Source: Pocillopora damicornis (lineage: Eukaryota). From it: DNA of 64,000 bases. Shown here piece after piece: positions 1 through 64,000 of this stretch; the stretch's first letter is position 1; each line of letters starts with the position of its first letter. The notes beneath the pieces were generated by a model. The model did not search any database, was not told the DNA's origin, and saw only the letters and a program-made list of their open reading frames with translations. The position numbers were made by a program, and so were the translations under genes. The DNA lies in contig NW_020845280.1 in the NCBI RefSeq assembly GCF_003704095.1, forward strand, positions 62,001 to 126,000. Reading direction: 5' to 3'.

Positions 1-1453
1 AACACCTAATATTGTTTTTAACCAATACACGTCAACCGTCAAAGGCCCTGAAATTTAGCCATTAACCGTCAGAATTTGACTGATAATTTTTACGACATTG
101 CTATATAACCTAAAAAAATTTTCTTTATCAGTTGATGATAAACTGTAGAGGCACTCCGAGATGCAAACACAAAGTTTTGAAGTAGACTATTTCAATTTGG
201 TTTTCGGTGCAAGGGCTCAGACATTAATAATGATTAGGCTCCAAGATTTTTAATTGAATCATGATGAAAAAGTTCGATATGAGTTGGTGATAAAATCTTT
301 TAGCCGTAGCCTAGGGTAGTATTACGTTTATAAGTGGTAATCCTTGTGTGAAGCCAAGCTAAATCCAGGCAAACATTTTAATGCAAATTCAAGGTCCCTG
401 GGCAGATACGAAACATGCTAGGCTAGAGACTTAAACCTTGTAAAATGTCTGCATTTTGCGAGTAAGTAATCTCTTTGAAAAGATATAGGAGTAGTTGGGT
501 GATCGATATCAATATTACAAGTATTCTCTAATCTTAGAACTTGAAGATAATTTGACAGGCTAAACCGTTGCTATGGTAATTTGATGGGTCAGATGGATTG
601 TCATAACATGCACAATAATAACAAAGTATTTATTTGACACTGGTGAAACAGAACTGCTCAAAATTGAAACTGAGCTACTTCAATCAAAAATAGATCCAAG
701 AAATCATTGAAGAAATTGATTCATGTTTAACTAGTTTGCAGTTTTACCTCATAATTGATTTAGTTGGTTTCGGGAAAAATTTGCTAAATCCAGGTTAAAT
801 TGTTCAACGTAGACGTATAGGCTTCGATAGCTTCTTTATAATAAAGGAGGTTATCTAACCTTGTTGGGAGTTGTCGTGAATTTCTTTCCTTTCTTGACTT
901 TCTTGATTTCGAGATGTTCTCATTTTCTTCTTATACTGCATGTAGGAAAATATAGACAAATATATTGTGAATACGTTTATACGTAAATGCTTTTCAATCT
1001 AAATAATAAGGTCAACGTCAGGATCGAAGATCTCATTTAGAGCCACCACATTTTCTGCTAACGAATTTAATGTCCTTTAGTCTTATTAAACAAAGGTTCT
1101 AGAAGATTTCCTTGAAATAACTATGTAAGCATTCGGAAACAAAATGTGTCATCAATTTTCATTAATTATCTATCAATTTTATATCCCCATTCATAAGTAT
1201 TACAAAGATGCTACTGTTTCGATAGGATAAGGAATAAAATATAATGATACGAAATAGGATTTTTTTGTGTTGGCAAAAGCAAGAATAGAGAAATAACACG
1301 ATGAACGTTTTAGATCAACACGGTACAATCATAAAAGCTAATGGAAAAACATTTCTGGAATGAAAAGATAAATAAGTAAAAAGCTGTAAGTACAAAAACA
1401 TACTAGAAGGAATTTCTCGCGTTGCCACTTAAGTCACGTTCAAGAAGAACTAT

Positions 1454-2563
1454 CATGGCGTCTGCCGCTGAGGAATTGTCTTACACTGTACTGTATGCAA
1501 TACGCTCCTCTTACATTTGACTGTGTTCGTTAATTTTGTAATAGCCACAACAAGAAAGACGAACACTGTATTCCTGTCCAAATGTTTCTTTCCATAAATG
1601 ATTTACCTGAAGAAAACTTGTGACAAAGTGGAAAGTACGAATTCTCGACATGGTGTCTGAACCAATTGATCCAGCATAAGAAACACTCGCCGACCTGGAC
1701 GGAACAGACAATATCCAAGGTAATAGGGTGAAAATAACGTGTTTCTTGACTCCAGAGAAGCTAAAAAAGACACTCAAATCTCTTGTAGATCGTATACTCT
1801 TTCCACGTGCAAGACTGAGCGCAAATATAAATATTAATTTTGAAAATTATTTGTAATTCAAATGAGTTTTCGGACTTCAAAAGGCGGGTTCGTGTTCTAC
1901 GATCTGATAGGTTCAGTTATAAAACGAAGTAGGATGCCTTACTTAACCCTTTACATCGTAATATCAGTATCTATATTCTCGAAACTCTTCTCCATACATT
2001 TCCTATGGCACTGACATGGAGAATTCGCTTAACAATCAAAGCTTTTAACATTGGCGATCATGATTCCTTTATTTTCGTGATCTTCATGAATGATTGGGCA
2101 GTATTACTGTAAAGAGAAATCGTAAGCTGGTCACTCTTAGGGTTTAAAGGTTAAGAAATGCAGATTTTCAACCTAATAAAGTTCAATAGAGAGCTGCAAA
2201 TAGTGTTGAAATTCAGAAACATCAACTTGAACTTAGAATATTTTGCTTGAATAGCATTTTTACGTCATTAAAGAAGTACAACCTAGTTCATGAAATTGGT
2301 TTAGTCGTAAATTTTTTTTCACTGGTTGTTCAACTTTCAGTTGAGCTAAACAATCACTGACGGAATTGTATTCAGAAGGACTCTGGCCAATATTGAATTG
2401 CAATGATCGTTATCTACTTTTTGAAAGATTTTGAGTTACGAAGAGGAAGGCTAAATACAGCTGTACTCTGGACTCTGCTACTGTACTCACAGTTCTCTTC
2501 AAAAGGTCCTAAATCTCAGTGGAAGACTTCCTTAACACCATGAGTTAAACAAGAGCGAGGTTA
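1454..2563 (+). pseudogene. Possible decayed spliced gene fragment, weakly death-domain-like
   Basis: AG/GT-flanked segments at ~1545-1719 (KWKVRILDMVSEPIDPA*ETLADLDGTDNIQ) and from ~2376 (EGLWPILNCNDRYLLFERF*VTKRKAKYSCTLDSATVLTVLFKR..SVEDFLNTM) with stops and frameshifts. The resemblance to a death fold is only an impression. Confidence 0.25.
1943..2154. mobile_element. piggyBac-like MITE (TTAA-CCCTT...AAGG-TTAA)
   Basis: TTAA on both sides and inverted CCCTTTA/TAAAGG ends. The same internal sequence recurs at ~10008-10220, ~12441-13035, ~37238-37430, ~40929-41047 and ~53994-54182. Confidence 0.7.
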
Positions 2564-3528
2564 ATAATAGTAGTGAAAAGTTCTAAAAACTTTAAAGATT
2601 TTCTGAGAATAATGGTTATCAGCCATTCATTGCGGCGGCATAATTTGTATAAAAACAGCACCAAAGTGGGCATCTTTTCGCCAAAGCATCGCAAGCAACG
2701 ATAAAGCTCAACTCGTTAGTGTTCTTATTTCCGATTGTGAACTTTGCTACCTACCCACGTCAACAGCAATTTAGATTTCTCACGTAGGGTGATTTTAATA
2801 CAAGTGCTACCGTGAAAGTAACTTTCAAATGATGTTTTACATTCTAGTCTAGGATAGGGACGTCTCCTGCATCCTATCTGTATTGGTTATAAGAGCAAGG
2901 GGACATAAAAGAACCCACACACCTCTCGCAAAGAGTAGGGAACGTAGCTCCCGATGTTGTGGTCTTGCCTTGTCATTGTTTGTACAGAACCCCCCTACCC
3001 CCACCCCCATTTAAACCAGCTTTAAAGATGAACTGGGCCAGCATGTCTAAATATCGCAAATAAATAAGGAAACGAAAATGTTGCAGTCCTCATTTGGTGA
3101 ACATTGCTACACAGTTTATTACATTCTTTTTACTTTCTCTTATTGCTAACATTAGACAGATGACTAAATCACTCACGCTTTTGCACATCCAGTATAGTTA
3201 GTATAAATTAAAGACACATCATGTTTACGTCTTACAATAAAGATACACGTCAGGTAAACCTGTTTTGGAATACACATACTTCAGTATGAAATTCAAGAAA
3301 GATTAAAAGAAAGATAAAAATTGTTCAAGAACTTTATTTTCTACGATGAAAAAGAGCAGTTATGTCTTTGTCGTGCTAAGGCAGCTGGATACACTCTCTC
3401 AGAGCTACGATCGGCTTCATTCTGAGATCTCAAAAACATACTTCCCCTCTTTGCAGTCAAACGATTTTCCCAAAACGCGTCTGCCATAGCTAGCGGTATC
3501 TTCAACATTGTTTGAAATTTGCAGTCAT

Positions 3529-6500
3529 TTAATTACTTTGATCCAGTTTTTGCATCAGGGCTGTCTTGTGCACCTGAGATGACAATCTGTTGATTGACAT
3601 CTTCATCCACTCAATAACGTCACTGCTGGACACTGAAAGCCTGGTTACCAAGTTCAGGCAAAGAACGAACAACTGATCCAGGCAGACAACTGGTGCAAAG
3701 GTCATCACGTGACAAAGATGTCCAAATACGGATGCTGTTACCATCGCATTGGTCTGAAACGAAACAGAGACCACACTTCACCATACTTTGCTATATCAGT
3801 TTAAGACACCAGCAAGTATCTAGTAAGCCATTGTGGTTTATTAGCTGAAAAAAAAAACTTACAAGAATGACTTCTCGGTGGCAAATGCCGAAGTTTAAAC
3901 ATATCTCAATAGACCGGAATGTAAACTTCATGGCAATGACAGAACAATTTTTGACCAACTTTTAAACCTTATACATTTCTTCAACAAGTCTACTTTGTGG
4001 TTACAGGTGGGAATCGAAAAAGAAAAAAAAAAAAAAGAAAGAATGTTTTACTTACGTTTTCATTCACAGCTTCTTTTATTGCGGTGATATAATGCTTAAT
4101 GACGTAAAGCCACACATGAGGGGTGGCCCACGAATTACACAAGGGGCTACCAAGAGTTTCCATCATATTTAAGAGCAACGCAGAAAGTTCACACACATCT
4201 GAAACTAAATAAAAAAATTCCTTATAATTAATAATCATTAAAATAATTGTCTTATCTCAAGGCCTCTTTCTGATTAAATTCTAAACCCAAATAGAGAGAA
4301 GTTTCTGTTGAGAAATCATTTTGATTGAGGAACGGTACAATGTTAGAACTGATTGAAATTAAATAGAATCCGTTGCGTTGAACATTGATTATTATTACTA
4401 GGGGCGTAGGGGCGTAGGGGCGTAGGGGCGTAGGGGTGTAGGGGCGTAGGGGTGTAGGGGCGTAGGGGCGTAGGGGCGTAGCCAGCCTAAAGCCTACTTA
4501 ATCTTTTTTCCTGCCCGCTTGACTTTCATATAATATGACTCTTGCAAATGTTGAAACAAAAATTGAACTTTCTTGGGGAATAGGCCTACAAGTCGAGAAG
4601 CTGGCTACGCCCTTGATTACGATTCCCTTTAGTTGCGTTGGCGTCTGAGATTAGGAGTATTCATGTAAGACTATTTATAAAAACAATGAAAAAGTATCCT
4701 TGTCTCTACTTCCAAGCACTTACCTTGACCGTCATCTTCTGTTTTGAGGCACAAAACACCACTAAAGGAACAAACCTGGCAGAGAAATACAGAGAAATGA
4801 CATACAAACGCTTTGAAGCAACTCCAGTTTTGGAGAGTAACAGTCGATAAAACTGGAAATTAGAGAAAAGCAGTTTTCTAGCCCTGTGATCAAAATCAGT
4901 TCTGGGTTTAACCATTCAACATTCACTTAGACATTGGGACTATTTGACAGCATTCACTGAACACGGAGTGAATGATAGGTCATGTATGAATAACCAAGTG
5001 ATTATAAAAGCATCTGTGTTTTCTTCCCTGATTGAGTAACATCCAGAATTACACAGCAGCGACTTTAAAACTGCTGTTTAAATATTTCAGTCACTGAGAA
5101 CTCAACCGAAGATCTCAAGGGTGATGAAGTGGCGCGATTGGTGTTAGTTTTGAGTTTAATATTGGAGCGATGGAGGTGTTTCCTTGGACAATCACAGAAA
5201 AACGTAAAGCAAAACCATTGGAGTCCTAGATCACTATCGACACTCGTTTCGTTTCATGTTTCAGTTGCTAAGTTTCGCTTGCCCTTTTAAAGTTTTGGGG
5301 TCACTTTGCTTCTAACACAACTCTTCCTACTCCTGTGTTGTGTGCCATTAAACCAAACAACGTCACGTGAAAAGATTTACCGGAATAACATGTCTCTTGA
5401 TAAGGAACTGACACACTGCAAGAATTCTCTTCCATTCTTTCCACGTGCAATGGGGAAGAATCTGCAAAGCATAACAAACTGGGCTTGTCAACAAGGTCTA
5501 ACTCTCATTTTTACTTGAAATTATTTAAAAATTAGATTACGAGCTCGATGTTTCCATCGCAGGTTAACTGTCGCACATATAAATCTAGGGAATTATTTAA
5601 TGGTTTTCGTATCTTAATCCACAAGTCGTCTCAAACTTAGCAAAAACAAAAAACCGACTAAGGTTCTAATTCAATTTTGTTTACAACTTCACAATGTTAA
5701 GTAACTCATTTTATTGACTGTCTATCACGGAATAGATAGCGAGTGGCGCTGCCAATCAGATTGCAACATTTGTGATGCCGGAAACGCCCGTAGATTTACA
5801 CAACTGAATCACAAACAGTTATTCAAGGGTAGTGAGCGGTAACCGAAGATAATAACTTTTGCGTGGTTTCGATTTCTCGTGTACAAAAATTTACAGAAGG
5901 GCAACCGTTTCATGGGGATTAAAAAAAAGGAAGACTAAAATTCCTAATAACTGTAAGGTAATTTTAAGTCTGAACATAAAAACGACAGGCATGACTACGC
6001 CAGTTTAACCCAGTTCTAAAGTATACTGCAGCAGTGGGCTTCTGGTTAAATTCAAATTACCATCCAGAATTTCTCCAGATATTGTATCAATCATTTATGC
6101 ATCCTTAAAAGTATAACGGTGCCCATTCATGTCCCTGGTTGAAGAGAGGCACTTTACATATAACGTGTCTTGCCCAAGAACACAACACAATGTACCAAAC
6201 AGGACATAACTTGGGTTTATAGATCAGGGTCCAGTTATATAGCGGGCGGATAACACTATCCAACGGATAAATCGCTATCCAGCGGATAAGTGTTAACAAA
6301 ACGTACTGGGCTATCTACCGGATGGAGATTTGTCCAGTGGATAGCGTTATCCACCCCTCGAAAAACCGTGTCCAGCCAACCACCTCAATAGCTGCCCAGC
6401 CACCCCGCCACCCAAACTCTGACGACACTGGCACAGCTGGAAAGAAAATGTTTCCATACCTGCGCTAGGCTGATCACTACTCGTATTCTAATGTCCTCCG

Positions 6501-9500
6501 GTTCACTAGGCAGCTTATTTGACACAAATCTCTCCAGAATACATTCTAAAGCAGTGTCTGACACACGGCAGTATTCAAACAGAACTGTAAACACACCCTC
6601 AGAGCCTGAAAAACAATAAGTTTTTATAATAAAGTAAGGAACATCGCCGTCAAAACGCCTTGAAAATAATTGACTTTGCATCAAATTAGGTAGCTTATGT
6701 TGTCACTTTCTGCCTAAACAAAACTACAACCAAAAAGAAAATCCTAGCATAAAGAAGTTGAGATCGAAAATGAGATGACAACACTTCAAAATTGTGTCGA
6801 ATTTGACCAGTTCTACAACACTTTTAGTAACCTTAGAAATTCAAGGGCTTTTTCTCTTTTACAATGAGCGGCTTTTATTTTCCTTTTTCTTTTCTTTTGA
6901 ATCTTTTAATGTCTTTTTAAGTATTAGTTCTTCATTTCTATATTGGTTCTAGTATAATTTAATTAAGTTAAATTTAGTTCAATCAATAAGAAAATCGACA
7001 CGCCTCGAACAGTATCTGCTATCTGCAGGTCAAAGTAATATTTTTTTGTATGTCAAATTTAAGAAAATAAATATAGTGTGAAAGTGAAAGGTAATGTTTA
7101 TCAGTATCAAGTGAAACAGGTGGTGGACTCAAAATTATGGTTATTTATGGCTTTTTACTGCCCACAATTATGGTCAAACCAAGACATAAATGACTAGTAC
7201 CATGGAGAACCCTTTGCTAATGTCTATGTTTTTTAGTGAGGAGGGGAAGACAATTTTACAACCATTATGCCAATGTTCTGTTGAATAAACTTTAATCGTT
7301 GCAGAGGGTAGTAGCATGCATCAACACAAAAATTCCATTGCAATGAAATGGCAAAAAGCTAGTGTCATTTCCTATCAAAGACATGTGCAGAATACCGAAA
7401 CTTTTTTTAGGCTATTTGGATATTCCATGTGGGCTTTGACATGTCAGAAATTCAGCAGGTAATCTTTTAACCATTGTGAAAGATCATTGTCTCAGTCTTG
7501 CAGAAATATGATATCATTGGTGAATCTAAAAGAAATATAACTAGTTACCATATGCCAAGTCTTCATCGACTGTCCACTTGTCTCCAGGCTCCAAACATAC
7601 CATCAATAAACATGGAGGAATAGCCAGTTTGTACATTGTAGATGCTGCAGTGAAGAGTTTGTCCAAATGAAGAGAAATAGTCCAGTCTGTTAACCGAAAA
7701 ATGCTCAGTATCAACAATTTTCAATCTCAAACCATGATTTTACATTAAAGCTATAATTCTGAAGACACAATGCAATGATTGATTCTACACTGTTAAGTAG
7801 ATTTGATTAAGTGTATTCTACAGTAACAAAATTTAAAGATTTCTAATTACCAAATCCATCCCTTATTCTTTTTAACAGCCACTCTACAGCTCTTGCAAAT
7901 GAAGGATTGATTTTTATAACCTCTAGACAGATTTTGATTTCAATGTCCAAAGCCTTGAGCACCAGTTCCCTTAACTCTTCCATCTCTAGCAGAGAGTGTT
8001 CTGGGGCCATGCCTTTCCAAAATACGTTACAATCATTGAGCAATTCACAGAGGCAAATGATGATGATAGGCAAATGCCTTTTGAGGAGGAGTAGATGGGG
8101 TACGACAGAAACAGTTTCCATTGCTGTATCAAGAAGTTTGAGGGCAAGAACAGTGGGAATATTGTCTTCCATGTTGCTGTTGTTTAAAAATGGTAACACA
8201 ACTGCTTGTATGAACTCCTGGACATCAAGTAGCTGTGAAGAACTTGCCTGCAAGAAATTATGGTAGGGGAAAAAAGAGAATAATTGTTGTTGCCCATGAA
8301 GTGCTATGGCAAAGTGGTATATTATAAGACATTCATGATTAGGCTGTCTATGTTCCACAGGGCAATGATTAAACCTGTTGGTGAAAGGAAAATGCAATGC
8401 TAAGTAGGTGGTCCACAGACCCTGCCCCACCTAACATTGCTGTTGTTTAAAAGAGCTGCTTGTATGCAGTTAGAAAAAAAATACCACCCAAATAGTAACT
8501 TGGTGAACTCCAACACTCCAGGAAAACCCTCAATAAAATGCAAATCTTAAAAACCTGCTTTTTCCCTACACACAAGCATACATTCAAGTAACAAGGCTGA
8601 CTTAATTACAGATTTAAAATGGCATGCCAGCCAGCTCAATAACTGACTTCTTTTCACACAAATAATGTTATCTCACTGATATATTACTGTATGGTGGATA
8701 CTGGTGATAATGAAAACTCCTGCACACATGGCACAATGATTTCCAAATGAGTACTTCTATTTGTGCAAAAAAGTACTCACAGTCAACATAACAGCTACCA
8801 TTGTTAACAGGTTGCTCTCCTGTTGTCTTGATGACACATTCACTGTGGTTGCAATAACTGCCTGGCACAGTAATGTTCTCGAGGAAGAAGATTTGTTGTA
8901 TCTCAATACACACAAATTAGGAAACTTTTGTAATACCTGCAATAAAACCATATTTTTATTGATACTAAAAGACTAATAATGAAAACAACTATGGTAAAAC
9001 ACACAATAACATTTATTCAATATCAGATGTTAAATTTTATCTATTATGAGCAGCAGACAATAAAAGAATGATATGGAGGTTTGATTGTTTCTCATGAAAC
9101 TATTGAAACCATTTATCCACAAAATCTTAACACAGTGGCATTTAGAAATGAGTTCTTCCTGAGCAGATAACTTCCAACTGGTGAACATGTTTCTCACAAC
9201 AAACTCTGTCATGGCTTAAAAAAAAAACAAAAAACAATCTGGTTGCCCAGGACATGGTGATTTCCCTGCTTGGCGAACAACTTATCTTAATTACTTGTCA
9301 ACAAGATAAAGTGTTGGCGAGACCAAATTTTAATCCCTCAACTACTAGAGATGGTGAAAAGGTAGGTTCTCCTCACAATTTCCATACATTAAACAACAAA
9401 TAGACCATAAGAATAAACAACCTCATCAGCCAGATGGTTGTTTTTGATGGTTGTGTCTATTTTTATCCCATCTCTGTATCATGAAACAATCTCCAACCAT

Positions 9501-12500
9501 CAACTTACAGAACAAATAGCTTTTGTGTGAGCCGGACTCTTTATTCCTTCTTGCAAAGCCTTGTTAAGAGTCAAGGGCACTGATTTCAGAGCAGCTCTTG
9601 TCAACTCTTTTGTTGAGGACTTCAACTGATCATCACTGCCAATATCAGTATCAATATCAATAAGTTTATTGAAGGTCAAGACGAGCTCAAGCTGAAAATT
9701 TGCTCTCTCCTCTGCCATGAACCATGGATGGAAAAATATTGAGTCATTTTCAGGAGAAGGTAAGCAGCTAGACATGAAGAAAGCATACTCTATGATCTGT
9801 TCTTGAGCAGGGTAAGCCAGATTGGAATGCAGAGCCAACAAGATCTGAAAAAGAATTTGAAACAACATTCAAAGACAGAAAACTTACTGAGACTCCCATA
9901 AAACTAGCCTCTACTTTATATGTGACCAAATTGTTATAATTGTAACCACTTTTTATGATGTAACAAAAAAATTAAGGAAAAATTTCTTTCACATTTTACC
10001 ATCTCTATAACCCTTTCCATCCCTACATCAGTATGCATATTCTCCATAATGTTCTCTCTACATTTCCTAAGGTGCTGNNNNNNNNNNTTTGTTTAACAGT
10101 CAAGAGCTTCATCAGTTGGTGATCATTTCCTTTATTCTCATTACCTTAATGTGTGATTCAGGGTTGACAATGTAAGGAGAAATTAGATGCTTGAGTCACT
10201 CTTAGGGGTTCCAGGATTAACCTGATCTCCTTTTTATTGTGACCAAGGTTTTATAAGGGGGGCAATCACAGTTAACAATTTCCCTCCCAAAAGTGACCAA
10301 AAACAATTCATCCCTACACTATCAATAATTATATTTTCAAGCTAAAAAGTGACCAGAAAAAAGGAAAAAATATCAACCAGGAGAAATGCATTTCCCAGTC
10401 CCACTTTACTTCACACATGTATGAATACATTTTAGACAACTTGATGAATAAAACAAAGTTGGCACAGGGTGTTGGAAAAATTAGAAGAAAATGATTTAGA
10501 AGTAAATTTAGTTCTGGATGAGAGATTTTATAATATCAGCCTTTAGAGTAGTTCTTAATTTTTTTGCTCCAATCCACAAGTGAACAAAAATTTCCAAGTA
10601 CACTAAAAGTCATCACAGATTCCAAGAAGCTGGGGGTATCAAAAGCAGACTAATGTCCCATCTACTGATGAAAATTCTGTTGTGGAAGGGTCATGGAGAA
10701 TATCTGGTGAAAAACATTTGGCAGGAGAATTTATACATAACTAAATTTAGGAGTCTGTGCAAAGGCACTTATTTCATATTCAACAACAATGTTGTTAACC
10801 ATCTGGCTTACCTCCTTCAATTCTTTGTAAACCACATCACTACTTGTGTTGTCCGCACAAAGGCTCTGCCTTTGCATGTAGATGATGTCTATTATTTTAA
10901 GCGCATGTTGAGTCTCACTTATTTCCACAGCATGGTTTCTCATGCATTCTAACCAATCAGAGTCTCCATGAAATTCCTCTTCACTCAACAGCCAATCAAA
11001 GCACTCCTTGTAACCTTCCAATCTGTTATTGACTCTTTGTAAATAGAAATGGAATTGGTCCTCTGTACTTTCTGCTTGAAACAGCAGCAAATCTACAGAT
11101 CCTGGAAGGAAATGTAACAAATAAGTATGTTTTAGAGTAAGACACACTTTGGGTGAGTTTGTTCCTTTTTTTTGCAAAGAGTTATGTCACTCTGTTTATG
11201 GAACCAACAAACTACCACAGCTTATTCTTACCATGCTCTAAATAAGAGTATCACATGCTTTCATTACTCCTGAATGAGATTCTAGTTTATCACAGTTTAA
11301 AAAGAAGAACCAGTGGGAAAGTAAGGCAGTTGTCCCAACATGACTGTGGGTCAAAATAAGGTAAAAATGTATGCTACTGGTATCAGATATTTGTCCAAAT
11401 CATAGACAAGAAATCTTTCATTCAGTTTTTTATTCCTAAATCCTCAAAACTCTTGAATGGAAAGTTTTTGTACTTACCAAGTGGAGAACTGAATTCCTCT
11501 TCACAGCAACTTCCCTTAAAGTCCATCAACTCCCCTTGCTTTAAGCTATTAATCCAGTTAAGCTCTGCCTCTGTTGCATACTTTTTCACATACTGCGCCA
11601 AACCAGTTTGCAGATTCTTTGCCTGCTTGTGCAATATATCATCTTGAGAGTGTGACCCAATGCACCAAGCCAAAGCATAAAGCTTAATTAACCACCTGTG
11701 TAAAGGCAGCCAGGAACTGGAGTCTAGTTCGCCAATACTATTGTCAATCAAATCACCTTGAATCCAGTGTGACACCTCACTCCAATCATTTATTATCACT
11801 TGACATAAAAAGCTAAAACAAGCAGTACATTCTGCTGAAACAACAACATCCACATGAAGCTTGTGATTGCCAAAAGATTCTGTCTTTTCATTGTGTTCTG
11901 ATTTGTTACCCAAATTTTTTTTGTGATCTTGAACTTTATCTTCCTCTATTGTAAAAGGTTGATGTTTGCAAGAAACATAATTTTGTAGCCAACAGATTCC
12001 GCACAAAATATTACCATCTGTATTTGAACTATCTAGTAAGAAGTCCAAATAAGTGACATCTGTAAAAACAAAGTCAATTACACTTTTCAATATATTAAGC
12101 TGTGCAGCTGGCCAGGCAACAAATTTCCTTCTAAGAAGCATCACACCCTCCAACAACAGTAAAGAGCATGACTTTTCTTTGCATGTTTTGTCCAGTTTAT
12201 TATCTTCATCAAGAGATGGGCGATGAAAGCTTCTGGACATGAGCAGAGAATTGAAAAGACAGAGGAAAAGAGAGAGATCCTCACAACTGGGTTCTTGAGT
12301 AAGGACTTTAATGATATCCACCAAAAGAGAAGTCATATTGTATCCATCTAGTACACAAAGACACTGCAATAATATAAGGAGAAACAGATTATCAAAATTT
12401 TAACACCACAACAATACCAAAAATACCAAAATAAAAATTTTTAACCTTTTAACCCTAACATTGTGATGAATATCCTCCATACTGTTCTAAATACATTCCA

Positions 12501-13669
12501 TAGGGTGCTGACAGAGAATTTTTTAAACAATCAAGAGCTCCTTTGGTTGGTGATTATAAGCAATTATTGGATGAGGTGGAGCATGACATCATGATTTATC
12601 AATGCTGACATCTGAGGTACATGTGTCTGCTGAAGCCGGATGCTGAGGCAGATAACACAAATATGAGGTTTGGTAATTCATGATATCATGCAAAAACCAA
12701 ATTTAATAATTGTTTCATTATACATTTTTTAGACAAACTGAAAAAGAAGACACTTCTCCCTGAGTCTGCAAACATTTGAGAACACTACACAGATTAGGGG
12801 CTTGGAAAGTGGGTAGACTTTAAACTTGACAATTTAATGACCAAATATCTCTTGCAGATATTGAGTAATCATATTTAGTTCACATGTTATTGAATATTGA
12901 CTGTATGCTCTCGGCAAATCAGAGTTTTCGTACTAAGTCTACTGTTAAATAATTTCCCTTGTTCTTGTTACCTTAATGCTTGATTCAGGGGTGATATTGT
13001 AAGGAGAAGTGAGATGCTTGTCACTCCCAGAGGTCACTCTTGGACAGCTAGTGGTACTCTTTGGAATCTCAAATTATGGAGAGCAGAAAGACTGTTCATC
13101 ATATTTTTCAATGCCCCCAAAATAAATTATGTGATTCCTGCGGCCTACTTCTAGATCTGTATTAACATTGATAGGTTTGAGGAGAGTAAGATTACACTCA
13201 ACCGTAATATAAAAAAATACTTCGCACGGAGACAACAACCAGCTTATTTTTCCGAAAATTGCAGGATGGTTGTCTTAAAGAATAACTTCAATCATACCTC
13301 GACTAAAAGCTCATTCCATCCCACTTCCTGTAGCAGCTCGAGATAGAACTCGACACCCATCCCTGGCAGAGGAGGAAAACTGTCGAAATAATCCTCTTCG
13401 CGAGAATCGTCGAACTTAAGACCGCCATATGCTTTGAGCAGCGAAGCAAATATCCAGGAGTGAATCTTAAACTCAAGTCTTCTGACTTCAACCTGGGGCA
13501 ACCTGCCTTTGTCGTCCACAAGCAATTCTCCAGTTACTTCTTTGATGGCCTTTAAAACGATCTGAACTGCTCTTGTGCCCTTGCCTTTCTCCAATTTGGT
13601 CAAACTTTGTAAACTTTCAGCAAGAAAAAATGCAGAGTGCACTATAACCGTCTCTGGGCAGTAATTCAT
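3529..13669 (-). CDS. GEMIN4: Gem-associated protein 4 (SMN complex), about 12 coding exons
   Basis: N-terminus MNYCPETVIVHSAFFLAESL...AIKEV...DSREEDYF resembles the Gemin4 start ([20 protein letters not shown]...RWQEDLFF). Internal exon LQILPHCTWKEWKRI and C-terminus ...LDQLFVLCL...KTALMQKLDQSN* resemble Gemin4 motifs. Approximate GT-AG exons: 13669-13298, 12363-11478, 11101-10735, 9844-9508, 8935-8676, 8247-7850, 7685-7549, 6604-6460, 5497-5380, 4776-4716, 4198-4037, 3753-3529. Confidence 0.8.
4399..4615. mobile_element. MITE with TIR AGGGGCGTAGCCAG...CTGGCTACGCCCTT whose left end has expanded into a (TAGGGGCG)~10 array
   Basis: 8-bp tandem array at 4399-4480 runs directly into GCCAG; the inverted match CTGGCTACGCCCTTG is at 4601-4615. 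Confidence 0.7.
6115..6200 (-). mobile_element. SINE core fragment
   Basis: Reverse complement reads cattgtgttgtgttcttgggcaagacac...gtgcctctcttcaaccagggacatgaatgggcac, a tRNA-SINE central domain type also seen at ~39870-40100 and ~60800-61230. Confidence 0.55.
6228..6372. mobile_element. PIF/Harbinger-type MITE
   Basis: Inverted ends GGTCCAGTT.../AACCGTGTCC flanked by CAG, internal GGATAA/CTATCC motifs; same family at 19830 and 52236. Confidence 0.65.
12554..12950. mobile_element. MITE-like insertion nested inside a piggyBac-like MITE
   Basis: The host MITE breaks at ...ggttggtgat (~12554) and resumes at ttcccttgttcttgttacc (~12953); the insert ends TATAAGCAAT...ACTGTTAAATA. Confidence 0.55.
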
Positions 13670-13901
13670 TACTTAGATTACATATCTAACCAATTTTCGA
13701 GCGTAAATAGAAATTTCAAACCCTCTGTCGAGAAAAATTAACTTAGTTGTACTCAGCGGGTACGCATCTGGAGCGAAATGTGCTGTGTGAGTGTCATTCA
13801 AAACTCTAGGATATTTTGCATGAGCATACATGATGTACAAAATGAAATGGAACCTGTTTCCCGCGCTAATTGCAAGCATTAGTCAGCTTGCATATCGAAT
13901 G

Positions 13902-14764
13902 TACGATGGCCGGTAAGAACAAAACAGAGNNNNNNNNNNTACAACACAAACACAAACTTAAGTTTGTGTTTGTGTTGTAGAGCTTTGTGTTAGCGTTGCG
14001 GATTTTGTGATTCTGTTTGAAGTTTGTGCTTGTGTTGTAGAGTTTTGTGTTAGCGTTGCGGATTTTGTGATTCTGTTTTCATATCAAACTCATGGGGTAC
14101 AAATAGTCTTAACATGAATATAGCGACCACGCNNNNNNNNNNNNNNNNNNNNNNNNNNNNNNNNNNNNNNNNNNNNNNNNNNNNNNNNNNNNNNNNNNNN
14201 NNNNNNNNNNNNNNNNNNNNNNNNNNNNNNNNCCGAAGGGTCTCCATTCATCGAAGCATGTACTATAGCCAACGTAATGAATTTTCCATCCTTGTTGATT
14301 TTGTCAACCTCCCTGATCTCAATATCATACAGTTTTGTATCTTTCTTTCGTGGATTCGCCTTTCTAACGGGGGTGTATGTTGCGTATTCATTGAAAAATC
14401 GCTTTGCTTTTTTTATTTCCCTCTTTGGCCTGTCCGCCATTTTGAAAATTCGCAACGGAGAACATACGTATTACGTGGGGTTAGTGGTCGCGTACAACTG
14501 GAACCGAGAAAAACAAATGTTCGTCGCGCTGGGGAAAGAGTTTGATATGGTTTGTGTTTGTGTTGTAGAGTTTTGTGTTAGCGTTGCGGATTTTGTGTTT
14601 GTGTTCTAGAGATTTGTGTTAGTGTTGCGGATTTTGTGATTCTGCTTTAAGTTTGTGTTTGTGTTGTAGAGTTTTGTGTCAGTGTTGCGGATTTTGTGAT
14701 TCTGTTTTAAGTTTATGTTTGTGTGGTAGGTTTTGACTCTCTTTTGTTCTTACCGGCCACCGTA
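13902..14764 (-). mobile_element. IS3EU-like non-autonomous DNA transposon with subterminal tandem repeats and a frameshifted Tudor-knot/chromo-barrel ORF
   Basis: TIRs TACGATGGCCGGTAAGAACAAAACAGAG / CTCTTTTGTTCTTACCGGCCACCGTA; near-perfect 6-bp flanks CGAATG/GGAATG; ~60-bp tandem units. Minus-strand ORF LYDIEIREVDKINK continues after a frameshift as KIHYVGYSTCFDEWRP. Confidence 0.65.
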
Positions 14765-15191
14765 GGAATGCCTGCTGATAACTAATGTTTTGTAAAACAT
14801 AAGCTAATATTCCTCGTTTATATCGCTTCTATCAGATCTTTGTATGATTCATTTCCTTCATACTTGACTGGAAACGCTCGATTGCACTCTCAGTTATACA
14901 AACTTTCTAACCTCCCCTGCTTTCCCCATTTCCCTGGAATCCAACCTTGAATAATGAACTAGTTCATTTCCGTACCTGCTTGAGTTCAAACAAACTGTCG
15001 CCCGTGGACTGAATCTACTAAATTCACCAAGTGAGTAAGTAAGCTAATGGCGCTAAAATTATGTGGTCATATTTTCTCATTTGTTACAGAGGGATGTTTC
15101 TTGTGGTGATCGAAATTATTAAGCCGTCTTTTCCTTTTTAGTCTGGATGGCATTAAAATTGATATTTCTTATCTTTTTTTATTTCCCGTAG

Positions 15192-16160
15192 ATTCATCCT
15201 TTACATCTTGCAGAGAAGTCATTTTTTCTATCAGAAAAAAGGAAAAATAGAAAAGGAAATACAGTCTACATGCTCCAAACTGACATTGGTAAAATTCATT
15301 TTTACTGTCACATGAGCAGCTCTAGAATTGGAGGATGTGGAGGCAGGGAGTGGACGCTGGTTATGAAAATTGACAGCCGCAAGGTATGAAACAATAAAAC
15401 CCGACAATGATAAAGTATCACAGAATGCAATAAAATGTCCAAGTGAGATTCACAACATTGATTTATTCTCCGAGCACAATCTGAGGAATTACATAATTTC
15501 CTAATGTTAATTCCGCAAGTAACTCAAAGTTTAAAAACACACTTTCTTGGCTATTTATCTGATCACATCGTCTTCGGTCTCGCTGGGTTCTCGTTTCTGT
15601 TATCATCTCGATTTATACCAAGTATCTTATTGGAAATACAGTCAGTTGCATTGCTGATAATTAAACTCATTTTATCTCTTGAATTCAAACGAGTAAGGGT
15701 GTCCTTTAGAATTAAAATATACTCTTTCTTCTTTACTCCGATATTTTTTCTACTTTCATTTCTAGCGGGCCTTTCACTATGATTCCAGCTCCTGGACCAA
15801 CATGGCCGACTTCAATCGTCCTTGAGGGAAAACTGGGTTTGACCATCGTGAAACCAAACTACCGACCTACTGGAACACACCCTTCTCCAAGATCTGTCTG
15901 GGGATGAAGATCGGCCAGCAGATCGACCTCATTGTCATCAACAGACCGACCAAACTCCTTGTACTCGTTGATTGCTGATGGACACTACCGCTCACCATCG
16001 CAGGGTCAAAACACGTGGAAGTCGCTGATTGGTTCCCACGCTTCACTGCGAACCAACTGTAACAAGGGGTGTTTAACGTTATGCTGGCAACCGTGGTGGT
16101 TGCCAGCATAACGAGGATTGGTTGGCAACATCAAGAACGAGTGTGTGATCTGTGACTCCA
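15192..16160 (+). pseudogene. Inverted pseudogene copy of the 22454-24368 fibrinogen-like/USOMP5-type gene
   Basis: Clear nucleotide similarity to exons 2-4 of the 22.4-24.4 kb gene (SFTSCREV; [17 protein letters not shown]; [22 protein letters not shown]) with a TGA, frameshifts and a truncated end. Flanking homology continues to ~16.7 kb versus ~21.7 kb. Confidence 0.85.
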
Positions 16161-17000
16161 AACAAAGCGAAACAAGAAAAAGAAGTCAACCACTTCGGCT
16201 AAATGCGATTAATTCAGAATTCAAGTTTTTTTTTATGCAGTAAGGAAATGACAGTAAAAGCTATCACTATTAAGTAAAATGGAAAATCTCGTTTTATGTA
16301 TGTCAGTCTCCTTAGCAGCCGTTCTGGGGGAAAGTCACTCAATGCTCACCTAATAAGCGTTGCGTTACTTTCCTCAGGACTTGATATGAACGCGTGTGTG
16401 TAGCGGCTGAGTTTTTAAAGAAAAACGAGCAGATTCAAACTGTTAATCACATCAATAAGCCCATTTAATACGTATAAAAGAGATTTCCATTTCATTCGCT
16501 ATCCCAATTATCCAGTCTCTTCGGGGTGACACATGTAGCACAAACATTTCCAAGAGAACGAAGCATGGTAAAGAGATTATATCACCCGTTTGTCTGACAT
16601 TTTTATCAACTTCATGACTTCACTATCCGGTAATCTTTGCGCTTTGAGTGGGCAGAGTCGCCCAACATAAGCCATTAGGCCTTAACTGGATTGGCAATAA
16701 GTCAGGAGACTCATTTGTCTTCATTTTACCCAAGAATATACACTTCAACTGTTGTTACACCCAGATGAATGCTTTCTCTACAGTCGGTCAGGCACTATGT
16801 AATTAATAAAAGACTCAAAACAACAAACTTTGTCAGTTCATATACCTAGAGAAAGTTCGAGGGACCCCTTGATTTATCAAGATTTACTGCGCTAAGATTA
16901 NNNNNNNNNNNNNNNNNNNNNNNNNNNNNNNNNNNNNNNNNNNNNNNNNNNNNNNNNNNNNNNNNNNNNNNNNNNNNNNNNNNNNNNNNNNNNNNNNNNN

Positions 17001-17995
17001 TGTCTGTTCAGTAATAGATCGTGGATGACGTCCAAATATGAGTAGAACAAAAGAGTGACACACGAAGCGCAGCCAAATGTGTCACGACGGATTCCTGCTG
17101 AGTTTTCTGGAATATGCTTCAAATGTTGTGTGACACCAGCTCTTCATTGTTACGAACAACACCAAGACTCATTGTCGACATTTGAAACAATTTTTCTCTT
17201 GGCTGTTTTTTCTTTTTGATTGTCGTTGTTTTGTTACTTTCTCTTTTCCATATCGTGATACATGCGAGAGAAGGTTTCAAATAAAAACATGGTTTGATGT
17301 AACAAAATAATAAACTTCAGACATGACATAAATGGGAACCAAAACAAATTCTATGAATAGTTTAATCATATTTTCATTTTGATTGGTTCTTTCTTATGTT
17401 CTATTAACAACTTTTTCCTTGTCTATTATAAAAAGCAAAATAGATCCATGTTGCCTGGGGCTCGTACAGTAATGGATCACAGAAAACATCTGGCATCTCA
17501 TGTATCACTTTTTCGTTTTTACCACATTTTGAAGTTAATCGTGATTTATCACCATAAAGACCCATGGCAACAAGGAATCTATTTCGAACCAAATCAAATT
17601 CACCATGAGTAAAATTTTCCTTGTTCATCAAATAAAACAATTAGATTACATGTTGTTAGATCACGGAAAATGTGTCTTTTTTCTTCTCGCCACATTTTGG
17701 TGTCTTCCACGATCTATTACAGTGCAAACACATGGCAACCCCGAATCTATTTGTTCATATGATAAAAAAAGAAAATATTGTTACTAATGATAAATCGGAA
17801 TAGATTCCATGTTTCCATGGGTCTGCACAGTTATAGATCACGGATAAAAAAGTTGCTTATTCCAGAACGCTCAACAGCTATCAGTGACACACTCCACTGA
17901 GCACTGAGTGTGACTTTTTTGTTCTTACGACACTATGAAGTCACCTGTGATCTCTTACTGAACAGATGCATGACAACAAGGATTCTGTTTGTTAG
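17001..17995. repeat. Degenerate repeat array (AGATTCCATGTTGCC...CAGTAATAGATCAC units, both orientations)
   Basis: Several copies of the unit at 17001-17040, 17440-17480, 17545-17585, 17705-17760, 17800-17845 and 17945-17995; the same family is at ~43720-43885. Confidence 0.6.
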
Positions 17996-18017
17996 ATATT
18001 CACTAAGCGAGAATAGA

Positions 18018-18242
18018 CTTAACATAGTTTCATCAAGTCAAAGCAAAATGCTTAACTTATCTGTGATGAGTTATACCATTTCATGAGTTAACCTCGAGCC
18101 CGCGTCAAGTTCGAGTCCCAAGTCAAGTTCGAGTCAACTTATATTTTTCCTCTCTCTGTAAATAACATCGTAAGGCAATACACTATTATGGTAGCCGCCA
18201 CATGTAACATGGCAGTCGAGTACGAGAATTCAGCTTTTACTC
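18018..18242 (+). repeat. ~220-bp direct repeat, copy 1
   Basis: tagtttcatcaagtcaaagcaaaa...attatggtagccgcca.atgtaacatggc...ttttactc is nearly identical to 20941-21153. Confidence 0.85.
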
Positions 18243-19829
18243 TGGCTCTAGACCAAGGATCCAAAACCGAAGAGATTAATCTTAAAAAAGAAAAATCTAG
18301 AATTGTTTCCACTAGAATAGAAGAAAACATACTCTAACGCTTTGCTTGGATGACTGAAAGAAAAACGATGTTGATACGGCAATACCTTTTTTTATTAGGG
18401 AAACGTCTGCCTCAAACAGCAAGACAAACACCCGTGTCTACTTTTCTCGAAAATAAAAGAAACAAGATTGATGGAATCTTCGATTTGTAGAAATTACCAC
18501 AATAAAGTACAAGACGAAGACCATCGTAAATCGCTTTGGTCGAAGATGCAACATTTAAGTGTATGGTTGATGAAGAGAGCTTTCAAAGGGATAAGAGAAT
18601 TTTGAATTTATACTCTGCTCTCAATACATTAGCATGTTCATGCCACGCTTTAAGTTATAATATAAAAAAGACATGTTTTGTTGTTAACTGCCTTGCTTTC
18701 TGTTTGGACTGTTTCTTGGGTCCTGTTGGAGTGAATTAGCTCGAGCACCGCGCACAAAAGGGAGGCACCTGGAGTCTGTTCAGGAACTTTATTTCATTCT
18801 CTGAGTCTCTGTCTCTCTTCAGCCATAAGAAGCCGCTCTTAAATATCCTATCGGTAGGCATGATTGAGCTCACGGGAGAGGGAATATATCTTTAGAACGC
18901 CGACCCAAACAATGTCGCAAGACATTCGAAATGAACAACAAGGTACTTGAAAAACAACCGATCTTCGAGAACAAAACCCTAAACAAACTTGCCGATGAGG
19001 ACTCTAAGCAAGGACTAGGAAAAACCCAAACACGTCTAGTGATGACGATTATCGCACGATAATTAAGCCCTATTACAACGGTAAAGGACACATTACGCAA
19101 AAGGTAAAAATAAACGTGCGGTCTTGCAGCACATGATAAACCAGGGCTAATGAGACTCGCACAAGGATTTCCAGATAATCTAACTGGCCTAAACAACTCC
19201 CAAATACTTAGTCAGAACATTCCTAATTTTAATGTCTACGTTATGTTAATATTAACTGTCAAAAAGTTTGATATTTTGAGTCATGTCATTAAATTTCCAC
19301 ATAATTGCCAGCCAAGGGTCTTTGTATGCATTTTAGGAGCAGTCTTGGTCAGTTTCCAAATTGCCACATAATTAGTCTTAACGTCGGCGACGGGACAGAA
19401 ATACGGTATAAACGTGGGTTTAATGCAATGTTTTCCACATATCAAGTAACAGAAGATTTCGAGAAAAAGACAAGAGCCTATTTTCTGTTCTGGAGGCGAC
19501 TTCTGAAATTCAGTTTTCCTTATTTATAGCGTGTCATGTCATGTCATTTCAGTGTTTTGACGTGTCTTTGAAAACGCCATCATATAAATATCGCACAGTT
19601 TAACTTACCAAGATAATTATGCCGTAACACACGCTGTCATCTGTCCAGTAGACACATTTTTTGTATTTCGTTGTCTTTTCAGAAAACAGGGAAAGTATCA
19701 GATGAAACGAGGCGTCGAGTTCACATCATGTGTTGTGTTACGAAAATTATTATCTTGGCAAACGCGTACACGTTATATTTCCAAATTAACTGAATTCGTG
19801 AGTCGTTTGATGATACACCTTATTGATCT

Positions 19830-20190
19830 GGCCCCGGTTGTTCAAAAAATGGGTAACTTCTTATCTACTGGATAAATCGCTATCCAGCGGATAAATTGTA
19901 CCCCTGGTGTCATATCGGCTGTTCAGAGTGTGGATAGCGCTATGCACTCGTTATCCATGATTTGTTAGGTAGTAAGAATTTTAAACGCCGGATAAAAAAA
20001 AAACATCAACAACAAAATGGCCGCTCGACAGTTACATCTTCTTCGGTGTAACTTGCCTGACAATCAACGTCGTAGAAAGAGAAGAATTTTTCGCCACCAG
20101 CTCGATCCCTTAGAGTCTTACACTGACTCTGAATTGAGATCCAGGTATCGTTTTGGACGAGAAGCATTACAATACACCGTATCACATCGA
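19830..20190 (+). mobile_element. 5' remnant of a PIF/Harbinger transposon with truncated HARBI1-like transposase
   Basis: TIR GGCCCCGGTTGTTCAAAA followed by an ORF at 20017, RRRKRRIFRHQLDPLESYTDSELRSRYRFGRE, typical of the N-terminus of Harbinger nucleases. Similarity stops at an A-tract near 20190. Confidence 0.7.
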
Positions 20191-20517
20191 AAAAAAAAAA
20201 GCTGCGAAAATTCCCTATTGTCATTTCAAGGATGTCGGATTTGTAGTATAAAACGGAATGCGCTAAATGCCTAAAGAAAATTGACTGACTGTTGAGCGAT
20301 GACCATTGGTGACCTATTTGTCTAAATTTGTGGTGACAGCGCCCTACAGAACAATAAAACAAGCTTCAACGTTCATGCAAATGCTTTAATGTAAACTTAG
20401 TATACCCTTCCAGCATACAATTCATTTTTATTTTATTGAATAGCGGCCCATCAACAAATTTGTCGTTTAGTATGCGTTGCATGTTAGTTTTCCTACGTTA
20501 GCAGTCTACAACGAGAT

Positions 20518-20938
20518 TTTTTGCGCATCAGGTCACAGGACAAGTAGGATGTCGCTGCACAGGTTCTGTTATTCAAGTAACCGTTTGCTCTGAATGGCAT
20601 AAAGGAAGTATGCCCAGTCCACACGAGGCTTCAGGGTTCCCGGGACTTCCCATTCGGTTCATTTAGAGCCCAGGCCTTGAAGACTGGAACTGAGTAATCA
20701 CTCTAAAAGAAGTCGTTTGCGGTCCACATCAGGCCGATCCACATTTACTTCCTTGTTGGTGCTCTCTCTCTCTCACAGGGGCCAGAACAAACTCGTTTTC
20801 CCGCGCACTGGTAATCTTTACCAGGCCTTCTCCCATTCTTTTGCAATGCATTTGGGCATGGTGCCAAGTCATGTATACGTTGCACGAGAAAAAATTTTTA
20901 GTCGGGATTGTGGGATTGAAGAACCCTATTGGAGACCC
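20518..20938 (-). pseudogene. C-type lectin domain pseudogene
   Basis: One frame reads MTWHHAQMHCKRMGEGLVKITSARENEFV...K*MWIGLMWTANDFF*SDYSVPVFKAWALNEPNGKSREP*...NGYLNNRTC. WIGL and EPN motifs are present, with stops at positions expected to be W and C. Confidence 0.85.
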
Positions 20939-20940
20939 TC

Positions 20941-21153
20941 TTAATATAGTTTCATCAAGTCAAAGCAAAAACTTAAACTTATCTGTGATGAGTTATATCA
21001 TTTCACCGGTCAAGTTCGAGCCTGAGTCAAGTTCGAGTCAACTTTACATTTTTACCCTCTTTGTAAAATTATATCGTAAGGCAATACACTGTACATTATG
21101 GTAGCCGCCATATGTAACATGGCGGTTGAGTACAATAAATCAGTGTTTTACTC
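20941..21153 (+). repeat. ~220-bp direct repeat, copy 2
   Basis: Matches 18018-18242. Confidence 0.85.
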
Positions 21154-22453
21154 CGTGACTCGACGGTTTGTCGTTAAATAATGACTCCTGCCTCAGGTGT
21201 GTGTAATCAAAAAGGAGACGGAATCTTTGAAGGAAACTCAAAGGTACCTTGGAATGTTTACTCCTATGAATGCAGCTGTGAATCAGTGCAGAGTTAGCCC
21301 TGACAAACTTTCAAATGATTGTAATCTTGTAATAGAGCTTTTGTATTAGGAAAACATAAATGTCCACCATTTGGCAAGCTGTTAGGGAAGACTCAATAGT
21401 TTTATTTAATGAGGTGTATAAACCGAAAAGCTTGTTGTTTTGAATCTTGTAGTTGTTTCCTAGTTCCTTGCCTACTGTAGAGAACTCAAGTTCGGACTGA
21501 TCACCTTCTTGTTACAAATAAAGGCTTTGTTCATACTAGCTACAGTATTCTTCCTTTTCGATGAGTTTTTTCTGCAAAGTGGGTCCAGATAACCAATCTA
21601 AAGCGATTGTATTAAATTTCTGCTGACATCTGTGCCTCGGTGATAAAAATAACAATTATTTGACAATGGCAAATGACTGAGTCTTTTGACTAATTGCTAA
21701 TCCAATTATGGCCCAGCGGCTTATGTTGGACAGCCCGTTAATTTAAAAGCTTTATGACCCAAAAGAGGGCGGAGAGGCTAGATTGTAAGCGACGCCTAAA
21801 GTGACATCAAATACCTATAAAAAGTGTCACGCAAATTGCATGGATGATTTGTTGTCCGTACCAAGCTTCGCTCTCTTCGAAATGTTCGCACGTTAAATGT
21901 ATCGTCCCAAGAAAATGGAATGATTGGGATATTGAATAAAGCCGTGGAAATATCAATGACTTTTTTATAGATTAAATAGAGAATAATACATGGGTGCACG
22001 TAGATATGGAATTTCTCTTGGAGTGTTTGACTCGATATCTCACGAGTGAGTGCTACTGACAAGAAAAGTCGTCTTAATTGGTGCGAAAGGCGAATGATGT
22101 GTTACCAGCTGATTTGCTATGTAAAACACACTTAAAGCATCATCGTAATTTTACGTATGTGCAGTCACGGCTTTATTCGGGGTTGTAAATTCATGTAAAG
22201 CACCGCAGTTTATATGGTAAATGGGATTTATTCATGTGATTAACGGTTGAAATCTGCTCGTCCACCAGCCGTTCTATGGAAGGTAACATAACGCTTCTTG
22301 GATAATCGTTTCGTGACTTCCTCAGAACAGCTGCAAGATTTGCCATTTTACTTGATATTTGTAGCTTTTACTGTCATTTCCTTACTGGATAAAAAAGTTA
22401 TCGAATACTTTATGAATCACATTTAGAGAAGTGGCTAACTTCCTTTTCTTGTT

Positions 22454-24368
22454 TCACTGGACCAGGATGTAACCCATGGCTTTGATGTGCTTGTCACCAT
22501 TATCCGCGTTGTGAGTAGCCTGGTTACCACACGTATTGGAGTTATCGCGATATCCTCCTGTTCCAAACCCAATCCTCGAGTCACAGGACCCACAGTTCTT
22601 CTCGTTGTTGCCAAGGATACCAATCCTCGCTTTAGAAGAACCACGGTTACCAGGAAAAACGTTAAACCCTTGCTTGTTACAGTTGGTTTGCAGTGAAGCT
22701 CGGAAACCAATCAGCGACTTCCACGTGTTTCGATCCAGTGAGGTTGAGCGGTAGTGTCCATCAGCAATCAGCGAGTACAAGGAGTTGGCTGGTCTGTTGA
22801 TGACAATGAAGTTGATCTGATGGCCGATCTTCATACCCAGACAGATCTTGGAAAAGGGTGTGCTCCAGTAGGTCGGTAGTTTGGTTTCACGATGGTCAAA
22901 CCCAGTTTTCCCTCCAGGACGATTGAAGTCGGCCATGTTGGTCCAATAACTGGAATCGTAATGGAAGGTTTGCTAGTAATGAAAAAAGTGAGAAACCCTT
23001 TATTTTGGCGATCAAAAGTACGCCATTATTAGACTTATCTGGTACAGTCCACCTGTTACCACCGGACTGACGAGGGACCAAGGGGTCTGACCGTTTTTCG
23101 TTTAGGAGCATGTGATAGATATAATATCAAGAGAAAACAAACGCTTCTTTGAAATGGTCTTGGAAAAATTGAGAGCAAAGTACCAAATCTTTCAGTCATA
23201 TTGTGACCTATTTTAGGTTTAAAACCTGGAGAAGAAAAATTTCCTATAAATGCAAACTACAACGTTATATTGCATTATTGTGTCGCACCTTATGGCCGTC
23301 GATTTTCATGACCAGCGTCCACCCCCCACCTCCGCATCCTCCAATTCCATGGCTGGTCATGTGACAGTAAACAGGAATTTTACCAGTGTTAGTCTGAAGC
23401 CAGTAGGCTGTGTTTCCTCGAGATCTGTCATTAAAGCATAAAAAGAAATGTTGCCTCTTACAGATGAGCTTACGAAGACTTGAATTATTTCGGCTGAGAC
23501 AAAACAGTGCCTGTGTCCCATGCTAAGGCATAGCTTCGTTCGTTTCTTATTTATAGTTGTTCAAATGCTGTTATCTAAATAATTGGATAGTTTTATCTTT
23601 GTGAACGTTCTCAGATACCCGTCGCTAAAGAATTACGCATGGTTATGAGCTTGCGTAACAAAGCGAGAGGAAGAAATGTACCAAATTGAGACAAAGAATT
23701 ATGGACACGGGATGCTTAATAAACTTTTCCCTGTCTCCCTCCCAAAGAAAATCCTTTTTGCAATCTAGTTTACAGTGAAAGTATTTTCGTTGTCATTTCC
23801 TTTGTTGACCCAACCATGAGAATCATTCCGACACCAAAACGTCTGTTATTTTTATATAAATCTTAACTTGCTGCTGTCCTTAAGGCCTTTACTCTCTATT
23901 TCACATTTGCTTGAGTTTTTCTTATTTATTTCTTCCAAATTGGAAAATGAATTATACGTCGGAAAGTAGAATAATACTCAATTTGTATGTTTATAATTAC
24001 CTTCCGTTTTTGAGGTGAATCTCTTTGCAAGATGTAAAAGGTGAAGCTTTGAGAAATAAAGTAACATCAAAATTAATGCCATCCAAAACAGAAAAAAAAA
24101 AGAGAGAAATACTTTTCTTTAGTAAACGCCGGCAAAGGAACCTTTAAATGAGAAGCGGGTATAATCAGCATCATTAATTATTGACGTTCCTCATACCTGG
24201 AGGATTCAAGAGATTCAGTCCACGAGCTATCACTTCTATATCGCGTTCAAGTTTTCCGAACCTTTTGTCCATTACTGCCTTAAGCGTTTGAATGGCTTTA
24301 GTGCAGTTGTCCCGGCGTTCGTACGCTGCAGTAACTGTGAAAAAAAGAATGAAGATCTTTGCAAACAT
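22454..24368 (-). CDS. Secreted protein with fibrinogen/intelectin-like N-terminal motif and coral USOMP5-type C-terminal domain (4 exons)
   Basis: Exons 24368-24197 (signal peptide [15 protein letters not shown] plus coiled coil), 24046-24001, 23424-23289 and 22972-22454 join in frame with GT-AG sites. Motifs SCKEI, VYCHM...[70 protein letters not shown]. Confidence 0.85.
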
Positions 24369-24624
24369 GAGTACCAGAAAAAACGGAGTATTGATGAGCG
24401 AATTCATCTCAGCTCGCTGTCACAGCCCTGAGCTACAATACGAACTTTGCAGAATGAGATCACCTCCTGTTTGTCAAGCTTTTAACTCGTGTCAAGACTT
24501 CCTTGCTCGTATGGGATACATATGTCACGCCGAGGAAACTTAAAACCTTTCTTAATGGTTTTAATGAATTAAAAGGCCTCTCCGTGGGTCTTATGCGAGC
24601 TGTTTCTCGTCAAGAGTTTATTCA

Positions 24625-24985
24625 TGTGCAACCCTTGAAATCTCCTACTTGGCCAATTCTTTCAGCAAAGTCCGCTTTGATCTTATAGTAGCCTTAGGGG
24701 AATCATCTACCTGATAAAATCAAGAAAAAACGAGAGGGTCAATGCCCTGATCATGAGCAGATTTTTAAATAATTTTATGTGTGCTTTTTCCCATCTCAGT
24801 CTTTGATACCACGTATGTCAAATAAAAACAAAAACCAAACCAAACAAAACAAAGCAAAACTCCCTAAAAAAACAAAAACGGGAAATATATGGCATTTCAC
24901 GAGGTTCAGCAATCCGCTGCAATCTCCTAATCAAATAATGCTATGAGCAAAGTTCACTCTGTTCTGATGATAGCCTAGGGAAGGG
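24625..24985 (-). promoter_or_regulatory. Two copies of an upstream module shared with the 28655 gene
   Basis: Reverse complements of 24625-24746 and 24893-24985 align with 27848-27985 and 28290-28435; see findings. Confidence 0.55.
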
Positions 24986-25196
24986 GGAAAGGGGAAAAAA
25001 TGTAAAATAGACCTAACATTAAAAAACATATTTTTTCTTACGAAAGGGAGATTTCGTCACTACCTTTTAGTGGTTTGAAATAATTCCAAGTGAGCTGTTC
25101 AGTTCCCTTTTCCGCGATACTACTCACTCTAGAAAAACAGGAAGTATACTGCATTTCACGAGATTCAGCAATGTATAAAAGTCATGTGTGCTCAAA

Positions 25197-25733
25197 GGGC
25201 TGATTTATACGGTACAACTTTGTCACATGCGACAAGCTTGCGACCGGCCTACATGACGTGCGCAATATTTTCACCGACGACGTGCCAAAGTCGCGAACAA
25301 TTCCCCTCCCTCTTAAAGTATTCATTGTCTCGGATATTGAACAGGACATTTTTTTCGCCACTTCACAGCGAAACTAAGTTCTCTGTGTCATCTTCCTAAA
25401 GTGTTAAATGCACTTTTGTTGCATTCAACGACTAACCAACGACGGCAACTTTGTCCCCCATTTTGATGCAAGAAACACAAAATGTTAACTATTACAGAAA
25501 CCTTCTCAAATCAACTCAACTCTACTTAACTCAATGGAAATTTGTCACAAAATGCGTCATTTTTATGGATTTCGGCTGCGATTGTCGCAGCGTTTTAAAA
25601 CATGATTTTTAAACCTACGAAATTTTTTGAGATACATGCGACAGTCGTAAGCGAGTTGCAAGTTTGATTTACACGAAAAAAATTCGTTGTAGGCCTATCG
25701 CAAGCGACAAAGTCGTACCGTATAAGCCGGCGT
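25197..25733. mobile_element. MITE, Harbinger-like
   Basis: Inverted ends GGGCTGATTTATACGGTACAACTTTGTC / GACAAAGTCGTACCGTATAAGCCGGCG. Confidence 0.6.
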
Positions 25734-26139
25734 TAAGACATTTCTTCGAGCAAAGTCTGGTTAGATCTCATGGCAGCCAATGATCCAATAAAATCAAGAA
25801 AGAAGGCGGGAACAAACAGAACAGATAGTTCGTTAGTTGATGTGTATTCACAAAACGTAGTGATTTATGGTAAAATAGTTTCTTTTTTTTTAGCGACACC
25901 TTGGCAAGGATTATGCAGTTTTTTCAAAATAGTGTGCATTCGGTAGTGATAGAGCTTTTTGTTCGAAAAACGTAAATGTCCACCATTCGACAACCTGTCG
26001 GGGAAGACACCTCTATGATGAGCTTTTTGAGTCACTCACACAATAAGTCTTAAGTATTTTCTGATAACTGCCGAACATAAACTTCATCAGATCAGTCAGT
26101 GAAAAAAAACACCGAATATGCGTTACAATGCCCAACTTT

Positions 26140-26335
26140 ATTTGACTATGCAGCATTGTTACAGTCTACTGGTTGACTTAGCCTCAGGGAAGAGTTTCAT
26201 CTCCTCTTTACTATGCAGCATTATTACAATCTACTGGTTGACTCAGGTTCAGAGAAGAGTTTCATCTCCTCTTTACTATGCAGCACTGTTACAATCTACT
26301 GGTTTACTCAAGCTCAGAGAAGAGTTTCCTCTCAT
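26140..26335. repeat. About three tandem copies of a ~63-bp unit downstream of the inverted gene copy
   Basis: actatgcagca...tacaatctactggtt.actc...agagaagagttc units; one copy lies in reverse orientation at ~31040-31100. Confidence 0.75.
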
Positions 26336-26357
26336 CTCGCGCGCTGAGCAGGGCGTG

Positions 26358-26498
26358 CTAGACCCAAGAGATTGCTACCTTGCAGAGACCAGTGCCAGAC
26401 CTATGTGGACCACTTATGACACGGTTCATGCTAAGCCATATGTCAGTCGCGGTAGACGGGGGCGTCCCAATGAGCTGTCCACTTAGTTGAAACAGGTA
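26358..26498 (-). CDS. Partial inverted paralog (3' end of last exon) of the 28655-31014 secreted protein; remainder lost in the N gap
   Basis: YLFQLSGQLIGTPPSTATDIWLSMNRVISGPHRSGTGLCKVAISWV* differs at only 4 residues from the C-terminus of ORF 30592-31014. Confidence 0.7.
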   Translation of the reverse strand, partial: YLFQLSGQLIGTPPSTATDIWLSMNRVISGPHRSGTGLCKVAISWV

Positions 26499-27847
26499 NN
26501 NNNNNNNNNNNNNNNNNNNNNNNNNNNNNNNNNNNNNNNNNNNNNNNNNNNNNNNNNNNNNNNNNNNNNNNNNNNNNNNNNNNNNNNNNNNNNNNNNNTC
26601 TTTTCTTCTCAAGTTGTTACAACGGGGACTAACTCCTATCTAATGAGAAAAGAGAGGGTCACCGTTTATAGAGGTGACACTGCAGATGACACTACTAAGC
26701 TGTCAACCTTCTTGTATCGTCATCGTTCCATCTCAGCCAGCGAATCATGTAAGATTACGTGTGACAGTTCCTGCTTACTAGGTATGCGCCTTCGACTTAT
26801 TTGCACAGTTACAAAATAATTTTCTACCCTAAATTTCTTATTCTTACAGTTGAGATCGGTCAGAACAGAAACGAAATTGGTAATATAAAAATCATAACTA
26901 ACCTATTGACAGAATGATATTCACATCTGAAGGGGTATCTTAAGAGAAAATTGCCTTAGAAGACCATTACATAACAACATCATGATTAGAAAAGTTGGAG
27001 AAGAAGGGGCGTTCACAAGTACCGCCCCCAAGTTGCTACGTGCTAGATAACTAGCTAAACATGAAGGGTATTACATGTTTACACCTTTAAGAACGAGAGG
27101 TGTCGAACGTGACCTTTTACCAGAGAGATTCACTCTTCCTGGATTAACAAACGAGTTCTAATTACCGTAGAAACTGACTTCCTGGATTAACAAATTAACT
27201 TAATTAATAACATAGCTTTCCCAAGACACTATCACGAGTTCTAATTACCGTAGAAACTGAACAACCGTTTCCATGTCAATTTCACGATCATAACGAGAAA
27301 AACGTGACCAAACTCTACCTTTAAGATAGGACTTCCAAAAGGAATAAGAAGTAACCAACCTGCCTTTTTATAACTTTTGCAGGAATGGTTTAAAGTAATA
27401 TAATATTTCCATTCCTTTCCCCGACACCAATACAAAGAAACCGTTACGATATTTCAGATTAAATATAGTTATATTTTTATCGTTTCACACGTGTAACAAT
27501 TGCCAGATTTCAAACTTTTTTGGGTTTCAAATAAAATCGTTTTAAAGAAAAAAAAGTATTATTTTGGACAACTGATTATCTACTCAATTTGTTCCCTCAT
27601 CAGTTTCTTGATTTCATCGGATCGTTGCCCGCAAACTTCCTTGAGATCTAACCGGACTTTTCCCGAAGAAATGTATTAGAGCAGGAAAAAACAAGGCCTC
27701 GCGAAATACAATACACTCCCTGTTTTCAAAACATAGATAGTATCAATGAAACGGGAAACAGTTCGCACGTATTATTTTCAAACCATTAGAAGGTAATTCA
27801 ATCATCGTTTTGATCAGAAAAATACCTTCATGAGTTTTTAGGTATCT

Positions 27848-28553
27848 ATTTCATTTGCCCCTCGTTTTCTCGCGATTTTATCGGCAGATGATCTCCCTCA
27901 GGCTGCAATCAATTAAGAACGAACTGTGCTTGTATAATTGTTTGAGTATGAGATTTCAAACGGGATTGCTGAATCTCGTACCTACTTGTTATGGGCGGGA
28001 CGGGAACCAGCTCGCGTGAAAATATTTCAGACAGCTAGAATTCAGCATGGAATTTTTTTTGACTGAAAATAATCTTTTTGACGAACGTGCTATCAACGAG
28101 ACAGGAAAAAGCTCACACGCAATGAAGCAATTCGCTTAAGACATTATTGTTTAGTTCACAAAACATGTTTTGGCATTAGTCGTGTCGTCCTAACATGGAA
28201 ATATATTTTAAACCATAAAAATGAAGCAACGAATCTCCTCTTGATCAAAACAAATTTTATCCTTTTAGATTGGTAGCCATCTATTTTGTTTGCCTTCTCG
28301 TTTTCTCTTGATTTTGATTTGCTGTATATTTATATTTCAGTGAGACTGCTTTCGGGTCAAAGTGTACTTTGCTGTCAGAAATGTTTGAGTATAACATTTC
28401 AATGGATTGGTGAATCTCGTGACATACATGTTAGTTCCTGTGTATCATGATATGCGAACGAGGAATTAAACATGAGACAACAGGAAAGACGTTTCAACTT
28501 GAAAGTTTATACAATGACTCGTGGGCGTGATGGAAAAGTTGATGCATATAAAA
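27848..28553 (+). promoter_or_regulatory. Two copies of the shared upstream module plus a TATA box
   Basis: Modules at 27848-27985 and 28290-28435; TATAAAA at ~28547, about 110 bp before the ATG. Confidence 0.55.
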
Positions 28554-28654
28554 GCGAGCGCCACGTAACTTTTGAGGCGTATTCCCAACCATTCAGCAGA
28601 CATCAGTCTTGAGAGCTCGTGGTTTAATAAGCAGTCTTCCTCAGTCTACCGAGA

Positions 28655-31014
28655 TGATCACACTTCATCTTGCGATAACTCTTTATATTGTCTTGACCAG
28701 CTTGAGCGCCTTCACAGGTATCACACTAATTCACTCTGGCCACTAATCCACTTTGGTCTGCTTTTGTTTTATTATTGACAATTTTTTAGTAATTATTTTC
28801 TTAGTTTGTCTCTTCTCTTAAATTTTCTTAAGTCTTGATGACTCTGTCTTTCTATTTCATGCGAGATCGAACAACACAAGTTGCTCCTTCAGAATTCAAA
28901 ACTCGTTAACTCGTTCAATATTTTCTGCAATTATTCTTGCTCACTCTACAGAGGTCCGCTGAAATTCTTCACCATCATATCGAAAGCTAGTTCATAAAAG
29001 CAAATCTCGTCCTTAATTTATAAATTCCATTGTATTGCCATTTTGTTTGATCGAGAGAAAAAGGAGGGAAGTTTAGTTACTGCTACAGATTCCCTTCCGT
29101 ACCCTTTATCCATTCAAACAAAAAAAAAAAAAAAAAAAACTATCGCAACCTCAGAGGAGATGAAGAACGCATTTCCGTTTTTCCTTGATAGCTTCGAGTT
29201 GTTTAAGCTGTAGTCAGCCCAGAGATCCGCGTAGTCCTGTACTCCAAGTGGATCTAAAGACGAACGCAGTTTACGGTAATGATGCCAACATCGCTTGGGA
29301 GGACCATTTGAACGTGAAGCCAGGAGTTTGTACAAACCAAGGTAGGAAATAACAAAATCAGTTTAGTACCAAGAAAAACATAGTCTGAACACCGTGATAT
29401 TTACTGTCAATTACTTTGACGCTGTCCGACGCGTTGGAAGTTTCTTTTGAAAAACTGTTGCAATCCAGAGTCTTTAGGATGTGCCAGAATTTGTAAATAA
29501 GAGCCTAACTGACATCATTTTACTTAAATTGATTAAGGCATTTTTTAAAAAACTAAATTTGTAATAACTTGTAATTTACAGGTAAGCTTCGAATAAGTTT
29601 TGACCCAAGAAGTGGCTCCAAACGAACTGCTAAGTTTGACGTGATCTGATGCGTTAGATGTTTCATTATAAAAACTTTTATTATTTAAAGTCTTTAGGAT
29701 GTGCCCGAGTTTAGAGTTAAGAGTTTAAATTGAAATGAACTTAACTGAATAACTAACTTAACTTACGTGTGTCACGGTTCAAATTACTAGTAAAATGCTT
29801 TTTACATTATATTCTTAACTTACTTGAAATTCACAGGAAAGATTCGCATAACATTTGATAAATGTTGGGGCTCCAAACGAACCGCCAGGATTGACCTGTG
29901 GTTTGCGGCTCAAGTGACAGGATTCTCGTTTGATATTGCCGACTCGCCCACTGTCAATGGATATGGTAAGAGAAGAGACTTGACATTGACATGGCACTGC
30001 ATAGGAGTAAAACATCTTTTTTAATGCTCTATAAAAGCTTTATGCTTCACTCTTGTTTAAGGAAAACAAACTATTGAAATACATATGAGACTGAAGTTAC
30101 CAACACGTTGCACATGAATAAAAGCATTGTGCTTTGGAAATTCAATGGAGACATGGGTTCACGGTGCATCAGGATTTCACGTGCTTCAATTTCTCCTTTC
30201 TTCTCTTTTTCCTTGTAGGTGGCGACGCGGGAACAACTACTAAAGGCGCAGAGGTACATGGCCTCAATAAAAATTTTTTAATATTTACCAACGATTTCAC
30301 NNNNNNNNNNNNNNNNNNNNNNNNNNNNNNNNNNNNNNNNNNNNNNNNNNNNNNNNNNNNNNNNNNNNNNNNNNNNNNNNNNNNNNNNNNNNNNNNNNNN
30401 AAGAGACTTGACATTGACATGGCACTGTATAGGAGTAAAACATCTTTTTTAATGCACTATAAGAGCTTGATACTTCACTCTTGTTTTAGGAAAACAAACT
30501 ATTGAAATACATCTGAGACTGAAGTTACCAATACGTTGCACATGAATAAAAGCAATGTTCTTTGGATATTTAAGGGGAACATGGGTTCACGGTGCATCAG
30601 GATTTCGCGTGCTTCAATTTCTCCTTTCTTCTCTTTTTCCTTGTAGGAGGCGACGCGGGAACAACTACTAAAGCCGCAGAGGTACATGGCCTCAATAAAA
30701 ATTTTTTAATATTTACCAACGATTTCACTGGTCACGAGGACTACACCACTAATGGTCACCTGACGGTTGAATCCAAAGAAAAAGTCATCAGCGATCACAT
30801 GACGATTTACATCAGCCATGAGCGTGTGGAAGTGACCAATTACCGCGGCTATCAAGCCGTGTACGACAGCACATACCTGTTTCAACTAAGTGGACAGCTC
30901 AATGGGACACCCCCGTCTACCGCGACCGACATATGGCTGAGCATGAACCGTGTTATACACGGTACATATAGGTCTGGCACTGGTCTCTGCAAGGTAGCGA
31001 TCTCCTGGGTCTAG
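28655..31014 (+). CDS. Uncharacterised secreted, beta-rich protein of ~235 aa (4 exons)
   Basis: Exons ~28655-28717 (signal peptide MITLHLAITLYIVLTSLSAFT), 29192-29341, 29837-29965 and ~30648-31014, all joined by phase-1 GT-AG introns. Motifs FDIADSPTVNGYGGDAGTT..AAEV and MNRVI.G..RSGTGLC. Confidence 0.75.
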
Positions 31015-32302
31015 CACGCCCTGTCTAGAAAGCGAGAGGAAATGAAACTCTCCTCTGAGCTTGAGTCAACCAGTAGATTGTAACAATGCTGCGTAGTAAA
31101 ATAAAGTTGTGCATTGTAATACATCTTAAGGTTTTTTTTTTGTTCACGTGCTGCTACTCGCATGTGCGAGGTCATTTCAAGCTCCAGGTTTACTTTGCAA
31201 AGGTTTCTTTTTTTTTTTCACCGCACTTTTCTTATTTGAAAATGTTTCTACTCCCAACTTTTTATATAATCTTACCTTTCTCTGCCAGAAAATTCACCAA
31301 GGAGAAATTAGTCAGCCTTGATCGTAACTTTGAACACGGATTTTCCTTTCTCTGAATATGTAATCAATAACTCACTTGATCAAGATGAAATTTATATTCA
31401 AGCTTATCACACTATTTGACAACCTATGTTTAGGTTATCCACTTTCCCCAACAGAACTTTGACAACCAAAGAAATTGTGACTCGGTATGGCGTGACTTTT
31501 CATTTTAAAATATGAATTTGTTTTTCTTAAAGCTAAATTATAACAGATTACTCAGTGATTAGATTAATCGATTACCAATACTTGCATTAATAAAAGTTTC
31601 CCTTCAAATTTAATTTGTGATCAATTGAAATTCACAGAAAAGCTTTGCGTAACATTCAATAGTTTAATAGCTGTACAGAAACAGAATGACCTCTTCAACG
31701 GAATCCCTTCAGCACTGCTGCATGACCTGTATAATTTCCTTTTCATACTCGTTGTCGGCCGTCAGGAATAGCCCAAAAACAAACATTACATATCACTAAA
31801 CTGGGTAAGTTTACGAACAAACTGTGGTGTTTCGCCCTGACGAAGGGCTACGCTTTAGAACCTTTTCGTAATAGCCAATTTATACTTTCATCTAACAGGA
31901 TAAAACCAAATTGTCTTAACAAACAAACAAACAAACAATCAAAATGAATCAAAGCATTAAGTCTGAGGTTGGAAGACAGGTTACAAATTAATCTTACACT
32001 TTCTTGGTCATCCCAAAAGTTTGATATTAATTATCTTCCCATCCAATATCAATTCTACCTTAACCAATTCTGCTAACAATATAGAGAGACTCTTGGTAAG
32101 TTACTGCCCATAATCCATGGAACACTGACACCACTCATGGGATACTGACAGCACCCAGGAAGAAAGAAATGAAATTAACTTAAATCTAAGAATAGGATAG
32201 GAGGCAGGGACTTTACATCCTTGAGCATTTCCCAACAACAAAGCAAAGACAAATTCTCTAGCAGCAAATTGTTTTAATACATTGTGAAGGAGTTTTTACA
32301 CA

Positions 32303-35300
32303 TCACACTTTCATCTCCTTGATCTTGGCCTTTTCCAGCTTGTGTGCAGCTGCCTGTGACTTGCTGCCCATGATGCCCCCGCCCCAGTGTTTTCTGATCT
32401 CATCAAACCGCTCATTGAAGTTAGTCTTGACTGCCTCGCAGAGGTTCGTAAAGTTATTCTTGTCTTCAGGACGTACAGCAGTAAAACACAGTACTGTGGC
32501 GGTCTTCTTGTGTACTACTTTGCCCAGCCTACAGACAGGAATAAATAAAGACAATCTAAGTCACTACCTTTAATTTAAAGTAGAAGTTTACTTCTGAACC
32601 CTTGAATTTTTATCTCTGGAGTTTAGAAATGTATATTGTGACACCAGCCTTGTTTTGAAGTTCCAAAGAGTAACCAAGCCTTTTAAGAATTGCTTTGAAA
32701 TAGGCTTCAGATTTCACTATGATGCTACCATTTCAAGTTTCATTTGGTAAAATGGCTGCCTAGGTGTGATACAACCAAGTCTTGCTCTTTTTATTTAAAC
32801 ACCTAAACATATGTCTGATTAATCATATAAGCTACAAAAAAGACATTCTTTAATGATTTCTTCAATGTTCAGAGCAGGAACTACTTATGCACTGCTTGTT
32901 ACTGCTTTGAGTGTGCCATCAGGTTGCAGTATTGCTTGAAAACATAGCACCATCCAGAATAGAAGGTTTTTGCACATTTCAAAGCAATTTTGACAGGTTA
33001 GGTTAGTCTTTTGAACCTCATAAATGGTAAGAAAAGCACCATGTTATTTCTGCTTTTAATCATATGAAGAAGAACCAGTGCATATAGTATGATGATCAAT
33101 TGAAGAGTTTTAAAGAAATCATCCTTTGCGAAGGTAAAATCTGAGAGTTGCTTGTCCAAGAGACAAACTGTAAATGAATTCTGTTGTCAAACCATCAGTA
33201 GTTTTGATAAGTTTCAAAATCATCCTGACACCTTTGCCACCTGCTGTCAACTCAACATCTTATAAAATATTGTCCCTATTCACTGCCCATTTCTATTTCA
33301 AACTCATTCAGACCTAATAATCTCTAAATGATACTAATTGTCTGATGCAAAGCAGTAACTGCTCCAAGACAAATACAATGAAAGAAATTGCAATAGAAGA
33401 AAGAAGGATCTGTATCATGGGCTTTGGAATGGTCTTTGGTTTATAATAACATCACTCACCTGGCTTTGCCCTTTATGATACAATAAGGAACACCCATTTT
33501 CCTGCACAGAGCTGGAAGCCACACAACAAGCTGTAAAATGAACAGGTCACATACTCTCTTAGTGCCTCTGTTTGAAATGGGAAAACATTATTTGTTCACT
33601 CATTTTGATAAATCCGAAAATCAAATATTTCTTCAAAGTGATACTTCCTATAACTATGAACTTTCACTTGACAGTGAAACAGCCTCCAAAAATCATACCT
33701 AAAACCAAGGTTTATTCAGCAAAACCTCACTGGAAGGAAACTCTACAACTCCTTTTGATAAACTTCTAACAGAGTCATTCAATGATATGGAAAGCAATTT
33801 TTGGAAAATTAAAAGTAAACTTATTGACAGTTACAAACCACTGATAACAAGCACAAGGGGTAAAATCAATCATTTTCCAATTAGAATTTGTGCTAAAACA
33901 AGTTTTAGTCTTTAACACACTCTCAAGAAAATTCTTACTAACCTCAATGGGGTCTACATCATGAGCAATGACCACAAGTTGAGCTTTCTTGTTCTCTACA
34001 AGACTGGTCACATGATTCAGACCATATTTGATCACAACTGGCTTCTTTCCCGCAGGTTCTTCTTTACCCTCTGCTTTCTTTTCAGCCTTAGCAGTAAGAC
34101 GAGCTTTCTTCTCAGCCTTGGTCTCTGGGCGATACTTGTGCATCAGTTTGAAAAGCTGGGTGGCTAGACAAAATAAAAAAAATTAAACAAAATTTTTGGT
34201 TTTAAATACTTAAAGCTACTCTCAATGGCTTAAAATGGTACTACTATATTACTATTTCAGTAGGAGTTATATTCTTGAACAGGAGTAATGTGTAAGAAAA
34301 TCTGTTGTCAAAAAGTATGCTTAGTAGCATAACACTTTAACTAGTTTGAGTTTCCCATGAAATAAAGGTACAGATGATTTCTCTTTGCTTAGGTCTAAAA
34401 ATTTGTGTTCCTTCTAGAGAGGCATCACTGACACAAGGTTTCACTGAATAAAATGTTGCCCATACCAGTCTGTTTATCCAATGTCTGAGTGAACTGATTG
34501 ATAGAAGGAGGAACTTTCAAACGCTGGTAGAGAACACTCCTTTGCCTTTGAAGTCTGATGTATTTTGGCCATCGGACAAATCTGCTCAAATCACGTTTGG
34601 GCTGGATATCCCCACCTAGAAGTCAAAGGGAAATTGAAATTAAATAGCAGATTATAACCTTTAGTAATGAAGATTAGGTATTATTCTTTAAAAACCTTCC
34701 TTTTTTAAGGGTAATTCATGAGCTCCCAAGGTAAGGTTTGAAGAAGAATATGAATTTCCAAGCAAAATCACACAACAAACAAGGATTGTTTCTGAGCATT
34801 AAAAATGAGCTTATCTAAGAGATCATTACAATTATTTGTTAACTGAGGGGTCTTCATAACTACAAAGGTTAAAGTAATTTTTTTGGTTGCAATGCTTTCA
34901 ATCCTTGCAGTCATTAGCTCTCATGATCCCATGGGTCACCAGATGGAAACTATGTTACTGTGAACTATAGGCTTAAATCTACTTTATCTTACTCCTTAAT
35001 TAAAGAGACAGAAGTGAATATGGTTTTTGAGTGCAGGGAATTGAGGACCACCATTTCACTACATTGTACAAGTATGCATATTTGTATTACTTATAAAAAC
35101 TTTGAATCACACATTCTACAATCACCCTTTCCTACATCATTTAACCTTCACATTTAGAAATGAACACTACAAAAAACACAAAAATTAGACTTGAGTAAAC
35201 CAACATAAAATTGGTTTTGCTGTTTGATAGGGTTATCATCTTACCTATGCCAAAATTCCTTGGCCGTTTTTCAATGAGTGGATTAACAACCTTTTTTGGC

Positions 35301-36082
35301 ACTGGTTTGGATGTGGTGTAAGGGGCTGGTGCCACCTTCTTTACCCTTTTAGTTTTAGGCTGCAGAATCAACATAATAGAATACATTGCAATTTTGTTCA
35401 TACACCAAACTGGATTAATTTACTTGCACAGTATCAAGAAAAGTAATGTAGTAAGAGTTATGAGTAATTGTGACCCTAAAGAAATGCATAAAAATAAGCT
35501 ACTGAAAAATATTAAAATATTCTACTAGATAATATTCACCACAACCTTTAAGTTGCCAGATAACTCTGGAAAGATATGACAACAAACTAATAAATGTTGA
35601 TAACCTTATGCATTTCTACGTTTCCAAATGCTCAATATGTTTCGAGAAATAAAAAAACTAAAGTACAAGAAAACCACACGAGACATCATTACCCATAGAT
35701 CTCACGTGCAAAATAATTTCTACAGAATTATTACAGACGAAAACAATTCGGCACAAAAACTGTCATTAGGTAGGCAGAAAGATGTACACTACAACATTAA
35801 TTTTGATAAGAGATAGCAACAAGCAAGATGGTGGTACAACTGACAGTACGTGGGTTAAAGGGGGTTTAGAGAGACCGTCTCAGTCCAAGACGATAAATCA
35901 TGGAGCATACCACGAAATATTGCTAAATGAAGCTCTTTTCACTGAAAATAAGAGAAAATAGATCGCCACAAATACCGTCCACATACTGGACCCTCGTTTA
36001 TTAGTCCTTAAGAAGTAAACAAATGTAAGATGGACTAGATGGAAGATAGCTTTTAATACAATAATTCGAAAAGACTTACCAT
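32303..36082 (-). CDS. RPL7A: 60S ribosomal protein L7a (eL8, Surf-3)
   Basis: Exons 36082-36080 (ATG only), 35359-35245, 34615-34466, 34163-33943, 33530-33460 and 32528-32303. Motifs [57 protein letters not shown]. Confidence 0.97.
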
Positions 36083-36240
36083 CTTTTTCGATGGCGGATG
36101 AAGAGGAAAGTTGCAAAGGCGCTTGGGAATTTTATCATGCTACCCACAATGCTAGGCGTGGCAATGGGGAAACAAAATGGCCGACAAAGCTCCGTGGTTT
36201 GATCCAGAATAATTGAAATCACAGGACATTTTAGGTAAGT
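36083..36240. promoter_or_regulatory. RPL7A/MED22 bidirectional promoter with 5'TOP tract, two Staf/ZNF143-like sites and a YY1-like motif
   Basis: CTTTCCTCTTC on minus at 36110-36100; TACCCACAATGCTAGGCG at 36141-36158 (+); AAAATTCCCAAGCGCCTTTGC on minus at ~36134-36113; AAAATGGCCG at 36174-36183. Confidence 0.7.
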
Positions 36241-36336
36241 TATGCTTAAATTTGGTTTAAATTAGTTACAACCCATCGCAATATTTACTTGAGAAATTCA
36301 AAACTATTAATCTTGTGCTGCTGTTGCAGGAGAATC

Positions 36337-37914
36337 ATGTCACAGCCAAGCAGGATTTTACCACAAAGTAAAGAGACTCTTCTCAAGTCTTACACCAAAC
36401 GTTTGAAAGATGACGTGAAGTCGATTCTGGATAACTTTACTGAAATCGTTAAATCTTCAAAAGTACGTATATGGATAAAGTATAACGATTACTTGAAGCT
36501 TTTACTTGGAGGCTGGCTAATTTATGGAAATTGATGGTCGCTGAATCAGCATCAATAAACAGGAACAATCTATCGATCGTAGAGCATTCAAGCGATGAAA
36601 TCGATAGTTGACGACAGTTTTGATCAATTCCTAGTTGATTATGGTAACCAATAACCAATCCATGGCAATGCGATTTCCTATTGAGTGATTGGAATTTGTG
36701 CGAGTCTGAGAGTATACAAGCCAATGACAGTTGGTGCTCTAATTAAAAAAATGCATAATTTATTACATGGCTACCCATTTTAAATATATCAGAGAAGATG
36801 ATATACAGAACAGAAACTGTGTGTAGTGCACAGGTCATGAAAGAAAAACTGTTGGCTGAAGTGTTTCCTCAAAAAGCAATGAACTTTCCATTAATTTAAC
36901 AGAAGGCCTTCTTTCTGGTTTCTTTCATCAGTGAAAACTTAATGATCTACAGTGTTTTATTTTTCACATCATAAAATTGATACTAATAAGGTTTGCATCA
37001 TTTATAGGTTGAAGATGAAACTCAGGTATCACGACTGACTCAGTCAGCCCAAGATCAGTACGAAGTGAATGTCAGGGCTGCCAATATTGTAAGTTCAAAC
37101 TACCAATTATCATTTTAGGCTCATCAAAATGAGTACTGTAGTTGATAGTTGAATAATTATTAAAATGCAAACAGCTTAGCTAGCTAACATTCTTAAGTTC
37201 ACTGGAGCTGTGACTGTTTTGCGTATTCAAAATATTTTAGCCCTCTGACCCTTAGGAGTGTCCAGCATCTAATTTCTTGTCACAAAACCACCCCCAAATC
37301 ACATGTTAAGGTCATGAGAACAAAGGAGATGATCACCAACTAAATAAGCTCTTGATTGTCAAACAAAGTTCCCTTGTCAGCCCCCCTAGAAGAGAGCAGT
37401 AAGGAGAATACATACTGATGTTTGGGTGCTTAAAAATTGATCCATGATTGTGAGTGGATTTAAGAAACATTGACCCATCCTCACAATAAATAAGATTGAA
37501 AACTAGAAATTATCTTTACTTGTTAACTCACCTGGAGCCATTTGCTTGTACCGGTACCTGATTTTAGTTCTCACTGGTTCCCTGTGGCTTTGTTATCATG
37601 GCAGTTGTGATCACTTTGGTTTTTGATTTATTAAAGGAAATTGGAAAGGGCCTTGATAAGGTTGATATTATAACCCTATTGTTTCCTTTTTGCAGGTTAG
37701 GGCAGGAGAATCTCTTTTGAAACTGGTTTCAGATATGAAAGAGTTTTTAATCTTGAACGACTTTCCATCTGTAAATGCCACCATCTCTGAACGAAGCAGC
37801 ACTCTTCAAGAGATGACAAATCAGACAGATCAAAAACTGTTAAACCTTAAACAAGAACTTGCTCTTAATTTATATGAACTGGAACAATCATACTACTCAT
37901 CTAGTTATAGATAA
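36337..37914 (+). CDS. MED22: Mediator subunit 22 (Surf-5)
   Basis: Exons 36337-36462, 37008-37088 and 37696-37914 give [37 protein letters not shown]...[33 protein letters not shown]...[12 protein letters not shown] probable non-coding first exon ends at ~36234 (AG/GTAAG). Confidence 0.96.
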
Positions 37915-38881
37915 TGTGCACAATATTGTAAGCCATTAGATGTGTCTTTGTTCTGTGTGTCATTCTTGAATATAATCCCTGCATGTAAATAATTCTCTAG
38001 TGCACAGACAAGTTGGTTGGTGCTTACCAAAACATAAGATACTAAGATTCTAGAAAAAATTTGTGTAAGAGTTAACCATAAATCAGAACAAGAGCTTTAT
38101 TTTAGCATACATGTTACACTGGAAATTACTTCCACTGCTGATGAGGTGTGCACAGCTCTTCAGGATGAATGGAGCACCATGACTATAAGAAAATTCCCAG
38201 AAATTCCTGTTCAATCTCTCATGGAATTCAATTAACCATCTACCATAAATTAAAAGCTTGTATTCAACAGCTGTGTCTCACTTGTTCTCAGTTTTCTCTG
38301 GGGAGGAGTGGATGAGGGGTATAGAGAGGAACATGAGGAAGAGAAAAATTAAAGAAAATTTCCATTCTAACAATTGCCTTAGTTCCTCTCCAATGTTCCT
38401 CATACATAAAACATGTAGAAACATATTTGAAAGGTTTCTGAACAAGGTAGAGATAACTATTTTCACACTTAGGAATACATTTTTTAAAAATTTTTGTTGT
38501 CAGTAGAAAATGAGTTTAAGTATGATACATCTGATCATTTTGTAGACAAAGAAGAGACATTGTTGGCTGGGTAAAACTTTATTCAACTTTTAATGTTACA
38601 GAACATAAAACTATTCAAAAGGTAAAGTACAATTTCTAACAATATGAAGAGTAGTTTAAAAGTTGTCAATGACAACTAAAAGAAACTTTACATGAGACAT
38701 TGAGTCTAAAAAGCAACATCTGTTAGACAGACCTAGCTGCATTAAAACCTTACATAAGGAGACAAAGCTCTAAACATAGATAACTGTGGCATTACCTAAG
38801 AGAGTCAGTGGAGAAAAAAGCAGTTCGTGGTGCCACCTTATAAATCCCTGACTTGTGCCCGTGGGTATCACAAAAGCCTCA

Positions 38882-41800
38882 TCAGGTTTTCAAAAACTCT
38901 GTAATTTTTCTTGACCTCTTGCTTGGTGGGGCTTCTTTGTTAGTCTTCCTTTTTTTCCCTGGTGAGCTTTTCTTTTCCTCTGAAGATTCTACATGTATAA
39001 TGTAGCGACAAACAAGATTCAAGTCAACAAAGCCCATCCGCCAGAAAAATTAATATATTGAGAGAAGGATCATCATAACAGGAATGAATAGGAAATTGAA
39101 TACATATGGTGCTAAGTACAAAGTAAGAGTTCTTAAGAAGAAACCATAATCACTTCCAGTGAGAGCAGTTTTCCATTGAATATCTCAAAGAAACCTATCC
39201 CAGGTACTGCTTGGCATCTATCTACAATGCTCTGAAACTGGCTAAAATATTTTAGCCTCTTCTTTACAAATCAGTGGATGCTAGGGAACATACACCCTCC
39301 TGCCCTTTGCATTGATCACATGCATTTTCTTTTTAGTCTTACAGGTTACGGTTTCCAGACACTGTTGAAAAGTGCTCTAAAGGAAGGAGCAGAATCCTAT
39401 TACAGTAACCATAATGGCAGATGTACCCTTGATTTCCCTTTTTTTTCTTCCCTGTGGCATATCAATTCTGATATTTACAATGTTTGTGAAGATACTAAGG
39501 AAAGGAAAGAACAAATTTCCCACAAAATGTTCTGAAACTAAGATTATCTGACCAACAAAAATAATCATTGTGTAGCCCTAAATTCTATCAGACATGTGTT
39601 ACCTTCCTCCATACCAGTATCACCATCACGTTCTGTTCTGGCTTTTTTCATCTGTGCGATATTGATTTTAACAACTTCTTTGTGATCCACAATTGGACGT
39701 GGATAATCTTTCCCAATCACACATCCTGCTGTTTTCTGTATGCTCACCGGAGCAGTCCAGGGCTCATAGATGTACTTGGGTGGATATTTCTTCAAAATTG
39801 GAATGTATTTCCTTTTTAACAAAAAGAGGAATTCTCATTTGAGATTGAATTACTAAGTTTCTGTCCTAGATGAAGCAGCTTCATGTGGAGGTACTGCTAT
39901 TTCCCCTGAATGGAATCCTAGATCATTGTAAGTAACCCCTATTAATTCCATCATGTTTTGCTAATAATTTTGCTGTATAATCCTTGGTGCAGAGGAAGTA
40001 AAAGTTGACTAACAGTGAGGATTGAGTGTTTTGCAAATGACAAAACAAAATGGCTTGCCATGGCTCAAACTCAGACCTTTTAATTCTGAGTCCAAATCAC
40101 TAACAAAAAAACAAAAAAATCAAAGGAATACTGATTTTGCTGTTTACCCCGAATATGTCAAGTTTAAATAGTTTCTTGTAAATAGTATTTATAAATTGCA
40201 AAAACAATTCCAGTGAATTTCCTTTTGAATGCACTCTGTTCTCTGAGGAAAGTGTTAAACATTAAGATAATGACTTAATGTTTGAAAAAAAGTGTAAAGA
40301 AAACACTCACTTGATATAATCTCCATTAGGGTCTGTTTTCTTACCAAATGCAATGGGGCTGTAAACCCTGAAGTAAGCATGAAAAAATGCACTTGCAGAC
40401 AGCCACATCCAGTTGCCAGCATTTAAACTCCAGTCATGATCAAGAAGCAACTTCTCAAACACCTGCCACAGTAAAATAATGCAACTGAAAAGTTATAGCA
40501 GCTTGTAACTGTCATGAATGCTATTGACCACAATTAGCAGCTACCTCAATAATTCATGCCTTTCAAGTTAGGACTCATCAACAGTAACTTGTGGAAGGAA
40601 GAAAATTTTCTGAGTCTCTGTTTCCTCTCTTAATTTATTCCACACTATGGAGATTCTCTTATATAGAAGCACTGATTTCTACTGCACCTTCAGTCCTTCT
40701 TCCCAACTAATCCACAAGTCTCCTCTTGTTAAGAAACAAGCTACAGCATGACGTGCCAAGTGATGAATCCAACCCTCTCTCCTTAGTTGAGTCATGATGG
40801 CATCAATAAAAGGATATCCAGTGCGTGCCTGTGATGAAACAAATTACAAAGGACCTGCTATAATTTTCTGCAAATTTTCACTCAAAAACGGTCTGCTACA
40901 GCTTTCAATTGCTAATTCCTAATGGGTTTAACCCTTTAACTCCCTGACATCAGAATGCATATTCTCCATACTACTCTTTAAACACTTCCTAGGATTCTGA
41001 CAAGGAGAATTTCTTCAATAATCAAGAGCTTCTTTGGTTGGTGATTATCAGCAAAATCATGCAAAAATTATGGAGAGCACAAATCACGCAAAAATTATGG
41101 AGAGCACAAATCATGCAAAAATTATTTAGGATATTTTTCTTCAGTATCAATAATTCTTCTAGGTACATATACCAGTATGCACAACTTTTAGAAGCTTATT
41201 TGTTACCTGTGTTGTGTCTAAATCTATTCCAGAGCCTAAAGGGAGTGAATTAATCTGGCACTATGAACAATACATACTTCAGACCAAGCTTGGATAAACT
41301 CTTGGTTATTGTTCCATGGAATTTGCAAACAGACTGGATTGCCCTCCATTTTGTTAAAGTTAGGTGTAGCATATGCTGCTGTATAGAAGAATTCCCGCCA
41401 CAGGAGCTGTCCATGTAAGGAAACTGGTGGGTTAGAGTGTTTCTTCGCCTGAATAGAAAAAGTAGTTTTGTCAATAGTTCTGCATCTGGTCAATTAAAAG
41501 GAATCTCACCACTTTCAATTGTTTCATTGTTTCATATGGTAGATAACATTAAAAGAAAGATCTGAAAGTTGCATTGCCTTAAACTTCACAGAAAGTAAGC
41601 TTAAATTTAAATTCACTTTCCAGGTTCAATTTTTTGACAGATAAACACTGAATTTCATAGCTTCCCCTTTATCAACTATCTCCTATACATTACAATCTTC
41701 AATAATTTACCAATAACTGATGTCATCTCTAGAATGATCATACACATTTCAAGTGACAACTAAAGGGTGCACCTGATATGATGACTTACTCTCGAATACA

Positions 41801-44238
41801 CATCAGACAGTCTGTGATAAAACAGCCTTGCTGAGAGACAGCCAAACACCACATATGGACTAAGAACAGTAGTGCTTGGTTGGAGAGAATTGGGTGATGT
41901 GTTAGGCTTCTCAAACTTGTTCACCCAATCCTGCAGGAAAATGTGATCAACTTTAATGGAAGCAGAATAAATAAATGATATCTACAAGATGATAGTCTCG
42001 TTGAACATGCAAAGACCTATCCAAAATAAACCATTACTTGTTGCTGCAACTGATGAATTCCCAGAGCAAAGGTTTCATTTCAGAGGAATGATGTTAAGCA
42101 GAACTGTTTTTGTTCAAGGGCTGCAAATTAGATTAAGATCTTTTCTCTCAGTTTGCCCTGTAAGTTTATTCTTTATAGACTAAGACCCTCCTGATCGAGG
42201 AACACCAGGTGTTCCTTGGTTGCCCTCTCTTTCCCTTACTCTGGGGATTCCAGCAGAGGGCCTAGCTTGTGACACTTGATGTTGGTTTTTGAAGGGTGTG
42301 TCCTTTCCCTATAAGTAAGGTTCATTACCTGACAGGTTGAAGATACCAACAAACTACAACTAATTCAAGTTTAATCCTCTAAGAAACTTTTGATCTCATT
42401 AAATATAAGATAAACATGAAACTCTGTATGAGCATTTAATTATTGATTAAGAAAAACTTTCAGACCTCTTTCTGCATATGTTCATCAAGTCGTCTAAGAG
42501 CTTCTGACTCCCCACCAGGGAAAAGGACTGTACTTGACTCTTCAGGTGTTTCAATTTCCAGCTCCTCAAGTGTTGGCAACTGGTACTCATTTCCTTTACC
42601 CACTGGAGTAGAGCAGCCATCAAAAGTACTTTTGTCTACTGTGGGAATCGGCTTCAAAGGTGACCCCAGTGATGCCACCACTGAACAAAGCTTCTTGTAG
42701 GTTAGGGGGGCTGTTCCACCATTCTTGGCAATAATCCTGAAAGAAGATTAAATCAGTAATTGCCTATTACAACATGTAGATTTATGACTGGCAAAAGAAT
42801 TCCAGACACCTATCTCACAGAAGTTTATTCAAAGCTTTCACATTCTTGAGTCCTGATTATCAAATTCCAACAAAATTCTTGAGAAAGGGGAGAGTTTCTG
42901 CAATAAAACTTGTGGAAAGTAGATTCTATCTGTCACTAGACAAAGTACTTTATCTGTACAGAGTACCATGAGTAGACCACAATGCAAACTTCACCCTACA
43001 GTCACTGTACACTCACTTTTGGAACTTACTTTAGTGAGACAGCTTTGTTTAGTCTAATTGATGACTAAAGTATTGAGTTTGTGTCTTGTTTGTGACTTTT
43101 AATGAGAGGTCTAGTTTGAAGTATCTAGTTTCCTTTGTCCAAGTTTAATTTTTTTTGGCCCTTTTCAGAGTATTTTCAGCAAGGCAAAGTGTTCATCCGT
43201 ATATTTTTGGTGCAAAGGGTAGTCAAACAAAATGTAACTTTTTAAAATTTTTAAGATTGTCACTTACTTATCCAAGTCATAAAGTGAGTGGCAGACTTTT
43301 GTTTCAACTTCAATTCCAGCTTTGGTAGCAAGTTCATGAACCTTTGCATCTCTTTGCCTTCCCTCAGGCTCATGATCAAATTCAAATGTCAATTTTGTGA
43401 TCTTCCATGCTTTGAAAAGTTTAGGTAATTCCAATTCAGGCTTCCCCTGAATAACAAATAACCTATGATAAAAAAAGGAATAATGGAAAAGACATAGGAA
43501 GATCATTGAGCTGGTCTCAAAAATCAGCTAAAATTATCATAAACAAAATAGTCAGTAATTAATGATATCATTCATTGATTCATTCAATATGATATAGAAA
43601 GCTGAATAATACAAATATTTTAACTGATTCTTCCTTATAATGTGTAGGAGGACAGAAACATACTTTTAGATGATGTAACCAGTAACAAAAAGTTGTTTCT
43701 TTATTGTGCAGAACAAGTTTATTCCATGCTGCCGTGGGTCTGTTCTGCAACAGGTCACTGAAGACGTCAAAATTTGGTAAAAAAAACACTCGGCTGTGTC
43801 TCATATACCTCAATTTTTATTATTATAAAATTTTGATGTCATCTCTGATCAGCTACAAGATGCACAGCAACATGGAATCTATTTATCTGGGCTGATACCA
43901 CTTGGTTTGGCCATTTTTTTTTTTTGGCACGAAAAAAAGATATTTAATTATTTTTTCTTTGTTCTAAAAGGTATGAAGGTACGGAATATCTCTAAATTGT
44001 CTAACCTCGACCCTAAACTCTTCAAATTGTTGTCCAAGTCATTGAGAGACTGAATCAGAAATCTCCATCGATTGAATCCCATGTTTCCACGCTTCACATA
44101 CTCTGGATCAATAAAGTACACTGGTCTGAGCGTTAAACTTGTTTCACAAGCTTCCTTAAGGGAAAGGTTATCGTGAAGACGTAGTCCTTTACGAAACCAA
44201 TGAATTGTATGATGCACTCTCTGTTGTTTAGCCGCCAT
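38882..44238 (-). CDS. (6-4) photolyase of the cryptochrome/photolyase family, 9 exons
   Basis: [125 protein letters not shown]. The SASAFFH.YFRVYSP..FGKKTD signature favours (6-4) photolyase over clock CRY. Confidence 0.9.
41050..41125. repeat. 27-bp tandem repeat (aaatcatgcaaaaattatggagagcac), about 2.6 copies
   Basis: Directly visible; it abuts a truncated piggyBac-like MITE. Confidence 0.8.
42185..42305 (-). mobile_element. RTE-clade LINE 3' fragment
   Basis: Minus strand translates [32 protein letters not shown], matching the RTE ORF C-terminal motif GHTLRK...WNPQGKRKRGRPRNTW. Confidence 0.7.
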
Positions 44239-44352
44239 TTCGGCGTGATTATGTAACAGCTCACTTTCCACACAAATTTGATGCATTTTATATGAAATAG
44301 GAAGCTCCTCGCTGTTGTACTGCGGGCTCTAATCTCTCACCAATAAACAAAT
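44239..44352. promoter_or_regulatory. 114-bp head-to-head interval between photolyase and DCTN3 containing a consensus D-box
   Basis: ATGs at 44238 (-) and 44353 (+); ATTATGTAAC at 44248-44257 fits RTTAYGTAAY. Confidence 0.65.
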
Positions 44353-47300
44353 ATGGCTGCCAAGGAACAAGGAGCGGCAGTAGATTGTCTTGAAAAACGA
44401 ATTTCTGACTTGGAAAGACGGATCTTTACCAGTGAAAAAGACGTCCTAAGTCTTAAAGGGTCATCGGTAACTACAGTGATATTTATTGATGGCGTGATCG
44501 CACATAATTAGGTAACTAAAATTGATTGAAATGTTTGTCTGATTTTTTCCAAGTGTTTGGGAACTTTGAACAATGTTCAGAAAAATCTCGATAGAATTGG
44601 ATCAAAACATGCTAAAATAGCAGCAGTGTGGAAGAAAGGTATGGCACATTTATTTTTTTATTAATGAAAATATCACTGTTACACACTACAGTGACTGTAG
44701 TTCCTAGATTGAGAAGCTAATCATAACAGCTGGGCTTGGGTGTACCAAATAAACTGAACTAAATTGTACTCAATAAAGGTATTAGAAAAAAAAAATTCAA
44801 TGGAGATCACCTGTTAACGTAATTTTCTCACATAGCTCACTCGTTCGTCCGATCGGGTCAATAGAGTTCAGCGCTTACCAATTCTACAGTAGTTGCGCAT
44901 GTGTATTCGTATCAGATGTGTTTCTTAATACAATCTGCGAGTCGTTTGAGTCGAATTGCTGTTCCCATTTTCTTATCATCAGTTAAGGAGCTGGAGAAAT
45001 TTCTCTCTCCTGAGTTTTTGGAAGAGGCAACACTAACAGATGATGCTAAAGCTGACATAATCATAGCAGGTTAGTGTGTGTTTTGTGTCTTGAGTTCAAA
45101 AGACATGCAAAAGACATTTCAACAGGGTATGATACCTCTCTGATTTCCAATTGATGGCATTAGTTATTCACTCATCATTAGAAATCCCTATTGAAAAGGG
45201 GGATGTAGGGCTTGGGTGGACAATTTTTAAATCATGTTAGCCCTTTCCTATTGATTAGTATAAAGGCTTTGTGTTGATATAGGACCCACTTTGACCTACC
45301 TCCTTTGATTTCTATGTTTGAAATGATTATTATTTCAGTCTTCAAATACCATTATTTTACTTTGTGATATAACTGTGTTAATTTGAAAAAATATCCTGAC
45401 ATCCATAGGTGAGGGCCAGCTAAAGGTATGTGCTGATCAGCTTCGGCAAGTTGAAGATTTGAAAAAGGTTGTGACCACAGAACCCATTAAAGGTTTGAAG
45501 CAGTTTTACAATTCAACATATTTATTTTATCACATAATCTTTAGTTGAGAGTCTTAATTTCTAGCATGTTAAGCCAATCTTACTCTTTTCAAACTGTAAG
45601 TTTCAGTTTTTATCTTTTTAAAGACTATTTTTGCTCTTATTGATAAGTATTATTCTTTTGGGTCCTGAAAAATGTCTAAATGCATCCTGAATATAGTCAA
45701 ATGGAAATTCTGCTTGAAGATACTTGTCAGAAATACTTAAAATCAATGCCAATTTGGTCTTCCTATGAATAGATATATTTCAGAATAATGCATTGTTTAG
45801 GGCCTTTCCACACTAGCAAAAAAGTTGTTTATTTAGCCAAATTTTCTGTCACCACCAACATTTTACAAGTATGGATGGTTTAATAAATTTTGGCCAAAGG
45901 AGAAAAATCTACAATTGTGCCATTGACAAAATTTGTCCCTGGTAAAAACTGGAGAAAAGGGACTTAATAAATGAAATAGTAATAAACTTGTTGATCATTT
46001 GTTGTAAAAGCTACAACAAGCGTGTAATTGAAGTAAAATCAGTTTACTAGAAAGGCAAAAATTGTCTCTGTTGCAAAACTCTGGGATTGTAAAATTTGAA
46101 AATGACCTAGGATAAATTGTGGAAATTGGAGCTGGAATCCTTTGGCAAACTATGCTGGCTGGTCTTAGGAGCAGATTAGGCACTGACTGAATTTAATGGC
46201 TTTGAAATTTTTAATGTAGATGCAACAAATGATACAAAAGATTTGTTGTGTGATTTGTGTCGCGACAGTTCTAGTTTTGTCTGCTAGTGGGGAAAGACTC
46301 TTAGTCTTAGATTTATTGTCCTGACTTTATTTTAAATTGAAACACAGATTTGCCTACTTGGTCTGCCAAACTGCAACCACTGGTAGAACTTCATATTCAG
46401 CAAAAGGTATTTGAAATATCTCATAATTGCCCCACAACTGAAAATAAGCATTCAACTGAATTCTAGAAGAAATCCCTTTCACTGATGTGGTTTGTGTGTT
46501 GTGGTTCACCATGTTATTCTTATTTAAAACTTTTTGGTGACAGTTTAGGTTTCATTTCTCTTTGTCTCGTTCTCATACTCAAAACTGGTTTGAACAAAAT
46601 TAAATCAAGTGAAAAACTGAACCACAACCTAGCAGTTCATATTTTCCAAGATAAACACTGAATGGTGCTAGAAAAAAAAATTTAAAGATGTTATATATAT
46701 TCTGTTATAGGAAGAATTTGATGTGACTGATGAAAGATTACATAATCTTCTAGCTGCTTACAATAAAATTGTATCCTTTTAAATTGTTCTTGTTATGTAT
46801 TCCACATCAAGAGGACATGTTCCATTCAATAAGCAGATTGGGAAGTGTGATGATCTCTGGGTCAGTCTGAGTCACTGGTTCTCTGAAACCCTTAGCCTTA
46901 ACTACACCTTGTAAAGGTGTGTTTTCCTTTCTCATCTTAGACTTTAGTAAGATTTCTTGGACCAAGGCCATAGTCAACAACATTTTAGTGTAATAGGTCA
47001 AAACTTACTCAGCACTAGAAGAGATTTGGACAAGACTAAGAAAAGGCTATTTCCCTTTTGATTTGACCATTAATGGTTCACTCATGGCAAGATCACAGTT
47101 TCATCAGATTATGCAATGAATAAAAAGATAGCATTGAAGGTTAGTCTGTCATTGATGTTCTAGCTACATTTTTGTGTCATCAGTGATATATTGCTGAACA
47201 AATGTATGACCTCCTTTTCCTTTGTAAGAACCAATCAAATTATAAATGTTATTACAAATTCATAAATAAAAGTACTTTCTCTACCTTAATTGTTACATAA

Positions 47301-47390
47301 CAGATAAATCTCCTTTCAAAACAGTTTGTTCAGTGGGACAGTGCACTGACTCAAATTGAACAAGCCATGGAAGTGAAACCAGCTGACTAG
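44353..47390 (+). CDS. DCTN3: Dynactin subunit 3 (p22/p24), 7 exons
   Basis: Exons 44353-44466, 44554-44638, 44983-45069, 45409-45492, 46348-46406, 46711-46770 and 47304-47390 join in frame: LEKRISDLERRI...ELEKFLSPEF...LHIQQK...[32 protein letters not shown]. Confidence 0.92.
46771..47303 (+). other. U12-type (minor spliceosome) GT-AG intron in DCTN3
   Basis: 5' splice site GTATCCTTTT; branch-point-like TACCTTAAT at 47282-47290, 13 nt before the CAG acceptor; no polypyrimidine tract. Confidence 0.88.
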
Positions 47391-48339
47391 CCTCACAACT
47401 TATATTCAAACAGAATAATGAAGAAAATATTTAAGGGATTTTGGAAGTTATTGTCTTAATAAACTTAACATATATTGTAAAACTAGGAAAGGTGATTCTC
47501 TATTGATTTGATGGTATAGAACAAAGGCTGAAATGTTGCCAAGACATGGCTTTTTAATTTGGTCTTTGTGTGTTTGGTATCTTTTATAAATAAAAATTTG
47601 GAATCAATACAGTTCAGGTAGATGTCGTTGTTGATGAAGTTTAAGGTTAATCCTTTTTTATGGGAAGTTGAGTAGAAAGTTGGCAAGTAACAGCTGCCTG
47701 GTTGCCAGTTCTACTGTTGTATTTGCCTTCTTTGAGACTAAAATACTTATCCTAGTCGATCATTAAAATGGGTTTGCTGTACCAAGACGGGTCAGTGTCA
47801 TGAGTCTATGTCTGGTGCGGTTCGTCTTGTAAAAGAAACAAACAACAAAATTGATGGGTTTTCCAAGAGGTAACATCCCTTGAGGAAATTTTCACGCACG
47901 CCATTGGTGAATGCAAGTGTCACTCATCACCTGATGCGTTTTGCGGAATTCGCTCCATAAGCCCAAGTTTAGTGAGAACAAAAAGTGTGCTTAGACGGAC
48001 AAGGTGTTTGAAAAAAGGGTTAAATTTGATAGTTACTCTCTCTCTCTTAAAGTAGAGAGATCTTTTTGGTTGTTTTATCGTTTGAGACAATGGGAAAAGG
48101 CGTCAAGTCGTCGTTTCTTAGTTGTTGTCACTCAGCATTTGGCGGGAAAACTTTTATCGCGCCCTTTTTTGGTCATCCCATTGCCCAACTATTTGCAACT
48201 GCCCTTGGCCTTTGATGACCGATCGTAACAATTTTGACAAGTTTATTCGCCATCGTGGCGACGGTTTAACTCTTCAAAGGCCTCAATCTAAGTCCTGACC
48301 CAATTTCAAGCTAGACTATTGAGGATTTTTATCAAAAAA

Positions 48340-49599
48340 ATGTCTATAGAACAGGGATCAATGCTTCTTTCGCAGAAAAAGACACCACTATGTGCGCGAT
48401 GCAAGCACCATGGTGTTCGGACCACACTGAAAGGGCATAAAAGATTTTGTAAGTGGAAGGATTGTGAGTGTCAAAACTGTATTTTGATAACTAAGAGAAG
48501 ACGGATAATGGCTGCCCAAGTAGCTATAAGACGGCGAACAAATGATCGGCTGCTTGTGGAGGATTCGCAGCAGACAGCGTGTAAACAAGATTTTCGGTCT
48601 TCACGTGGTGAGTTCAATCAGACTTTAGGTAATTCCAGACTTTTAGCCGGTATCAAATCGGTCTTTCGGATCTCATTTGTTAACCAACCGAAGAAATTTC
48701 GTAAGTGGTGCTTTGGTTTAAGAGACTTTCTTTCAGCCCATAATCTACCGAAACGACTACCCCATCACAAAATCGTTCTCAACACGTATGTATGTTATAG
48801 AGTATTTTTTCTTACATGATGTCCACAGAAAACCTGTTTATCCAGGAATCTAAGTGTGGTGGCAGTTTCTGAATTTTGTGAGAAAAGGACACCAGAGAAA
48901 TATTATTGCATCGTTATAGAGAAAGGAATTGCTGCCTTCAGTAAGGGTCAGTAAGGAAACGCAGGCAGTCGCCTCCGATTTAAAAGGAACGCAACTCAAA
49001 GAGACTTTGCTTTATAATGTTATACAATCGATCGACTAGATCTTCCTTAAGTTTCTCATAAAAGAAAAAAAATCCTTTGTTTATTTCCAGCGTCTAGATT
49101 CTCTTTTTTGATTTTTGTGTAATTTTGTGTCTTTTTGTGGAAGGGGATTCTCAGCTTAACTTCCAGTCGTGTCAGATATCCTTTCAACACAAGCCCAGAC
49201 AGAAGTCACGAACGTTTTTGAGGTTCATTTTGATTATTAGGATTTATTCGCTACTTTCTATTCCTGAACGTTTCCGAAATTGTACTATAATTATAAAGTA
49301 ACTGCTGTTAATTAACTATTTCAGCCCTACCCAAAAACTCCTCAGACCACCCAGAACCGTCGGGCTTTAAGGCAGCTCCACGACTTGCCGACTGCAACAG
49401 GGTAACGAGAAGTTTGGGGATTCTTGCAAGCCTATTCCCAGATGTCTCTGAGATATTCCTATCGACTCTGTTAGAAGCACGTGACTTTGATCTGTTGTCA
49501 ACCCTTGAGACATTGATTGGCATGGCCAGACAAGGAAACATTGTTCTCGGTTCATTTCCCTCTGTCATAATACATCCAGGTCCGTTTATATTAATATAA
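48340..49599 (+). CDS. DMRT: Doublesex/mab-3 related transcription factor, DM plus DMA-like domain (3' end uncertain)
   Basis: Exon 1 (48340-48607) has CARCKHHG...[18 protein letters not shown]...[14 protein letters not shown] phase-compatible exon from 49325 has [35 protein letters not shown]. Either stop at 49599 or splicing at ~49579. Confidence 0.88.
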
Positions 49600-51602
49600 A
49601 TATTTCTGTCGATTCTATCAACTTTGACACACCTTCAACCACAAACTTGTTCTTGTTGAGGTATCTAGGCTGCCTTTGAGTTCGATCAAGTTAATCAGAC
49701 ATATTACTCTTCAGGTTTGTGAAGTGGGTGGGGGTTAAATCAAGCTTTGTACAGAGGGAAAAATTCTTACCAGTGTGAAGATCTGCAAAATATGTTTTTT
49801 TCAGTACCCACACTGTCTTCAAAAGTTGAGTGGGGAAGTTAGCTTTAAATTTAAAGTGGCTTTTATAAATGAAAGGGTGTTTACGAGAATGGACAAATAG
49901 CTTACCATAATAGAAGTGAAATACTGAAAAACTCAACATTCTTGCTGCCTCTTTGTTATTTAAACAGTCATCACACTGGCAGGCAACACACAACCGTGGA
50001 ATGACTATGCTGCAGCTCAGGCTTTGATGTCTCTTTCCAGTTAATGGAGAAGTTTCCATGGACACCAGAAAAGGGTTTTTTTGTGTATTGTCACTCTTAA
50101 GCACTATTTGGAGTGTAACAGGTTTAGTTTTCAAAATAGTTGTGTTCAATGATCTTGAAAAACAGACATTATTTTGTATAGTTTTCATAAACATTGTGTT
50201 GATGGCTGGCCATTTATAAAAAAAAAATGCCTGTTTTCCACGCATGGTTGCATTGAACTGTTGTTTTCTGGGTACCAAGCAGATTGCACAACTGAAAAAA
50301 ATGTTAGACACAAATGGTAATAATTAAATTGTTTAATGTCTTGGCTTGCTGGCAAGTTTGTATTAAGGTTGATTTAATTAGAGCTTCATGAAACAGAGTA
50401 CATATTACCCTTTCAACCAATTTTGAATAAATTGACACTGAAATGTTTTTGTCCATCTTTGTGATGTTTTATCTTTGTAACAAAATTTGTTCTTTATTTG
50501 CATTTATGACTTCTGTACAGGTAATGTATGAATCTAAGATTGTTTAATACCTTTAATTATTTACACAAATCCATTCTATATCAAGGGAGACAGTCTTTTA
50601 AATTCATAAATTAAAAAAGAAAAACCATCTGTGATTCAAATCCCTAAAGGAAATCTTCATTATTTCAAAATTTTTACATGTTTCTTGCAACAATACTCTG
50701 CAATAAAACATACACTAATTCATTCCAAGTGGTCTACATGTAATTGGCTGGAGATCAACTAGTTCACATACTTGCATCTAAGAAATTTGCCAATTATTTC
50801 ATTGAGAAATCTTACTAAAGCATACACAGTCTATGTCTGAGGCACATGATTCTAACAGAATACATTTCCAAACCAAAGAATTTGGGTATTATGCAACATT
50901 TACAGACTGAGAGAGGAGAATAAAACTTAGAATGAAACAATGGACTAGAAATCTTAATGAATTTTTCTAGATTTACAGTAATATTAATCTAATGCAGCTG
51001 TAAGTTCTAACATTTGTGTTAAAATTCCATCAACACCCTAGCTGATTCCTCTGCTTTTGTTGCCATTCAACCCATAACAAAATAAAATGCAATAATCTAA
51101 ACTTTGTATACAGCTTACAAATTGAGTAAAATAACTTTTTAATTTTCTAAATAGAGCTTCTACTGTTGGAATCATGTGCCACCAGAATTTGGTATGTTTT
51201 TTGGAGAAACAGGATTTCAACGACATAACTGTTGCAAGTAATTTACAAACATAAATATATCTATATATACAAACTATTAAACAAAAGTTTCACTAAAATA
51301 GCTAAGTCAATGTGGCCTCATTATCTGCCTTACATATCATAACAACTAATTTTCTTAGTCCAGTCAGTTGAGTTATTGAAAATTCTTCTCAAAGTTATAT
51401 CATTAAGTATGTCACATTTACTTCGGTCAGCATATTTCTTACATCTGGGTTTCAACCATAAAAACTTCATCATTTTTAAGAAATCAAGTTTTAAATCACT
51501 GATTATCAAGTCCTTTTCACACACACTGTAAATAGCTGAATAACTCTCTGTGACCTCTTAATACAGCATCCTGTGAAAATGGATACCCTTTTCATATCCT
51601 TT

Positions 51603-54600
51603 CTAAACATCTCCCACAATTTCTGGTCCCAGAACTTTCATGACAGTACCAACAAGATGCAAACTTCCTCCAACTAGAACCTGAACTCTTGAAGCCTTTG
51701 TAATAAAATCTGGTACTGGCAGATCCTCCTGGCAAAATTCCTCTATGAGAGGATCTTTCCCTCCCAGTAACCAACGAATAGCTTGAGAAACACAAGGAAA
51801 TATGGTTGAATATGGGCCATCATCAAGACCATTCTTGATCACATGGTGGCCATTTGTAATTTCTGTACAGTTCCCTGTTGGGTCTGCATGGGCTTGGAAT
51901 CCTGCACCTCTCAGAGCCATCCAGACACGTTGGTTTTCCACACACCATCGTAACTGGTTATCACGACTTACAGTAAAATTTGTCAGATCTGAGAAAGAAA
52001 AATTAGGAAAAAAAAAAAAAACATGCGACAGGGATCAATGCAAAGAATGCTTCAAATGACTTCAAAATATCAAAATAAAATTACTTGACATCATATACCT
52101 GAATCACTGCTTTTCAAATTCAGATTGATGTTATTGGGGCAGAAAATTGCATGATCAAAATCACATTTCTGAAAAATGAAAAACGTAGGACTCATGAACA
52201 CATGAAATCACCAAAGGGATTCTAAGTAATCAGCAGGCCCTGGTTGTTCAAAGATCGGATAATGCTATCCCCTAGATAAATCTCTATCCGGTGGATAACA
52301 TGATACGTCTTGTTATCACTTATCCATCAATAAGCACTCATTCAACTGCCACTAACATTTCCTCTTTCAAGATAATCATTCATGCTGCAAGTTTAGTGAA
52401 TCAAAACATTGTTAATTCTATTTCAATCAATAAAAATAGGAACGATTTAATAAAATACATACCATGACTGGTTTCAGAAGACCATGAGGATCACGCCCAC
52501 CAGTCAAGTTGAAAAGCAACACTCGTGCAACAGTCCCACTATAACACAAACACAAATGAAAGACAGGAAAATGTCACAGTGTGCCTTTTATCTTGATCCT
52601 AGACTCAGAAAGTTTACATCAATTTTACACTAAAATGTCTTGTCTTCTGATCTGTTCCTTCATCAGATTACTAGTTTAACTGCATGGGAAATCTCATTTG
52701 CATTTAATTTATTGCTCATTCTATACATCACCTTTCTTTTTCTTTTTCCTCATCAGCTCTCCTTTTAAACCACCTGGCACAGGCCTAAAACACCAGAATA
52801 TGAAAATCCTTTAAGTGTAAAATGAGCCAGACCTTTTTCATCGCCACTATTCTCTTTTTCCAACTAACTCACCACTACCCCCTCATGTTATTATCAGTTT
52901 TCTCTATCTGCTCTTAGTTACAGCAGATCACCCTAAATGCAAGTAATCAAAAGGCTGCAAATTTTAAACAAAGACATAAAATCTCTGAACATTACATCAC
53001 TTATGTGTGGTGCTTCTAGAGAATTTGTACAGTATGTAAAGGAGAGTGGATGTGGTCGTGAAGCTAAACTTTGAACCCACTCTATAAGTATGATCGCAAG
53101 TAAATCAAATACAAAAGACAATTTTGTTTGGTTGTTGAGACTAAATGAAGGGTAAGAAATGGAAGCAAGGACGTGTTCCTGTTTCAGGCATCCAAATACA
53201 ATTTTGAATATATATTTTAAGCACATAACATCTGTTCACACGGGAAAGCCTTGTCAGCTGGTGTTTTCCTCCTCATGCTATCAACTTATACCCTTATAAA
53301 GCTATGGACCTAACTTAGAACTGGTTTATATGTGGGGTGCTTTTCAATCGAGTGTTGTATAATCAAAACCAATGTGATCACATCAGCCAATTAGAATTAA
53401 GGGCAGTAAAGAAAAGAGGTCAAAGTAAAATCAACCAAACTGCCTAAAGCATGGGAAAATATTGGCAATCTAGTAATAATTGGTTTTAGTTTCACAACCG
53501 ATTGGTTGAAAGAGTGGTGTGAGTTTTCTTGATAAATTAAAGAGCAAAGTAAAGGAAAAACAAAGCAATCCAGTGACACTATTGATACAGTACTTGATTG
53601 AAAATTGTGTTATGATGACACCAGCCTTTACATGTTCTAGTTTGATTCTTAACTTTAAATCGCTATCAGACAGTGTATGTATTCCTGTACCTCCATACTT
53701 CTTGGTGTGTGAGCACCATCCAGATAAAAAGTAACTGCCGGCCTAACAATGACTTGGTTTCGTCCACACCATCTGGTATTTTTCAATCCTGGTACAATTA
53801 AAATAAGAAATGCAGTGATGCCTTGTTTTTCAAACCCCACATTGCCTGGACACTTGCCCAAGGCCCAAACTTTCCTGCCACATCTACTGTAAGATGAACC
53901 TGTATTCAAAGGATGTCTTTATTCAACAGGAGCAGATATAAAAGTTGATTAATAAGGGTTCCTAATACAGGACACCTGTCTTGTAACTGGAATAGAATTC
54001 TTCCTTACAATATCACCCCTGAATCAAACATTAAGGTCACAAGAATGATAGAAATGATCTCCAGCTGAAGAAGCTTTTGATTGTTACGCAATTTCTTATT
54101 GTCAGCACCATAGGAAATGTATCTTCTTAGATAACAAGCAAACCAAAGAATGTGCATAGTGACATTAGGGTTTATGGGTTAAAAAGACAGAGAAATAACA
54201 TCCTCTGGTAATCCAATTCATACTTAATTAAAATTACTTTTTTGACATTTGAGACATAAAAATTAATTGAAGTCAAAAACTGCTTGCTAATTGACAAAGC
54301 TTTAATTTGTTTAACATGTTAGGACAGAACCAGTTGCAGAGAGCACATAATTTAAACAGTAATAGGCCTGAGTCACAGAAAGTAAAGTCATTTTCAAATT
54401 GATATTTGACTAATAACTGAAATAGATGAACTGTTTTCTTACCACTTCTAAAAGTATTGGAGATTTCAAATGTTTGTGCAACAGGAACTTCAATTTTAGC
54501 TTTTTTGGTCAAGGGTTCACTTGACAACTTCTCTTCCCTGGGTGCTTCTTCTACACTTGTTTCGTTTTCCACTAGATGATAGAGAAGAAATGGAAACATT

Positions 54601-57600
54601 TATTTGACCTTTAAATACTGTTGAGAACTTTGCATTATTGGCAACTCTCAATGGTCCAGTAAACATAATCTGAGATATCTCTAGTTAAATCAGTGTGGGA
54701 AGTGATCCTAAGTTTGACAACACAAGGATTAAATATACTGAGGGCCTCAAGAAAACAATGCTTCATAGCACAACCAAGGCACTGAATTGGCCAAGAATAT
54801 AAAAGTGTCAGGTTTTTTGGTCAAAATTACATGAATAAAAGAGAGAAATACATGAGAAATCTACGTCACAATTAGTTTTTGTGTTTATGTTGCAATTCAT
54901 AACTAGTTGAGGGACGCATGCAATTACTCAAAATCATTCACACAGAGCACAGCATCGAGTGAAAACCAAATGAAATGTAGTTCTGCATAAATTTCAAAAC
55001 CAATTCAAACTTTTCCTTAGCACAAAGGGTTGCCCTTTCTACTGTGCATTCTCACTTACCCTCAAGAGTATGTATTTCTTTAACAAAATATCTGAATGCT
55101 AATTATTCAAATAATCAATCAACTAAATGAAAATCAAACCTTCATGATTATCATCCTTTGTGTATCTTCTTGAAACCCATGTTTGACAAAGCTGTACGGC
55201 GAGGGATGCATTCAATAACTGGTGATCTCCTTCCAGACCAAGAACTTAAAAAGTACCCAAAAATGAAAAAAAGAAATGTGAGTGACATTATCTAATCAGA
55301 GCACATAAGAAGTATAAATATGAATTTAACATAAAGTTTTTTTTGCAGGTAAGTGGCAGCCATTACTGGTAATTCTCCTCTCTCAAAGAAACATGTAAAT
55401 TGTTCCCCTTCATTATTAGTTATTTTAAAAATTAAAATTACATTTTTCCCCAAAAAATATGAATAAGGATATGGAGTACATGTATGCAATCCTATTCCTA
55501 AACCCCTTCCCATTTATGTAATTTCCTGGGAATGGCCAGTCAGTAAATACCGACATTGTGTTTACAAACAAGCAGGCAATAACAGTGACTCTAGAAAAAT
55601 ATTGATTTATGGCAGGCAGTAAAGAGAATTAGTTCTAAGATCATGAAACTGAGGGTAAAGGGTAAAATAGATAGTGGGAATACCTGGCAAACCTCCTGGA
55701 TAGTCATCTAAGGGAGGAATGATGTGAAGAGGAGCCTGAAAATGTGATTACAATAAATATTATGACTGCAGAAAATTGTTCAGGTGTTAAAAAAAAATTT
55801 AGAAATTTGACTGGTACCTTTATTTCTTTTGCTCTATTAGCCACAACATCCAGGGCTGTTTCTGGCTGTGGGACAGTAAAAGCAGGAACTCCTGGCTGGA
55901 AAAACAATTGCAACAAGTGAAGACATGGCAAATTACAAGACTTGTAAAGTCATCTTAATATGTGATGTCAAGGAGCATGGCTACTGTTTCGTTTCTGGTT
56001 CACACAACATTTCCCTATGGAATTGCATGTGTTTGATTTTTTTTTTTTGGCACTTGCAGTTTGTAATTATTAGTAAGAAAACAATTCTTTAAGTACCCTT
56101 TTGAGCAATCATGATGAATGCGAATCTTGTGAAATTAAACAGTAATAGGAAGCTATAATGAATAACATGTACCTTAAATATCCCAGCCTTCTGCCAAGCA
56201 ATACTTTCTATAGTTCCACCCAATGTGCTTACATGGTCCATGCCAAGGGATGTCACTCCACAAGCAACAGGATTTCTGGATAGACATGTATTAATATCAA
56301 TATTATAGTTTGATATTTCCATCACAAATTACAAATTTAGCTGAATATAAAAACTAGTGTGTAAGGAATTTCAAGAGATTGGGGCATTAATTGTTATGTA
56401 ATTACACAGCAAACAACAGATGGAATACAAACAAATACCTGATAATGTTGGTAGAGTCATATGCACCTCCAATTCCAACCTCAAGAATTACCACATCAAC
56501 CTCAAAACAGGGCAAAATCATATTTAGTTTAATATATTTAGGTTAAAATTTGAATACTGAATATATAATCTTGGTAATTCATATAGTAACATAATGATAC
56601 AAGCTCAAATAATCACAATCCATTGCATTATTTTGAGCAGGCATAGAAAAGTTAATATAACAAAATTAGACTTAAATCATGTTTCTCTAAGTAAAATGTA
56701 ATTGTTTTTGCAACAGTTCAAAGTAAGGCAAACATATAAAACTAGACTTATTGGTATGTTATGTTTCAGTAAAAAAATTTAACCATTAGGGTTAAATTAG
56801 TAGGGTTAACTTTACATTCATGTTATACCTTTTCTTTCAGGAAGACATGAAACGACATCAAGGTCAAAAATCTGAAGTATGCTGGCATAGAGTTTTTCCC
56901 TTCTTCCTGAAACACAATAAAACTGCATTCATTAGAGCCAAGACATATTTTAATTCTTAAAAGACATATTATACATAGGCTGCAAGATAAATCAGAATCA
57001 CATTTCATTATCAAATCTACTGAGCATAGATTTACAGTAACATTATACTCTAGTATAGAAGTAAGAGGGGAAAAAAGACTTAAACCTTTAACTCCCATGA
57101 GTGACCAAGAGAGAATTTCTCCTTACCATATCTATACAATATCATGCAGACAAGTGATGAGAATAAAGAAACATATCCATTATACGAGTACTAATTGGAT
57201 CTTATACCAAATTCCCCAAACTAACATAATGAGAATCATTCTGCAGACAGTAAGGGGAATTGATAATGAGATCTTGGGAGTTAAAGGGTTAAGCTTACAA
57301 AGTGTCTAGTTACTTCTGGTACATTTGTAAGTTGTTAAACCCCCTCTCTCTATTTGATACTGCAATTCATCACTGAAAGTTTTATTGTATTTTGATGCAT
57401 CTTCATTTATTATCCAACCAATTCACTAGTATTTTGTAAGGTTCAGTTTACCAAAACATTTATCAGAAACCTTACACAGTGTTGAGACAGTATACCAATG
57501 TATTGCACTTTCTAAACTCTTCACCCCTTAGCTTATGTATTTTCTGACATGCAAGAAGCATTAAATAACATGTACTTAATTACCTTGGTACTTACATCAC

Positions 57601-59329
57601 CATTATTTAATAGGTTATCCCAACAATCAAAGAAATATTTTGCAAACGTCTCCTTAGGTAATGGTTTCCCATTGATTCTGATTCTCTCTCTGACCTCCAT
57701 CAAATGTGGTGAGCTGGGTGACACAAGTTTGCATGGTTAAACTCTGTTACAAATAAAATTCTATTGTAAACTACACTACTAGTAGTGAGTGTTTCATCCT
57801 GATCTTTGCACCATGAAGCTACACTGTAGCAGGGGTATAAATACCTCAAAACAAAGCAAACAAAACAAACAAACTTTACTAGCAGGTAAAACCTGACCAA
57901 AGACAACTATTAAGTCCTACTTGAGTCTTAAAGCTGATGATATCACAACAAAAGCTCCTGATTAATTTTCCTTGATCAGACCTGTAGTGCACCTATAGTG
58001 AATTTACTGCTAGTTCTTGGTCCTTGTAAATTCTCCTTTGTTTGTTCAACACAAGATTTTACATCTGTATTCATTTTACCTATAGAATCCAGTTTTCAGG
58101 CCTTCATGACGTAGAATACTTTCACAAAATGCACAAGTTGAGCCCTTCAAAGAAATACAGGGAAAACCTTAAAGTTGTTTCTAAAATAGGCAAATGATTT
58201 TTCTTCAATCAACCTAAAATTCGAGCTTGAAAATCTAAAAGGGAATTCTCTTTGGGTCACTCCTGAGAGTCGGAGGGTTCATAAATAATCAACCACTGAA
58301 CATTGACAGTTCAACTAATATGTACTACATCATTCTTTGTGTAAGTAAAAAAAACAGGAACCTGCAGATATGAAATTAGGACTGCAACCAAACATTGAAA
58401 GCAAGGAAATTCTGAAATATGGAGTATTACTGTTAGTATAAATTTAAATAATTGAATCATGGGAGGTCTACCTGATTGTACACTTCAACAGAACTTAGGA
58501 ATGTGTGATTTAAGCTAATCTAGGTTTAAAAGATACCAGATGGCTAGATGAATTACTTCAGAATAAAAAATAATCAATGATAGTGTACCTTTCCTTTTGT
58601 GCCGCTAATGTGAATAATAGACAGCTTATCTAGATCCTCCATCTATGAACAAAGAACCATTTTCTTATTAAAAATTCAAGGGGGTATTAGCCACCATATC
58701 TTATTCTTTGCAAATAGTATCTCTGTGTGATTAAAACATTTCTGAACTTCCATTTGTAAGCCAAAATTTAATGCTACCCTTCATCCAAATGGAGCCACAA
58801 CGTCCAGTTAAATTAAGAAGAAACAACTATATACAATAAAGTTGTCACCAATAAAATGCAAAGTGCAATAATTAAAAAAAAACCCCAAAAGGCAAAATAG
58901 AAGTTAGTTAATAAAAGAATTACACTCTTGTGAACTTAATAGTTCAAAAACACATGATTAAAAAACTGTTTCAAGTTGATTTCAATTGATATATGCACCT
59001 TTCACTCTTTTGTCAAATCAGTGATGAATATTTAATCAGTGCTGCCTCTGTAAAAACTAAATTTGCCTCATTGACCTTCACTTGGCATTTGCTCATCTTT
59101 TTTTTTTTTGGCTTTGGTTTTGTTTCTTCTGAAAAATATTGGCAATTAATAATACAAAGTGCATTATTGAACCCAATCAAATCTGATGAATATATTCGAG
59201 AGGGTAATTTAGAGTTATCGACTGAGCTGATAATTTAAATTGGTCACTGTAAAGGGTTTAAAGGCTGACATTTCGAGTGTTAGCCCTTCATCAGAGTTTT
59301 ACAGTTAAATTACCCTGTTGTACTCTCCT

Positions 59330-59370
<41 letters not shown>

Positions 59371-60329
59371 AACTATAACTGAGACATCTGAGTTGTTCTG
59401 AATGGTTGTTTTCATGAATTTAATAACGCTCTCATTGCACAAATCTCATTAAATTAAACTGATTCTACTTTGTACAATCAATCGGAGAGACAGTATGTTG
59501 GATACTTGACAAGCTTCAGCGCGCAATAGCACAGTGCAGTGTTTCAAATCGCGCTCTCTAATGCTTTTCTACCAGACTTTAAATGACAACATTAAGGAAA
59601 GATTGTTAAGGAAAAGAATTAAAATTTTGTAATACATTTCACGTTTTTACCCATTTCACCCCATAAACACAGACATGGCCACACATCTCACCTTCAAATG
59701 ACGATCACTAATTTTGTTAACACATGATTACCCGCCAAAAATTCACATTTGTCACGAAAGTAAAATAACGTCACGTGAAATAACAACAACAATGGCAAGA
59801 ATTTCTAAAGTTACACACTGTATATGCTTCTGACACGTTCCCGAGCCTTGTAGGTGAAAAAGAATAACGAACAGATAACCTGTCGGTAGCTTAAAAAACA
59901 AACAAAGGATAGTGTAACCAGTAAAACTCACTTTAACCCCAGCTCGCTCAGTGAAGCTTCTCATCTCCGGTAAGTTATTCTGTGCCAGCCTTCCCCGTGT
60001 TTTGCGGATTTGCTCCAGGACTTGAGCATTCGTTTGAAGAGAGTTTAGTTTCTTCACAGCATCCTTCAAAGAAAGTCATTAGATCTCGTCAAAGATGCTT
60101 GGTAAAATTTACACGATGAATGCAAGTTCAAAACAGTAACCATGACCGCCCTTCAGCTTTGCATATCTGAGCAACGAAATTAAAGTCTCGGTTGCTTCTT
60201 AATCTTCGTAAAAGCAAAACAACCCCCAAACCAACTTACTTCATAAGTCCTTTGTTGCATGATTTCTGCTGATAGCTGTACCGCTGTGGTAAAGCGGCGA
60301 GAAACCATATATTTACAAATTGACACCAT
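51603..60329 (-). CDS. FPGS: Folylpolyglutamate synthase, multi-exon
   Basis: TYE/[126 protein letters not shown]. Confidence 0.95.
52236..52330. mobile_element. Partial PIF/Harbinger-type MITE
   Basis: GGCCCTGGTTGTTCAAAG...GGATAATGCTATCC...GATAAATCTCTATCCGGTGGATAA, same family as 6228 and 19830. Confidence 0.65.
57080..57292. mobile_element. Complete piggyBac-like MITE
   Basis: TTAA-ACCTTTAACTCCCA...TGGGAGTTAAAGGG-TTAA. Confidence 0.75.
59198..59372. mobile_element. Penelope-like repeat fragment with hammerhead-like core
   Basis: Minus strand CTGATGAAGGGCTAACACTCGAAATGTCAG; tail gcagcaccacagtttctttagaaacttacccc shared with 61330-61552. Confidence 0.55.
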
Positions 60330-60799
60330 CAAACTGTACCAGACAACTCGCTGACCCCTTTCACTTCACGTGTTCAATGCAACTGTTGCGCAAGACAGAC
60401 CGCAGAGACTGGAACTGGCATAAACCTTTCAGGTTTTTCAGTGTCGTCACACAGGGCTTTCCTTTTTGTGAGGAGAGAGACTATAGCTTTGTGGTTCCTG
60501 TTCAAAAATTTCTCATTTAACGTGAAGAGGAGTATTATCGAGCAATTTGTTAAAAAAAAGAATGTTCCCCTCCAGATCTTCTTCTTTGACATAAAAATGC
60601 CAGCCATGACAAAGATTATTGTCAAGAAAGCAGATAAGACTAATAAGCTCATGTGCAGTGTAAAAAACGCACCAGTGACGTCAAAAGTTATATCTTGAGC
60701 CAAATTGCTCTGTGGACCTTTTAGGTCGTAGGTCTTTTGGTCTTTTGGCCGATAGGTCTTAAGGTCTCTGGGTCTTCAGGTCTTCTGGCGGTCTCTTGG

Positions 60800-61230
60800 T
60801 CTCTACTCCCACAGTGCTTTTCACTACCCAGGGCCGGAAGCTAGGTTAAGATAACCCAGGGCTAGTGTGAAATCTGATTTCAAATCTGATAGCTTGAAAA
60901 CAAAAGTCAGTCGGATTCTTTTTGTCCAGAATATGATTATTTTATGCTCTATAAAGAGCACGGAAAACTATCCCAAAAAGGCACTTGAACAAAAGAATTA
61001 AGAAATCCAGATTAAAATTTAACCTTGGGTTAGCACTAATCAACCTTCAAACTGGGCCCTGGAGGAGTATAAATGGGTACCAATGAATTGTCAGGGAATC
61101 TTGATGAAATGTTGTGGGTAACCTTGCTATAGACTAGCATCCCATCCAGGGGAAGTAGCAATACTCCTAGTCGCTTCATGCTGATGAAACCGGAATAAGC
61201 TCTTGCTGGATGGGCCACTTGGCTTGCCCA
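60800..61230 (+). mobile_element. SINE fragment interrupted by a Harbinger-type MITE (~60829-61060)
   Basis: SINE core actcccacagtgc...taccca is split from ggagtataaatgggtacc...gactagcatcccatccagggg by a GGGCC...GGCCC-ended insert. Confidence 0.6.
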
Positions 61231-61329
61231 GGACGAAATCTTATACTTTCCGGATGGTTTGGTAGTAGCAGGTAAAGACTGACTTCATACATTCCCGCAC
61301 TACGTCAGACGCTTTCGTTCATTAACAGG

Positions 61330-61552
61330 TAATTTAGTGATGGCAACTGAGTTGAAAATGTAAATTGACCACCGTGAAGAGTTGAAGGCTGACGTTTCGC
61401 TAGCCCTTAGTCAATCGCTCTGACAAAGGGCTAACGCTCGAAACGTCAGCCTTCAAACTCTTTACGGTGGTCAATTAACGTTTTCAACTCAGTTGTTATC
61501 ACTAAATTATGTTATGCGCCGCAGCATCACAGTTTAGAAACTTACCCCTTTT
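61330..61552. mobile_element. Penelope-like long palindrome with degenerate hammerhead cores
   Basis: Arms 61330-61413 and 61421-61510 are reverse complements; CTGACAAAGGGCTAACGCTCGAAACGTCAG at 61420-61449. Confidence 0.6.
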
Positions 61553-62302
61553 ATGCTTTCGCTCATTACTTGGTGGTGTCGACTGACTCGGAGCTAATCC
61601 ATCTCCTTTCCGATGGTTTCGTCCCATTTACAAGAATCTCCGACGATTGTGATTGACCTCAAACCTTAAGTAATCTAAGATAGGAAGTAACCACCGGCAC
61701 AACAATAGCCCTCGGTGGAAGAACACCTTGAAATAATTGTTTTCAAGGGTGGATTAACAGCCTAAGAGGAGTATCCGAGACAAATGTCATTTTCTAGCAT
61801 AACGAGTGTGAGGGGACGCACCAAGATGTACTTGACCATAGAGAAGCAATTTTGACTCATGGATTTGGGACAAAATTCTTAAGTTTGGATCATCTGCTCT
61901 ATTCTCGAATGTTGTTAGGAGAAATTTGAAGTTGGTCGCTCTATGCATTTAAAGGGTTTTGTTTGTCTTCAACTTGTTACACAAGTCTTTCTCTCTTCAC
62001 CAATAAGTCCTTTAGGGTGTTACCCATGAATTAGATAATTGAACCAACAGATATAGCCACATTTCATATATATTCATTTATTCCATGATCAGTAAAAATA
62101 CACACATTGTTAAAAACAGAAAAAAAGCCTGTGCTTATGCACAAGTACTAACTGATAGATAAAATGTTTCAGAAAGAGACACCTTCCTGAAACCTCACGT
62201 TTTATGTAAAAAATGAATGGAAAGTTGAGCAGAATAATTTCCTTGGTACTTCTTATGCTATTAATTTACAAGATCCTGCACTTATGATTGACTTTCATCA
62301 AT

Positions 62303-63475
<1,173 letters not shown>

Positions 63476-64000
63476 CTGTAAAAGTTCATTTACACTAAGT
63501 CAATACTCCATAGAGAAACAACAGAAAACATGGACACAGCTGTTAAGTGGAAGGTCAAAGCTTTGATCAAAGATGACCCAAATGCAAATAGTATAAGCAT
63601 TTAAGTTGTCCACCACAAAAAGCCCAGATAAACTTCAAAACCAACATCAAAAAACAAACGTTCCAAAAATAACCACAACTTGTTAATTAGAAATCTCTGA
63701 TATTAACCATAAAGTGTAATGCTATAATATTGTTCAGTCTTTATTAAGAACTTCCCCATAAGAAGCCCTATTTTCCACACCAAAGCTTCTGCTTTGTTTT
63801 ATCTGAACTCTACTGATAATGCAAATCTGAAACCCTATTCTTGAAAAATATTCACAACACACTTTTGGGGAAACCAGTTTTGAGTGACAAAGTTTGATCT
63901 TGATTGAGTATTACTCAATTTCATGGTGTAATGCTAGTCTTGGAATCCAATGCTGACTTGGTTTCTTGTAATGATTTTTTTAATGATATCTTTCCAAAAT

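Follow-up and report, generated by a model that had tools for sequence, protein, structure and literature searches.

The window analysed here is a stretch of 64,000 nucleotides from Pocillopora damicornis (contig NW_020845280.1, positions 62,001 to 126,000 of the forward strand). In this study we focus on two of its genes, a USOMP5-like gene on the minus strand (gene 1) and a lectin-fold gene on the plus strand (gene 2), and on the repeat units upstream of them. Comparison of the window with itself and profile searches revealed three units on each side, L1, L2 and L3 (minus) in a left arm, and R1, R2 and R3 (plus) in a right arm. The features are as follows.

14996-16290, plus: broken inverted copy of gene 1, found by self-comparison; no unit detected upstream
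22454-24407, minus: gene 1, USOMP5-like, 303 aa, four exons; matches P. damicornis XP_027043753.1
~24407-24197, 24046-24001, 23424-23289 and 22972-22454, minus: gene 1 exons (homology and RNA contigs)
24405-24545, minus: USOMP5-like gene, putative core promoter with a TATA-like box (24485), and 5' UTR
24560-24770, minus: unit L3, proximal to the USOMP5-like gene (profile search and RNA contigs)
24774-25030, minus: unit L2 with its tail (profile search), inside the intron of long-leader transcripts
25032-25196, minus: unit L1, 3' half; splice donor at 25064/25063
25197-25733, no strand: inverted-repeat element of 537 bp inserted into L1 (inverted-repeat search and arm alignment)
25736-25843, minus: unit L1, 5' half (self-comparison and profile)
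26102-26498, minus: lectin-family gene, 3' end only, with its stop near 26358 and a poly(A) signal at 26142; immediately precedes the left arm
26499-26598: gap of 100 N, left border of a probably flipped contig
27562-27822, plus: unit R1, sister of L1 (profile)
27828-28120, plus: unit R2 with a doubled tail, of which 28074-28120 aligns with the L2 tail
28262-28499, plus: unit R3, proximal to the lectin-fold gene (profile search)
28510-28656, plus: lectin-fold gene, putative core promoter with a TATA box (28547), and 5' UTR
28654-30300, plus: gene 2, lectin-fold, 236-aa type (homology and RNA contigs)
28654-28717, 29192-29341 and 29837-29965, plus: gene 2 exons 1-3, followed at 30219-30300 by the first part of exon 4 (homology and RNA contigs)
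30301-30400: gap of 100 N, right border of the same contig; flanking 328-bp copies are 94.5% identical
30647-31014, plus: exon 4 as the public model assigns it to gene 2; probably the final exon of another paralog, of 239 aa

Two genes of different families

The three introns of gene 1 are backed by RNA contigs, two of them in all three runs and one in two of the three. Gene 1 belongs to a large family (2182 representatives at E 0.001). No Pfam family was found for gene 1 itself, and a PDB sequence search with it gave no usable match. The coiled coil encoded by exon 1 is native to this family and has relatives in Oculina, so that any switch point between upstream and coding sequence would lie near the start codon. 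Usomp5 isoforms are shown in PMC12019164 to move in opposite directions during regeneration, in passages that deal with other sequences than this locus.

The introns of gene 2 are seen in RNA contigs of some runs. As assembled, the gene is identical to XP_027043752.1 (pdam_00007819, uncharacterized); a preliminary description of this DNA, made from its letters, had taken it for unannotated. A Pfam scan of two coral lectin homologs returned no family. A first structure model was poor (pLDDT 51) and was replaced by a model of a Montipora homolog of gene 2, built with 66 sequences, which reached pLDDT 83.8. This model resembles ConA-like sandwiches (best Z 10.2, rmsd 3.0 over 142 aligned residues, with the next rows within 1), and L-type lectins feature prominently among the Foldseek matches, with TM about 0.4. 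The gene 2 family is thus predicted to have a ConA-like fold, and the word lectin stands here for the label of the source together with this resemblance. The signal exon of the family is conserved as far as Montipora. Searches for lectin loci in genome and viral contigs confirmed 0 of 71 and 0 of 6 candidates, respectively.

The two coding sequences had been described as unrelated, and this is borne out, as they belong to different families. By eye the two genes seemed to have a signal-peptide exon in common, an idea that was dropped because 257 and 388 of 500 shuffles did as well, the first figure referring to the signal-peptide DNA of the two genes.

A block of repeat units in two copies

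The preliminary description had reported a unit of about 100-150 bp occurring twice upstream of each gene, plus a separate fragment on the left. The four stretches that it named are indeed homologous and, as assembled, aim at the adjacent gene: a profile of the three left units recovers all three right units (E 1e-23 to 1e-19), and a right-arm profile recovers four left pieces (E 2e-18 to 8e-14). The repetition was therefore correctly seen, with a count that has to be raised to three per side, 27562-27822 and 25843-25736 having been overlooked. The fragment at ~25173-25151 is homologous as well; it is the 3' half of the third left unit, L1, and no separate piece. Moreover, the unit including its tail measures ~210-270 bp, and the spacers are homologous too. 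Among the pairs found by self-comparison are 24635-24737 with 27858-27959 and 24894-24961 with 28358-28425, to which are added two that had been missed, 25734-25827 with 27577-27678 and 25061-25162 with 27698-27795.

Outside both arms no further copy was found in the 64-kb window, the best outside match of the profile search having E 2.6. A 17-nt motif of the unit occurs four times in the window, each time inside the arms (0.27 occurrences expected). It had been proposed to build a profile from the copies and to scan the genome and related corals with it; run on the 64 kb and on 18 related loci, the scan placed units only in the arms and gave nothing better than E 6 in the related loci. A weaker match reported before the pseudogene (14808-14850) was not recovered, as the profile has no match there up to E 10 and 187 of 500 shuffles score equally. 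A Rfam search of 24400-28700 gave no match up to E 5. A 20-nt pattern of the unit was also searched in prokaryote genomes, where its 8 bacterial or archaeal matches are about the estimated chance expectation.

The absence of terminal inverted repeats from the unit was rightly noted, since no bounding inverted repeats were found. The 537-bp insert in L1 is the only transposon-like part of the module. Its terminal inverted repeats are 40 nt long and 80% complementary, and its 3-bp flanks, AAA and TAA, are one base apart; when the element and one flank are excised, L1 aligns continuously with R1. DNA contig depth in its bin is 196, against ~11 nearby, which is a hint only. PIF/Harbinger-type MITEs carry terminal inverted repeats and a 3-bp TWA target-site duplication, and we presume that the element is of this type.

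With the insert removed, 793 nt on the left and 918 nt on the right form a collinear alignment that takes in the spacers as well. It extends over ~0.8-0.9 kb and scores 303, whereas 30 shuffles averaged 38.7 and never exceeded 58. Since collinearity extends to the spacers, the arms are two copies of one duplicated upstream block and not four insertions, as judged from this alignment. All units differ by many indels. In the unit tree L1 groups with R1, its counterpart in the other arm, with support 97/97, and the two agree in 180 of 268 columns (~67%); all other pairs are 50-62% identical, and L2, L3, R2 and R3 form no supported grouping (52/33). The triplication therefore likely preceded a single duplication of the whole block. 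Moreover, the orientation of all units towards a gene follows from that one duplication and counts as one observation, not four. Past unit 1 and downstream of gene 2, a search for further homology gave only low scores of 24-33, for which no null was computed. The block appears to be old, given an identity of ~67%, and apparently came without a common coding sequence.

The last unit ends 141 nt from the ATG on the left and 147 nt from it on the right. By global alignment, these two spans match better than all but 1-5 of 2176 controls in all five scoring schemes; the controls were real ATG-ending stretches, and the ends of the spans were chosen after inspection. Overall the resemblance is weak. 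Most local alignments of these spans fail to reach significance, with between 9 and 1516 of the 2176 controls doing as well, and in a shuffle test the core promoters are locally no more alike than expected by chance (269 of 500 shuffles as good).

Contig orientation and transcription through the left arm

The right arm and exons 1-3 of gene 2 sit on a contig (26599-30300) between two gaps of 100 N. To its left lies the minus-strand lectin 3' end, and to its right the 328-bp duplicate (94.5%) and another exon 4. In three of the four full-length proteins aligned (from P. verrucosa, P. meandrina and a Logan transcript), the 236-aa N-terminus is paired with the C-terminus encoded at 26498-26358, the exception being the model of this assembly. 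The C-terminus encoded on the plus strand matches exactly one of three 239-aa paralog proteins, and a second one in the HGTY motif. A flipped contig would place the 145 missing nt of exon 4 in the left gap, and would explain the 328-bp duplicate at the other gap. Intron markers are common to the paralogs and do not decide the orientation.

On this evidence the contig carrying the right arm is likely to be flipped, and the lectin 3' end at 26102-26498 would then probably be the true end of gene 2. On the chromosome the elements probably follow one another head-to-tail, from the right arm through the lectin gene and the left arm to the USOMP5-like gene. The public model pdam_00007819 is probably chimeric, its parts lying on either side of an assembly gap. 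A real inversion between paralogs may instead have occurred. Whichever way the contig lies, the left arm is immediately preceded by the end of a lectin gene on the strand of gene 1. The pair had been called divergently transcribed, which holds for the assembly as it stands and probably not for the chromosome, given the contig between the gaps. Nor are the two genes immediate neighbours, as the lectin 3' end and a 100-N gap lie between them.

RNA contigs of all three runs contain a joint 25060/24706. It corresponds to an intron (25063-24711) with its donor in the L1 tail and its acceptor at the 5' end of L3, which consists of a pyrimidine tract and an AG ending at 24711. Some transcripts thus traverse the left arm and are spliced from L1 to L3; their long leader contains three upstream ATGs. 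In two of the three runs RNA contigs also cover 26146-25060, which would fit transcription running on past the lectin 3' end. A contig that spans genes is no proof of one continuous transcript. On the other side, one RNA contig follows the lectin 5' UTR only as far up as 28583 and differs from the window upstream of that position, so that a lectin paralog may use another promoter. RNA contig depths of gene 1 and gene 2 differ greatly, and contig depth cannot rank genes.

Origin and possible role of the shared block

We lean towards the view that a local duplication within a lectin-fold cluster left a copy of the block as the promoter region of the unrelated USOMP5-like gene. The ~260-bp unit would have been triplicated upstream of a lectin-fold gene, and the promoter would then have been duplicated in tandem together with that gene. 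A deletion or recombination with a breakpoint near the start codon would have eliminated the coding region of the second lectin gene, so that the copy came to stand before the USOMP5-like exons, and the inverted-repeat element would have entered L1 later. In this scenario the units are predicted to act as upstream arrays of binding sites over TATA-type core promoters. Promoter capture, which had been suggested earlier, fits as a single local event that set a whole upstream block, probably with its core promoter, before unrelated coding sequences. In P. meandrina, accessions alternate between lectin, gene 1 and lectin families (CAH3037851, ..853 and ..855), in an order of accessions that is not a map.

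The same single duplication may also have copied a block that does (nearly) nothing, old tandem junk lying next to genes with short core promoters of their own, the splicing in the left arm being read-through noise. We regard this as rather unlikely. The low identity of the units (50-67%), their many indels and the insertion in L1 would suit it, as would the upstream ATGs of the long leader, the chance-level local similarity of the core promoters, and conserved columns that are not clustered overall (P 0.15). Against this, both arms have kept three units at nearly equal distances from the ATG, and one block of 12 columns, TCTTGATTTTAT, is better kept than in column permutations (P 0.002, a value inflated by the gap of L2 there). 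Moreover, CpG observed/expected is 1.12 in the right arm, compared with 0.54 in the window; the left arm has 0.70.

The direction of transfer is poorly constrained, from lectin to USOMP5-like being the likely one. It is favoured by the tandem position, by the alternating P. meandrina accessions and by the lectin signal exon that persists as far as Montipora. It is improbable, in our judgement, that the block was native to the USOMP5-like gene or to some third gene and was acquired by the lectin gene. That possibility draws on the RNA contig that departs from the window upstream of 28583, and on the seven lectin homologs from other corals, upstream of which the unit was not detected. A profile from these seven upstream regions, several of them near-identical, likewise reached only E 1.8 against the window. 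The corals compared are so distant that introns do not align, and these promoter searches therefore carry little weight. What speaks against the reverse direction is that the broken copy of gene 1 has no unit upstream, although it also lacks most of exon 1, and that the lectin 3' end lies where a tandem array predicts it. Furthermore, a weak anchored similarity to three lectin promoters from other corals is confined to the gene 2 side: over 300 bp, 5-6 of 500 controls are as good for gene 2, against 283-284 of 500 for gene 1. For gene 2 the same test gives 152-177 of 500 at 450 bp and a marginal 27-30 of 500 at 150 bp.

Two further explanations concern the unit itself. The preliminary description favoured a portable promoter or enhancer cassette forming a small regulon, and one may think likewise of an old transposon family placed repeatedly before genes for secreted proteins. 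All six units do face a signal-peptide gene, and distant copies of 60-75% identity may exist elsewhere in the genome; yet spacers and order are common to the arms, L1 is the sister of R1, no inverted repeats bound the unit, and the remaining ~60 kb of the window hold no other copy. DNA contig depth in bins containing only the unit is 8.5-11.6, like single-copy DNA at 90% likeness, which is a hint and not a copy number. The cassette and its regulon are thus unsupported by the window, and we give them very little credence. Still harder to believe is that the unit derives from a protein-coding exon, now dead, which was repeated in tandem along with its splice sites. The pyrimidine tract and used AG acceptor at the start of L3, the donor-like sites that end L1 and R1, and one 36-column window with period-3 conservation (p 0.0056) recall an exon. 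However, this window is one of 17, the others giving p of at least 0.13; synonymous counts favour no frame consistently, a test of the 39-nt core gives P 0.37, and the unit has no similarity to exon 1 of gene 1 in a shuffle comparison.

Capture of regulatory sequence by local duplication is already known from flies and other animals, and the conceptual gain is therefore modest. The nearest parallel is a set of tandem duplications in flies that run across gene limits and shuffle regulatory sequence (Rogers, Shao and Thornton 2017, PMC5460883), in which the 5' region of one gene comes to lie before the exons of another by local duplication, sometimes with a secondary deletion; 24 of 76 chimeric duplications were upregulated there, compared with 5 of 66 whole-gene copies. 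The fly cases are young polymorphisms with a measured change of expression, whereas the coral block is old (~67% identity) and known from sequence. Neighbouring regulatory sequence arising by tandem duplication and then diverging is also described by Nourmohammad and Lassig (2011, PMC3188502), for binding sites within about 50 bp; the coral unit is of ~260 bp and its sites are only putative. A full-text search, in which subscription papers are thinly covered, found no paper on the locus, and its gene ids do not appear in the supplements of PMC13581030 or PMC11701869, where other ids may be in use.

Enhancers spread by transposons, through exaptation of MITEs or LTRs, also place related sequence upstream of unrelated genes. 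In contrast to these, the coral unit has no terminal repeats, no independent insertion flanks and no dispersed copies in the window. A far-reaching version of our preferred reading, the local duplication, would make the triple unit a selectively kept enhancer array, captured once in pocilloporids, through which a fibrinogen-like USOMP5 joined the programme, secretory or defensive, of a new and abundant lectin-fold family, with further copies driving secreted genes elsewhere; we consider this quite doubtful. If the block is active, the locus would be a compact natural experiment in a reef coral, in which a single promoter serves two unrelated secreted cargoes and a relative without it lies close by. 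An ACTTTG core in the unit may be an HNF4-type site. The comparison of the six units also yields a short list of candidate cnidarian binding motifs.

Duplication at the two gene loci

Within the window, the broken copy of gene 1, the USOMP5-like gene, is an inverted duplicate (15127-16847 versus 21412-24103) that is 72-86% identical and takes in some 1 kb of flanking sequence downstream. In run X15, one contig connects 18184 with 21095, spanning a direct repeat. Traces of duplication are also found around gene 2, the lectin-fold family gene on the plus strand, where two decayed additional copies of lectin exon 3, each with its acceptor, are signs of repeated local duplication.

Decayed copies of lectin exon 3 with acceptor
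29415-29898, in intron 2
31625-31660, downstream of the gene

In the minus-strand lectin copy, 65 bp of the lectin 3' UTR are present three times in tandem (26142-26337); the plus-strand copy has them once. The contig that two 100-N gaps bound (26499-30400 with the gaps included) is probably inverted in the assembly, and the public model pdam_00007819 (XP_027043752.1) would then be a chimera of two paralogs.

Contigs at the gene starts

A single RNA contig from run X16 agrees with the lectin 5' UTR from 28583, and its 255 or more letters upstream of that point are unlike the window. At gene 1, a low-depth contig from run X15 (24336/24711) joins the acceptor region of upstream unit L3 to a cryptic acceptor in the signal-peptide sequence, a joint that bypasses the gene 1 start codons.

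The lectin-fold family

The family to which gene 2 (28654-31014) belongs is without a Pfam model, and a ConA-like fold is predicted for it. In some relatives a collagen stretch is present at the N-terminus, as in collectins and ficolins, and distant relatives with 24-30% identity are found in GC-rich contigs of bacterial appearance. One P. verrucosa paralog has a signal peptide unlike that of its sister paralogs, a possible leader-exon swap. In another coral, the promoter of a family member (L004:2-358) contains a separate tandem duplication of 175 bp whose copies are 86% identical; a further locus (L014:210-770) is preceded by a degenerate array with a period of about 90 bp.

Other features of the window

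A dispersed repeat family of at least seven pieces differs from upstream units L1-L3 and R1-R3, which are purely local in the window.

Pieces of the dispersed family
1943
10008
12440
12949
37246
40927
53996

Judged by eye, 32300-37915 holds a putative ribosomal protein L7a gene (-) and a putative MED22-like gene (+) in head-to-head arrangement, reminiscent of the vertebrate Surfeit cluster.
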